Below, one piece after another: positions 1 through 64,000 of a DNA stretch of 64,000 bases. Origin of the DNA: Hyphochytrium catenoides (lineage: Eukaryota; Protista; Hyphochytriomycota); assembly GCA_900088475.1 (NCBI GenBank), contig FLMG01000171.1:2608-66607 (forward strand), given 5' to 3'. Every line of letters starts with the position of its first letter. The stretch's first letter is position 1. A program made the translations under genes and the position numbers. The notes beneath the pieces are model-generated. The model searched no databases. It saw only the letters and a program-made list of their open reading frames with translations, and was not told the origin of the DNA.

Positions 1-222
1 CCTATTCGTGATAGACAAGAGTCCAACTCTCCTTCTACTGCGCCAGCGTCTCCTGCTCCGATGGATGAAGTAAGAGTTACACCTGCACCCAATCTCTAGC
101 CAATTGTCTTTTACTAACAATTGGTCGATAACCTTCCGTGTATCTGTTAGGAACCCGTGCCTCCGAAGCGGGTGTCCCGTTTTAAGGCTCAGCAGCTTCA
201 GAAGCGTCAAGCTCACAGCTGA
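1..222 (+). CDS. 3' end of a URI1/Bud27-like (unconventional prefoldin RPB5 interactor) gene; partial, intron 70-150
   Basis: Last exon reads EPVPPKRVSRFKAQQLQKRQAHS*. KRVSRFKA resembles the conserved URI1/Bud27 C-terminal motif. GTAAGA...TTAG intron with a ctaac branch point. Confidence 0.55.
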
Positions 223-1374
223 GATTTTACAATCCTAGCCTCTCGTCTCCTGTCAGGGCAATAGATGCTTCCCCTCTTTGCTTAACCCCTCTTTACCGAC
301 AAGAGATAGGAGAGCTATCGTGTTTGGAAAGGAAACACATAGGACAACAAGCAAAAACGAAGGAGGGCCGGAGTGGGGTGAGCGAGAGAGAAGAGAGAAG
401 AAGCAATGGACCAGTAAAGCAAGCCTGTCAGTCCGTGTATAGGGCGTCAACCGCAGTAATGGCTAAGAGTCTATGCGCTGCCAAGGATGGAAGCCTGGGC
501 ACGAGTGATTTATGTTGATGTCATCAGCGGAAGGGTCTAAATAGTTCTATTCCTCGAGCTGATATCCCTATCTTCGTATAATACACTCGCCCACGTCTAA
601 CGCGGTCTCCGAGCGCTAAGACATGCAGCGGCGGCCCTTTCACTTCAATTCGTGCGGGCAATGGCACCTCTCCCCCCACTGCCATAAGAAAAAGACGCGA
701 TCCTCAAGAGCAAGGTGTCTGCTTCAGGTAGCTATGTCTCCAGTTGTCCTGACAGTGGAGGGCAGTAACAGGCGCCCCTGCGCTTCAATGATTAGTCACG
801 CGGTTGTCCGGGAAGCCAGAGGCAGCCACGAGCACATTCTCCTGAATCCTCAGGTGCTGGTGCTGTCTGTCTGTCTGGCCGCCTGTCTGACCTTTCAACA
901 AGAGACAGAGCAAGATCATTCCCCTTACTCCTGGAGGAGCTCTGGACCTTATCTAAGAGTACAATAGGATCAGAGGGAGGAAGCATTTGTTGAAGATCAA
1001 GGAAGGTGGAAGTGAGCTGTTGACGGAGAGGAGAGCTGAGGCGCTAGGACAGCTGAGGCGCTAAGCGATAGCGGCAAGAGCGAGGCAGGAGCCAGCAGAA
1101 GGAATAAGAGAGAAAGGATTCTGCGCGCTGGGTGTGCTCTCTTGCACTCTACTAATAGCTGTGACCTTGAGAAGCGGAGAGAAAGCAGAGGCAAGACTCT
1201 GTTCAAGCGCATTGAGACATTCATTGATTGGACTTCACTATGCTTGGCGTCGTGAGGAAGGTTGCACTGACCACCAGGTAGCAAACCTTAAAACGAACAT
1301 CTGGACCGTTCAACCTCTTCTATCCTCTTCTAGTCCCTTACCCTTAGTCTGCCACTTCTCAAGAGTGCTTCCCT

Positions 1375-4300
1375 ATGTTTGGCAGCGCTCCTCGGAGCAA
1401 TGGCGCTTTCCGCATTGGCACGAGAGCTTTCTCCTCGTCATCCGCACTGGGAGAGGGAGAGGGAAAGCTGAACAAGTGGAGCTCAAAGATCACTCAACCC
1501 AAGGCCCAAGGAGCTTCACAGGCGATGCTCTACGCCACAGGACTATCCGAGGCTGACATGAGTGCGTTCTTCTCCTACTTGACCTCTACTCTAGCTCTCT
1601 AGTTGTTGGAAACCTTCAATTACTATCTGTTCGCCTCAAAGCGATATTCTATGGATGCGTTGGCCCCGTCTCCACCTGCTCTGCTGCCATAGCTGGTGAT
1701 AAAGGCTATAGTATGCTCTTTTGATAGACGTGGCTCTAGTATGTTACTTTCTTGGAATTGCTCATTCACTACTTCTAGACAAGGCGCAGGTGGGCATCGC
1801 TAGTGTCTGGTGGGAGGGCAATCCTTGCAACATGCATCTTCTGGACCTCTCTGGGCGTGTCAAGCAGAGTGTGCAGCAGGCGGGACTCATTGGGTACAGG
1901 TTCAACACAGTGGGAGTCAGTGACGGCATCAGCATGGGGACTAGGGGAATGAGCTACTCTTTACAGGTTGGCAGCATCAAGTATCTATCTTCCATAGTGC
2001 AACGATTCTTAAGAGTCCATGTTCTCTTCTTGTCCAAGTCGCCATCTCCCGTAACCTCATATCTACTTCCTCCGCTATCACCTCTTCCCTATGTGTTGGG
2101 TTCCTACTCGCTCGTCTCTCTCGTAAGAGGGAATGAGGACGTGGGCCTCTGGCCTGCAGTGTCCCCCATGTCCACGTAACTTAAAAACTTAGACTTCTTC
2201 TGCGTCTAACGGACTGTCTCTTCTTCCTCTATCCTTGCATCTCCATCTCTCCTCCGCAGTCCCGAGAGATAATAGCCGACTCCATCGAGACAGTAATGGG
2301 CGGCCAGTGGTATGACGGCCTAATCTGTATTCCGGGCTGCGATAAGAATATGCCCGGCTGCGTTATCGCCATGGCTCGGGTAAATCGTCCATCGATCGTG
2401 GTGTACGGTGGCACAATCAAGCCTGGTTGCGACAGCAAGGGAAAGACGCTAGACATTGTGTCGGCGTTCCAGAGCTATGGTGAATATATTGCAGGGAGGT
2501 ACGGACGAGATTTCATTTTTACCTGCTAGCAACAGTTCTGAGCGTCCAAGGGTGGGATTCTTTTTCAGTAGAGCACTTGCTTTCTTTTTGGTTTGTCTGG
2601 CATCTGTGTGCCATGTCGTTTAGGATGTTTCGCTGATGTAGGGCGACCTGGAGCCCATAGTCTATCATTCTCCTCCTTGATGCAATGCTTCCATCACCTC
2701 TCCACTACCTAACACCAATGCTCCCACAAATACTAGAATCACAGAGGAGGAGCGGCAGGACATCGTTCGCCATGCTTGTCCTGGTGCCGGAGCCTGTGGG
2801 GGCATGTACACGGCAAACACGATGAGCTCCGCCATCGAGGCGATGGGTCTCTCTCTTCCGTACAGTAGCAGTGCCCCAGCGGTCGATATGGATAAAGAGG
2901 AAGAATGTGAAAGAGTAGGAAAGGCAATCAAGAACATTCTGGAGAAGGACATCAAACCCTCGGATATTATGACCCGAGAGGCTTTTGAAAATGCGATGGT
3001 ATGCCCGCCTCGGCCTCGGGCTCATCAACTCAAACTGAGTGCCCCTCCCGTGTTTACATGATATAAGCTTGACCAAGGGCTGACTCATTATGAGGCCAGA
3101 GTCTCAGGCCCTTATAGTCTTGTGTCTTCTCAGTAGCTTGCCCTTTCTCATTACGATATGGCCCATTTCTATCTGGTTCTGTAGGTCCTAACGATGGCGC
3201 TGGGCGGCTCTACCAACGCTGTATTGCATCTGCTTGCTATGGCAAAGGCTGTCAACGTCCCGCTAACCATTGATGATTTCCAAGAGGTTAGCAACCGTGT
3301 GCCATTCATCGCAGACCTCAAGCCTAGCGGGATGTATGTCATGGAGGATCTGCACCGGTATGTCACTTAGTGAAAGTAGAAAGCGTTAAGACTGTTTGGT
3401 CTCGGAGTTCTATATTCACTATGTTTACCTGTAGTGTGCCAAGCGCACTCTTTGCTTGCAGCTTTCGGTCTCGAACCAAACTAAGAAACCTCCGCACTTT
3501 CGTCCTCTCCCACCAGCGACGGAGGCACGCCTGCCGTGATGAAGTATCTTCTCGAGGAAGGATTCCTCCATGGTGATTGCATAACTGTCACTGGGCACAC
3601 TGTAGCAGAGAACCTGGCGTCTGTTCCGCCACTGAAGTCGCGGAAGATCATCCACGAACTCAAGAACCCCATCAAGCCTACTGGACACATTGCCATTCTC
3701 AAGGTTAGACATTCAAGAGATAGAGCCAAGGATAAAAGACGATTGAGATCTTGCTTTGGACGACGGATTGAGCTTGGCCGAAAATTTAACTTCATTCTTG
3801 TCTTAGGGCTCTCTGGCTCCAGATGGCGCTGTAGCTAAGATTACAGGGAAGGAGGGCCTTAGATTTGAAGGGCCAGCGAAAGTGTTTGACTGTGAAGAAG
3901 ACATGCTGAAGGGTTTGGAACAGGGCGAGATCAAGAAGGGCCAGGTCATCATTATCAGATACGAGGGACCTAAGGGAGGTCCTGGGATGCCTGAGATGCG
4001 TAAGTGCATTTCCCTTCGATTCGATGTCTAGTCGGTCTTCTTTATTGTGGGCCCGTCGCTACTAAGTCAAAACGTGAGGGATGTGACTAGAGATGAGAAG
4101 AAATGAGAGATTAAGAGCTGGAGCTGGGAAGATAAGTGCGAGCTGTCCTAGGAGTATGACGTCTGGACGAAGAGACAAAGTGCGCAGACGGTCGCTAACG
4201 CTCACTTCTAGTGACGCCAACCTCCGCCATCATGGGGGCTGGTCTAGGCAAGGATGTCGCCCTGTTGACTGATGGGCGCTTCTCAGGAGGATCTCACGGT

Positions 4301-4703
4301 AAAGCCATCCCCCCATGTGACTGACTTCGGCCGTTTAAGGACCTCTTTTCATCCCCGCTCCTTTTGAGTCCTCGGGCATCATTCACTCATCTTTCATTTA
4401 TATAACGCCTCTCCTATGGCATCTGCTTTGGTGGTCCTCTAAGCCCCTCCTGTCATAGGATTCATCATCGGCCATGTGACCCCTGAAGCGCAAGAAGGCG
4501 GGCCTATCGCCTTTGTGAAGGACGGAGATAACGTCATTATCGACGCAGAGACGAACCGGATTGACGTCGAGATCAGTGCGGATGAATTAAAGAAGAGAAG
4601 GGCGAAGTGGACTCCTCCGCCTCTGAAGGCTACCAGAGGAACTCTGTACAAGTTTATCAAGAATGTGAGCTCAGCTTCCGAGGGCTGTGTAACCGATGCT
4701 TAA
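1375..4703 (+). CDS. ILV3: Dihydroxy-acid dehydratase (IlvD/Edd family), predicted mitochondrial; 9 exons (1375-1561, 1779-1966, 2260-2498, 2737-2998, 3185-3357, 3517-3703, 3807-3999, 4212-4298, 4459-4703)
   Basis: Motifs [79 protein letters not shown] and [10 protein letters not shown]. All exons join in frame through GT-AG introns. N-terminal ...[10 protein letters not shown] presequence. Confidence 0.96.
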
Positions 4704-4945
4704 GATAGAGAACTAGAGCTCCAAGAAGGCAAAACGTTGAAAGAGACAAGACAGAAATATAGAGGGCAGTTCACTCTGCTGGAGGTCGGGGCATTCTCTG
4801 TGCTATTTCTCGACCGGACCATCTGCAGCAGCGAAGAAGAATAAATGGTGCTTCTGGACGAGAATACGGGTCCATTGGTCTATTAGTAACTAAAATAGAT
4901 GCCCCTAATATTCCAGTAAGTATAACATAACAACACAGCGTAGCC

Positions 4946-7831
4946 TCATGATGACCCTCGATCTCTGCTACCATCCTGATCCTGCAGAAAGACGTGGGTA
5001 AGCTGTAAGAAACCAAGAGAATAAGCGACACGATCTCTCTAAAGCCGGTAATTAGCAAGAAGAGGACCAACTTCGACCATAGCAGGACGATGAAGAGTGT
5101 GGCCATGAGAATTTCATACCTTATCTCCCGCATAAAACTCAGCGTCATGCTCTCTCTGTTTATGCCTATCTGACTCTATAAGCGAGATGTAACGTGTCAG
5201 AAGTGAAGCACAAGGAATGGGCTAGGTAGGGGTTGTGAAGTTTACTAATGGACGCTAAGGAGCTATGGAGGGCAACAAAAGGGGAGGTCCGACAGCCCGG
5301 GATACATACTTTCCGATCTATCGTCTGGATTCTTTTTATCTTCATCTTCCTCAGCAATCATAGCGTCTGGGGGTACCTGGAGACGGACGAGGATGAATAA
5401 TGGATCAGCTGATTTGTGCCAGTGTACCTCTCCACAGTAGTTACACTTTACCATCTGCATCTGCACACTAGGCGCTCCCTGGAGACATCTTAAGTTCTCA
5501 AATATCTTCACTCTGTGCGCCATACGAGCCAAGCAAGACAAGAAATATGTTAAGGAAACTGCTACGTAGGCGTCAAAGGGTCGGGTTGCATGCGTGTCAA
5601 TCCAGCCCAGCGAATAAAGGAGGACTAAGGCCAAAGAAGGAAAGGCTAACATCTCCATCTCTAGTGGTCTCACTTCTGTTTCTCTAGGTACTCTTTGACA
5701 TTCAAATTCTCGACATTGGCGGGTTGTAAATGTAGTTTAAAGTCCGGTGAGTAGTACTCAAAGTAATCGTTGTAGGGAATGTCGTCGCTAAGAGTAGAAG
5801 AAGCACCTAAGTTAGTCCCAATGACGGAACATTGATCACAAAAACAAGTGCGCAGCCAGACGTCCACCGTAGGAGCACAAGCATTAGGTTCGTAGATAAC
5901 TCTTCTCTGTAAACGTGAAGGAATGAGAAAGAGTCAAGAAGCTCTACCTGATGGGCGTGTTTAACAGCACGGAAGTCTCATAAGCCCAGCAACGCGCAAC
6001 GTTACGTATGGTGTAGCCGCCTCCACCCAACACCAGCAAAGGAAGCCCGAAGCTCTTTACGAACTTCACTGCTTCAGCGTGACCTTTCGGGATAAGGGGA
6101 GTGGGAAGAATTTAGACGGGGAGCAAGGCTTGGTTTGGAGGCGTGGCACTTACCCTTTAGCGTAAGGTTGAAGCATCCTAACCGGTCTCCAGTCAGCGAG
6201 TCGGCTCCACACTGGAGAACGACGGCATTGGGCTGGAAAACGTCCATAACTTTGGATATTACCTGAGAAATGTGTACAAGGAAGAGCAGAGATGACCACA
6301 GAGAAGGACAACCACCGCAGAAGTTATCAAGCGAAAACATGCCAGCATTATTTGTTATAAGTGAATAGGACGGAGGGAAAGAGTGTGGAAGGTGAGATAG
6401 AGAGCCCTACTGCGCAATGAATGCTCGTAGGCTAGCAAAGGTGCAGCCCAACAGGGTGATAGGACTTACTGGCTTGAAGATGCTCTGAAAAGACTTGTCG
6501 TCCATTCCCTCCAACAGTGGGCAGTTCACTGCGTAGTACTTGCCTTTCTTTGCGCCAACATCCTACAAAGAAGATTCTTTAGGGCATCATTATCACCACC
6601 AAAGTGGCCCCTTCCACACTCCGCTGCCTCCTATTAACCATGCCCGGCGCTCGTATGGACGGTCCTCTCTATTTAGTGATATCTGCCTCTCCTACGCGCC
6701 TCTAAAGGGGTCCAGCCTCATTAATCCTTTTGCAGTTCTTGATCACGCACCTTGACATCTCCAGTGCCTGGGAAGAAGTCGCCAAACTGAAAGAAAATAG
6801 AGATTATTGGGTTAATGCCGGTCTCAGAAATTAGAGCCTTAGCCCATCGCCCTGCACCTTATCTCACCCACCTTGTGAAAAGAAACTGTCATTACTCTGT
6901 CCGTCACATAGAAAGCTTCCTCTACACCATCGCCATGGTGGATATCGATGTCAATGTAAAGCACTCTCGCATGGTACTTCAAGAGCTCAAGAATGGCCAG
7001 CACTATGTCATTGACGTAACAAAACCCTGAGGCCTCGCATTTCTTGGCGTGATGTAACCCTCCGGACCAGTTTATGCAGATGTCAGCCAGCCCATGATTC
7101 AGCTTGACAGCGCCATCTATAAGGTGTGAACGGGGAACATCGTAAGGATAAGAGCTATGACGGCCCCTAATCCACATCCTTCATGGCAATCTCAAGCCAG
7201 AGTTCCTACCCCTTTCCCTACAACCCGAATATATGTCAGCTTCCATACTACGCTCCAAGTTCTCCTCAGCTCATTTCTCCCAAGAGTCCACTAACCTATA
7301 GACGCTCCTGTGTACGTCTGGCAAAACTCAAACAGTCCATCAAAAACTGGACAGTCGGTATATTCTCCAATGTTGACTGTGCAGAGATGTGTCATTGGTC
7401 TGATAAAGAACGAAAATGACAGGCAAACGACGCCACGTACACTTTTGCATTTTGTCTTGAAACTCTTTCATTGTGTCTGGGCTTATCTTCTCTAGAAACC
7501 GGATGTAATCTTCTGAGTGGAACTTTGTCATCTCTTCTGCGGTCGCTGCATGAGACCGCTGTGACCACCGAAAGAGTCAAAGACTTGTCTGATTGAGCAG
7601 AGTAAGCGTCCCCAAACACTTACATAAACTTCCATTTTTCTATAGAGTCCATAAGTGAGAAGCAGATGGTGTGTCAACTTCAGTCGATGCGGTTTCATGG
7701 GGTGGCCGGGGCCATAGTAGTAGTTTCCGACATCGCCTAGGGGTTCCAATGTTAGTTGTCAAGACCGAGCTACTATCCCGGAGAGCACGTTACAAACCTT
7801 GATAAAAATAGGCCACTCTTTGCTTGCTCAT
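4946..7831 (-). CDS. Class I histone deacetylase (RPD3/HDAC1-3 family, HDAC3-like C-terminus), multi-exon
   Basis: [78 protein letters not shown]; C-terminal [11 protein letters not shown]. Confidence 0.95.
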
Positions 7832-8681
7832 CCTTTTATCCTATAATTTAGGTTATGAATCGGGCAACTATGGGCTAAGTGCGGAAGCAGACAACACTAG
7901 TCGAGTACATGCACCGCCCAGGGACCTAACGAGAGGTAATCTTCCTTGACTGCAGTCCAGAAAGGCCTTCGAACCTTCGGACCTGACTAGCCTCTGTCAC
8001 AGTTGCTGTTGGCTAGTACACTTAGCAGCCCATACCTCCAGAACAAACCCGCTGTAGATATAAACAAGCGAGGAACTAGTGTCCTACTGATGATCGATGC
8101 TTCATCATCAATGAGAGTCTCTAGACGGTCATCAAACCGCTGGACAAATCCAGGTCTTCTGCAGACCGATGCTGCCATGCCGCCATCTCCATCTGCAATT
8201 TTGGAGGGAAGAAAGTGATTAATCTCTGTAGCTTCAATAGTTACCGAGAAACTCTATAAAATCAGTAATCAAATAAATGATAACCGAATCGTTGATAACC
8301 AACGCTCCTCCGACAAGGCCGTTACAACGAAGTCATCATCTCATTCCTTTCGTGCTGTCCTCAGCTGGCTCTGGACAGCTCCTCCCTGTCGGCAGCAGTG
8401 AGGCGACAGGCGCTCACCGTCATAAGAAGACCTATAATAATGGTCATCAAGATCAGCTCTACCATTGAATGCAAAGCAGCAATCCTCTTGGTAACCATCA
8501 TTTTGCCCTGTTGAGAGCCTTGTGTGCACTCGGCCAGCTATCCGACTGCAGGTGAAGATCAAGAGCTTTGTCCTACTGACAATTGGCCCGCCAGCCAGTT
8601 GACCCAGTGCAGAGCCAATGATCTTTCGAAAGGTAGTTTAGGGAAAGGAAGAGACCGATTAGAAGCGGGCTGCGAGGCCCG

Positions 8682-10962
8682 ATGGAGTCTTCGGAGCAGG
8701 GCTTAAGAGAAGAGCTCGTCCCTGGTAGCGGCGTGTATCGGGGAACGACCCTTGTGAAGGACTTTGAGGGACACGGACGATTTCGTGGTATTATTACTTC
8801 GTACTGCGCGCCTTTCTTTCGGGTGGAGTATCCAGAAGATGGGGATGTTGAAGACTTGGAGCTGCAGGATGTGCTCGCACTGCTGGTGGGAGGAGAGCAG
8901 CGCCGGGACGTTGAACAAAGAGCCGAGGGAACCCTCCACTATGAGGAAAGGGTGGATCCACCAGCGCTCGCGGAGAAGAATCAGGTGGAGGTGGATAAGC
9001 TGCAACTGCTTAAAAAAGAAGAACCTGGACAGGCTGAGGGGTACGAGTACGAGGAGGACTATTTTGAGGAGAATACCTCAGAAACGGGGGATAAGGAGGG
9101 ATCTACACCATTTCCCTCCAACCCACTCAGCGGTGGCTCTTTAGCTCAGGATCCTCATGAACGACAAAATGAACCGGTTCAGATAGAGCTGAGTGAAGGG
9201 GAGAATGTTCATTGTGGCAGGACGGTGGAACCCACGAATTACTCCGAGGCCTGCAGATCGGAAGCTGGAACAAGTGAACCAAGCCATCGTACATCGACAA
9301 ACGGGCCCTCCCATTCTCTTCCCCTCTTCGGCTCTGTCAAGATGGACAACATAGCCTTAGGAGAGACAGCGAAGCCACTTCCATCTCCTCCAAAGCCTGC
9401 GCAAGCATCTGAGCAGCTTCAAGACCTTCTCCATTCCCTATTTCCTCAGTCATCTAGTGTGCCGAAGCAACGGAAGGTGTATCACACTTCGCCAGGACGG
9501 AGCATGCCTCCAGCTCTTCCGCCTAGTCCAAAGAGGGAGCCCATGTCCCACCTGAAAGTGGGAAAAGAGCGCGGGCGGCCCAAAGCAAACCCCGAGAAAG
9601 ATCTGTACGTTAATGTGTCCTGCTTCGTTGCTATATCAGGGGCTTTTCTGAGACTCAGGTGTCATGGCATCTTCTTCTTCGCTTCCTCTGTTTCTTTCCC
9701 TTAATCAACTCTATCAGGCTGTCCTGCCGTCTGTCTTTCTGACGCTATCTCTTCTCTAGGCCCAGCTTCGATAAGGTGGAGCCCCGTCCTCCATCCTTCC
9801 CCGCGCTTATCGTTCCTGGTGGACAGGAGGACTGGAAGGCTAGAATGAATGTTCATCGGGCACCGCGTAGCCCACCCCCAAAGAACAAAGAAGTCTCCAA
9901 GCCCAGCCATCAGCCCCATAAGCTTGCTGAGGGAAACGTCGCGGAGGAGGAATTAGCTGGAGGGCCGGATGAGACGACAAATCCGAACCAATCAGGAAAT
10001 AAGAAACAAGATCTTGGCGGCCCTACTCTTCTTTCTCTGCGGTACCCTGGGAAGCTACATGAGAGCACCTTGATGGTGTTAGAGAAAGTGGCGGACTATA
10101 TGGACAGACACCACATCCGCCTAATCGACCTATTCAATGGCTCAGAGCACTTCGCTTCCACTTCCCTTAGTGCTCAGGAGTTTAGAAGGCAGCTGAGGTT
10201 GCGCATCGGTCTTCATCTCTCCATGAGAGAGGTGAGACGCTTCCCCTTCAATGCACCTTGTCCTTAAAGAGTCCTTTTATCTTTTCCTTTTACCATTCTC
10301 ACGGTTCCTGAGGAGGGAGGATCAACACGATAACCGTCATCACTTCTAAGATGAGTTTTTGGTCCCATCCTTGCCTTACGCAGGTGTATGAGATAGTCCA
10401 GCTGTTAGACACTAATGGAGACGGAGATGTTGAGATGAAGGAGCTGGAGGTAAGTCAAACACCGACATACCTAGGGTAGGCAAGACATTATTAAGCTTCT
10501 GATGGAAACGACACAAGGAAGCTGCCTAAGACATGCATTAGAGTGGTCTTATTAGTTCTTGGTCTTTCCCACAAGCAACTTCCTTCCTTTGGTGTCGTAG
10601 CTGCCTCTCGTGTCACTCACTCATAATGCCTACTTAGTCTGACGCGTTCACTGTCTCAGATCGCTGTTCGAGAGATGCGCCGTAGAGCGAACGGTCGTGA
10701 GCAGATGAGCTCATTCCAGCAGCTAGCATACGACAGCTTGCAGCAGAAAGTCAGTCGAAAGTATGAGCTTATCTTGGGAATGTGCCAGACACTTTGCGAT
10801 GAGAACGGGGCCTTCGATGTCCAATCCTTCCAAAAAGGTCTAAAGACGTGCGGTGCCGGTCTCTCAGACAGGGAAATCAAGGCGTTCACCAAAATGCTGG
10901 ACCCAGCGCACAAAGGCCTGATTGAGCTGAACACCATTAAAAACTGCGTTGTCTTTAGATGA
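8682..10962 (+). CDS. Hypothetical protein: N-terminal Tudor-like domain, long disordered linker, C-terminal EF-hands (exons approx. 8682-9604, 9760-10231, 10384-10449, 10660-10962)
   Basis: 340-aa first ORF; canonical EF loop LDTNGDGDVEMKELE; degenerate loops DENGAFDVQSF and LDPAHKGLIE. The 3' end is uncertain. Confidence 0.7.
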
Positions 10963-11347
10963 CAGTGGATGCCACTGTCCTCTCCATCGCCCCTTGCTTG
11001 TTTGTTTCCTATTTATTTGCTATTGCAATGTCTGGCGGCACTCTCTTTCCTTACTCCATAGCAGCTTCCGCAGACCAACGCTCGAAATAGATTCTTTTGA
11101 AAGCCCCCACCAAGGCTTTACAGAGCCTACGCCAACAGTCACTTTGACTTCGCGTGCCGTCTGCTCTGATAGTACGGCGATTTGCCCGCATCAGATCCAG
11201 TTGAGGAGAGGAGCAAAAGTGCGGCCCCTTTTCCCTCCACCTGGAACACTTGTATAGAGACCAGCCCATGGCACAGGACAGGCTAGTTAGCTTGATATAT
11301 TGAAAAATACATAGTTCCTCATCTTTGTTCTTTCCTATACCTCTTTC

Positions 11348-14300
11348 CTACTCATCCCCTCCGTCTTCCGAGTCATCCTCCAGATCGATGTCATTCTGGG
11401 TATCAATGACACGAAAGCCTTCCAGAAACTCCTTGTAAGAAAGTTGACCGTCCTTATTCCTGTCTAGAGCTTTCATCAGCTCCTCGATCTGAACCGACGA
11501 TATGGGGTTGTCAAGCAAGCGATTGATGGTATGCAGCCCTTGCTTGAACTCTTCTATCGACACGGTGCCGCTGTAGAAGGAATAGAGAGGAAAATGACTA
11601 ACTGACAGTATCGCAACGGATGAAATGACCAAAGGGACCTACCTATTATCCACATCGAACATCCTAAAGGCGCTCCGCATGTGAATCCTGTGTTGGAATA
11701 GTACATTCGCCACTTGCTGCAAAATTGAATGCTGCCACGTCGGCTCATCGTTCTCAAGGCTTGCTTCTTCCGTCTTGTCGCGGATCTTGAAAGCATGCAC
11801 GAACTCTGCAACAAGAGGAAACAGAGCGGTCACGGATGCGTGAGGAGAGGAGTGGTCAATGGGCAGATTCTCGAGCAGACAACAAATAGAACAAGGAGGA
11901 AAGTTGGGGTTGGAGGGTGAGAATGAGTAGCAGGAAAGCATTAGCTCTCTTTGCTCACAAAGGCTATCGGATAGAGGACAGCCTTGAAATTTGGCTCACC
12001 TTTGTACTCAATGCATCCATTGTGATCATCATCAATCTGTGCTGCCAAATTCGAGGCTTGCTGCTTGCTGATAGCTGGCTCCATCGACGAGACAGCCGTA
12101 GCAAACTCTTCATAGGACAAGACGCCATCGTTGTTGCTATCATAGTCCTTAAATGCGGCTTCGAGGTCAGCCTATATCACGTATGACCGGGAGAGAGAGA
12201 ATTGTGAGACAAGCCATCTAAGACGAACAGGGCAATCTCGTACAGCCAAGTGAATACAAGCGCTGAGGGACGCGAAGAGCAAGGAGGAAGGGTAACAAAG
12301 ACGTGATGTAGTTGAAATGCTCTGTAGAAGGGCGTTATGAATGACTGCGAAGACACTCCGCATGCTTCTTTGCTCACCGCCGCTCTGAAAATAGCCGCCC
12401 CTATCTTAGACAGTAGCGCTTGCGTCTCCGCATCGAACCGCCGTGAGGGCCTAACTGGCCTCAGCTGCGAGCCAGACCGTTTTCTTGTCTGGACATCGCC
12501 ATCCTCCTCCATTGTTGATGCCTGTACATCACTGAAGATAACCTCAAAGCGACTAGCAAACTCCACAAAGTCCACTTTCCCGTCCTCATTGGTGTCAGCA
12601 CTCCTCATAAGCTCGTAGGTCTGTTTCATTGCGAGTTTGTTGAGAGACAACTCAACAAATCAAGCCAAAACAGGTAAGCTCATCTCAAAGTACCTGTAGG
12701 TCTGAAAGTCCAATGTCTAGCTTTTTCAAAGTATTGATGAACTCATCGTACTGGATGTGCCCATCCTCATCAGTATCAAAAAGCTTGAATGCTTGTTCTA
12801 AATTTCCAGCTCCCAAGGCGGTAAACAGCTTCATACAGATCTTCGTAATGACTGCAGTCTGCCATTCCTCGTTATCCACACTCATCTGGATCTGATAACG
12901 CTCTAAGAACCTGGGAACGACATGAAAACATCATTACAAGGCCACTGCATCGACGGCTGGTCCACGTCGGACCGCATACAATAGGCAATAGGAGGGAGCT
13001 ATGGGAGTTTTCACATCGTCCGCCTCTTCAGCAGTATGAGGTGGCGGTCCAACCAAGATAATGTTTCAGAGCTTTTGCAATAAGCGAAGACCGACCCCGC
13101 AAGGAAACGAAACCGAAAAATGTTGCGGCATTGAGCTGGGAGCTAAAGAGAAGCCTGGTAACAAGACTGCGGAAAACTGTGGCATCTGCTCTTCACAAGA
13201 AAGATTGCTGGGGGTGCACATACCGCGAGTAGTTGATAGTTCCATCCCCTTCCGCCTCAGCAAGCTTTTTTTGATAGAATAAGAATGGGATGTCTAAATG
13301 TAGTACACTTCTCAGCGCTTCGGACCACAGAAGCCGGGTTACCCTGCCACTTCGCGACTTGTCCCTCTGTGTGAAGAACCAGTAAAGAGATGGCTTGTTG
13401 TCCACTATTCGTTCTACTATGAGACGGATGTTGTCTCTCTCTAACTTCTCTGCCTGACGACTCTTCGGAAGAGTCTTTGAGATCCCCGGTGTAGAAGGCA
13501 CTCCAAAGTCCGTCTGCTGAACACTGTGTGCGTAGAATTGCTGGATTTCGGGCTGCAGATCTGCACCTAGAGTAAGAAAGGCGCCCTTGTTCGCTTGGGT
13601 TCCACAGTAGCGCGAAGCAGAGAATAGAGTGATCAGTCTCCCTCCGTGTAGGACCTGCATGCATGCAATGACTATTAGAGCTATGGCAACTTAAGGATCG
13701 AAGAAATAGGTAGAGCCCAAGACTAGAAAAGCAGTCTAGGCATGCGACTGTTTCTCGCTCACAGGCGGACTCACCTCGTAGCCCTCTTGCACGCACTCGT
13801 GAGAGCGAACAATCAACGCGATGCCGTTGACGGCACAGAAGTTATTGGTTACGTCCTGACCAAACTCAACTCCTGCACCTCTTTCTGACGGTTGTCGACC
13901 CTACAGAGTGACGCATAAACTATGTCTTAGCAATTCCGTCGAGACTTTATCTCCATCTCTCTACGACCTCAATGGACCCAGCCTAATCTCTATTCTATTT
14001 AGGGTCTTGACCTCTCGACCCCTCTCCTCCCTTAACTCTCGTGATGTCACCTCTCAGCATGCTTTGCGTATGCATACCATAATAGGCCGAGGGTCGCTCC
14101 ACAGCATGTCCTCAAACACCTGGTCCTCGAAGTCTGGATTGTGAAGCGGAGGTTCGCGTTTGCGGTTGATCGCCTTTAGGTGCGCTAATGTCACGCTATC
14201 CCGCGCAAAGAGGCCTCCGTGTACCACAAAAATCTTCTCTTGTACCACTGCACATAGTGGTAGAGCATCAAAACAGTCCTATGAACAAAGGTTAGCACAC

Positions 14301-16222
14301 GTTTAGGAGAGCTGTCGAGCGGAAAGAATGGAGGTGTGAGCATTTGACAGAGTATCAAGATATAAGGCTTGCGACTGGAAGGTGACAGCCAGTTAAGGCT
14401 CGCAGCAGTGTAGGGCAAACAAAATCTCACGCAATCCCATCGCATGGTTGAAGGAAGTTTTAACGCGCTATGGTCCTTTGCAGTTAGATCAAGACTCAGA
14501 GCCAACTGAAGAGAGCTTCTGTCTCACATGAAAGCATTTCAAGCAGTTGACAGCCCTCTGGGGGTCTCCATACGCTGAGCCATCATACTTGTTCAGGATC
14601 TCATCTTCGAAGCCCATCCAGCTGTTCTGGCTCCGAGATTCGTGGTTGCCTCGGTTGACAAAGACTGAGTTCGGATAGAGTAACATAAAGGCGCAGATCG
14701 TCATATACACCTGCGGCAGGAAGAGATTGAAAACATTTCAGATGAATGGCTGTCTAGCTGTGAGAACGGAATTAGTTAATGACAACAATGCCTGCTGTTA
14801 GAAAGGGCACTCTAAGCACTCTAGTCACACTTTAAAACGGATCTTATCATTCTCAGCATGACATGTACTCCAATATAAGAGTCTGACCTCCGCGCCACTA
14901 TCTCCTCTGTCCACGAAGTCGCCATTGAATAGATATTGATTCTTTTCTGAGGGAAGCCCATTGATTGTAAAGATCGAGAAGAGGTCCTGCGAAGATTAAG
15001 AACAGTTGTAAGTGACTGCCGACTATATCATTGCTGTCTTGGGCGGCCATGCAAGATAACGGAAGTACGACTGAGCAGGAGACGAATGGGTCTTGAAGCT
15101 GCTTGAAGAGTGAAGCGTATCACGTCGAAGTGGCACTACCTGAAGCTGGCCGTGCAGATCGCCCACAATCGTTATCTTCTCATCCTTAGCCACATTGATC
15201 TCTTGAAGGGTGTGCTTCTTGGCCTGCATTTTCTTTACTTTTTCTAAAACCTCTCGCGTATATCTAGAGACACAGAGAGTGGGAATCTGTTGTACGGATT
15301 GCGAAAGTGCACAGCAGCCAGACCACTTACACATAATGGAGTGAGTATCCTTGCTTGAAATGATCTAGCATGTCTAGTACTATCTCCAAAGAGAGAGGGA
15401 ACGATATATGTGGGCCCTTATATTCAGGCTCGATGAAATCCAGATCCGCTGAACCCTGTCTAGAGTCAAGAATCTGGAGAAGGTGTCGATCGTCAGAAAA
15501 GTGCACTGCAGCTGCAGAGAGCAGAGGCGTGGAGGCATATCACCTTTTTGGAGGCAAGTGGAGAAAGCGTCTTCTCCGCATTCTTAAGCTTTAGCCCCCT
15601 TTTGAGCATCAGTTGCTCTTCATGGTTGTCCAAGACATTCCAAGTGTGAGCATTGAGCTCTTGACGGAACTGAGTACGAGGATGACCGTTGCAATGGGTA
15701 TAAGTACCAAGCTAGAACGAGGGTGTGATATAAACCAGCGCTACCTTCTTCTTCGCCAGCAACCTTCTGACCGCTGTCTGTATCCGACAAGCGGAATAAA
15801 CTTTGACATCCCAGGGCTAGGACCGAGAAGGGGATGTGTTTAGCTAAGAACGGTACACTACAGGACCTTAACGGGTCATGAGGTATACGGATAGTCTTAG
15901 CTATGTGGTACCTGTACGAGTGACTGTCGGCAGAAGAGACCCCGCTGTTCTGGACACTGGAAAAGCTGCTTGCCCATGTAGAGCCCATTGCATGTTCCCA
16001 TGGGGCGATCGAGCTCGATTCCTACGTGTGCTCCTTGCTTCTCTTTGCCCGGAAGAATACTTGGACCCCACCGGACCACCTAATAGCCCACCCAACTGCG
16101 ATTAGACACTTCGGGAGAGCTCCGATCAGCGCCTCTCAGTATCTTACCCCTGGAAAACGTGATCTGGCGATGACTTTATCGCCAACGGTAACTGGAGCTT
16201 CCGCCATCTGTACGTCGTCCAT
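11348..16222 (-). CDS. PPEF/rdgC-like Ser/Thr phosphatase (PPP family) with N-terminal CAP-Gly domain, IQ motif and about 8 C-terminal EF-hands
   Basis: GDLHGQ, GDFVDRG, RGNHES, HGG, WSDP, RSHE and FSASRYCG catalytic motifs; IQ-like [13 protein letters not shown]; CAP-Gly-like [14 protein letters not shown]...[10 protein letters not shown]; EF loops such as [26 protein letters not shown] and [13 protein letters not shown]. Confidence 0.9.
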
Positions 16223-18059
16223 ACCTCTACTCAACTAGTGCTTACGTCGCCTCAAGGCTCCGACCACGACACTGAAGTAAGCTAGTGATGTAAGGGAACT
16301 TATTGTCGAGGAGGTGTGGTTCCTCTTTCCAGCGATGGACGAAAGTGGCCCCTCTAGAGAAGATGACGACAGGTTAGTGACGGAGCGGACGACAATGTTA
16401 GTTGACATGTGTCTCCTCATCTCAGACAATAGCAAGGACTCTCTTACCTGTTGCCAGATGACTCCGTTGTAAAGTTTAGGACGCTTAGCAGACTCTGCTA
16501 ATCAAACGTTGAGGGACAACATGAAGCTAACGTTCACTCACGGTGCTTCTATTCCGGGCAGCCGCCCCTGTAATGCCCTCTATGGATGACTCGGTCCCAA
16601 TAACTGATGCCGCTGATTCTCAAGCCGGCACACAAGAGAGAGTAGAGTCCTCATTAGATTCTATCCATCGACCCAAAGAGAGGTGACACGCCATTTCCTT
16701 TGCCACTCTGTCTCTCTCACATGCTGTCTTGAGTCTTCCTACATGCCGCGCTTGGCTTACTGCTGCACTGGTTGAGGGAAGAAAGCGGCTGTTATTATTA
16801 TCTACTACTTAGAACTACCCGCCGTCCCCTTGTGTCCTCTTTCTTCTCAACTGATTCCCCGCAAAGCCAAGAGACAGAGGACAGACAGAGGGATGTAAGA
16901 GGTAGAGAGGTATAACTGATTAGTAGGATGTGAATATGTAACTTGGCGGACAGACAGAGAGGAGACAAAACAAGTGAGAGATATTGGCGGGTGCATAACA
17001 GAAAAGGGAGGAGGGAAAAAGGAAGATGGAAGAAAGAGGACGCTAGCCAGAGACAGAGAAAGACGAGATGCCATTGCCATAGTCAACAGAACGAGTAGAT
17101 GGCAGTCAGAGTCAACTAGAGACAGGGGAATACAGAAGTTATTTAGTCGTACAAGTAGTGTTACAGTAGAAAAGGGCCACAGCTTAATTAATCCTACAAG
17201 TATCTTACTCTAACGGGACTAACCCTGGTATGCAGAGTCTTATAGTTCCATGTGAAAGGGCGTACTACTACGAAGAGTGTGGGAAGGCGGATTCCTAATG
17301 AATCTACTCTGGTTCAGAACACTGCATCCAAAGGTTTGTGTTGTTGTGTGATACTGTAGTCTGATCCTTTCAAGCGTCCGAATCTTTGCGGAAAGAAACG
17401 GGTGTATGAATCAGGAGGAACCAGAATTTCATTATTTCGAAGGCTTCAAAGAAAGTTACCGAAAGCTTCCCGGCGAAGGAGAAGCCAAAGTCCGCCATTG
17501 AGGCATTGTATATGAATAGATTATCTCAAAGGCTCTACTATTTCACAGGAGGGAAAACCGGAGTTGGACATCACTTGCCATTGTTCTCTGGAGATTTGAA
17601 AACCTGAATTGATCTCTAGCGAAGTGTTAGATACAAATAGCTTGTGTGTGACTCTAACTGTGTTTATTGTCTCAGTTAGAGTAAACTCATAGGCATCGCT
17701 GCTCCACACGACAGAGTGGGTTTGGCGCTTACTTGATTGAGGTTCTTGTGAGGAAGCATCTCCCAGCCACAATCTCTGCCGCAGCTTGGATTGCAAGCAC
17801 TTGAGCACGCTCAATCCAAGAGAAACTGCAGATACTTCTTCATTCTTTATCTGACAGAGCTTCTTGCTTGAGCTTCGTCCCGTCACGTTCTATCGCAGTC
17901 GTACCAAGTTACAGAAGGTACACAGAGTCTCACTTAGCTTTCTCTTCATCTCCAATCAACTCTAGTCCCCGGCGGGGCTACGATATCTCGGCAGAATCTT
18001 TTTCTCTCCACGTACTCAAACTCGTCTGTCTGCCTGGCAGAACAAACATCATTGCCAAC

Positions 18060-19890
<1,831 letters not shown>

Positions 19891-20505
19891 GACACTACCC
19901 GACCCAATTGCCATCTAATATTCCTAGCAAAATATATGCATACCCCATCAGGGCCGTCTTATATCTTCTCCTCTATCAGAGATCCCCGGGTGCAGAGTCG
20001 AGGTTCTTCTCAGGTCTATTCTTAGCCGCCCCGTAGGGCAGTGCTTATACAGGAGTCTTAATGCACATCTTCGAACCTTATTATGTCGCATGTAGGCCGA
20101 AAAAAAGCTGAGCTACAATTCATGTGAATAAGCTATCCTATTCCCTCGCATCAACATATTTACCTCCACCATCCCTTCAGCTGAAGGAAGAGGCAGTACC
20201 TCAGAGCTCTCCTATCACAATCATCGTCTTGGCCGTGCAATGTTCACGGCTCAATATAGAAAAAGGCGCTGTGAGCCTGTTGAATACTTAGTCACGGCAT
20301 TATCAGTCAAACAGACTACCACATCTCTCTCTTCCTTACCCTCTTCTGCAGCGTGATCTCTCTATTTCCTTGCTGTCTCTAACTCTGAAGTCTTCATAGC
20401 TCATGACCCACTCGAAAGAGCGGCAGAGCTATTGAGAATGACAAGCTGCAGAACTGCAGACTCCTTGTCTGCAATAACTCTCCATACAAAACACTCCTTT
20501 CTCCT

Positions 20506-22965
20506 ATGTCACACCGTGGACATTGCGAAAGGAAGATCTCCGTTGGTGCCTTCCATGTACAGAAGAAGTTCTATGACCAGCCATCAAACATGTTCGTCGC
20601 GGTTCTTAACCCTAGGCGGTATATTATCGGACAACTGTGTGATCAGCCTTGGCTAGGACATACAGATAGCTCTCAAGGGAGGAGTATTTATGGGTCTCGG
20701 GAGTTCTTCCTATCCAGCCTTGGCTTGGGAAGAGCCAGAGTAGGGGTAGAAGGAGACAGAGGACTGGGTTGATGGTTATTTTGAGGATCACTATCCTGCT
20801 CGAGGTATGAGAAGCTTGCTAGAGAGACGGCGGCAAGAGACAATGAACACCTTTGAGCACAGGCTGGAGAGTTATACAGGGCAAGAGACAGGAAGACAGA
20901 CAGAGTCGAGAGGCCAAGAAGAAGCCGAACAGCGCACAAGGGCAAGAATCCTTGCTGTTGAACCACCATGACTATGCTCTCTTAGACCAATCAGCAGGCA
21001 ATAATAGCACAGGAGACAATGACTTGCACTTGAGGTTCTTCCCAGAGACGGACAGAGCTAACAGAAGGCGATCCGCGAGAAAGAGAAGTACCAGTGTGGA
21101 AGCAAATTTTCAACAACAGAGACCAGTTTGGAGCTTCTCCTTGCTCTGCAGTGGATCCAGAAGCTCTGAAAGCTTGGTGAGGAGAACGAGGCAGATCGAC
21201 ATATGCAACGTTCCGCCAGCAAATAGCCAAAACTGTACTAGGCAACTCGGGCCTGGCTGCCGGCACTTGCCGCAGTCGGTAAGTCACGCCATTGATAGCT
21301 TGTGAAGCAGGTTCGGGAGTTGTCAGAATGGGTAATCGGAGCAGCTTGGGAACTCGTAAGGAATTGATTCCACCTGTGACGAAGAGACCGCTGGAACCGG
21401 TAAGTCAAACACTGAGGATGTATAAGGCCTTGCACTTCCTGATCTTTATTCCAAACTAGATTGAAAAGTACTATACCATCGAGAACAAACCTCTGGGCAA
21501 GTAAGTGCTTCGTAGCTATGTTTTCTATTCCTGGCAGCGAGCCTGAGTGAGTGCTTCGTCCTGGCAGGGGACATTATGCGATCGTTTACCAGGGTCACGA
21601 GAACAAGACAGGAAGGAGGGTAGCCGTAAAACGGATACGCAAGTCGGCAACCGACGAAAAGCGCCTTCGATCTGAGATTAGCATCTTGCGCCAGGTGAGG
21701 CCGACGTTCATGTCCGAGAAAGTGTGATTCAACGACCTGTAATGTCCTAATATTTTTCAGGTGACCAAGCATCAGAACATAGTGGAACTTCTTGACGTGT
21801 TCGAGACTCCAGTGGAGCTCTTTCTTGTGATGGAGTTGTGCACTGGTGGCGAGTTGTTCGAGCGGCTAGCGAACAAAGGGCCATACTCCGAGGCCGACTG
21901 TATAAAGCACATAACGGACTTGACGAGAGCTGTACATTTTCTACACAGGTATGTATGAACATAGATTACATTGGGTCCTGCGCCAGACTGTCCTACACGC
22001 AGCTATGTTTGCTAGAGCGTGAGCGCCTACTGCTACCTCAGAGCCTTCCCTCCTTGTGCTTGTTTCAAGCCCCTTGGGTTGGGTGACCCAACAAACCTAT
22101 TTGTTAACCGAGGTGTATCCTTGACAGGAAAGGTATCGTACATAGAGATCTAAAGCCTGAGAATATTCTTCTTTCAACACCAGACGATGAGACTGCAGTG
22201 CTCAAGGTTGCAGATTTTGGCTTGGCCAAAGTCGTGCACGGCTCCAGCATGAAGACGAAGTGCGGCACCTGGGGATATTCAGGTAAATTGGAGCCGACCG
22301 GAGAACTGTTGCTGCCTTCTGCAGAGGAAATTGAACGGTCCGTTATTTTGTTACCTCAATCAGCTCCTGAGATGATGACAGGAAGTGGTACGACCTTTGG
22401 CTATGATGCGAAAGTTGATGCTTGGAGCGTGGGAACGATTCTCTACATCTTGTGAGTTGATGCAACGAAGTATCCCGTAAATATCTTGCCTGCTGCTGAC
22501 TAGCATCCATCTTGCAGGTTGAGTGGCTATCACCCCTTCGATCCTGACGGCACTAGCTCAAATAACGAGATGATGAAGGCGATCAAGGAGTGCAAATTTG
22601 ACTTTAATGATGAGGTTCATTGGGATCGTGTTTTCGCAGTGCCGTGTCTGACAGATTAGGCTGAGCTTGATGTTTCACAGGCGTGGAGAGGGATCTCTGA
22701 CAACGCAAAGGACCTCGTTCGCAGCCTTCTTGTTCTAGACCCAGAAAGTCGCTACGGCATGGAAGAGATTCTTCAGCACCCGTGGATAAATGTGAGAACT
22801 CCATATTCCAATTTTGTCGGTCAAGTCGTGAACTAGCCTAAGCTTATGTGTTATTGGCTCCTTTAGTCATTGGAGACAGCTTCTAGAGGTCCGTTATCAC
22901 CCCTCATACACAAAGAGCTCGGGCGGTTCTGGAGTTTGTCAAAACTTCGAAATGCAGATCCATGA
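20506..22965 (+). CDS. CAMK-group Ser/Thr protein kinase; kinase domain about 21460-22790, 5' exons and start unresolved
   Basis: [52 protein letters not shown]; stop at 22963-22965. Confidence 0.85.
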
Positions 22966-23937
22966 AATCAGAAGTGAGTCACGTGAGACTGCAGTCTCGA
23001 TACCTAGTGGCTGCAGAACTCGAAGTACTGGCAGCCAACTGTCATCTCAGACAGACCTAACCCATTGTAGAAAGACCTAATCATGATATTATTTATGCGA
23101 TATTGAAGACACGCGTAGACTACTAACTCCTTCAAGCACTCAGAAGGGCACCATTCTGCCCCTCTTCTCTTCCATCTGAGCTTGTCGCTCTTCCATCTGT
23201 TTGAAGCTTCTCGCTCTGTTCTCTCCAGTCACCAGAGCAGAGCATTCCCATCTCAGCAGGATGACCGGACTTCCTGTGCTTCACCTCAATGATTTGGCCC
23301 GCCAAAGACAAGGTTTCACGAATCATTCATGAAACAATCATCGGAAAGGATAGCTTACACTATACAAAATCCCTCCATGCAACCTTTCGTCTTATGGACC
23401 TCGGAAACCTTGCCCGTCCGTTTCAGAAGTGATGCTGCTGTGTGAGGTCTGAGGTCTGATGGCCATCGGCGTACCTTCCCTTCCCTTCCTCTGCCGCCTT
23501 TCTCAGCTCTCAAGGTTCAAACTGTTCGTCTCTTCTCTTCGTCGTCTCCCTATCGCTGCTTCTCCATTCTTACCTATAGGCTGCTTCGTGCTCCTCTCGC
23601 GCTTTGTTAATCCATTCCGGCTTCCGGTAGGCGTCTATGTCTCTGACTCTACGGTGCTCTCTCCCTCCCTTATCCTCCAGCTTCTTTCTTCCTTGCTTCT
23701 TGTCATCCTCCTTCCTTTCACCCCGAGCTTATCCTTCACCTCCTCGGGAGAATATTGAGCTGTAAGCTAGCAGAAAACGAGCGCCAAGCGATTAGTCTGC
23801 CTGCCACTGCATCACCATCTGGGGAGCAACAGCGCCGTCATCATCAGCTCAAAGTCTGACCCCGAGACGCGGACTGAGATGATCTGAAGAAACAACCGTC
23901 TCGTTACTGCCCAGAAGGCCCTGGGCAGAAGTGAAAT

Positions 23938-25149
23938 ATGTCTTCGACAAAGCTGAGTTTAAAGGAACAGCGGGAAAGGTTGATCGATACTCCTGCAGCA
24001 TCACCTTTTCCATCATTCTAACTGATGTTTGCAGGGAAAAGCTGAAGAAACTAGAAGAAGGCTTTACGTCAAACGTGAAAAATGAGAAGCGGAAAGAATA
24101 TAACGCTTTGCATGATCCAAACATGCGCCACTTTTTTGAGAACCGGAGGCTTCAGATGCATTTATATAGAGCAGGCATGGTAGGTGTGACGTGTCTCTCT
24201 CTCTCTTGAGCGAGGGGTACTCTACTGGCCACCCTTTTACATTTTGTCTCTTCACTAGATTGATAGGCAAGGCCGCGTTATAGATTATGAGAAAAATAAG
24301 TCGAAGATCGCCATTATTGAGCAGGAGTTCAGAATGGCTGAGAAAGCAGAGGCCCTGCGCCGAAAGGAAGAGGAAGAGATGCGGGTGCGTCCTTCTAGGT
24401 TTGGTTCCATACACCTTTTCTTCTCGTTCTCTCTGACCCAAAGCTATCGCAGAGACGAGTGCAAATACAAAGACAGGAAGCGCTTGAGAATGCTCGTCGC
24501 ATGGAAAGGCTGCAGAAAATTAAAGAGGACCAACGGATTCGAAGAGAGATCATCCAAGCCACACGGGAGTCGCAGTGCGGAAGCCTTGAAGGGCCCAGCA
24601 GCATCCCGAAGTCAAGGACACCCAAGAATAAGGCACGTTACATTTGCGCCAGAGCTCCAGCAAACAGCAATTCTTCCGCCTCCAATCACCTTTCTAGTTA
24701 GTCTCCTCGCTCGCGATGTATGGATTCTCTTCTACTACATGGGTTGGTTCCTCCTCTACAATCGCTGCTCTTCCTTGTTCTCACCTTATTCTTACATGCA
24801 GTCACGGCCACTAGCACAGCAAGGAGAAAGTTTCTTTTTGACAGAAGCACCAATGGGAACAGAAGAAGAGGATAATCGAGGTTAGCCCGCTCACTTGAGC
24901 CCATGATAAGTTTAGCGAGCGGAGAGTGGGTCTTCTGTCTGCTTCTTGTTACCGTCCTTGTGCTAACGACTCACTTACCATGTCTCTGTCGTTCTCTATC
25001 TAGATTACTATGAAGAGGATTTAGCAACACCATCCAAGTCGAACAATGCCAGGCCTGAGACAGGGGATTCATATGCCAGTGACTTCACACACGGTTCTAA
25101 CAATGATGCTCTTGACAATTTCGTGGAGCAGAGAAGAGTTGAAGGATAG
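23938..25149 (+). CDS. Coiled-coil protein with ERICH3-N-like motif (probable ciliary protein); includes a predicted GC-AG intron
   Basis: Exons join as MSSTKLSLKEQREREKL...YNALHDPNMRHFFENRRLQMHLYRAGMIDRQGRVIDYEKNKSK..., then an E/R/Q-rich helix, FFLTE, and a stop at 25147-25149. Confidence 0.7.
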
Positions 25150-25310
25150 GAAAATGCCGCTTTTTCAGAACTTGATCTCTCTGTGGAATACGCTCGCTCT
25201 TTATCACTCCCTTGGCGCACGGCGCCATCTATTCTATTCTATAGTACTAATAGCGTAACAGTGCTCCCATAGCCACTGAAATTGTGCAATGTGAGAATCA
25301 CCGGTAAGCT

Positions 25311-28176
25311 CTATCTGGAGTTCTTCACGGCGTCGAACAACTCGGTGGCACGCCTAGACACCTGTGACGTGCAGCGCCGACATAACAATTAACAGGCAAA
25401 AAAAAAGTTATAACTATCTCACTCAGTAAGCGGAGAAGCAATACCGTAGGAGAAAGGAGGAGATCCGGCATAGCGGCAAGATACCAGCGGACATACCTCA
25501 GCCGGACTAAACCCTGCTTTGTACAGAGATGATCCCAAGCCGAATGACCTTGCCCCAGCTTTCATATATCGTGGAATCGTTTCAACATCAATGCCGCCGA
25601 CAGGCAGCATAAGGGCGTCAGAAGGAAGCACTAGAGGAAGAGCATGTGGAGCAATGACTGTTAGAAATAAAGCACGTGGACCTTAACAGCTAACGCCACT
25701 AGGAGGCACCACCAAGTACAGGCTACTGTCCGCTGTGTTGAGTACTCCCACCTGTCTTGAATGCCTTGAAGCCTGCAACGGAGATCATCTCAGCGGGAAA
25801 TAGCTTCAGCCCGTGGGCACCTGCTTCTAGCGCTGCAAAAGCCTCAGAAGGTGTGGTGACACCAGGCAACATAATAAGTCCCCTAGATACGGCAGCTGCC
25901 ACCACATCAGGATTAAAGTTTGGGGAGACAATGATAGCTCCACCGGCATCAGCTACTGCGTGGACCTATTTGAGATAGACGAGAGCCCGATCCGATGAGT
26001 TGCAGAATTTAGGAGGATTCAATAACCAGTCCTCATGAGGAAAGATGTAACAGCATTCAGAAAGCGAGCCAGAGTAGCCGTTGTAGACACGCATGGAGGA
26101 AATGCAGCAGCACGATGGCCTGGAGATTGCTAATCCTAAGATTCTGATTCGCATCTCCATGACAAAGCTTCGAGAGGTAGTGGCCATGTTGAACAAGCAG
26201 GAGGATGGCATAATGAGGTCTTCCGCGTAAAAAGACTAACCTTCTCCACGGTATCAATTGTCCCAGCGCCTATGAGCATTGAGTCACCAAACGCTTCTTT
26301 CATGGTACGGATGCTCTCAAGGCAATTTGGAGAATTCCAAGGAACCTCCACGATGGAGTAACCCGCGTCATGGAGTACAGAGCAAACAGATCGGGCTTCA
26401 GAGGGTTTGATCCCTCGTAAAATAGCAACTAGAGGGCATCTAGCTAAATGCTTCACCAGCAGATCTTTGGGCGATGAAAGGGTAGAAGCCCTGCTTTCTT
26501 TCTCTTCCTTTCTAGACGGTTTGACAGCAAAGCCCGCCAAGGATAGTAAGCCCTTTCTGGATATCTCCTCCCCATTCAGAAGGACTGGTTCAATGTTCCA
26601 AAGTTGGAAGGCTTGCTGATAGAGAGAGAGAAGAGAGTCTGAACCCACTACTGCAACACCAGAGGGAGGACTCAGCCTAAAATTTTTCATGCCCGAAGAC
26701 ACCTCGTGGCCGATGACAATGCCGGACAGAAGGGACAGAGAGCCCGTCTCGTCCACCTCTTTAGCCAAAACTCTTCTCCGCACTTGAAAGAGATCGGCAA
26801 GAAAGCCATCGCGACTCTGTTTAGCGATCTCAACACCCTTCCGGAACTCCTTCTCCTTGACGGGGCTGCTCGTTGCTTGAGCTGCATTCACAAGTAGCGC
26901 CAAGGAGGGATCAATGCAGTCAGGTTACAGATGCGAGAGGGTAAAAAACAGCCAAACTTAGAAGATAATTTGACTTGAAGATCCATAAGAAGGAGTCTGT
27001 AAATCAGAGGTACGCACCTGGGCGGAGAATGGAGTGCTTCGAGATGATAGAGAACATCTCGCCGGTCATGTATGTCTTGAAATAGTTCACCTGCTGCGCA
27101 GCTGGGTCGATGACAGCCCATTTACTGTGAGTGCCTGTATAGGAGATCATCAGTTTCCATTGTGAATCAAAATGGAGCCTGCCATACTAGGAGACTCTAT
27201 TTCCACTCTCCTTTTCCTTTTCCTTGCCATCGTCATGTCATTTCCCTCTGTTTTCTTTTCATTTGTTACTCCGCTTGTCCCTAGAACTATTCTAAATAGC
27301 GGTTAGAATAGTCCTGCACTTCCGATCTCAGGTATGAAGCTTCTATCCTTTGTATTGTTTGTGCCAGCAGCGGTTGACTTACCAGGAAGAATGATTAAAT
27401 CCGCCGTGATGCCTTGGTCGTTCAACATCTCTAACGCACCAAATATTTGCGTCTCTTCGCCGCGTATGACATCCGGGGCTACCTGCTGCCCTTCATTGTA
27501 AGGTGTTGATTGACTACACGAGAGGCCGGAGAAAATGGTGATCGATCGCCCAGATTTGGATGTGAACTTCTCTGCCTGAGCTCTGACATTCTCAGCCGTA
27601 GCCGGCACTGATGCATACTTAACCTCCCTCCAGCCTCTATTGGACCCTGCCTGAACTCGATCCACTCGTCAGAGAAAGCACGGGCTCGGCGAGTTCGGTT
27701 GCTTACCATCCCGCATATAAAAACTGGTGCGGTGCGTGGCCAGTCTCTGCAGTGCGATTCAAACGCCTCGTCAAAATCCTTCACGTTCAGTATGCCGCCG
27801 CTGTTGCTGGAAACACTATCAATGACAGTGCCATCTGGGACATGCATCACTATGTAAGTACCAGTCTAATTGCTAAGACGTGTTCTCCATGTCCCATGTA
27901 GGCTCGTAGTGCTAGAAGGATTGCCATTAACCTCTTACCGTTGACGTTAACGTAGAAGGCACGGAAGGAAGAGGTGCCCCAATCGGCGAGGATGGCTTTG
28001 TTATGCCCGGAATTCTCATGAGGACCTGACGATGCCATTCTCACGATCGACCGGATTGGTGGCACGGTTGGTCTATAGTTTGCAGCGCAGCCGGACCGTC
28101 CACTTGCATATACAGACCGCCCAGACGCAAGCATACGCCGAAGTCCAGGAGGACAGGGTCTTATAGCGAGTGGCAT
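25311..28176 (-). CDS. Fused 2-dehydro-3-deoxygalactonokinase (DgoK) and 2-dehydro-3-deoxy-6-phosphogalactonate aldolase (DgoA), 8 exons, with N-terminal extension
   Basis: DgoK motifs DWGTSSFRAF, CGMAGSNRGW, DVIRGEETQIFG, LPGTHSKW, MTGEMF and LSGIVIGHE. DgoA motifs LVAILRGI, EVPWNSP, IGAGT, VSPN, PGVTTPSEAF, LKLFPA, PVGGI and FGLGSSLYKAG. The junction lies within one ORF (26136-26903). Confidence 0.93.
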
Positions 28177-28878
28177 TGCTAACTTGGTCCGCTTCCTCTG
28201 GTTGTCAATCGACCGACAGGCTTAGCTGAGCATGTCAGAGTAGACAATGATGCTTACCGGCGGCAGAAGCAAGGTCCTCAAAACCGATGAATCTATGAAT
28301 GCTAGAAGTCTAGTATTTCCTATTTCGAGGCACAACCTTCATCTCCCGCACCAGAGATCAGCACCAGTGCCCCTGTGACCGGTCATCCTGATGAGCATGA
28401 GAGCATCAGCACCAGCATCAGGCGGCTTTCCGTTCTCTCAGCAATGGAGATTCTGGGCTGTCCGGATCTTTTGTCTGCCTCCCTTCTTCACATTCTGAAT
28501 CAACAGAAAGATCAGAACCTTAGATCCACTCAGTGAATCAGTTCTCGATAACCGCATCGGCTGCCGATAACGCCAATACTCTAGAGTTTGGAGAAGAACA
28601 GATTTGCAGATCAGATTGCTCACAACCTGCCTTTACCCAAGCTGCACAGAGGCTTCTCATCATCAGCAGAAGTGTATCGCGGGGAGCAAGGCAGACAGGA
28701 GAGACGAAAGAAGGAGCGGGCAACGGGTGAGGGTGGAACTCGGCCCAGGGTGTTTGATCTTGTTTCAAGCTCTCATAGTTAAATGGCAGGCTGACGCAGC
28801 GGGTGCGTCTAACCTTGAAGCAGTGGCAGTTAGGCGAAAGAGCGGGGGTTAAGAGGAGAGAAGTCAAGGTGCTGCTTC

Positions 28879-30633
28879 ATGATGGCGTCTCTCGAATCAG
28901 AGCGCGTTCAGCGAAGAAAGCAGGGCTTCAAGAGACAAGACCTATGCCAAACAAGCCAACAAAGACGGCGCTCGGAGCAGCTAACGAGACAAAGAGAGGC
29001 CCGCAGGGACTTAACCCAGCTTGCAAGAACGCTAGCTGAAAGTTCCTCCGCTCAAGAGGTCAATGGAAATGAAGAAGGTAAACCACCGCTAAAGAACATC
29101 ATATCGGCCCGCAAACGATATCTTATCAGCGTCGACCACACGACAGATGACGAGCAGGGACAGGAATGGGAAATGCACGAGGGTATGGAGGAGGATGTGC
29201 ACGAGGCCCCCACAGGCTCTCATCAGAGCCGAGAAGACCGCCTCCGAAAGCGAAGAAAGCACTTCAGCCAGCAGCTAATGATCCCAGAGGTATTTCCTGT
29301 CCTACCGCGCTCCATTAACACAACTGACAATATGATAGTGGATGGTAGAGGTCCCGGAAGGGTTGAATGGCAAGGATAGCGAACTAGGCCTGGGATGGTA
29401 TGTCCTCCCCCGTCCAGAAGGCAAGCGGTGCCTCGTCATCTCCAGCGGGTAGGTAGCGAACGCAACTTCATGTGCAGTTGCCATGCTAATATGACCCTGC
29501 AGGTCTAAGACAATCAGTCGCTACCAGAGCGGCTTCATCTTACATAAGTTCGCATCAAACCTGCCCGGTGGTAAGTCGTAGCGACGAATCTTCCCTACAG
29601 GAAAAACCCTGAGGGAGCTTACCCTCTAACCCAGGTTCACGACGGAGTGACTCTGGCGACTATTGCATTTTAGATTGCATCTACCACGAGAGTGATAGGA
29701 CGTACTATGTGCTTGATATGATGTGCTGGAAGGTATGATGTTCAAGGGATGATTCTGCATCTCTTTCCGGCTTAACGGACTTTGATGTCCAGGGTTATTC
29801 CCTCTACGATTGCACGACAGACTTCCGCCTTTTCTGGGTGAGGACGAAGCTAGCAGAGGTCAACGTTGATGCCGTTACCGATCACAACGACTATCGATTC
29901 TTGGTAAGTATACCCACCCAGGCAGTCGCTGTTTTTGGCAGATGAGATAGCAGAGGCAACGATAAAGCCCTGAGCGCTGTTCTTAACTATCTTGTTTGCC
30001 ACGGCAGCCAGTTCCGCACTTCGAGAGTGATTCAAACGCTGTCCAGTATGCTTACCAATCTCATTTTCCATTCTTGAGGTGAGTGCCTGTCATTTTCCTG
30101 GCAAGCTTCGTTGTCTCTTTATCCCAAGACCGCCACTCATAGAGGTTCAACGAAGGGATGGGTTGATATTTATTCTCAAGGCCTCGCACTACAACCCTGG
30201 TGTGACTCCTTGTGCGCTAGTGTGGAAGGATCAAGTGTGCAGTCGATATTTCCGTATTCAGGATCATCAGAACATCGTTCTCGAGCTCACTGAGGACGGC
30301 AAGCTCCTTACGGTAGATAACGTAGGGCTCGGACAGCTGGACAAGCGCTCTTTGGAAGAGAAAGAGGTATGTCCTAGCTACTCTTAAGTACCAGTAATAC
30401 TGCTAACCATCACGTAGTTGCACACTGGCGACCTTGTACGGTGCCATATAGATGGAGTGACCCAAGACATGGATGGGACTATCAGGGTTACTGGGTTGAA
30501 AATGGAGAAGAAGTGCTCTATTCAGCGCGGAGTAGCTGACAGCTGGACGAAAGTTCTCTTCTACTCGCGGCATAATATGGTTCCAATCAGCCAGCTCATA
30601 GAGGCTGCGAGAGAGGTTGCAATGGGAAACTAG
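28879..30633 (+). CDS. SNUPN: Snurportin-1 (m3G-cap snRNP import adaptor), multi-exon
   Basis: IBB-like QQRRRSEQLTRQREARRD; QLMIPEWM, PRPEGKRCLV, SNLPGG, ILDCI, DMMCWKG, DGLIF, HYNPGVTP..VWKD, ADSWTK. Confidence 0.92.
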
Positions 30634-30744
30634 GCCTCCGTGGCCAAGGCTAACAAATTCACAATAAATACACTCGTCAGATATAAGCGCACTAACCCAA
30701 GCTACTAGTCCTAACTCTGTTGAGCCCTGCGCTGGCTAATACTC

Positions 30745-31098
30745 CTAGTATTCAACGGTAGAACCCGGAATTGCGTCCCTGCTCTTGGTGATGATCTCCT
30801 CAATGGTGTGGAACTTGGTCTTGCTCATAGGTCTGCAGCTTCTGATCTTGACGAAGTCACCTAGAGTGAATAGAAACCTAAGCTTCACCAGCACTACGTA
30901 GCCAAAACCACAAAGGAAACTCCACAAGAAAACTGACTTACCGAGCTGAGTGACTTCGTTCTCGTCGTGAACCTTGAACTTCTTTTTGTACATGATTGGC
31001 GCGTGAAGCTTGGGGTGCATTTGGCTTCTCCGAACCTCGACAACAGCCGTCTTGGCCATACCTTTTCCAATCACTCTCCCAAAATAGAACGCCGTCAT
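30745..31098 (-). CDS. Mitochondrial (bacterial-type) ribosomal protein uS17, one intron (about 30862-30941)
   Basis: GRVIGKGMAKTAVVEV, HPK, KKFKVHDENE, GDFVKIRSCRPMSKTK. Confidence 0.9.
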   Translation of the reverse strand: MTAFYFGRVIGKGMAKTAVVEVRRSQMHPKLHAPIMYKKKFKVHDENEVTQLGKSVFLWSFLCGFGYVVLVKLRFLFTLGDFVKIRSCRPMSKTKFHTIEEIITKSRDAIPGSTVEY

Positions 31099-31222
31099 CG
31101 TGGCTAGCTGTAACTCTATCGATATAGATAGACGATCTGTAGGAGTGGACCTCAGCTCTGTATGTGGCGTGCTGGATAACGAGACCTTCTTCCACAGAGA
31201 TTTGCTCCAGAGATTAACAGAT

Positions 31223-31252
31223 GAAGCTTCTCAATGAGCTTCATGAAGCTTC
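31223..31252. promoter_or_regulatory. Candidate heat-shock element in the divergent uS17 / lipoyl-Kgd4 promoter
   Basis: TTCatGAAgcTTC (31240-31252) overlapping the palindrome agcttcatgaagct, plus GAAgcTTC at 31223-31230. Confidence 0.35.
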
Positions 31253-31782
31253 ACAACTCACCAGCCAGCCAGACTCCAATTTTATTACCCGAGACTAATC
31301 ACATCTCCGAAATTAACGTGGTTAAGTTTATTGTGATCTACCTATTATTATTGGGAACTACAGGTCTACCGGATGGTTCCGAAAGTGAGCTTCTCCTCCA
31401 GCTGATACCTATCCAGAATAACCATCCCTTGAGAGTGCGTTAGGACCAGGGGGTTCGGAATAGAGCGGATGGTCTACATTTATTATTAGGTATGGCTTTT
31501 TATACTCACGCCTTTATGGTACCCGTGAGACAAAGTTCCATGAGTAATGACGAATCATCAAGCTCTGCAAAGTCTGCAGATCTGCCACCTCAAGAAAGAT
31601 GCAGGATGCAGATCTTCATCAGAAAAAGGGCTTCAGAGTCCGTGTTAGCCGAAGAATTTGCCCTATAATTACCTGGTGGTCAGAGTCCGGTGTTCTGAAG
31701 AACGGAAAAGGATCAGTAGAGTTCATGGTCGAGGTCCATATAGAGAAGAGAGTCCGTAAGCCTTAAGGTCCCATCTTCAACA

Positions 31783-32667
31783 ATGGGGTCTCTGCACCGA
31801 ATCATCAGGCCTATACTTCCTCAAGTCCGAGGGCGCTATGCTGCATATGCTCAGCCTTCCACCGGCGATGCTGACAGACTTCAGTATGTGGTAAGAGTGA
31901 CGTCCCACACATTGCCTAGTTGACTCCCCCGGTCACCAGTACACCTTATAGGCCCGACTGGCTGTCGGTACGAGACTCTTCAGGACCTCGCCATCTCTCT
32001 TGGAGATGTTGATCATGAAAGTACCAGCGATGGGTGACTCGATTACCGAAGGGACGCTCGTCCAGTTCAACAAGAACCCTGGGGATTATGTGAACCAAGA
32101 CGAAGTCATATGTGTCATTGAGACTGACAAGGTACGAAGCTTAAGCTCTCCGTAGTTTCTTGCCTTTCACAACCGTTGCCTTGCTGATAGGTTAGCGTGG
32201 ATGTCAGAGCACCACAATCCGGCACTATCGTAGAATTCATACCAAAACTTGACGAAGAAGTCGCCGTGGGTGGTGATCTGGTCAAACTGGATACTGCAGG
32301 ATCTGCTAAGAATGTACCACCCTCAGAACCCAAGGCAGTGTCGCCTCCAGCTACTCCAAGCCCTTCTTCCATTGACTCAAAGCCTACACCCCAAGCAGAG
32401 AAAGCCAAGACTGTAACAGAAGTAAAGTCGATAGGGCACCGGGTACCAAGCATCAAATTCTTAGGTAAGAGGTCAAAATCGAAGACCTCTTCAGGCCTGG
32501 CCACCAGTGCCGGCCAGCTGTCAATGGCACGGTCACCGCTTCCTAAGGAGGATGTGTCACCTAAAGGTGCCATTCCCTTTGACGACACTCCTTCTCTGTT
32601 CAAACATCTACCTTTGTCGGCGGAAGAAATGGAGGCAATAGACTCTGGGGGTGCCTCAATGTTTTAG
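31783..32667 (+). CDS. Predicted mitochondrial protein: E2o-type lipoyl domain plus Kgd4/MRPS36-like module (exons 31783-31890, 31952-32131, 32191-32667)
   Basis: Presequence ...GTRLFRTS; lipoyl domain [12 protein letters not shown]...[16 protein letters not shown]; Pro/Ser linker; [12 protein letters not shown]; C-terminal [19 protein letters not shown]. No acyltransferase domain. Confidence 0.85.
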
Positions 32668-32747
32668 TCTTGCCTTGTCTGTTTGGCGCTCAGGCACTTT
32701 TCAGATCAACCTATCATCTATCTATTTTGGCTTCGATACGCCTGTCA

Positions 32748-33972
32748 TTACACCCATACTTTGACACTCCCGTCGTATGCTCCTGAGAGAAGCATAGTTT
32801 GCGTCGGATGAAAAGCTGCGCTATTAACGATACCCTTGTGCCCAATAAGCTTGGTAATGACATTGCCCTAAAGAGACCAGGTCAGCATGTAGCTTCGTCA
32901 GCATGTCAAGCTTGAGTCCGTACCTCAACAAGATCCCAGCAAAAGATGCTGTTGTCTTCGGAGCCGGAGAAGACATAGGCATCATTATGGGAGAAGCATG
33001 ATTGGACCCGATATGAGTTATTCAGATGCCCTACATACCTGGACACAGAGACCACGTTAGGCCTTCGTCCATTGAACTCTAAAGAGGCGGACAGAACTTA
33101 CTCGGTGAGCAGCTCCCCCGAGTCCTTTTCCAGAAGTCTTATTCTATTGTCTAGACCATTGGCTAGAATGCAATTGCGGTCGTTCGAAAGCTGGACGCTG
33201 CACACGCTCTCATGGATGTTGTCCGCAAACACCTTTCCCATACGGAGATCAAATATCCGAACAAACCCGTCAACTGAGCTGTGCCGTGTAGCCGCGTCAG
33301 GACGTGGCGTCATACTATGAGCAGCACTGCAAGAAGGACTCTGTTACTGACCTTGCAATGATCTGGTCCGCAGTCACCACGATGCCTGTGACGCTATCCT
33401 TGAAGTGGTCCAGGATCTGGATAGGCTCATAAGAATTCTGGGCACGAACGTCCCAGCATCTTATGGTTTTGTCATAAGAACCGCTAAGGATCACAGTCCC
33501 ATCAGCGTTCATGGCAACAGCATTTACACGGTGGAAATGTCCTTGAAAACGCCGGATAACTTTCCCTGTGGCGACATCCCATAAGAAGACTATTTTGTCT
33601 CCTCCGCATGAGACGAACTTGGCATTGTCATGAGAGCTAGACAAGGTTCCATTAGCACTATCGAGCCCAGACAATCCTCTCAAGTCGACGCCTTACATGA
33701 CCAAGTCTTGGATCTCATACCCATGTGGCCCACTGTATGTCTTCACCAGGAAGCCCTCCTCCCCGTCGGGCCCTTCGCGATGAGGGTTCCAGAGGCATAG
33801 CCTACGATCCGAACCTCCGGACATGCAATAGCTCCCATCACCTAGATTTCCAGTTAGGCTCCCTCCCTCTCTCACGATACCTACAAGGGTACTCACCATT
33901 AAACTTGACAGCCAGCACGGCGCCCTGATGGCCCCGTAGCGTGCGGACATTTTCTCTCGGAACACCTGACAT
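32748..33972 (-). CDS. WDR83: WD40-repeat protein WDR83/MORG1
   Basis: MSGVPRENVRTLRGHQGAVLAVKFN, LCLWNP, YSGPHGYEI, SCGGDK.VFLWDVATG, SGSYD, SVDG.VRIFDLRMG, RLLEKDSGELL, SGSED, AYDGSVKVW*. Confidence 0.92.
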
Positions 33973-34635
33973 CGTCAGCAAACGTGCACTATGGTCCTTA
34001 CGGCGTGGGCCGTATCAACTAGGCCCATCTCACCCTTCTACACAGAGAGGAATTGCACTGCGAGCTGAGCTTGTCACAATTGGCTATGGTCCTCCATTCC
34101 CAGGCTACTAAGCCGGCAAATGATCACCTCCTCCCGCGGTGCAGCTCTTTACAAGGGACGCTGGCAGCTGGCAGGCTGAATTGTCCTGTCAATCTCTTCT
34201 GCACTCTGCACCGATGATCCATCATCAGATCATCAGAAGCCAAGGAATCGTCCCACAGATCTGTGTACGGAGAAATCCACGGCCATAAACGTTAGCGGCA
34301 CCTTTGAAGAGTTCCCGGGTCTTCTTCACACTTTCAAAGACTCCTCCAGGCCATTCTCAGACAGGTTTCCAGCTGATGAGCTCGGTCACTCTTGAAGAAC
34401 GGGCTTGAGCTGTGGACTACTGAGACACTTTTGATACTGCAAGGTGTCGAAGACTGGTGACCTTTCACATCTTAGGGTCTCAATGCTTTTGCCTTCTCCA
34501 TCATCCTGATAAGCGCAGCTTCCATCGAGCGCTGGTGTCTGCTATTCATCATTGGCAACCTCTTGGAACATCTGTCCTACCATGCAAAGACGCTCTCCTT
34601 AACGTTTCGCGAGGAGAATCTGTTTGACTCGGGAA

Positions 34636-35187
34636 ATGGTAGCGTACTGGTGGCAGGCAGCTGGAGTCATGGGGGACCAGGAGCCGCAAGCTGGAAGCTC
34701 TAGACGTCGCACGTTCACTGATATGGAGACTGAGGCCCACATGGAAGGCCAATCGCCGAAAGAGGTAATCTACAGCCAGCTCAAGAAACTAAAGCTTGAG
34801 ACCTCCATGCAAGCAGAGGCTTCGGGCACGTTTGAGCGGGCGACACAAGCAAAGACTGCAAACTTGTCGATTCAGCGAGAAAGTGCTTCTGAGATGTTGA
34901 ACGGCGGCAGACAGCTAGAGCATCAACGACCCCACAAAGCAATTATTGGGCATGGCAGCATTACTTTGAACACCACCGACGGGACTTCAAGCAACTCTTT
35001 GACACAGCAATCAATCCCCCAAACCGACAGCGGACACCGGAACAGCGAGGAGTGGATTCACTTTGATAATATGGATTATCGCGATATCAACAAGCTACTA
35101 AGGGAGCTCCATTTTGAGCGGAAGCGAAGGCTCCACCAGCCCGCAGGGCGGCCATCTCTTGACGAAGAAATGTACGATGACTTATGA
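34636..35187 (+). CDS. Single-exon, mostly disordered protein with C-terminal YxxINxxLRExHF helix (FAM104/VCF-like)
   Basis: Open frame of about 183 aa, divergent from WDR83; basic RRR...KKLK segment; YRDINKLLRELHFERKRR. Confidence 0.65.
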   Translation: MVAYWWQAAGVMGDQEPQAGSSRRRTFTDMETEAHMEGQSPKEVIYSQLKKLKLETSMQAEASGTFERATQAKTANLSIQRESASEMLNGGRQLEHQRPHKAIIGHGSITLNTTDGTSSNSLTQQSIPQTDSGHRNSEEWIHFDNMDYRDINKLLRELHFERKRRLHQPAGRPSLDEEMYDDL

Positions 35188-36661
35188 GCCAAACAATTTC
35201 TCCCAAACCACAGACCTAGTCACGCCTTGGGCAAGGGCTACTCTCATACTGCGGGTAAGCACTTCGTTACCAGTTCACCTGGCACCAAGCTAGGTCATAG
35301 TGCTGCTCCTACATCCACACGTCGTCACCCGGCTGACGTGTCAAGCAGGTCCATGCGACTATTGGGATAATTTTACGCCCACGGCTGGCCTGTAGAGCTT
35401 GCTTGATGTGCAATATGTAGGCTGTCTTAGTGCGCTTCGCAGCGTTCCTAGGGGAATGTTATAGCGGAGTGTGTCAAAGCGTTCGATGTAGGTCTACCAT
35501 AGATCAAGGTAAGTCTCTATCATCCTATAGATAAGTACATTACGAGGTACCGCCAAATGTGTGAAGTTTGTCGCGCGAAACCACCATCACAGGGTCCTAC
35601 TTCCTTAAAAATTTAGCTAGACTAGATATCACCTGTCCGAGCTTCTGAGTTGCGTGTGGACTGTACATCCCTGAGTGTCGATTATAAAACAGAGGTGTCC
35701 TCACTATATCTGGTCCTAGATAGGGAAGACCCCGGTGCTTGAAGCCTTTATGAAGTAACGTGAAGCATCAGTTAACGGCAAAGGAAAGCTGGGGAAAGCC
35801 GCACCGCCCGCCAGCACCATTTTAAGCGACGCGAGTACGAGGTTCTTTGAGGCCGGAACTATGAAGAGAAACCAATTGTTGACCATTCTGTCCTTTACCC
35901 CTTCCTTTGTAGTTCTAGTGTGTCCAGAGGTCCCCCACCTGAGCCTCCAAAGTGCAGCGCTTATGCGCCTGTCACAGGAGACCTCACGGCCAACGGCTCT
36001 TATTCTTCGTCGCTAAGTGCGATGCAGGCTGACATACCCTGATTAAAAAAAGTAGCCAGCGAGATTTTTCATGATGATAGATAATAATCTATTATTCAAG
36101 GAAGGAAGTGCTGTCCCATAGCATTGCCGCTCTGGAAGAATGCATATCTCTGGCGATTCAGCTCAAACCAAAAGACTATGCACACAACACTAGGATTCCC
36201 AGACCTTGACTGATAAGATGTTGTTGACTCGTCATAGTTGTACTATTGCCGCATGTTTTGCCGTGCGGGGTCAGGAGTCGGTCAGCTTCATAAGTCAACA
36301 TGAGATACCATTTTCCTCCTCGCTGCTGGCGGAATGCAGGGGACAGCATCTTCCACTTGAGCTTATTGACTGCCGCTTTCTCAAGGCCCAGACCAATACA
36401 AGGAAGATTGAGGTCAGGGCCAGTAACCTCGACTTCGCAAGATGGGCTTCTGCTTCTCCAGGTGCCTTTGCTATTAATTCCGCCTCAAATGATTTTGAGC
36501 TTCAAAGATTGGCAAACACTCTTCTAAGCGTAAGGCCGTAGATGCGGCAATCGGAACTCGTTTGGTCCAACGCAGGGATAGAGCCGGCATGAAAAAATTC
36601 ACCAGCCTCTTGATACCCATTACCCTTATGCCCAGGACTCCTCAGACAGCAGTCTGTGAAT

Positions 36662-36718
36662 GTTTCTTTTTGACAGAAGCGCCAATGGAAGCAGAAGAAG
36701 AGGATAATCGAGGTTAGC
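36662..36718 (+). repeat. 57-bp dispersed copy of 24830-24886 (exon end plus splice donor of the ERICH3-N-like gene)
   Basis: Direct comparison gives 54/57 identical bases. Confidence 0.9.
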
Positions 36719-36760
36719 GAGGTACTCTCGCTTGTGAGGAGGAGTCCTGGGCTCACAAGG

Positions 36761-36948
36761 AAGCGTTAAAAGTCCTCGAAGGTGAGGTTGGGGTCAGAGA
36801 GACGGAGTTCGGCTTGAGGTCGCACGTATTGATAGAAGGCACGATGAAGGCCCGCTAGAATGAGACGCATCTTGCGGGCAGGAGTGAGTGTTATCTGGTC
36901 TTTGCCGCTAGCTGCAGTGAGGAGATCGAGCTTGTAGATGGCGTACTG
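36761..36948 (-). repeat. About 190-bp inverted copy of the gag segment 37614-37802
   Basis: The reverse complement aligns with high identity, e.g. the shared run ccttcatcgtgccttctatcaatacgtgcgacctcaagccgaactccgtctctctgaccccaacctcaccttcgaggacttt. Confidence 0.9.
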
Positions 36949-37257
36949 GGGGACTGGGATTGGGACTCAAGGGAGCCCGGGGTCATTCTAGGAGGGCAGG
37001 AGGGGTAATAGCCTGAGAAGATTGGTTGTCGGAAGTCTGGCTTGTAGAGGTTAGGGAGGAGGGAGGGTCATCGGATCAGGCATTGATGGTGGCTCTCTTC
37101 TTGAAGAGGCGAACGGAACTCACAGGCGTAACATGATGAAGCTTTGAGGACACGAAAGTCCAACGACCCCAATGCTATCAATCACCATCATTATCAGCTC
37201 TACAAGAGCCTCGCCTCGCCGGTCACATCGCAAGAGTAAGACCAACAGCCCGTCAAT

Positions 37258-38266
37258 TTGCCCGGCCAACGGCCCAAGCGCAATCATGTACCCAAAAGGA
37301 AGCCCCTAACGAAGCCCTCCGTTCCTCCACCTACGCAGGCCCATAGGCCATCAGTACGCCACACGCAGCAAGGACCTCCCCCAGCCTACGCCGGCAGTCT
37401 TTCCAACCGCTCTAGAATGACCCCGCGCTCCGTTGAGTTCCAACGCCGTCTGGTAGACACAGCCCGTGTCTGGCTCCGCTCCCGCCCCGAGTCTGAGCGG
37501 CTCACTTATGCCTCCTTCTGCGCGGTCTTCGACTTGGGCCCATAATCTGCGCTTTATCACCGTCTTTGAGCGCGCAGCAAGAATACCGCCAACGATAGCC
37601 AACGCCAGTCTTCTAGTACATCATCCACAAGCTCGATCATCTCCTCACTGCAGAGCGGCGAAGACCAGATAACACTCACTCCTGCCCGCAAAATGCGCCC
37701 CCTTCTAGAGGGCCTTCATCGTGCCTTCTATCAATACGTGCGACCTCAAGCCGAACTCCGTCTCTCTGACCCCAACCTCACCTTCGAGGACTTTCAACGC
37801 TTTTTTCTTCAAGAAGAACTCGCTTACCAGCGAGAGCGAGGCTTAACCATCGTCCTCATCCTCGCGACTTGCCACGCAACGCTGGGCCACGCCACCCCCA
37901 ACCTCGCAGGCCGCCAATCAGTAACCCCAGCCGCCCACCCCAGGCCCTTGTCCTCCCTGTGGAGTCCCGAAGTACTGGGCGAGCAAGTGCTGGAACCCTT
38001 CCAACCACTATGATCCAGAGCCCAGCGGTCGGCCCCCGCCTGAATCGTCGCCAAGGTCCTATTACTAATGGCGCTTCTGCCACCCTTTATCCAACCGACT
38101 CTTCTGCTTATATCCCTCTTCACCCTTCCCACACTATTCTCTTGACACCATCTTTGGAGCTGTGAAGGGCACCCTCGCCACCCTTGGCGTCGACTCCGGC
38201 GCCTCAGTTAACGCTGTCTTCCTCGATTGGCTTCAGCAGCACCGCATTGACTACGACGCACTATAG
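37258..38266 (+). mobile_element. Degenerate Ty3/gypsy-type LTR retrotransposon remnant (gag plus aspartic protease), broken by stops and frameshifts
   Basis: Gag-like ARVWLRSRPESERLTYASFCAVF and LTFEDFQRFF; retropepsin motif LGVDSGASVN at about 38183-38212; intron-less and C-rich. No RT or integrase seen. Confidence 0.75.
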
Positions 38267-39622
38267 ACCTCCCAGAAGTTTGACCGCTCCACTTCGCCCA
38301 ATATTATTGGAGAGGACTACTATTGATAGAGTCTCACTAGACTAGAGAAGCGAGGAGGTGGACAGCGATTGATGAGAGAAGGACAGAAGAGAGAAGAAGC
38401 TGCTAAGAGGAATCCTATTGAGAGAAAGCTTGTCCAGTAGCACGTGATAAGTAGCAACTCTGGCACATGGTCCAGACAGAGACCTGCTGATGAGACAGGT
38501 GAATTCCAATCAGAAGCGCCACAGAATGACTTTGATAAGCAAACGCTTCTTATTAGTGGGAAGATGAGATAGCGTCATGCTTGGGAGCTGTACACGTCGG
38601 CCACGCTCCAAAAATTTCTGACACTTTCGGCGAGTTGGATTAGAGATGATCGTCGTTATCCTGACTCGGCCGGGCTGTCAGGATCCGGAAAAAGTAGATC
38701 TTTGGGAGCCTGGGTCGCAGTAGATGGAGAGGTGACGATAAGAGCGATGCCTTGCACTGGCACTTCTTCAGACTCGATCTGGTTCTGTGCTTCTCTTGTC
38801 CGAGATGGCAAGGGGCGCGGCTTTAGGTTCTGATGATGACCATGATAGAACTAGTCAGAAGAGTCCAGAAGAAGAGTCAGAGATTGGCATGAGTGCTTTG
38901 GGTCTCGATCCTTGGCGTTAGCGGTAGAGCTTTCCTTGCCGTTAGCGACGCTGCGATAAGGTGCCTTATTTATTCTGCTCGTAACAAAGCCTTGCTGCTG
39001 GAAGAGTGGAGTAGAAGATCAAACTTTTTCGGTAACGTCTAACTGTAGGGAGCACTTATTATCAGTCCTGTTGTACATGTACCTTGCTGTACGGTTGTGT
39101 ACAGCACAAGCCAAAATTGATGTCCACCTACTCCTGGAGGAGTATCAGGAACCTTTTTATAGAGCTACAGTAGTAGGGAAGTAGGGAACACACTTCTTCT
39201 TGACGTTGTGGTGCAGAAGTGGAACGGAACAGAGAATGCGGACCTGCAATAGCTCCTGCCGCCCACAGCGCTGGGCTGACAGTCAAGCTCAAGAGCTCAA
39301 GTGGTCTCACTCTAGGCTCTGGCTCCACTATTCTTGAGCTTGATCAACTGGAAGGTGGCGATGGACATAGGACGTGACAGTTTTCCTGCGAACTCGCCAT
39401 AATCAGTCTGTTCGACTATCCCGTGAAAGCAAGAAATGCAGATCAATCGTAGATGATGGGGGTCTCTACAGTTCAAAGCAGGCTTTCTTTCTTGTGAAGT
39501 AGCGTGCTGGACGCCAAAAGAGTAACAGAACTCTGCAAGAGAATAGCATTCTAGTAGATCGGGGAACCAGTCCACGACTTGCGGTCGAAGAGGCCCTTGT
39601 AGGGGACGGGCACCCTCACACG

Positions 39623-40893
39623 ATGGCCACCCGGCCTTCACCACCAAAACCTTGGGAACAAGGATCGAATACCGCATCTTCGACCGCAGGCCGGGTCCTT
39701 TCAAGACCTCCAGTCACGAATGCCAGTGCACGAGCTACATCAAGTTCCCAAGCGCTACCTTCAAGTACAGGCGCTGCAAGCCTTCCAGTCGCCGTAAGCT
39801 CTGGCACCGGTCCGGCAGCGGGCGCAAACTCTCAGGGCTCGACTTATGGTTCCAGCGCCTTAAATACAAGTACCGCCCGGCCAGGAAGCACCGCAGACTC
39901 TCGTTTATACAGTGGTACCGGTTATGGCGGATATAACTCTGGCTATCAATCGACTTATGGGGGTGTGGGTGGCTACGGCGGCTACGGGTCCAGCTTGGGC
40001 AGTGGCTATGGCGGTTATGGCTCTGGCTATGGAGGATATGGTGGCTATGGAAGCAGTTACGGGGGATACGGAGGATATGGTGGGTACGGAATGCCCAGCC
40101 GCTTTGGTATGGGGGGCGGACAGTTTGGAGGCATGATGGGCCCTCCTGGGCCTGAAATGGGCCCTGGTGGATTTTTGCAAAGCTTAGTAAACCTTTCGAC
40201 TTCGTTTGGACAGATAACTGAGGTGAGGAGCAGCCGTCAATGGCCAATACATATGGCACTAGCTCAACACATTCGCTTCGTGATACATTTCAGGTTCTAG
40301 GGATGAACGCTGAAGCTCTAAATTTCTTGGTAAGCAGTGTGATGGGGCTTGTAGACAGATTTGGCTTTGTAGCAGGTGGATTGGCAGGCTGGTTAGCTCC
40401 AAAGCCTCTGCAGTATGAACCTGGCCACCCTCTGCATGGTACGGCTCACGCGTTATATCATTTGACTTCCCTGATAGAGACCTCTCCCTTACCTATTCTT
40501 CATAGACTCGTTACTCTTCTTTTGTGGTTGTCCCGCTTCACGTGGCCCTCCATTGATGAAAGGACTTCCATTGACGCTCCCTATTCTTCTACCTACCGTT
40601 TTGAGGTGCATCCTCTTGCTATATTCCCGCTCAACAGTGTCGAAGACTTCAACATAGTCTAACTCGTTGACGCTGCAACAGGGCAAGAACCTTCGCCTGA
40701 GGAGGAAGAGGCACGCCTTAGGCGCGTCAGAGCAGTTAGAGTAGTTGTTGCTATCGCAGTCTTTTATTTTATTTATAGGAACTTCGGCCCTGGCACTATC
40801 CTGCGCTGGCTTAGAGGGAGAAAAAAAGCAGCGCAGCGCCCTGCAATTTTGGACATGGAACAGATTTATGCGGCGAGTACGAGGTCGCTGTAA
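39623..40893 (+). CDS. PEX13: Peroxin 13 (3 exons), no SH3 domain
   Basis: N-terminal PSPPKPWE, YG-repeat tract, amphipathic FGQITEVLGMNAEALNF segment, C-terminal hydrophobic helix. Confidence 0.88.
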
Positions 40894-41004
40894 ATAGATA
40901 CCCCAGGATAAGTCTTTGCTATCCTTTCGCACTCCTCGTTATGCTGTGTGGCTATGGTCCTTTTCTCCTAGGTTCCGCCCACTTGATACTCAAGCAAAAG
41001 TGGC

Positions 41005-42128
41005 TCATTTAAAGCCATTTTTCCTTTCTCTCAGCGTTGCCATCACCTCAACGAGCTCTTCAGCTCCGGCGTACTTCTTGACTGCGGGCACCGAGACCCG
41101 CATGAAAGGGTTAGTCTTCAGCTCGGAGTCAACTAGGGCAAGGGGTTAGCCTCATAAACAACCAACAACCAAAAGTAGCCTTCTTAAGCTCACCCGTGGA
41201 TGGAACAGTGGGCTTGTTTTGCTTCCTTAGCGCCTTGGCCCACTCCAGTTTGTCTTTTATGTCCTCATTATCTGGCTCTACCCTTAATGCAAAGCGAAGA
41301 TTGGTCACAGTGTACTCATGACCACAATATACCTACAAGGGACACAAGACAGGGTGCTCAGGATCCCGTACTACTACGACGTTTTGAGAGATGAGTCACC
41401 TCAGTTGATCTAGGCAAAGACGCCACCATCTCATTAAGAGCTCTATGCATCTCTTCCGGCGTTCCCACAAAGAATCGACCGCAGCCCGCAACAAAGAGAG
41501 TATCGCCGGTGAATAGTTTGCCATCTACAAGATACTGCAGGACAAGTCAATACATCAAAATCTATGGCAAGGCTGTGGCATAATAGCGTGCAGCGCTTAG
41601 TGCTCTGTGACACCTTACTCACCAAGACGTGCCCTCGCGTGTGGCACGGTGTGAAGAGCACTTGAATCTACAGGGGTGTGTGGTGAGGTAGGCTATCAAG
41701 CAAACACGTAGAAGCAACCACGCCTTTCATTTCAACTTACGTTCAATCGGCCAACGCTGACGTGGTCGTTCTGACCGACTTCTCTAGTGACGGCCAAGAC
41801 ACCGTCGCCTTTGCCCCCGATGACCTCAACTCCGCCCTTGAGCCGCTCTACCATGTCTTTATTCCCACCGGCATGGTCGCTGTGTCCGTGGGTTGTTAGT
41901 ATATGGGTTACCGTGACCTTCTCTTCACGTGCGGCATTCAAGACGCGATCTGCGTCCACTGGGTCCACAGCTGCAGCAACTCCTGACGGGAAAGATGTAG
42001 ATGTTAGCAGAGTGTAGGGGCCTTCGCGCCGAACAGACGGGTTGCCAATGCCCACCATTGGAGTCGTCTATAATGAGGTACGAGTAATTGTCACTCAGAA
42101 CAGGAATAATACGAACTCTTGCAGCCAT
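41005..42128 (-). CDS. GLO2: Hydroxyacylglutathione hydrolase (glyoxalase II)
   Basis: [63 protein letters not shown]. Confidence 0.95.
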
Positions 42129-42847
42129 TGTCGCAGGATACTAGGATAAACGTCGTGGTCCGGTAAGGCAGGAGCAATAGCAATGACCCCTTGAAGATCA
42201 CCGGGTAGTGTCTGAGGCATACATGCACTTGAGAACACGGAAATATGAAGATCTTTGGAGCTTTAGAGAAGAGCGGAGCAGGATGCATCATAGAATAGAA
42301 TCAGAACGAAGCTTCGCAAAATCTCCATCATTCCCAAACCCGCCCACGCCAGCATTCTGAATATGTAGATGTGATATTCTGGAGACCTTAAACGGATTTG
42401 ACAATTATCTTGAATGACGATCATTTGCGTCCGTTTTTGATGTTGACGAACAAGAATCTTTGCCAGTTCTGATTGTGCCAAGTGGAGCCTTGCCTTCTCC
42501 TGTCCTTGTTGACTGCAGTCCTAGGACAGAGACCAGTACGTAGAGACATTATTGGCGAGGCGCTATGGATTACTGTTCTGACTAAGAGCTTCTTCGGCTG
42601 GAGACGGCCTTAGGCCATGCTGGTGTTGGGCCAGTTCACTTGAGGACATGCTTCCCTTCTCACTCCTCGAACCACTGAATGCTCCGCAACACTACCTGAT
42701 TCGTGTTAGATGATGGCTCATAGAGACAACCATTTTGTCAGGGTTAATAGTTTAGATACAGCTACCATGGCCTGCTCGCAAGAGCTCAGCAGGGCATTTG
42801 GACTGGTCCCCTGTTGCTCGCATTTCTAGAGCCTACAAATAGGTTTC

Positions 42848-45800
42848 CTAAGCCAACAGGTCTGTGACGTCCGCATCTGCAAAGTCGTCGTCCTCTACCA
42901 CTGTTCAGGTCTACAGGTTAGCAGATGCCCGAACCAGCAAGAAGAAAGCAGCCCTTACCTGGCTTCGCTGGCTGTTGTGCTATCTCTGGCCTTTTGCTAG
43001 TTTGCGGGCGGACCATGGGTGCTGGCGCCGTAGCTTTTGTGGGTACTGGCGATTCGGCCTTCTTCTGTGGTGACCCATTTTCCATGGTCATGCTTTGAGA
43101 GTGCCGCTCCGGCGAGGTCGGTTCAACAGGTGAGGGCGTTCTTGAGGCGTTAGCATCGTCGTCTGCTTGAGGGCGAGCAGGATAGCCTGTTCGATCCAAA
43201 CAAGCCGCAGAATGGTCTGTACTTTCCAAACACACGCTTAAATGTAACGCGACGTGAAACATACCTGGTGCTGTTACTCCTTGAGTCTTAGAGGCCACAA
43301 CTTTCTCTAGCTTGACAAGCTGCTGCTGAAAGTGGTCATAAGGCTGGCCAAGATCTTTGCAGATTGCAACCAAGTAGCGAAGACCTTCGTGAAGGGTAAG
43401 CCAAGTCAGAAGGAATTCACCATGGAGTGGATGCGAAGCAGCGTCATAAGTGAAGAGAATGCGAGGGTGTGGAAGTAGCTACTGACGGACGGACCATTTA
43501 TATAAAGGTTCTAGAAATTAGAAGAGACAGAGAGGACAAAGAGAGAACTGGTGGAAAGACGGCAGGGCCAAAGATGTACCGATAAGCCAAACCCATCTTT
43601 TTAAAGGTGGAAAGGAATATTTGGACTGGCTTCCACTTACATTCAAGATTTTCGGGATACTCCTTATGGATCTCTTCATAGAGCTGCAGGGCCTTCTGAT
43701 AGTTGCCCATCCGACGGTAGCAGCTTGTAACCATAAGCTTCCATTTCACTTCCTGTGGCTGAATCTCACTGGCCCTATGGAAGAACTGGATGGCCTTCTC
43801 ATAGTACTCGCTCTTCACATACCAGACACCCAGCCACGATATGACGTCTAGGTTAACGGGGTATTGTCTATAACTCTCTAAGTGATAGTGGAAAGCCTGA
43901 CTTTCGTCTTCGTCCTTGTTGAATATCTGTACCAGCGGGAGAGTTTTAGAAAGTGGCCTCGCTGGAGGACAGTCCACAGCCCTTGCATCAGGTAGTTAGC
44001 ATACCTGGCCCAGCCTTGCGAGAATACCCGGATCGGCGACTGCTTTGTTGGTAGCGTAACACGAAAGAAGAATGTTGAACCACTTCTCCGCTTGCCGATA
44101 GTTGCCTAGCACATCATGTAGGTGTGCGATCTGTCATAGTACGTGCGGAGAGAAGATCAGACAAAAGGAAATCTACGAAGTTGGGCCCTGCTTGTTATTC
44201 TGACCTACCTGGTAGATCACCTCTGTGTTTGTGGGGATGATGCTGTGCAACTTTTCAAATGCCTGCAACGATTCGTTTACGATGCCCATTCGCTTGTTTA
44301 CCAATCCGAGATTGTAGATCGCCTCCACGCAATCCGCTTCCACTCCGATAGCCTCCTACACAGTTAAGGATTAAGCCACCCTGACGCCATCATCGCAGAA
44401 AGAAAGCTGGTCACGCACCAGGAACAACTCCTTTGCCCTCTCATAGTCAGAGTTGATATACAAGCAGTTTCCTTTGTTGACTAGTGCCTGGGCGTTGTAC
44501 CGATCGTGCTTGACAGCCAGGTTAGCATACTTGTCAGCCTGCATGTAGTCACCCTCTAAGAAATAGAGGAAGGATAGGTTTGTCGCTGCCATGGCCTGAA
44601 GGGTTGGGTCTTTCTTTTCGAACGACTTGAGAACCTCGATGGCCTAGAATTACACCAGCGTCATGAGAATGATTAACTCTATTGGAAAAGTAACAATCCT
44701 CCTAAGCGCTCGAATTTGCCGAGCTACCTGTTCGTAGTCTTTTTGCTTCAAATAATGCAGGGCCTTGCAGACCTCCAGTTCTGAGGCTATCTGCTCATGC
44801 TGTTGCTTCAGAGCTTCAATAAGAATATCGTATCCTGCAGCCCAGTCCTGCCTGTCGAGGGCCTGTTCCCCGCGGACGCGCATGACGCAATCGCTTAGTC
44901 AAAGATTCACATTTGGCACATCTCTCCTTTCTTTTCCTCCCTCTCGAGTCTCTTACTAAGTGCCCCTCTCGCGGCTCAGCTCTAGCCTTGTATGTCCCTT
45001 TCGTGCGTACCGGTGCAATCATTTTCGCCGCTGTGATAGTGTAATTTTTTGTCTGCAAAGGTCAACGAGCGTCATGGGAGGGCATGCAGGATATTACGAA
45101 AAGTTCTCGCAACGTACAATTTTCTGGCGCTCCTTAAGCTCTTGCTTCAGGCCATCTGGCTTCAGGTCAAGAAGAATATCCTCTTCCGCTTTCTTTTGGT
45201 CCTCTTCTTCCTCTGCAGCACCCTGGGCGCACATGCAAGCAGGAATAATACAACTCGTAAACTGAGTCACATTCCTTTGTCTAATAGGTTAACACTTACC
45301 GGCACGGGAATGCTAAGAAGCTTTGTAAAGCCTTTTCTCATTTTCTCGGCATCTCCCAGCGCATAGTAGCAAATTATGAGGTTGAAGCCTGCCTGGAAGT
45401 CGCCTTGTCCTTTCTGATCCTGCATGACAGACTCAAAAGATTGGATGGCATCTTGAAATTGTCCTAACCGCACGAAGGCTATTCCAATGTTCCTCATAAT
45501 CTTTAACCGGAGTTCGTTGGCTGTACTTGGTATTTGATCTAACGCCATTCTGTACATCTTGATGGCATTGGGATACTTCTTTTGTTCAAAGTAGATGTTC
45601 CCCATGTTGACTCGGAGACGACCTGGTAAGTTGAGAGATTAGAAGGGACAAATATTAACAAGGTGAAGCTCCACGAACTTCCCACGTCAGAAAAGCAGAG
45701 AGCAAGAACGAGGGAACCCGCTCACAAAGATCGTGGCAGAGTGGGAGTAGGTAAGATTGACAGACCTGCTTGAGGATACTGCTTATTTTTCACAATGGTC

Positions 45801-46726
45801 GTGTAGGAGTTAAGAGCTTCCTCATACATCTGGTTGAGATGATAGGAGTGCGCCAGATTAAAGTAGATGGCGTAAGTGAGGTCAAGATTAATCTGTTCGA
45901 CAAGGCCCGTCTGCTCTCTGTGCTTTACAAGGGCTCGCTCCTTCTTGGCCTATAAGCATAAACGTCAGGGTGATCGTATGCTTCGTCAATAGGGTTTGGA
46001 GATCTATCACGTACCGCTTCCTTAGCCTTATCAAGGGCATCCCTGTTCTTACCCAGACTTGCAAGCTCTGCTGACTCTTCTAGCAGCTTGTTGACCTGTG
46101 GAAACCCAAACAGAGAGAGACACACGTCACACATACAAGAGAACAACTTAAGAGGCCCGTTTGGTGCCATACGCACCTGTCGTTCCATCTCCTTGGCCTT
46201 CTCTTCTGGAGAGTTATCCTCCCGCTTCGCTAAGGGTGGCGCTGGGCCCTTACTAGACATTTTCAGGGGGTCGAAGTTTTTGGGTTTGTTCGGGTCCGAC
46301 TGTCAGCAGTGATAGTTAGAGATTGAGCGCCAAACTGCAGGCTCATCATAGAGCTTACGGAAAATCCGGCTCCAGACACTGAGGTCATTGGCCGAGCCTC
46401 CGAGTTCTGTCCACCACCGGCTGTCATCATTCTTGACAGTGGCATTTGGGCCTGACCTGTCATAAGGCGGCCCATCTGTGAAGGCGGGGGCCTAACCATT
46501 GAAATGCGAGTGTTAAAGATAGACAACGTGGTTTCGTTTGCATGCCTTACTTGGCCGCAGTGCCTGGAGGGGCCCCCAGTCCCTGGTTTCCAAAGCCTTG
46601 GCGCTGTGCTGTGCGCGGAGGAGCGGCCGCACTTTTTGGAGGATTCGTGTCAATTGGATAGTCAAAATCATCATAAAGATCGTCCTTTCGGTCTTTCAGA
46701 CTGCCGGAGAATAGCTTCTGGCTCAT
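42848..46726 (-). CDS. IFT88: Intraflagellar transport protein 88
   Basis: DDLYDDF N-terminus, RPMTSVSGAGF, MGNIYFEQKKYPNAIKMYRMALDQIP, AATNLSFLYFLEG, DRYNAQALVNKGN, DVISWLG, KWKLMVTSCYRR, EDDDFADADVTDLL*. Confidence 0.96.
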
Positions 46727-49250
46727 GATCTAACCCTGGACGGATTGGAAAACCCTACTAAGCTCTAGATCTTGAGTTTAGATAGGAAGCCACCGTCACT
46801 TCCTCCAGTGACCAGTTAGATATTGTCTGTTTTCTTGAGCAGGAGTGGCATTTGAAGATACCATTAATCAGTCTTGTCCTCCTGAACGAAGCCACTAGCT
46901 GTGCTCTGCCTCTCTTTCCTATCAGCAGCTATAGCTCATCCTTCATCGGAACTCTTGCAGCCCACACCCTTCATCAGCTTCATGCATCACCCTCTTATAG
47001 TTCGTTAAGAGTCTGCAGATGGATGAGGCGCTGCACTTGCCGCTTCGCCGGCCAGCTCGCTTCCGATCAAAACAAACGACCAGAGACCAAAAAGAAAATT
47101 ACCTTTCAACAAATCAGTAGTAATATGTCCTTCATCTGCCTCTAAGGCCCAAAGGATGAGCTTCGATCTGTAGTAGTAAGCGCGCTAGGTAAGAGGTAGG
47201 GGTGACGTTTCAGTACTTCAGTACCCGTAACAGCTTTCCTCGGTTGATTATCAGGGGATTTGAGCTATGATAACCTAATGTAAGAACTTCAACTTGGACG
47301 GGGATGGAAGCTGATGATGGATGATGGAGCTCCTGCTGGTGCTGCTGTTGCTGCTGATGCCTGTCCTCATCATCATCTGGTGCGTGCTGCTAGGTTGGAG
47401 ACTGAAGAAAAGACGATGCAGGAAGGGATTGAAGGGAGGTGGGCACGTGAGCTATTGATTGTTGGTAACATCACGCTGCTTCACATGGCGCTGAAAGCAA
47501 GGTGGCGAGAGCATGACATGAAGCCAGCTGCTGGTGGCAAGGAAGAAGACAGTGATTGACTTTGTTTATATCCACCTTGTGGTGCGCCAGGGCTCTGCGA
47601 AGAGTCTACCATACCATAACAGGCCAGAAAATCACGCTGCTACCGCCGAACCAGCTTTGCTCGATGAGAAAGGCCTCGTGTTGGGATTGGCGGTCACTGG
47701 AAATAGGTTAATGCTCTGTACTGCGTAGAGAGATGCATAATAATGTTCCTCCATACTAACGCCCAGTTGCCATCACATCTTCAAATAACAAGGTGTGGAA
47801 TAAAACAGCCCACCAGCGAGGAGCATTGCTACATTACGCGGCCATCAGAGCCACTCAGTAGCAACGTTTAAGGTAGTGGACACCCTCAAAACCTTAAAGT
47901 AAGGTTGTGGAGATCCTGATCATCAATACATCCGACGGTAGAGTGACAATTGCAACTTGGCGCGGGCATCGACCTCTTCCTATCGACAGTGGGTTCGACG
48001 AAGCCGAGGTCTCAAACCACCAAGTGCTTACCATCAGGACAACCCGAGAAGGCTCGACCATGCTGCTTTCTGGTGTCCTCCGCCCTATCTAATAGCTAGA
48101 GTCAGACTGCAGGCCATAGCAACAGCTGATGACAACCATCATTATTCTTTATGCCAATTTGATGCTGCCACTGAAACTGCTGCGCTTGGTAGCGTGACTG
48201 CCACGGATATAGTTGCTAGCGCCAGCACCATGCTATCATCAACATTCAGCTACCTAGGTGTGCGTTTACTTAGTGGTAGGCCGACCTAAGTCTCCTCCTT
48301 CCGAGGATCATATGGTCCCTAGTCTAACCAAAAGCAGGGCAAATGGTCAATGGCAGCAGATCCTCCTTATTGATTGATTGTTGTTGTTGATGACTGACAC
48401 GATCCCGCAAGAAGGGCCATCTTCTTCCAGTTACTATTGCACTTACTAAATCACACTCATGGTTACCACGAAGCCCCGGTAGTTTGATGGCGCAGGGCCT
48501 TGTCAACAAAGTTTGAAGCTGCAACGCCTCCCCACACAGACGTAACTTCTCATCTTATAAAATGAAAAAATTTTGGCAATCCAAGCTATGATTGGCGGAG
48601 GAACCTAACCATCATCAGAGAGTAATCTAATAAATAAATAAGCACTTGGTGGTGGAGCGCGAGTGAGAACTAACAACCTACTACCAGTTTCCAGAGCATT
48701 CCCATAGTTATAGCGCATCAGGCATCTATAAGTGAATAAAAGATGGATGGTGTAAGTCTAAGTGCTATCAGTATCAAGAGCTCGAGGTAGCACGGACGAG
48801 CTAGCTGCTGCTGCAGCAGCTCAGAAATGCCGCCAACACGCTGACCCTCCTTCCTCTACAGTGGTATATACCAGAATAAATACCCGTATAGGAGATAATA
48901 CTTCTCCTTATGTGGTAATAAACGCCTCTCCTCTCTCCAGCAGTACTACAAAAGCGCCAGATTCGCAAATTGCAATAATCTTCTTGCTCCTGGCGGTTCG
49001 AAGAGGCTGCTTTCTGGCTTCTTTATCTTCATTGAAGCTTACCTCCATAGAGCTCATGCCGACCTAAAGATGTCTGGAGATAAAGGTTAGAGAGAACCTT
49101 GTAACCGCTTAGAAAACTTGCATCTCCGCTTGGCTACCTTGAGTGATATCGGCATTGAGCATGGACCCAAGATGCGGGTCCGGCATGACTACGACGAAAG
49201 ATTGATACTCCTCAGAAAACCCTAAAGACTGGCATCTAAGTGCAGTCAAC

Positions 49251-51442
49251 ATGGACGAAAGTAACGTCAGTCAGCGAGCTATGTGTGGGCAAAGTGGGAG
49301 AGCGGCCCCCGTTGTCCGAGTGCTCGATACTTCTTCAGCCACCAAGAAGGTGTTGAGGAGGCCCCGCCCCTCAACCATTTTGAAGGTAATGGATAACCTT
49401 CTTTCCTTGACACGTTTGGGAGCTTCGGGCTAACCTTTGGACCAGGGTCATCGAGGAGTATCAGCCGCCGTACCCCTATCAAAGGCTGGAGAGAACGAAG
49501 TACCAAACTCAATAGAGGCTCGACCTGTGGACCAGGGCCGAGTCTTTCTGAGGAGATCGAAGGAGAAGTGGGAATCCCAGCGGCATTTGCGAGACACGAC
49601 AACGGGCCCAAGAAGCACTTCCTTAGGCCACAATAAACCAGTTGAAGTCGCGCTTTCGGGACAAGTGAAGGTAACATATTGTCATTGTAGGTTTCATGGT
49701 ATGGCATTAACGGCTAAAACAACCTAGCCACAGAGACAGTTCGGTCTGAGTCAAGGCCATTTGCAGACCCCTAAAGAATCAAACTTCGGGTTCGCATCAG
49801 ACCCACATGTCTCTTCCTCCTCTGCTTTGCCTTTTGCCGGGCCTGCTATGGGTACCGGAGCAAAGTCAAGAGTTGGTTTCCGTCAGCGTTCTAGGGAGAG
49901 ATGGATGAAGAGCAAAGAACTTCGAAATGTTGATGAGCAATTGCGACTTGCAGAGGCTTCAAGTGAGCCTTGGACAAAACCGATAAATACCAGCGAGTTG
50001 CAAAGCAGCGGTAGCGCAGAGTCTCGTCCTGGGCAGGTCAGAGTCAGAGAGTTCTCTCGATTCTTCTATTCCTTCCTCTTGGCAGATGCCTTCTAACTCT
50101 AGTACAGCCTGGGGACATGACGCAGCTGCTCGACGACTCGCTGAAGCTGCAGTATGAGAAGACTCCGACTAGAGAGGTAGATAATAACAGAAGCTCGGTT
50201 GACTCTGGGCTTGAGGATCGCAGCCGAATGGCACCTGGGGAGTTCCCGCGAAGGAAAAGGTAACTTGGCCCCTAACTAGGTACCACATCTCATCTAACCA
50301 GGATTGGACTAGCGCCTACCTCAAATGGCAGGAAACCCGCAGTCTGCGAGATGAGGGTTCCGCGCTCTACTCAAAGTTAACCTTGCTGGACGCGGGAAAC
50401 GAGAAGCCATCTCTGACTCAACAAACTTACAAATCGCCCACAAATGAATCTTCTCCTGAATATTGGCGGGACAAGCTCACTGAGTTTTATGCCAAGCATA
50501 ATCCTTCCAAATTAAACTCAGTAGAAAGCGCCTTGAAACAATACGCAGGTCGCTACGAAGAAATGTGGAAGAAGCTGCAGGAAAAATATCTTGGCCCAGG
50601 GTGCGTGGATGCTTTCGTCAAATCACGCGATGCTAGGTATCGATTTCTGACCTCTTCGCTAGGCTGCTAGCTCAACCCCGCAAATTTATAACTTCCGAGC
50701 GGCACCCACGAGTCTTCATGGACATCTCCATAGGAGGGCTAAGAGCGGGCCGCATAGTTATGCGCTTGCTTGACGATCAAACGCCATTGGCCGCAGAGAA
50801 CTTTCGCTGTTTATGCACAGGAGAAAAGGTTAGTAACCTCTCCTCCGTTAATTAGCCAGATTCTGACTACCTCCATAGGGACCACAACTTTGCTACAAAG
50901 GGAGTCGTTTCCATAGAGTGATCAAGAACTTCATGGTTCAAGGAGGAGGTACGAGATTAGCGCTTGCTCCAACAGCCGTGAACCAGGGGACATCTTCCCT
51001 CTGTCTATCTCACGCCCATGTGTTTTGTGTAGACATCACGAATGGGGATGGCACCGGTGGCGTGAGCATTTATGGTGGAACAGAGCATGGAGACCTATGG
51101 GGCAATTTCAAGGATGAGAAGTTTCTCCCTCACGACTCAGCAGGGCTGCTATCGATGGCCAATGATGGTCCCAATCGTAATGGTTCCCAGGTATTGATGG
51201 ACCTCTCTCTGTTGCGTCTAGCGCCATCTCACTTATCTTATCTTCCGTCCATACTGCAGTTTTTTATCACAACCAGATCCTCCCTCTCTCATCTAGATGG
51301 GAAGCATGTGGTTTTTGGAGAGGTTACTGAAGGGCTTGAAGTGGTTGACAAGATGCAAGGCGTCACGGTGGGAAAGAACTCCATGCCCACGCCGGACGGC
51401 GCCATTGTGGTGGAAGACTGTGGCCAACTTACATCTTGCTAA
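49251..51442 (+). CDS. Multidomain cyclophilin-type PPIase with long disordered N-terminus and a small helical domain; start uncertain
   Basis: [77 protein letters not shown]. Confidence 0.88.
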
Positions 51443-53290
51443 GAATTGGCCTCCTACTCTTGCGACGAAGCTTACCGCAAGGCTACCAAAGAAGCTTGCC
51501 CTCCCACATAAGATCGAAGGGCACTACGTGAGGACTCTATAACATAGACGCCTGCATCCCATTCCCTGTGGGATCGTAGCACGAAGAGCGCACCCCTAGG
51601 GTCGTGACACTCGACTTGCACACTTCGGTGGGTCCTTAACACCAACCTATGTCCCTACTTTCTGTCGTGACCCTCGACTCTGCGCAGCCAATAGATGTTG
51701 TGGTCGGCGAAGCTATCGGAAGATGTCACTAGTGCAGAGAGGAGTTCTACCTTAAACCGCTCCTGGCAGCGTTAATATATATGGGTGAATGGCTCTCTTC
51801 CGCAGCGTCTAGGATATGTTGTCTGTCTTCATAGGTATCCTCAACCAGGCGGACTCAGAGTGCAGGGAAACGGTACGGACGCTTCTCCTACCCAGGGTCA
51901 CCTGTTGCAAATCTCCACCGCACAGAAGCGTCATCAAAGCATTGATAGATTTGGCTTTCATGTGTGCTAGAACCTTGGAAGGAGATTTGTTGCTCGTAGT
52001 CTGCCCCATCATTTATGCCCCATCTTGCCTTCCCCATCTTCTTCAAAGCACGAGAAAATACTTTGAGTCAAGCTTTAGGAGAGCACTATAGGATGCGTCC
52101 ACACCAGCGTCTGCACGCACAGCAACTCTCGGTTTCGTGCCTTGAGAGGGCCAGCACTGGAGCTGTAAAATATCTTCAAGGTGCAGACATGGACACCTAG
52201 TATTCTATTCCAAGGGCCTGCGGTATGCCATTCTGCCTCGCATGGACAAGTTCACTAGCTACGAGCCGCTCGAACTACCGCAAGTTCCACTGAATTGCGG
52301 ACCTAGTTTCCCTTCGTGCACTGGGAGAAGCTTAATGAGAGAGCCAACGTTCGAGTGCCTCTTAGAGAGGGGCATTAGGTCAGCTATGGTCGCACGAGGG
52401 TTTTCTATCAACTCCTGGGCTGGTGGTCGATGGCACATCTTTGGAGTCAAGCCGACTAATACGGGAGGTTGGACGAAGAGGATGCACAAGAGGCGACGCA
52501 TCTAAAAGCATTATCTCCTAGATTAGATTAGGGCCTACCTCACAGGCACCAGTAGCAAGGTTCCTTACCTTCTCTTCTAACTACTGGTACAGTCTGCAGC
52601 TGAGATGGCCATCGCCTCCTTGTTGAGTTCAGCAGCAATGAATGCAGCTGAAATCCGGGCACCAACTAGGGACCGCTTACATCTTCTGAGGCCTCAGGGA
52701 GGGTAGACTGGCTGACTCCAATCCTTTCACTTGAAGAACTACTGGGACTGGGCCTATTAGCCCACGGGTCTCAGTGTCACATCGTCTCCTTTATGATGAG
52801 TAGACGCGGTTGACGAGTTGACGACGGTTGAGAAGACAATTCAGCTCGTCTCATCAGATGTCAAAAGTTGCTCTAAAAAGCAATGTTAAAACTACTCGTA
52901 TTATTATTGACGATGTTGTCCGTTTTCCCCGTGTGCTGTGTCTCCATATTAGCTGGAAACCGCTAGATGTGAGATTCTGATGAAGTTTTGCTGACAAATC
53001 TTCATAAATGCGATGCTGGGCGATGCTGGGCGTTGCTGAGAGTTTGACGCGTCAAACAGGTCTTCTATTCAGTTCGTACATGAAGACACTGGGTTTATAA
53101 AGGAACAGTAGCAGAGAACGAGGAAGAGGTACTTCCGCCATGGACCGTCCATGTGCTGACATTGCTGTTGATGCGAGCACCCTAGCCGAGGTTCCGTGTC
53201 AGCGGATGGCGGAAGGAGGGTGAACTTGCCTCGTGACCACCTGTCGATGGCAGAGACATGTCTGTGATCTGAGGGGCTTGAACGACAGAA

Positions 53291-56200
53291 ATGGCATCAT
53301 CTTCTCACGCTGTCGAGCAGCAGAATGCCGCCGCCAGCAAAAATGCTGTGAACTCCATTGAGGACCTTCTGGGCCTTCTGCAAGGTAGAGCTTTTGCCTC
53401 ATATATCCTCTCCCTGATCTCGTTCCTGAGCTCTAGCTGACACTCGTTTCCGTCCAATGTTGTGTCACTGTAGTGAGAGACGTTAGCTGCGATGTGCGAC
53501 GGAAGGTGGCCAGACAGATTGGAGACATTGCAGCGAACAACCCTCAGTTGACTTCCTTTCTTATCGCTAAGGTACGATTCTAGTGCCTGACTGGGCTCAT
53601 CCCGTCGTACATCTGCTTGACTCTCTGCTGTTCTTTGTACAGATCAAGGAGCTGCTCCGAGATAAGGAATGGACTGTGCGGCTCTCAGCTGCCTTTGCCT
53701 TGAGCCAAGTCCTGCGAGCGCCGCACTTCGACACCCAGCAGCTGGCAGGTATGTCTGACGCGGGAACTCGCACACTTTCCGACTATTTGTGAGAACAGTA
53801 AGCACTAAGCTCCTGCTGCAGACATTTCACTATCCGCTCAAGAAGGTCTCCGCCTTAAAGATATTGACTTCCAGAATGTCATCAAAGTGGCCGAACCCCT
53901 TGTCGCTTCAGGAGGAGAGGTATCTTTCATCAGTGTTCGCCAAGCGCTGGGAGGGTTAAACCTCTTTACTGTTCTTCTCCTTCTGATAGGAATATGACTT
54001 AGACGGCAGTTGGCAATCCATGGACCTCGTCGAGAGGTCAAAGGTTCAACGGCGACTCTTCCTTGTGCGAATAGGCCAGGAAGCAGGGAGTAAAACGGTT
54101 CGGACAGCTCAAAAGTTCTCCCATCTTGAAGAGCTCGTGAGCACAGAAGATATAGTAGTGGAAGAGGGCCCACCGCAAAAGAAAACGAAGCGGACCTTGG
54201 AATCGTCTCTCAGTATTCAAAAGAGTGGGCAACAGGACACCAGCGACCCTGTTTTCAGAGGTGCGCTGGGACATGCCTTTGGCTACTCTTTCCTCTATAT
54301 AATCTCTCTTATGCTATCATACTAGCTACTCACCAGACTTGATCTCTCAGTCGGCTGAAGAACCTATCACATGAGCTTGTCCATACCTGATCCCGCCCTC
54401 TCTACAGATAAACCTAGCGAGCAGGCAGCTGTACCGCCCATTGGATCCATAGTGCTGGATTATCTCCTGCTTCTCTTCGACCCGGTGTGGACATCTAGAC
54501 ATGGAGCCCTGTTGGGCCTTCGGGAACTGCTGCCTGTGATTATCCCCCTGCCTGAAGGAAAGTCGTTTTTGCAAAAGGGGAGTTTTAGCGAGAGCCATCT
54601 GGACAATCTGATAGAAGAGATTGTTGTCCGCTGTCTCTGTCTAGTAGCTATGGACCGCTTCAACGATTTTTCTGGGTCAGTTGCCGTTGTATCGCCCGTG
54701 AGAGAAGCTGCTGCTCAGGTGTTGGCTATTACGGTAAGTTTGATTAAGTCCTGGGCATCGGATGCACGGCCGTTCTCTGTTTGTAACATGGAGCTTTCAA
54801 CAAGCCGCGTGACTCTTCCTCTGTGGATTTTCCGCATTGTTCTCGCAATGTCGCCAAAGTGGCTGGACGTACCAAATTGATAGCTCATTCCACTCTATTT
54901 TGGGCTTCTTGCTCTGGCTCAGGTCATCCGAAAGCTCCTTCACTCGCCGCAAGCTGCAGCGGAGGGCCTCGCTGCTTTCCATTCCCTTCTGACGACTTAT
55001 AGTCTGGAGGCTTGCTGGGAAGTCCGTCATGGCGCTGCACTTTGCTGCAAGTACATGTTGAAGACTTCCCAGGATTTCTTGAGTGCAGAGCAGGAAGGGA
55101 AACAATATAACAGAGAAGACGAGACCTTCTGGGACATCGGCGCTCAGTTTTTGCCCCTACTCCAACGAATGATGATGGGAGAAGCCAACGACGACGTAAA
55201 GGTAGTTTGAAGCCTACCTAGCTCTCACCAGCAATCTTCCCTTGGTGGCCATGGTGAAGCCCGCCTTTTGAGTGTGCAGTTCTTTCTTTCAATGCGATCC
55301 CACTGAAAGAATCTAAGATTTGTTCTCGATATTTATCTGATCGCTAAATAACGATCTAGACAAAAAAGCTGAGACTTCTTTTGTAGGCTGTATGCATATC
55401 AGCCATCCCGGACTGCCAGAGCATTATACTGCGCTTCGCAAAGGAGCAACCTAGAAAGAGAAGAGAACTCTTGAGCTTTTTGTTCTACACACTTCAAGAG
55501 GCACAAAAAGTTGAAAAGCTTCAGATGGCGAGCACTGCAGAGAGTATTCGTGCGTTAGCTACGTTATTGTCATTGAAGGAAGTAGGAAGGTCTGATGGGT
55601 CCAGTCCTGAAACCGCGTGGCTCGAAGAGATAGACGAGGGACCATTCCTATCAGTGCTGGAATTGTTGGCGTCCTGTCTTTCCCCTACAACGCCTTCAAT
55701 GGCTTTAAGGAGGAGCGCTCTGTCGTCACTTATTCAGCTTCTAACAGCCAATGCGGACCGGATGTCCCAGCACTGTTCTCCTACCTTTTCGTTGAGGAAG
55801 ACCACTCTGTTCAAGACTTTAATGTTGGTATTTCTTGATGAAGAGGAAAAAGATGATATTGGGGCAGACAAAGAAGAAGTCATAATGCGCCTAGTAGAGG
55901 CCTTCACACAGGGTAAGCTAGGATCGCATTGTTCGTTCTTTACGGCCTTGTTCCTCTCTGCTTAGAGTCGTAAAATATTGGTCACTGCTAGTCCTGACTT
56001 GTAGTCTAGATACCGTGCCACTCTCTCCCCATATCTCTCTGTTGGAGTCAGTGCTAAGAGACAGCTTGCAGATACGCTGGAGGCAGCGCTGGTAAGCTTC
56101 TACCCGGAATGGCTGTCGATCGTGGAATGTCAGTCCGTCTGGCACAGGGACTCCACCATTCCGTTGAAGGCAGATTCTAAACAAGGACGAGACAAAAGTG

Positions 56201-59200
56201 GTGGAGAGTCAGGGGTAACCTGGGTCACTATCACTCAGCAGGTGGCGCTCAGTAAAAGCTTTGGAAATGCCTTTGCCGCTCTCGTTGCTCGCGGAGGAAA
56301 TGCCGGCTCACTCCCTGCGTTGCTAGAAAGCAAAGGAGTTCATCACTCATTGTCCGCGGCTGTAAAGATTTGTCGACTTGTGCTTCTTCAGTCATTCTTC
56401 CGCGGGCTGCACTCTGCTAGCAAGCAAGTGGTCAACTGCAATGCAGGTACAAACTTTCCTCAGGCTGTAAATTCATTGAAGACCTCCCGCTTTGAATTCT
56501 TCCTCCTCTTCGTTGGTATATGGACTGAAACTATTATGTTAGTTCGAAGGATTTTCCAGTTGATAGATCCACACCTGAAGCCATCTGAAATTGAGGAAGA
56601 GGCACTCTATGCGGAGTGCGAGGTGTCACTTGCCCGATTGACCGCGGTAAGTGCTAACTCCACTGTTTTTTTTTGTTCCCAATCCTGCTTCTCTACCCTA
56701 TATTGCGTCGTCTGGTCCTTCTGCTTAGTGCTTGTCAGAGGGCATGTCTGACNNNNNNNNNNNNNNNNNNNNNNNNNNNNNNNNNNNNNNNNNNNNNNNN
56801 NGGTCCCTTCACCATAAATGGAGTCCTTTTCCGCTTGGATTTACAACTTTCTCGTGCCTTTCCTTTTGCCTTGCGACTTTCCTTACGGTTCTGTTTCCGT
56901 AGAATTTGAGGGGTGTTATGAGTACTGTGAAAGAGGTCTTACAAGGAGAATACCAAGCACTGGCCGCTCTTGAAGAGCTCGAACGTCTTGAGCCACATTG
57001 TGTGACGCTTCGGAAGTTGGGGGCTTTGAGCGAAGCGCTCAGAGTATGCTTAGGAGATATCAAGGGCAAGCTAGAATCAGGTAGGGTTCTTTCTATCGTA
57101 GCTCTCGAAGTCCTTACCCTGACAACTAGATACGATAGTCAATTTGAACTTCCATTGCTCGGTTAAGGCCACTCTAAGGTCACTCATTGCCTCGAATCAG
57201 TCATCCTGCCACTCTCGAGAGCGGAAAGCCCGTACTTGGCTACTCTGATGTACTGTACCTTATCAAAACTTTTTTTGGTGCAGACCGTCTCATCTATGTC
57301 GCTCAAAGAATTGAGAACATAACAAGTGCGGGAAGAGAAGTTGAAACTCTGCAGAAAACGCTAGGTTTACGAGTCGAGGGGTTGGCAGCAGCCGCGTTAG
57401 AGTCTGCAATAAAAATTCCCCTATCGCCCCCCTTCCTGCCTCTCCCCTCCTCCTTGAATAGCCTCATACGCCCGCTCATGAGTCTTTTGAAGGCGGAGAA
57501 GGATAAAGCTCTGTTAAGGTGCTAAGAATCTCTCCACGTGTCCTTTACCTCCTTCGATGGATTTGGTTGGTGTTAGTCCACTCCCTTGTTTGCTGCATTG
57601 CCCTCCTAATCGCATCATTGGCAGCATTGTCGGTGACAGCATTGCAAACCTAAGTCACAAAATCATGCAGTTCCAAAAGAAGGTATGTAGTAGTAATCTC
57701 TGGGCAGTCTTCTTCCCTACCGATGGCGCTGCAGGTCGTAGGCCTCATTTTCTTCCTCTTTGCTCGGTCCGCTCTCCTTTTCTAGGCGAATAACAAAGTG
57801 AACCGAAAGATATGCCAAAACCTATGTGCCTATGCCCTGCACAAATCTCAAGACAAAGTTGAAGGTAAAAGGTGTAAAAATGGGGTCGTTGTTCGCCAGA
57901 CCTATCTTCCCGCTTTGATTTTTGAATAAGCACTTCCTTTCCCTATCATTCGGATGGGTTCCAAAATCTCGTGGATGGCTAGATAGTAAGCATGGGGGAG
58001 AACAAGGTCTCCTGTCAATGCTAAACCTCTATGGAGCCAATCTGCTGGAACAAATGCCCTTGCTAAAGGACTCACTTCACGGAAAAATGGAGGTGATCTA
58101 GGATTAGACCTGCTAACCCCTTATAACGCACTCAAAGCCACCTCCGTTCTCCACACATTGTTCCTTTTTCTTTAAATATCTTGCTTGGACTGGCTAACTA
58201 CGACGTTATGTCCGCTGTCCGACTACTTGGCCGATTCGGGGTCGAGCCTTCCGGGGTTACCTTGCCTCTTTCAATCTTTGATCCCTCCTTCAGACATGAT
58301 TATCTTTATCCGATGCTTTTTAACATAGTCGCTTGGCATCGACCACGGCCTAGGGCTTCACCGACGAGTTACGGCTTCGTCTCCTACTGCTGCTACTATC
58401 TCACGCGTCTCCGGAGGAGGCACAGCAGGTAGCTTAACGGCTCAGATATGTGCCTGCTTCTTGTTACACTACTGCCACTTTCTATAGAGGTAGGCTTGAC
58501 TCACTCCGTATTGGCAGTTTCGTCCCCTGGTCAAGCCTCTTCTGGAGTCCTTGAATGAAGAATTAGACCCTGTGATTCTCAGGTACTGTAACTCTTTTGC
58601 TTTGATGAAGCCGTTCGGTCTCTCTATCTGCGTCTCAACTACCTCTGTTGTCCTCTGTTTCTTTCTTACCTACTGCCAGACATTGACATCTGGATCACGC
58701 AGGCTGACTGTCGAAGCTCTGAAGTACGTTTGGACGACAGACCGAAAGTCTTGTCGAGAGATGTTCGGAAGAGCTATCACGGCTACCATGGACGCTTCCG
58801 GTACCGTGCTTATTCTATGCTAACGTACGCCATTTGTGGTTTCAATCTTGCTCGGTTTCTATCACTATTCGACCCATCAAGTCTCTCGCCATCCAAGGCC
58901 CCTGGAGCTCTGCTCTCTGCTCTGTTTATCTTTCCCAGGCCGGCGTAGCATCTCATCCCTATGCGCTAGTTCCTCAATCGCTGTAAACTTACCATCATAT
59001 ACACAGAGACATCAGGACATTGTGTCCAAACTAGGGTTAATATGTTGATGGTTCTAAAAGAGCTTGTCTCCGTTCCTTGGGAGGCTGAGGATATTGAAAG
59101 GGTTCTGCCGCCGGCTCTCCACCTTTCGCTTCTGTCACTGTCATCGGCTGATAGGCACTGCCGACGGACTGCGGCGTTTACGTTCTCCGCCCTGGTGCCC

Positions 59201-62200
59201 TTTCTCTCCTCGTTGCGACACAGCCTAAGCACAGGAGAGTTGATGCTCGGACAAGGACCCAGCATCGGCTTCTTGAAGGGACTTTTGGAGCCACAGCTCT
59301 ATCGATGCAGTGACGGGGAGTTGAAAGGTGAAGTTTCCTTTATCGTGCCCAATGTCATATGCACCTCACTCTCTAGAGACCCTCCCGGTGCCTATCATGT
59401 GGTTTCATGGGGGTTGATTCTTACATTGCGGAATACTTCATATCTGCTTGCTCTAACGTTGGCCTCTTTTCCAGAGTTATTAGGAGAAGTGTTTCAGGAT
59501 AAGATCAAGCTTAGACCTTATCAGAGGGAGGGTATATCATGGCTCCTCTATCTGCAAAAACACGGCCTGCATGGCGCTCTCTGTGATGACATGGGGCTGG
59601 GTAAGACAGTTCAGGTTAGTCACAACCAGCTCTATGGTGGGTTATAGGCTGCCAAGCAGGCAAAAGGATTGAAGGACACACCTGATGAGAGTAGGGCAAG
59701 CTGTTCAGGTGACGGCAGGGGTATTATCTATAAAGTCTGCAACGAGTTCTAAGGGCCAGTCAGATCCTCAGTGCAGGGTGGCAAGCTCGTAAGCATCTGG
59801 ATTGAAAACCAACGCTTAGCCTTTCGTTTGTAACCTTTAGGTTCTCTGTGCAGTCCTCGCTCGAAAGCGAAGCTGCGAGCGACAAGGAAGGAAGACCCGT
59901 CCGAGCCTCGTCGTGTGCCCTGCCTCAGTGGTTGGCCACTGGCAACAGGAAGTGGTGAAATTTTTTGCTTCCATTCTTACTTGCGAGGCGTTCAGGGGCA
60001 CAAGGTATGCACAAGAGGCAACTAGTATTACCGGCCTACCTCGCCAGTCGAAATGCCAATTCATTAAGCTTCTTGGTTCGCCATCTTTCCCTGAACCATA
60101 GTTGTTAATCGTACGCGAAACTTCAAATCCTCGGACGTTGACTCGATTATTCTACTTTTTCCTCCAAAGCTCCAAAGCTACAACTGCTCGCGGTCGTGAG
60201 AAGACCTCGTTCCCCTTTACTGAAACGAGGGAGGTCCCTGACGTGCTGGTTTGCTCCTACTCTATGCTCTGCAAATACCAAGTGGTATTGGCTAGCCTCC
60301 GCTGGTGCTACTGCATTTTAGATGAAGGTGTGAAGACATTTTATTTTTCGTTCTCTTTGGCCACCTGGCGGGCACTTTTTTATTGCTCCTTGCTGGGCAA
60401 AGTCATCTTTACTTCATACCTTGCGGGTGAAGAGGTTCGACCAGAACAGTCAAGCTGTTGTCTTAATCCACCTTCCTACTCTTTCCAGCACACCTAATCA
60501 GAAATCAGAGTACAAAGACAGCACAAGCAGCTTTCTCCCTGGTGGCAGAATACAGGCTTGTCCTAAGTGGAACCCCAATACAGGTAGCCACAGAGGCCAT
60601 GCAGTTTTTGGTATGCTAGAGAGAGTGGCAAGCGCTTGGGCCATAGGGAGACCATGAAGACTTAGGTGGGCGGCCCTGGACTCCAACTTGATAACTACCT
60701 TCCTTGTGAAGGAGAGCCCGGTCATAGAATTTGGGGCGGATTGAGAGTCTTCAGAAGAGCAAATGACACTTTCTATCCCTAGAACAATGTATCTGATCTT
60801 TGGAGCCTCTTCGAGTTTTTGATGCCGGGCTACCTTGGGGACCTCAGTAGCTTCCGTGCCCAAACGCTAAGGAAGATATCACTGCTTCGCGGAGCTGGAA
60901 AGTTTAGGACCTCAGGAGTCTTAGATGAAGGTAGAGTGGACGTTCAGTTGACATTAGTTATGGTGATTTGGCCCACTTCGCATATCTCATCTGATCCACT
61001 TTCTATGCCTTATTGTGAACTTTACCCGTCAGGTTCGTTGTCTGCCTATTGAGCAAGATGATTTGTTTCTTAATCTATCAATGGCCCATCCTTACTCCCT
61101 TTCCCTTATCGTTTATAGGCTTCCAGGCTCTAGAACAGCTGCATGGGACTGTTTTGCCCTTCATATTACGTCGCTTAAAGAGTCAGGTACTTAAGGATCT
61201 ACCACCCAAGATCATTCAGGATGTGCGTTGTGCACTTTCAGGACCTCAGGCAAGCCGTCATTTGCATTTGGTTCTCTCTGTCCCTAGCTTACTCCCTCTG
61301 CCTATCGCCACCCTTTTCGGATTTACTACCTCACAGGAGGAGCTATATAGTGCCGTTGTGAAGGCGTTCACTGGGAGGATGGAGAAAAAGGACTCCTCTC
61401 TAGGTTCCTTCGACGCACTGAGGCTCTTGCGCAAAATCTGCATTCATCCGTTGGCCTATCTATCTGACCCAAAGGTGAAGTCTACAACGACTGCCTCGTC
61501 GCTTCCAAGAACTGTAAGTCTACCAAAGGGAGAACCAAGGACGAGCTTAGAGCTCTCTGGAAAGCTTATTTCACTCAGGTACGTATTCTTGATTGCTTGT
61601 ACGCACGACGTATAATCCATGGAGCCGGCTCTCTCTTCTCTATTACTCAGGGACATACTCTTGCAGTGTGGTGTCGTAAAGTCCTCTCTCCTTGAGGTTC
61701 CTGCACATCGCTGTGTCATCTTCTGTCAAATGTTCAGCTCCTTAGACATCATAGAAGACTTGCTACTGAAGCCAGACAGCGTGCCGTATCTTAGGCTCGA
61801 CGGTATGGCGGAACATGCTATGCATAACGAAGGAATTGTTAGGGGAAAGTGGAACAGAGTTCAAGGACGGTTAATGAAGCGAGGGTCTGGGGAGGCTATG
61901 TAACACAACGTGGGGGCTAGTGAAAGCATACATTTGATGTTACCTGTTGACAGGGAAGTGTACTAGCGCAGCGCGTACTGCTCTGATCGACCGCTTCAAC
62001 TCTGATCCCTTCATCACGGTGCTCCTAAGCACGACGAAGGTGGGTGGTCTTGGGATCTCCTTGACCTCGGCAAATACGGTTATATTCGTGGAAAGCGACT
62101 GGAACCCCTTCAACGGTAGGTAAAGTAGCACATGGATGAGATAATTAGCCGCAGTGGGTGGGAAGAGCAGTGACAGGGATAGCAGGGTGCGGCTAGGTTG

Positions 62201-62902
62201 TCGCTCGTCATTAGAAGTGATTCAAAGGCAGAGTGGGCCTAGTGCTTGGCAACAAATGCTAACAGAGGTGCTAAATGGAACGAAGACCATTCAGTTGCAG
62301 TCATCCTAATTCGCTCTTTATTTCATTGCGGCTCACTTCCCTTCTGATAGATTTGCAGGCCATGGACCGTTGCCACCGTTTAGGACAGGATAACGCCGTT
62401 CAGGTCTATCGAATATTCTGTGAAGGCACTATAGAGGAGGACATCATGAAGTATGCTTCCGACATCTGCAATCTTCGCGTCGTCACGTCTAGCACACTGT
62501 TTCCCCAAAAGTGTGACGCACACTTTTGAAGTCTAGCTCAAACCTTTCCCTCTCAGTCTGCAGGACTTCAAGGAAAAGGTAGCTTCAACGGTGGTGTCAC
62601 AGGATAATCAGTCTGTCCAGAGCATGAGGGTGGAAGATATACTCAGACTATTTAGAAGTGTAAGTCTCTATTTGTTACTGTTTGGATCATGTAGTCAATA
62701 TTAATTCTCTTCCCAGTCCACAGATAGTGCGACAACGATCCACAAAGAATCCCACATGGAAAGTGCCGAATCTAGTAGAGGTTCAAACGTTCGAGGAGCC
62801 CTACAAAATTTGCAAGAGTTATGGGACGAGGAAGAGTATAAGGAAGCGCTGAACTATTCAGCTACTGACGGGTCGATTCTTAGAGCTAAGACTGGAGCAT
62901 GA
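53291..62902 (+). CDS. BTAF1: BTAF1/Mot1 SNF2-family TBP-associated ATPase, many exons, spans the assembly gap
   Basis: [32 protein letters not shown]...[88 protein letters not shown]. Confidence 0.93.
56753..56801. other. Assembly gap (N run) inside a BTAF1 intron
   Basis: Run of N characters. Confidence 0.99.
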
Positions 62903-62942
62903 CTCTGGCTCCTAAAGGAGCTCAGATCCCTGTTGGAGGGTC

Positions 62943-64000
62943 CTACACATTATCATGTAGGTAGTCAACGTCGAGTTGTAATATATCAGCCTCACAATCC
63001 TGGTGGGATATAGGAAGGCACTAAGTCTCATAGCTATGAGGATGTGATTAGTGAGGCTAGTGGTGCGCACCAGGAGGCTGCCAAGGTTAGGCTCTGTTCG
63101 TCCCAAGTCGCCATGCACAAACTCCTTAACGTACGTCCCTAAGGGGGACGGCAGCTAATCATTCATAGTTCAAATAGCATTAGATCATCTGTCTCACCTG
63201 CAGAAGTTACCAGCCTTAGCTTCATGTAGTGGCTGTTGATTGGTGTAAAGGACAAAGAATGGACCATCTTCTCTCTTGTAAGAAGCGAGCGTCTGTGCAG
63301 TACACGGACTATAACGAGACTCGGTCAAAGAAGCTACATTCTGTATAAGAGAGTTATGATGTCGCCTTACGGGGAGTCTTCTGCATGATGACTATATCCC
63401 TTATGGCCTCTAGGCGCTTGATTTCATCGCCGGTTATCTCCTTCGACACCCACACGACACAGCTACAGAAATTGTCAAGAGCTCACGTTATATTCCTCTC
63501 TCCTGGTGCGTACTCACCTATAACTCTTGCGCTTGGAGTCAGCCCCAGCTTTAAGGACCTCAAAGTATTCCTAACATTTTTAGTAGGTGTCAGTAGGCAT
63601 TCCGGCGGCAAGAGCGGAAGAGAGAGAAGACCTTATCGGCCATGGATAGGGCTTGCACAGCGACGCGGTTCCGATTTTGTTCGTTTAGCTTTTCTCCCCA
63701 TAACTGCATACGGTGTCAGCATTGCTAACAATGGTCCAGCTCAGGGTGGGGAAAAGATTCTTTACTCGTAATCACCTTTAGTGTTGATGCATCAAACTCA
63801 ACCCGTTTAGCATCTGAGAAAGAGTGTGTTATGCGAGCGTATCAACCTTCACCATTCGACGCTCATACCTAGAAGCTCCAAGACGAACGGTCTGCCATTC
63901 CCTAACATCCTCACGTCCACGTCTTCCCTCCCAGCAGTGTGGAACTTGTATGAGACCGCCTGTGTATGATATACCTCAGAGACACTGGCCATTCTTCTCC
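62943..64000 (-). CDS. PUS10: tRNA pseudouridine synthase Pus10, 3' portion (runs off the window)
   Basis: Minus-strand exons read FHTAGREDVDVRMLGNGRPFVLE, K.KSY, QKTP.RVLHRR, AGTYVKEFVHGDLGRTEP and ADILQLDV. Confidence 0.93.

Follow-up and report, generated by a model that had tools for sequence, protein, structure and literature searches.

The gene at 31783-32667 of the 64-kb stretch of DNA analysed here (the window) probably encodes the organism's orthologue of Kgd4/MRPS36, the E3-tethering subunit of the OGDHC (2-oxoglutarate dehydrogenase complex), in a form that carries its own E2o-type swinging arm; we put the probability of this reading at about 0.78. The OGDHC has a fourth subunit, Kgd4/MRPS36, which was recognised recently, is linked to disease and has been described from fungi and animals as a small adaptor devoid of domains. 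For the protein encoded in the window, import into mitochondria, lipoylation, membership in the OGDHC and catalytic use of the arm are all predicted.

The gene comprises three exons on the + strand with a product of 254 aa, and the coordinates that a first-pass annotation had given for it proved right. Among the donor and acceptor pairs tried in a frame test, a single splice combination (31890|31952 with 32131|32191) was open. The features of the gene are as follows:

31783..31890, + strand: exon 1, predicted from the open reading frame listing and the splice test; the ATG and the first 36 aa, Arg-rich
31891..31951, + strand: intron 1, 61 nt, GTAAGA...TATAG; its acceptor is the sole one that leaves the frame open
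31952..32131, + strand: exon 2, the end of the presequence and, from 32015 on, the first lipoyl half
32132..32190, + strand: intron 2, 59 nt, GTACGA...GCTGATAG, placed by the frame test
32191..32667, + strand: exon 3, the rest of the lipoyl domain, then the linker and the Kgd4 tail
32191..32295, + strand: first part of exon 3, the second lipoyl half, ending in ...GGDLVKLDT, from alignments A1 and A4 and tblastn
32296..32436, + strand: linker, flexible, rich in Pro, Ser, Ala and Lys, about 45 residues
32437..32472, + strand: N-terminal Kgd4 motif, 12 residues, from the alignment to fungal Kgd4
32566..32664, + strand: C-terminal Kgd4 block, 33 residues, from the alignment to fungal Kgd4

The final 19-residue stretch of the tail lies at 32608-32664, and the stop codon occupies 32665-32667. 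Both introns are of the GT..AG type. Exon 1 is required because an in-frame TAG is found directly upstream of exon 2; with its start codon and presequence, it appears to be the least certain part of the gene model. The presequence in this exon is Arg-rich, its first acidic residue is D29, and we regard it as a putative mitochondrial targeting peptide. Exon 2 ends with the codon for the lipoyl lysine of ETDK (32129-32131), and intron 2 interrupts the lipoyl domain immediately 3' of this lysine. The spliced second junction reads ETDK|VSVDV, identical to the consensus of all relatives. Matches to stramenopile E2o in tblastn extend from 31955 to 32134, break, and then run from 32191 to 32331; the break and the restart at 32191 give independent support for this junction. 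RNA coverage of the region consists of one 164-nt contig from a soil metatranscriptome (32276-32442), which lies inside exon 3 and spans no junctions. The contig suggests that a close relative of the source organism lives in soil. It differs from the window by one base change and by an in-frame 3-nt deletion at 32363 in the Pro/Ser linker, and the deletion suggests that the linker tolerates in-frame changes in length. In all remote searches the exons of the 254-aa protein were queried separately, or its homologues were used.

The first-pass annotation had recognised a complete E2o-type lipoyl domain with the lysine of the lipoylation motif, and the profile searches bear this out. Exon 2 matches the Pfam model Biotin_lipoyl (PF00364) with 39.2 bits against a cut-off of 22.1, the same model matches 48 of the 48 relatives, and the T-D-K residues and their flanking glycines are invariant in every one of them (48/48). 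The best NCBIfam match for exon 2 is sucB (TIGR01347), which is also the top match for three of the four relatives tested, including those from Naegleria and Colpodella; for the Phytophthora protein P0004, a pyruvate-type E2 model scored slightly above sucB. The sucB models (TIGR01347 and NF004309) reach 43-89 bits against cut-offs of 378-449, with the match limited to the lipoyl domain and the linker, and the lack of the catalytic part is the reason why these scores fall so far under the family thresholds. When the PDB sequences were searched with a profile of 32 fused lipoyl domains (A4), the best single-domain matches were E2o chains (9njt with 113 bits, 7q5q with 95 bits), whereas eukaryotic E2p entries reach about 85 bits only by summing two domains. 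The identity to the lipoyl halves of stramenopile E2o is 49-65% in tblastn. In a tree of the lipoyl domains (78 columns), the fused domains and those of stramenopile E2o are intermixed with unsupported forks, and only the bacterial sequences are separate; the columns are too few to decide between one ancient duplication and fusion on several occasions. The AF2 model of the homologue P0006 has a lipoyl barrel with a pLDDT of about 96, a floppy linker with 56-64 and a short C-terminal E.E.EA helix with about 80. The Pro/Ser/Ala linker seen in the first reading of the sequence is indeed present ahead of the Kgd4 tail, and in the alignment it is variable and of low complexity in all relatives.

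An alternative explanation is that the protein works not in the OGDHC but in another complex of the 2-oxoacid dehydrogenase type (branched-chain, 2-oxoadipate or pyruvate), or that it is a lipoyl carrier free of any complex. Some relatives are named 'lipoamide acyltransferase component of branched-chain alpha-keto acid dehydrogenase', lipoyl domains resemble one another across E2 types, and the tree of these domains does not resolve them. However, the branched-chain names stem from automatic annotation, sucB is the best model for exon 2 of the window and for three of four relatives, and the best single-domain PDB matches are E2o chains. In addition, the only partners shown for Kgd4 are the Kgd1-Kgd2 core and E3 (PMC4214781, PMC9974300). 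We therefore consider membership in another complex very improbable.

The assignment to Kgd4/MRPS36 comes from the tail, in which both motifs of this family had been noticed from the start, and here Pfam, tail-profile, hhalign and language-model searches all agree. Exon 3 matches the Pfam model Kgd4-YMR31 (PF10937) with 27.2 bits, above its cut-off of 22, and the match covers positions 13-116 of the 116 in the model. The C-terminal motifs thus fall within the Kgd4/MRPS36 profile, and the two models expected for a lipoyl-bearing Kgd4, this one and Biotin_lipoyl, are both matched above their cut-offs. The match of the window tail itself is modest (27 bits), and the strong statistics derive from family profiles; among the relatives, PF10937 is reached individually by 24 of 48. 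In the N-terminal motif, which aligns to H.PLIKFLGPR of fungal Kgd4, the I and F are invariant and the P, G and K nearly so (29-48 relatives). The C-terminal block aligns to LP..Y.R.P.T.EEIEAIE.GGA of fungal Kgd4, and its S/T..E.E.I..GGA motif ends the protein, with the stop codon directly after it.

A tail-only alignment (A2) of 29 sequences, which start five residues upstream of the first motif, was turned into a profile and searched against 1.84 billion cluster representatives. It found 859 matches at E<=1e-3 and 226 at E<=1e-10, and these include lipoyl-fused as well as stand-alone proteins. Among the top 150 matches, 39 are fused according to a local lipoyl HMM; many of the remainder are fragments that lack their N-terminus but retain the last part of a lipoyl domain, and others are true small proteins with a presequence immediately ahead of the first motif. 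The named stand-alone matches are a 'ribosomal protein S36' from Basidiobolus ranarum, a protein from Calcarisporiella thermophila and a cluster-mate from Piptocephalis. These three small proteins are canonical fungal Kgd4, and the tail-only profile recovers the named fungal proteins at E ~1e-12. When the fused tails were compared with fungal Kgd4 in hhalign, the alignment covered 76 columns and both motifs with a probability of 99.4% and an E value of 4.1e-21, which places the likeness far beyond chance. A language-model search with the 81-aa tail of the window retrieved Kgd4-YMR31 clusters from Arthropoda (0.93, with 220 features in common) and from Streptophyta (0.91). Taken together, these four kinds of match establish the homology of the tail to Kgd4/MRPS36 well. 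A profile search of the PDB sequences for a solved structure of the tail returned nothing meaningful. The possibility that the tail is a degenerate PSBD was also considered and rejected: hhalign against bacterial PSBD segments gave a probability of 0.04%, and PF02817 matched in none of the 48 relatives.

What the two parts of the tail may do can be carried over from yeast and cattle. Pull-downs with the N-terminal part of yeast Kgd4 recovered Lpd1, which is E3, and those with the C-terminal part recovered the Kgd1-Kgd2 core (PMC4214781); cross-linking of the bovine complex is consistent with these roles (PMC9974300). By analogy, the N-terminal motif of the window protein would face E3 and the C-terminal motif the E1o-E2o core.

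The gene lies between two neighbours on the minus strand, a gene for ribosomal protein S17 upstream and a WD40 gene downstream. Because the genes on both sides are on the opposite strand, the lipoyl-Kgd4 gene is unable to extend into a catalytic domain. A search downstream and elsewhere in the 64-kb window for a catalytic 2-oxoacid_dh domain found none, and tblastn with E2o detected the lipoyl halves only. This agrees with the original observation that the protein has no succinyltransferase domain, and the transcript is not expected to continue into one.

These results bear on the possibility that the gene is a truncated or decaying copy of E2o (DLST), or that the gene model is an artefact that joins two neighbours. 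Many relatives carry the public name succinyltransferase, and the sucB models do match the N-terminal third of the protein. However, the second lipoyl half, the linker and the whole Kgd4 tail are encoded in one uninterrupted exon, and MMETSP and TSA entries show the fused layout on single transcripts; in Naegleria lovaniensis the fusion gene is one uninterrupted, intronless genomic ORF of 879 nt. Conservation of the two motifs and of the lipoyl site extends across supergroups, the sucB scores of 70-89 bits stay far under the cut-offs of 378-449, and the window holds no catalytic remnant. We regard this explanation as effectively refuted. Oomycetes, moreover, keep a normal 405-aa E2o (P0110, P0112) beside the fused protein, and the coexistence of the two indicates that the fused protein is an additional subunit and not a damaged E2o.

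Several other genes were recognised in the window. The S17 ORF (30745-31098, minus strand) matches Pfam Ribosomal_S17 with an E value of 3.9e-19 in two stretches, which suggests that it is interrupted by an intron. It is the immediate upstream neighbour of the lipoyl-Kgd4 gene, and the two are transcribed in divergent directions; the ORF may encode a mitochondrial-type S17 that has its promoter region in common with the gene of another mitochondrial protein. On the other side, facing the 3' end of the lipoyl-Kgd4 gene, is a convergent multi-exon WD40-repeat gene (32900-34000, minus strand; matches to WD40 and to WDR5/Prp19-like propellers), with about 230 nt between the stop codon at 32667 and the last exon of the WD40 gene. 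An exon at 26139-26903 (minus strand) matches DGOK (2-keto-3-deoxy-galactonokinase) with an E value of 1.5e-18, followed by a match to KDPG/KHG aldolase that is below the gathering threshold (21.5 against 27.8 bits). Further exons belong to the N-terminus of a dihydroxy-acid dehydratase (1721-2176, plus strand), a PTM/DIR17-like Tudor domain protein (8682-9701, plus strand), a TPR/ANAPC3-like protein (43501-43977, minus strand), a cyclophilin (50918-51439, plus strand) and an SNF2-family helicase (59042-61612, plus strand). Only 3 ORFs in the window exceed 220 aa, which suggests that the genome is dense in introns.

The fused layout is widespread. It occurs in oomycetes (Phytophthora, Pythium, Peronospora, Saprolegnia, Aphanomyces and others) and in other stramenopiles, namely Cafeteria, the brown alga Pylaiella, the diatoms Nitzschia and Seminavis, the eustigmatophyte Nannochloropsis and a chrysophyte, as well as in many transcriptome and metagenome entries. 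Outside the stramenopiles it was found in the alveolate Colpodella angusta and in the heterolobosean Naegleria lovaniensis, a member of the Discoba. In the Atlas, the Naegleria protein scores 0.96 with a diatom cluster and with a cluster of 60 members in which the commonest phylum is Chlorophyta; Chlorophyta as carriers of the fused form are a lead only. The protein collections searched have no entry for the window protein itself, and its closest relatives there are only about 30-40% identical. The carriers of the fused form found here are thus stramenopiles, Colpodella and Naegleria, and Kgd4 in its stand-alone form is present in fungi, arthropods and land plants. A fusion specific to one lineage, one of the two origins first envisaged for the gene, is refuted because the layout is present in stramenopiles and also in an alveolate and a heterolobosean.

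Two genomic contigs (L001:4001-4267 and L002:1537-1815) also carry Kgd4 genes that consist of a presequence and the tail only. Their tails are 44-52% identical to fused tails of the chrysophyte type, with which they have the block G.GVDF..L..GA..GRP in common, and a search for a lipoyl exon in the 1.5-4 kb upstream of them found none. These genes are evidence that the lipoyl domain has been gained and lost between fairly close relatives, and the distribution of fused and stand-alone forms as a whole, these two included, shows that the architecture was altered more than once. With the fused form in Discoba and SAR and the unfused form in opisthokonts and streptophytes, the ancestral state depends on the position of the eukaryote root.

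The second origin first envisaged, that Kgd4 is the trace of an E2-derived ancestor or E2 duplicate, is compatible with the E2o-like lipoyl domain and is possible but unproven. The same architecture in many protists means that the small adaptor of animals and fungi may be a cut-down form. Taking this further, we tentatively entertain the idea, to which we give somewhat less than even odds, that the lipoyl-bearing form is ancestral and existed at or near LECA. It would then have been an E2o-derived, catalytically dead, E3-binding subunit of the OGDHC, the counterpart of E3BP in the PDC, and the small Kgd4/MRPS36 that animals, fungi and land plants have would be the remnant left after several losses of the lipoyl domain. 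If this were the case, MRPS36 would be given an origin, the ability of eukaryotic E2o to lose its PSBD would be explained, and the solutions of the OGDHC and the PDC to the recruitment of E3 would be parallel.

The recruitment of E3 to the E1o-E2o core by Kgd4 has been shown for the yeast, mouse, bovine and Chaetomium proteins (PMC4214781, PMC9974300, PMC10203282). Pig-heart OGDHC preparations contain little or no KGD4 (PMC11436768), and the stoichiometry of Kgd4 in animal OGDHC, and even its constancy, is debated. For the lipoyl-bearing protein of the window we propose that the presequence would be removed after import and that the ETDK lysine would then be lipoylated. The C-terminal block would dock onto the E1o-E2o core, and the first tail motif would hold the E3 dimer. 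The lipoyl domain, on its flexible linker of about 45 residues, would serve as an extra swinging arm that could be reductively succinylated by E1o, discharged at the active sites of E2o and re-oxidised by the E3 tethered on the same polypeptide. The logic of such an arm is that of the lipoyl domain of E3BP in the eukaryotic pyruvate dehydrogenase.

A different role for the arm should be considered as well. The protein could be an E3 adaptor of the OGDHC whose lipoyl domain is a structural anchor or decoy, docking in the lipoyl-binding site of E3 or E1o and strengthening or regulating the binding, with no transfer of succinyl groups to E2o. The study of the Chaetomium OGDHC proposes that surplus 'unloaded' lipoyl domains anchor on E1o and E3 (PMC10203282), the canonical E2o in the relatives already provides lipoyl arms, and the lineages with a stand-alone Kgd4 show that the domain is dispensable there. 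However, the conservation of T-D-K and the surrounding glycines without exception extends over very distant lineages, as expected if the lysine is modified and used, and in the tree the domain is indistinguishable from the lipoyl domains of E2o. We therefore think it unlikely that the domain acts as an anchor or decoy, and we favour an arm that takes part in catalysis.

Automatic annotation was predicted to call such a protein a truncated DLST, and the names given to the homologues from Phytophthora, Nannochloropsis and Seminavis agree with this. The Phytophthora homologues of 205-227 aa are listed as 'dihydrolipoyllysine-residue succinyltransferase component...' and the Nannochloropsis homologue as 'dihydrolipoamide s-succinyltransferase'; the Nitzschia homologue is a 'dihydrolipoyl dehydrogenase', and elsewhere the name is 'Lipoyl-binding domain-containing protein'. 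Some database entries (P0177, P0141, P0146, P0181 and P0233) are mis-modelled, with long nonsense N-termini or with the lipoyl domain cut off at an intron, and naive counts of architectures from gene predictions will in consequence under-report the fusion. A search of the full-text literature, which leaves most subscription journals outside, found no description of a lipoyl-bearing Kgd4/MRPS36. The lipoyl-bearing form is thus apparently new, though not certainly unpublished, and the proteins themselves are already in the databases under misleading or empty names.

Recognising them would correct a systematic misannotation as 'succinyltransferase' or 'lipoyl-binding protein'. The adaptor with a conserved, E2o-like lipoyl domain is found in crop-pathogenic oomycetes, diatoms, an apicomplexan relative and Naegleria, and an additional lipoylated mitochondrial protein is predicted in the protists that carry it. 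With this family, the worth of a second kind of swinging arm could be examined in a naturally occurring 'E3BP for OGDHC'. The family would also make the origin of MRPS36 tractable as a choice between an E2o duplicate and a later fusion, and would provide compact constructs, with a lipoyl domain and two linear motifs in one chain, for structures of E3 on an E2o core that lacks a PSBD.

Among known systems, the closest is Kgd4/Ymr31/MRPS36, with which the window protein has both blocks in the same order and at the same spacing, R/H.P.IKF.G.R first and then LP..F/Y.R.P.S..E.EAI..GGA at the C-terminus. However, the Kgd4 proteins described so far have about 80-130 aa and a presequence alone ahead of the first motif, whereas the protein described here has 254 aa, and in it that motif follows a complete lipoyl domain and about 45 residues of linker. 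Published surveys place the Kgd4 family in fungi and animals, or in 'eukaryotes', and leave a lipoyl domain unmentioned (PMC4214781, PMC9974300). The likeness to E2o (SucB/DLST/Kgd2) is that of the lipoyl domain, which is 49-65% identical, intermixed with E2o domains in the tree and best matched by the sucB model. It differs from E2o in that the catalytic acyltransferase domain is missing and the Kgd4 tail stands in its place.

The order of a lipoyl domain, a flexible linker, an E3-binding element and a core-anchoring element is that of E3BP (PDHX, protein X), and the fused Kgd4 resembles E3BP also in being a non-catalytic extra subunit beside a full E2. E3BP binds E3 via a folded PSBD (PF02817) and joins the core via an inactive 2-oxoacid_dh domain (PF00198). 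Searches found no PF02817 match in the 48 relatives and no PF00198 match in the exons of the window protein or in those relatives. The fused Kgd4 uses two short linear motifs instead of the PSBD and the core domain, and its lipoyl domain is E2o-like, not E2p-like. Of the three defining features of E3BP, then, the lipoyl domain is present, and the PSBD and the 2-oxoacid_dh-like domain are not; the E3BP layout proposed in the first-pass annotation stands for the lipoyl domain and the order of functions, but not for the PSBD fold or for a core-forming, catalytic-like domain. To judge by this domain composition, the protein resembles E3BP only by analogy, in its layout, and is not a member of that family; it seems best filed as a variant of Kgd4/MRPS36. 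Skalidis et al. gave Kgd4 the nickname 'E3BPo' on functional grounds (PMC10203282); the lipoyl-fused Kgd4 family makes this analogy physical.
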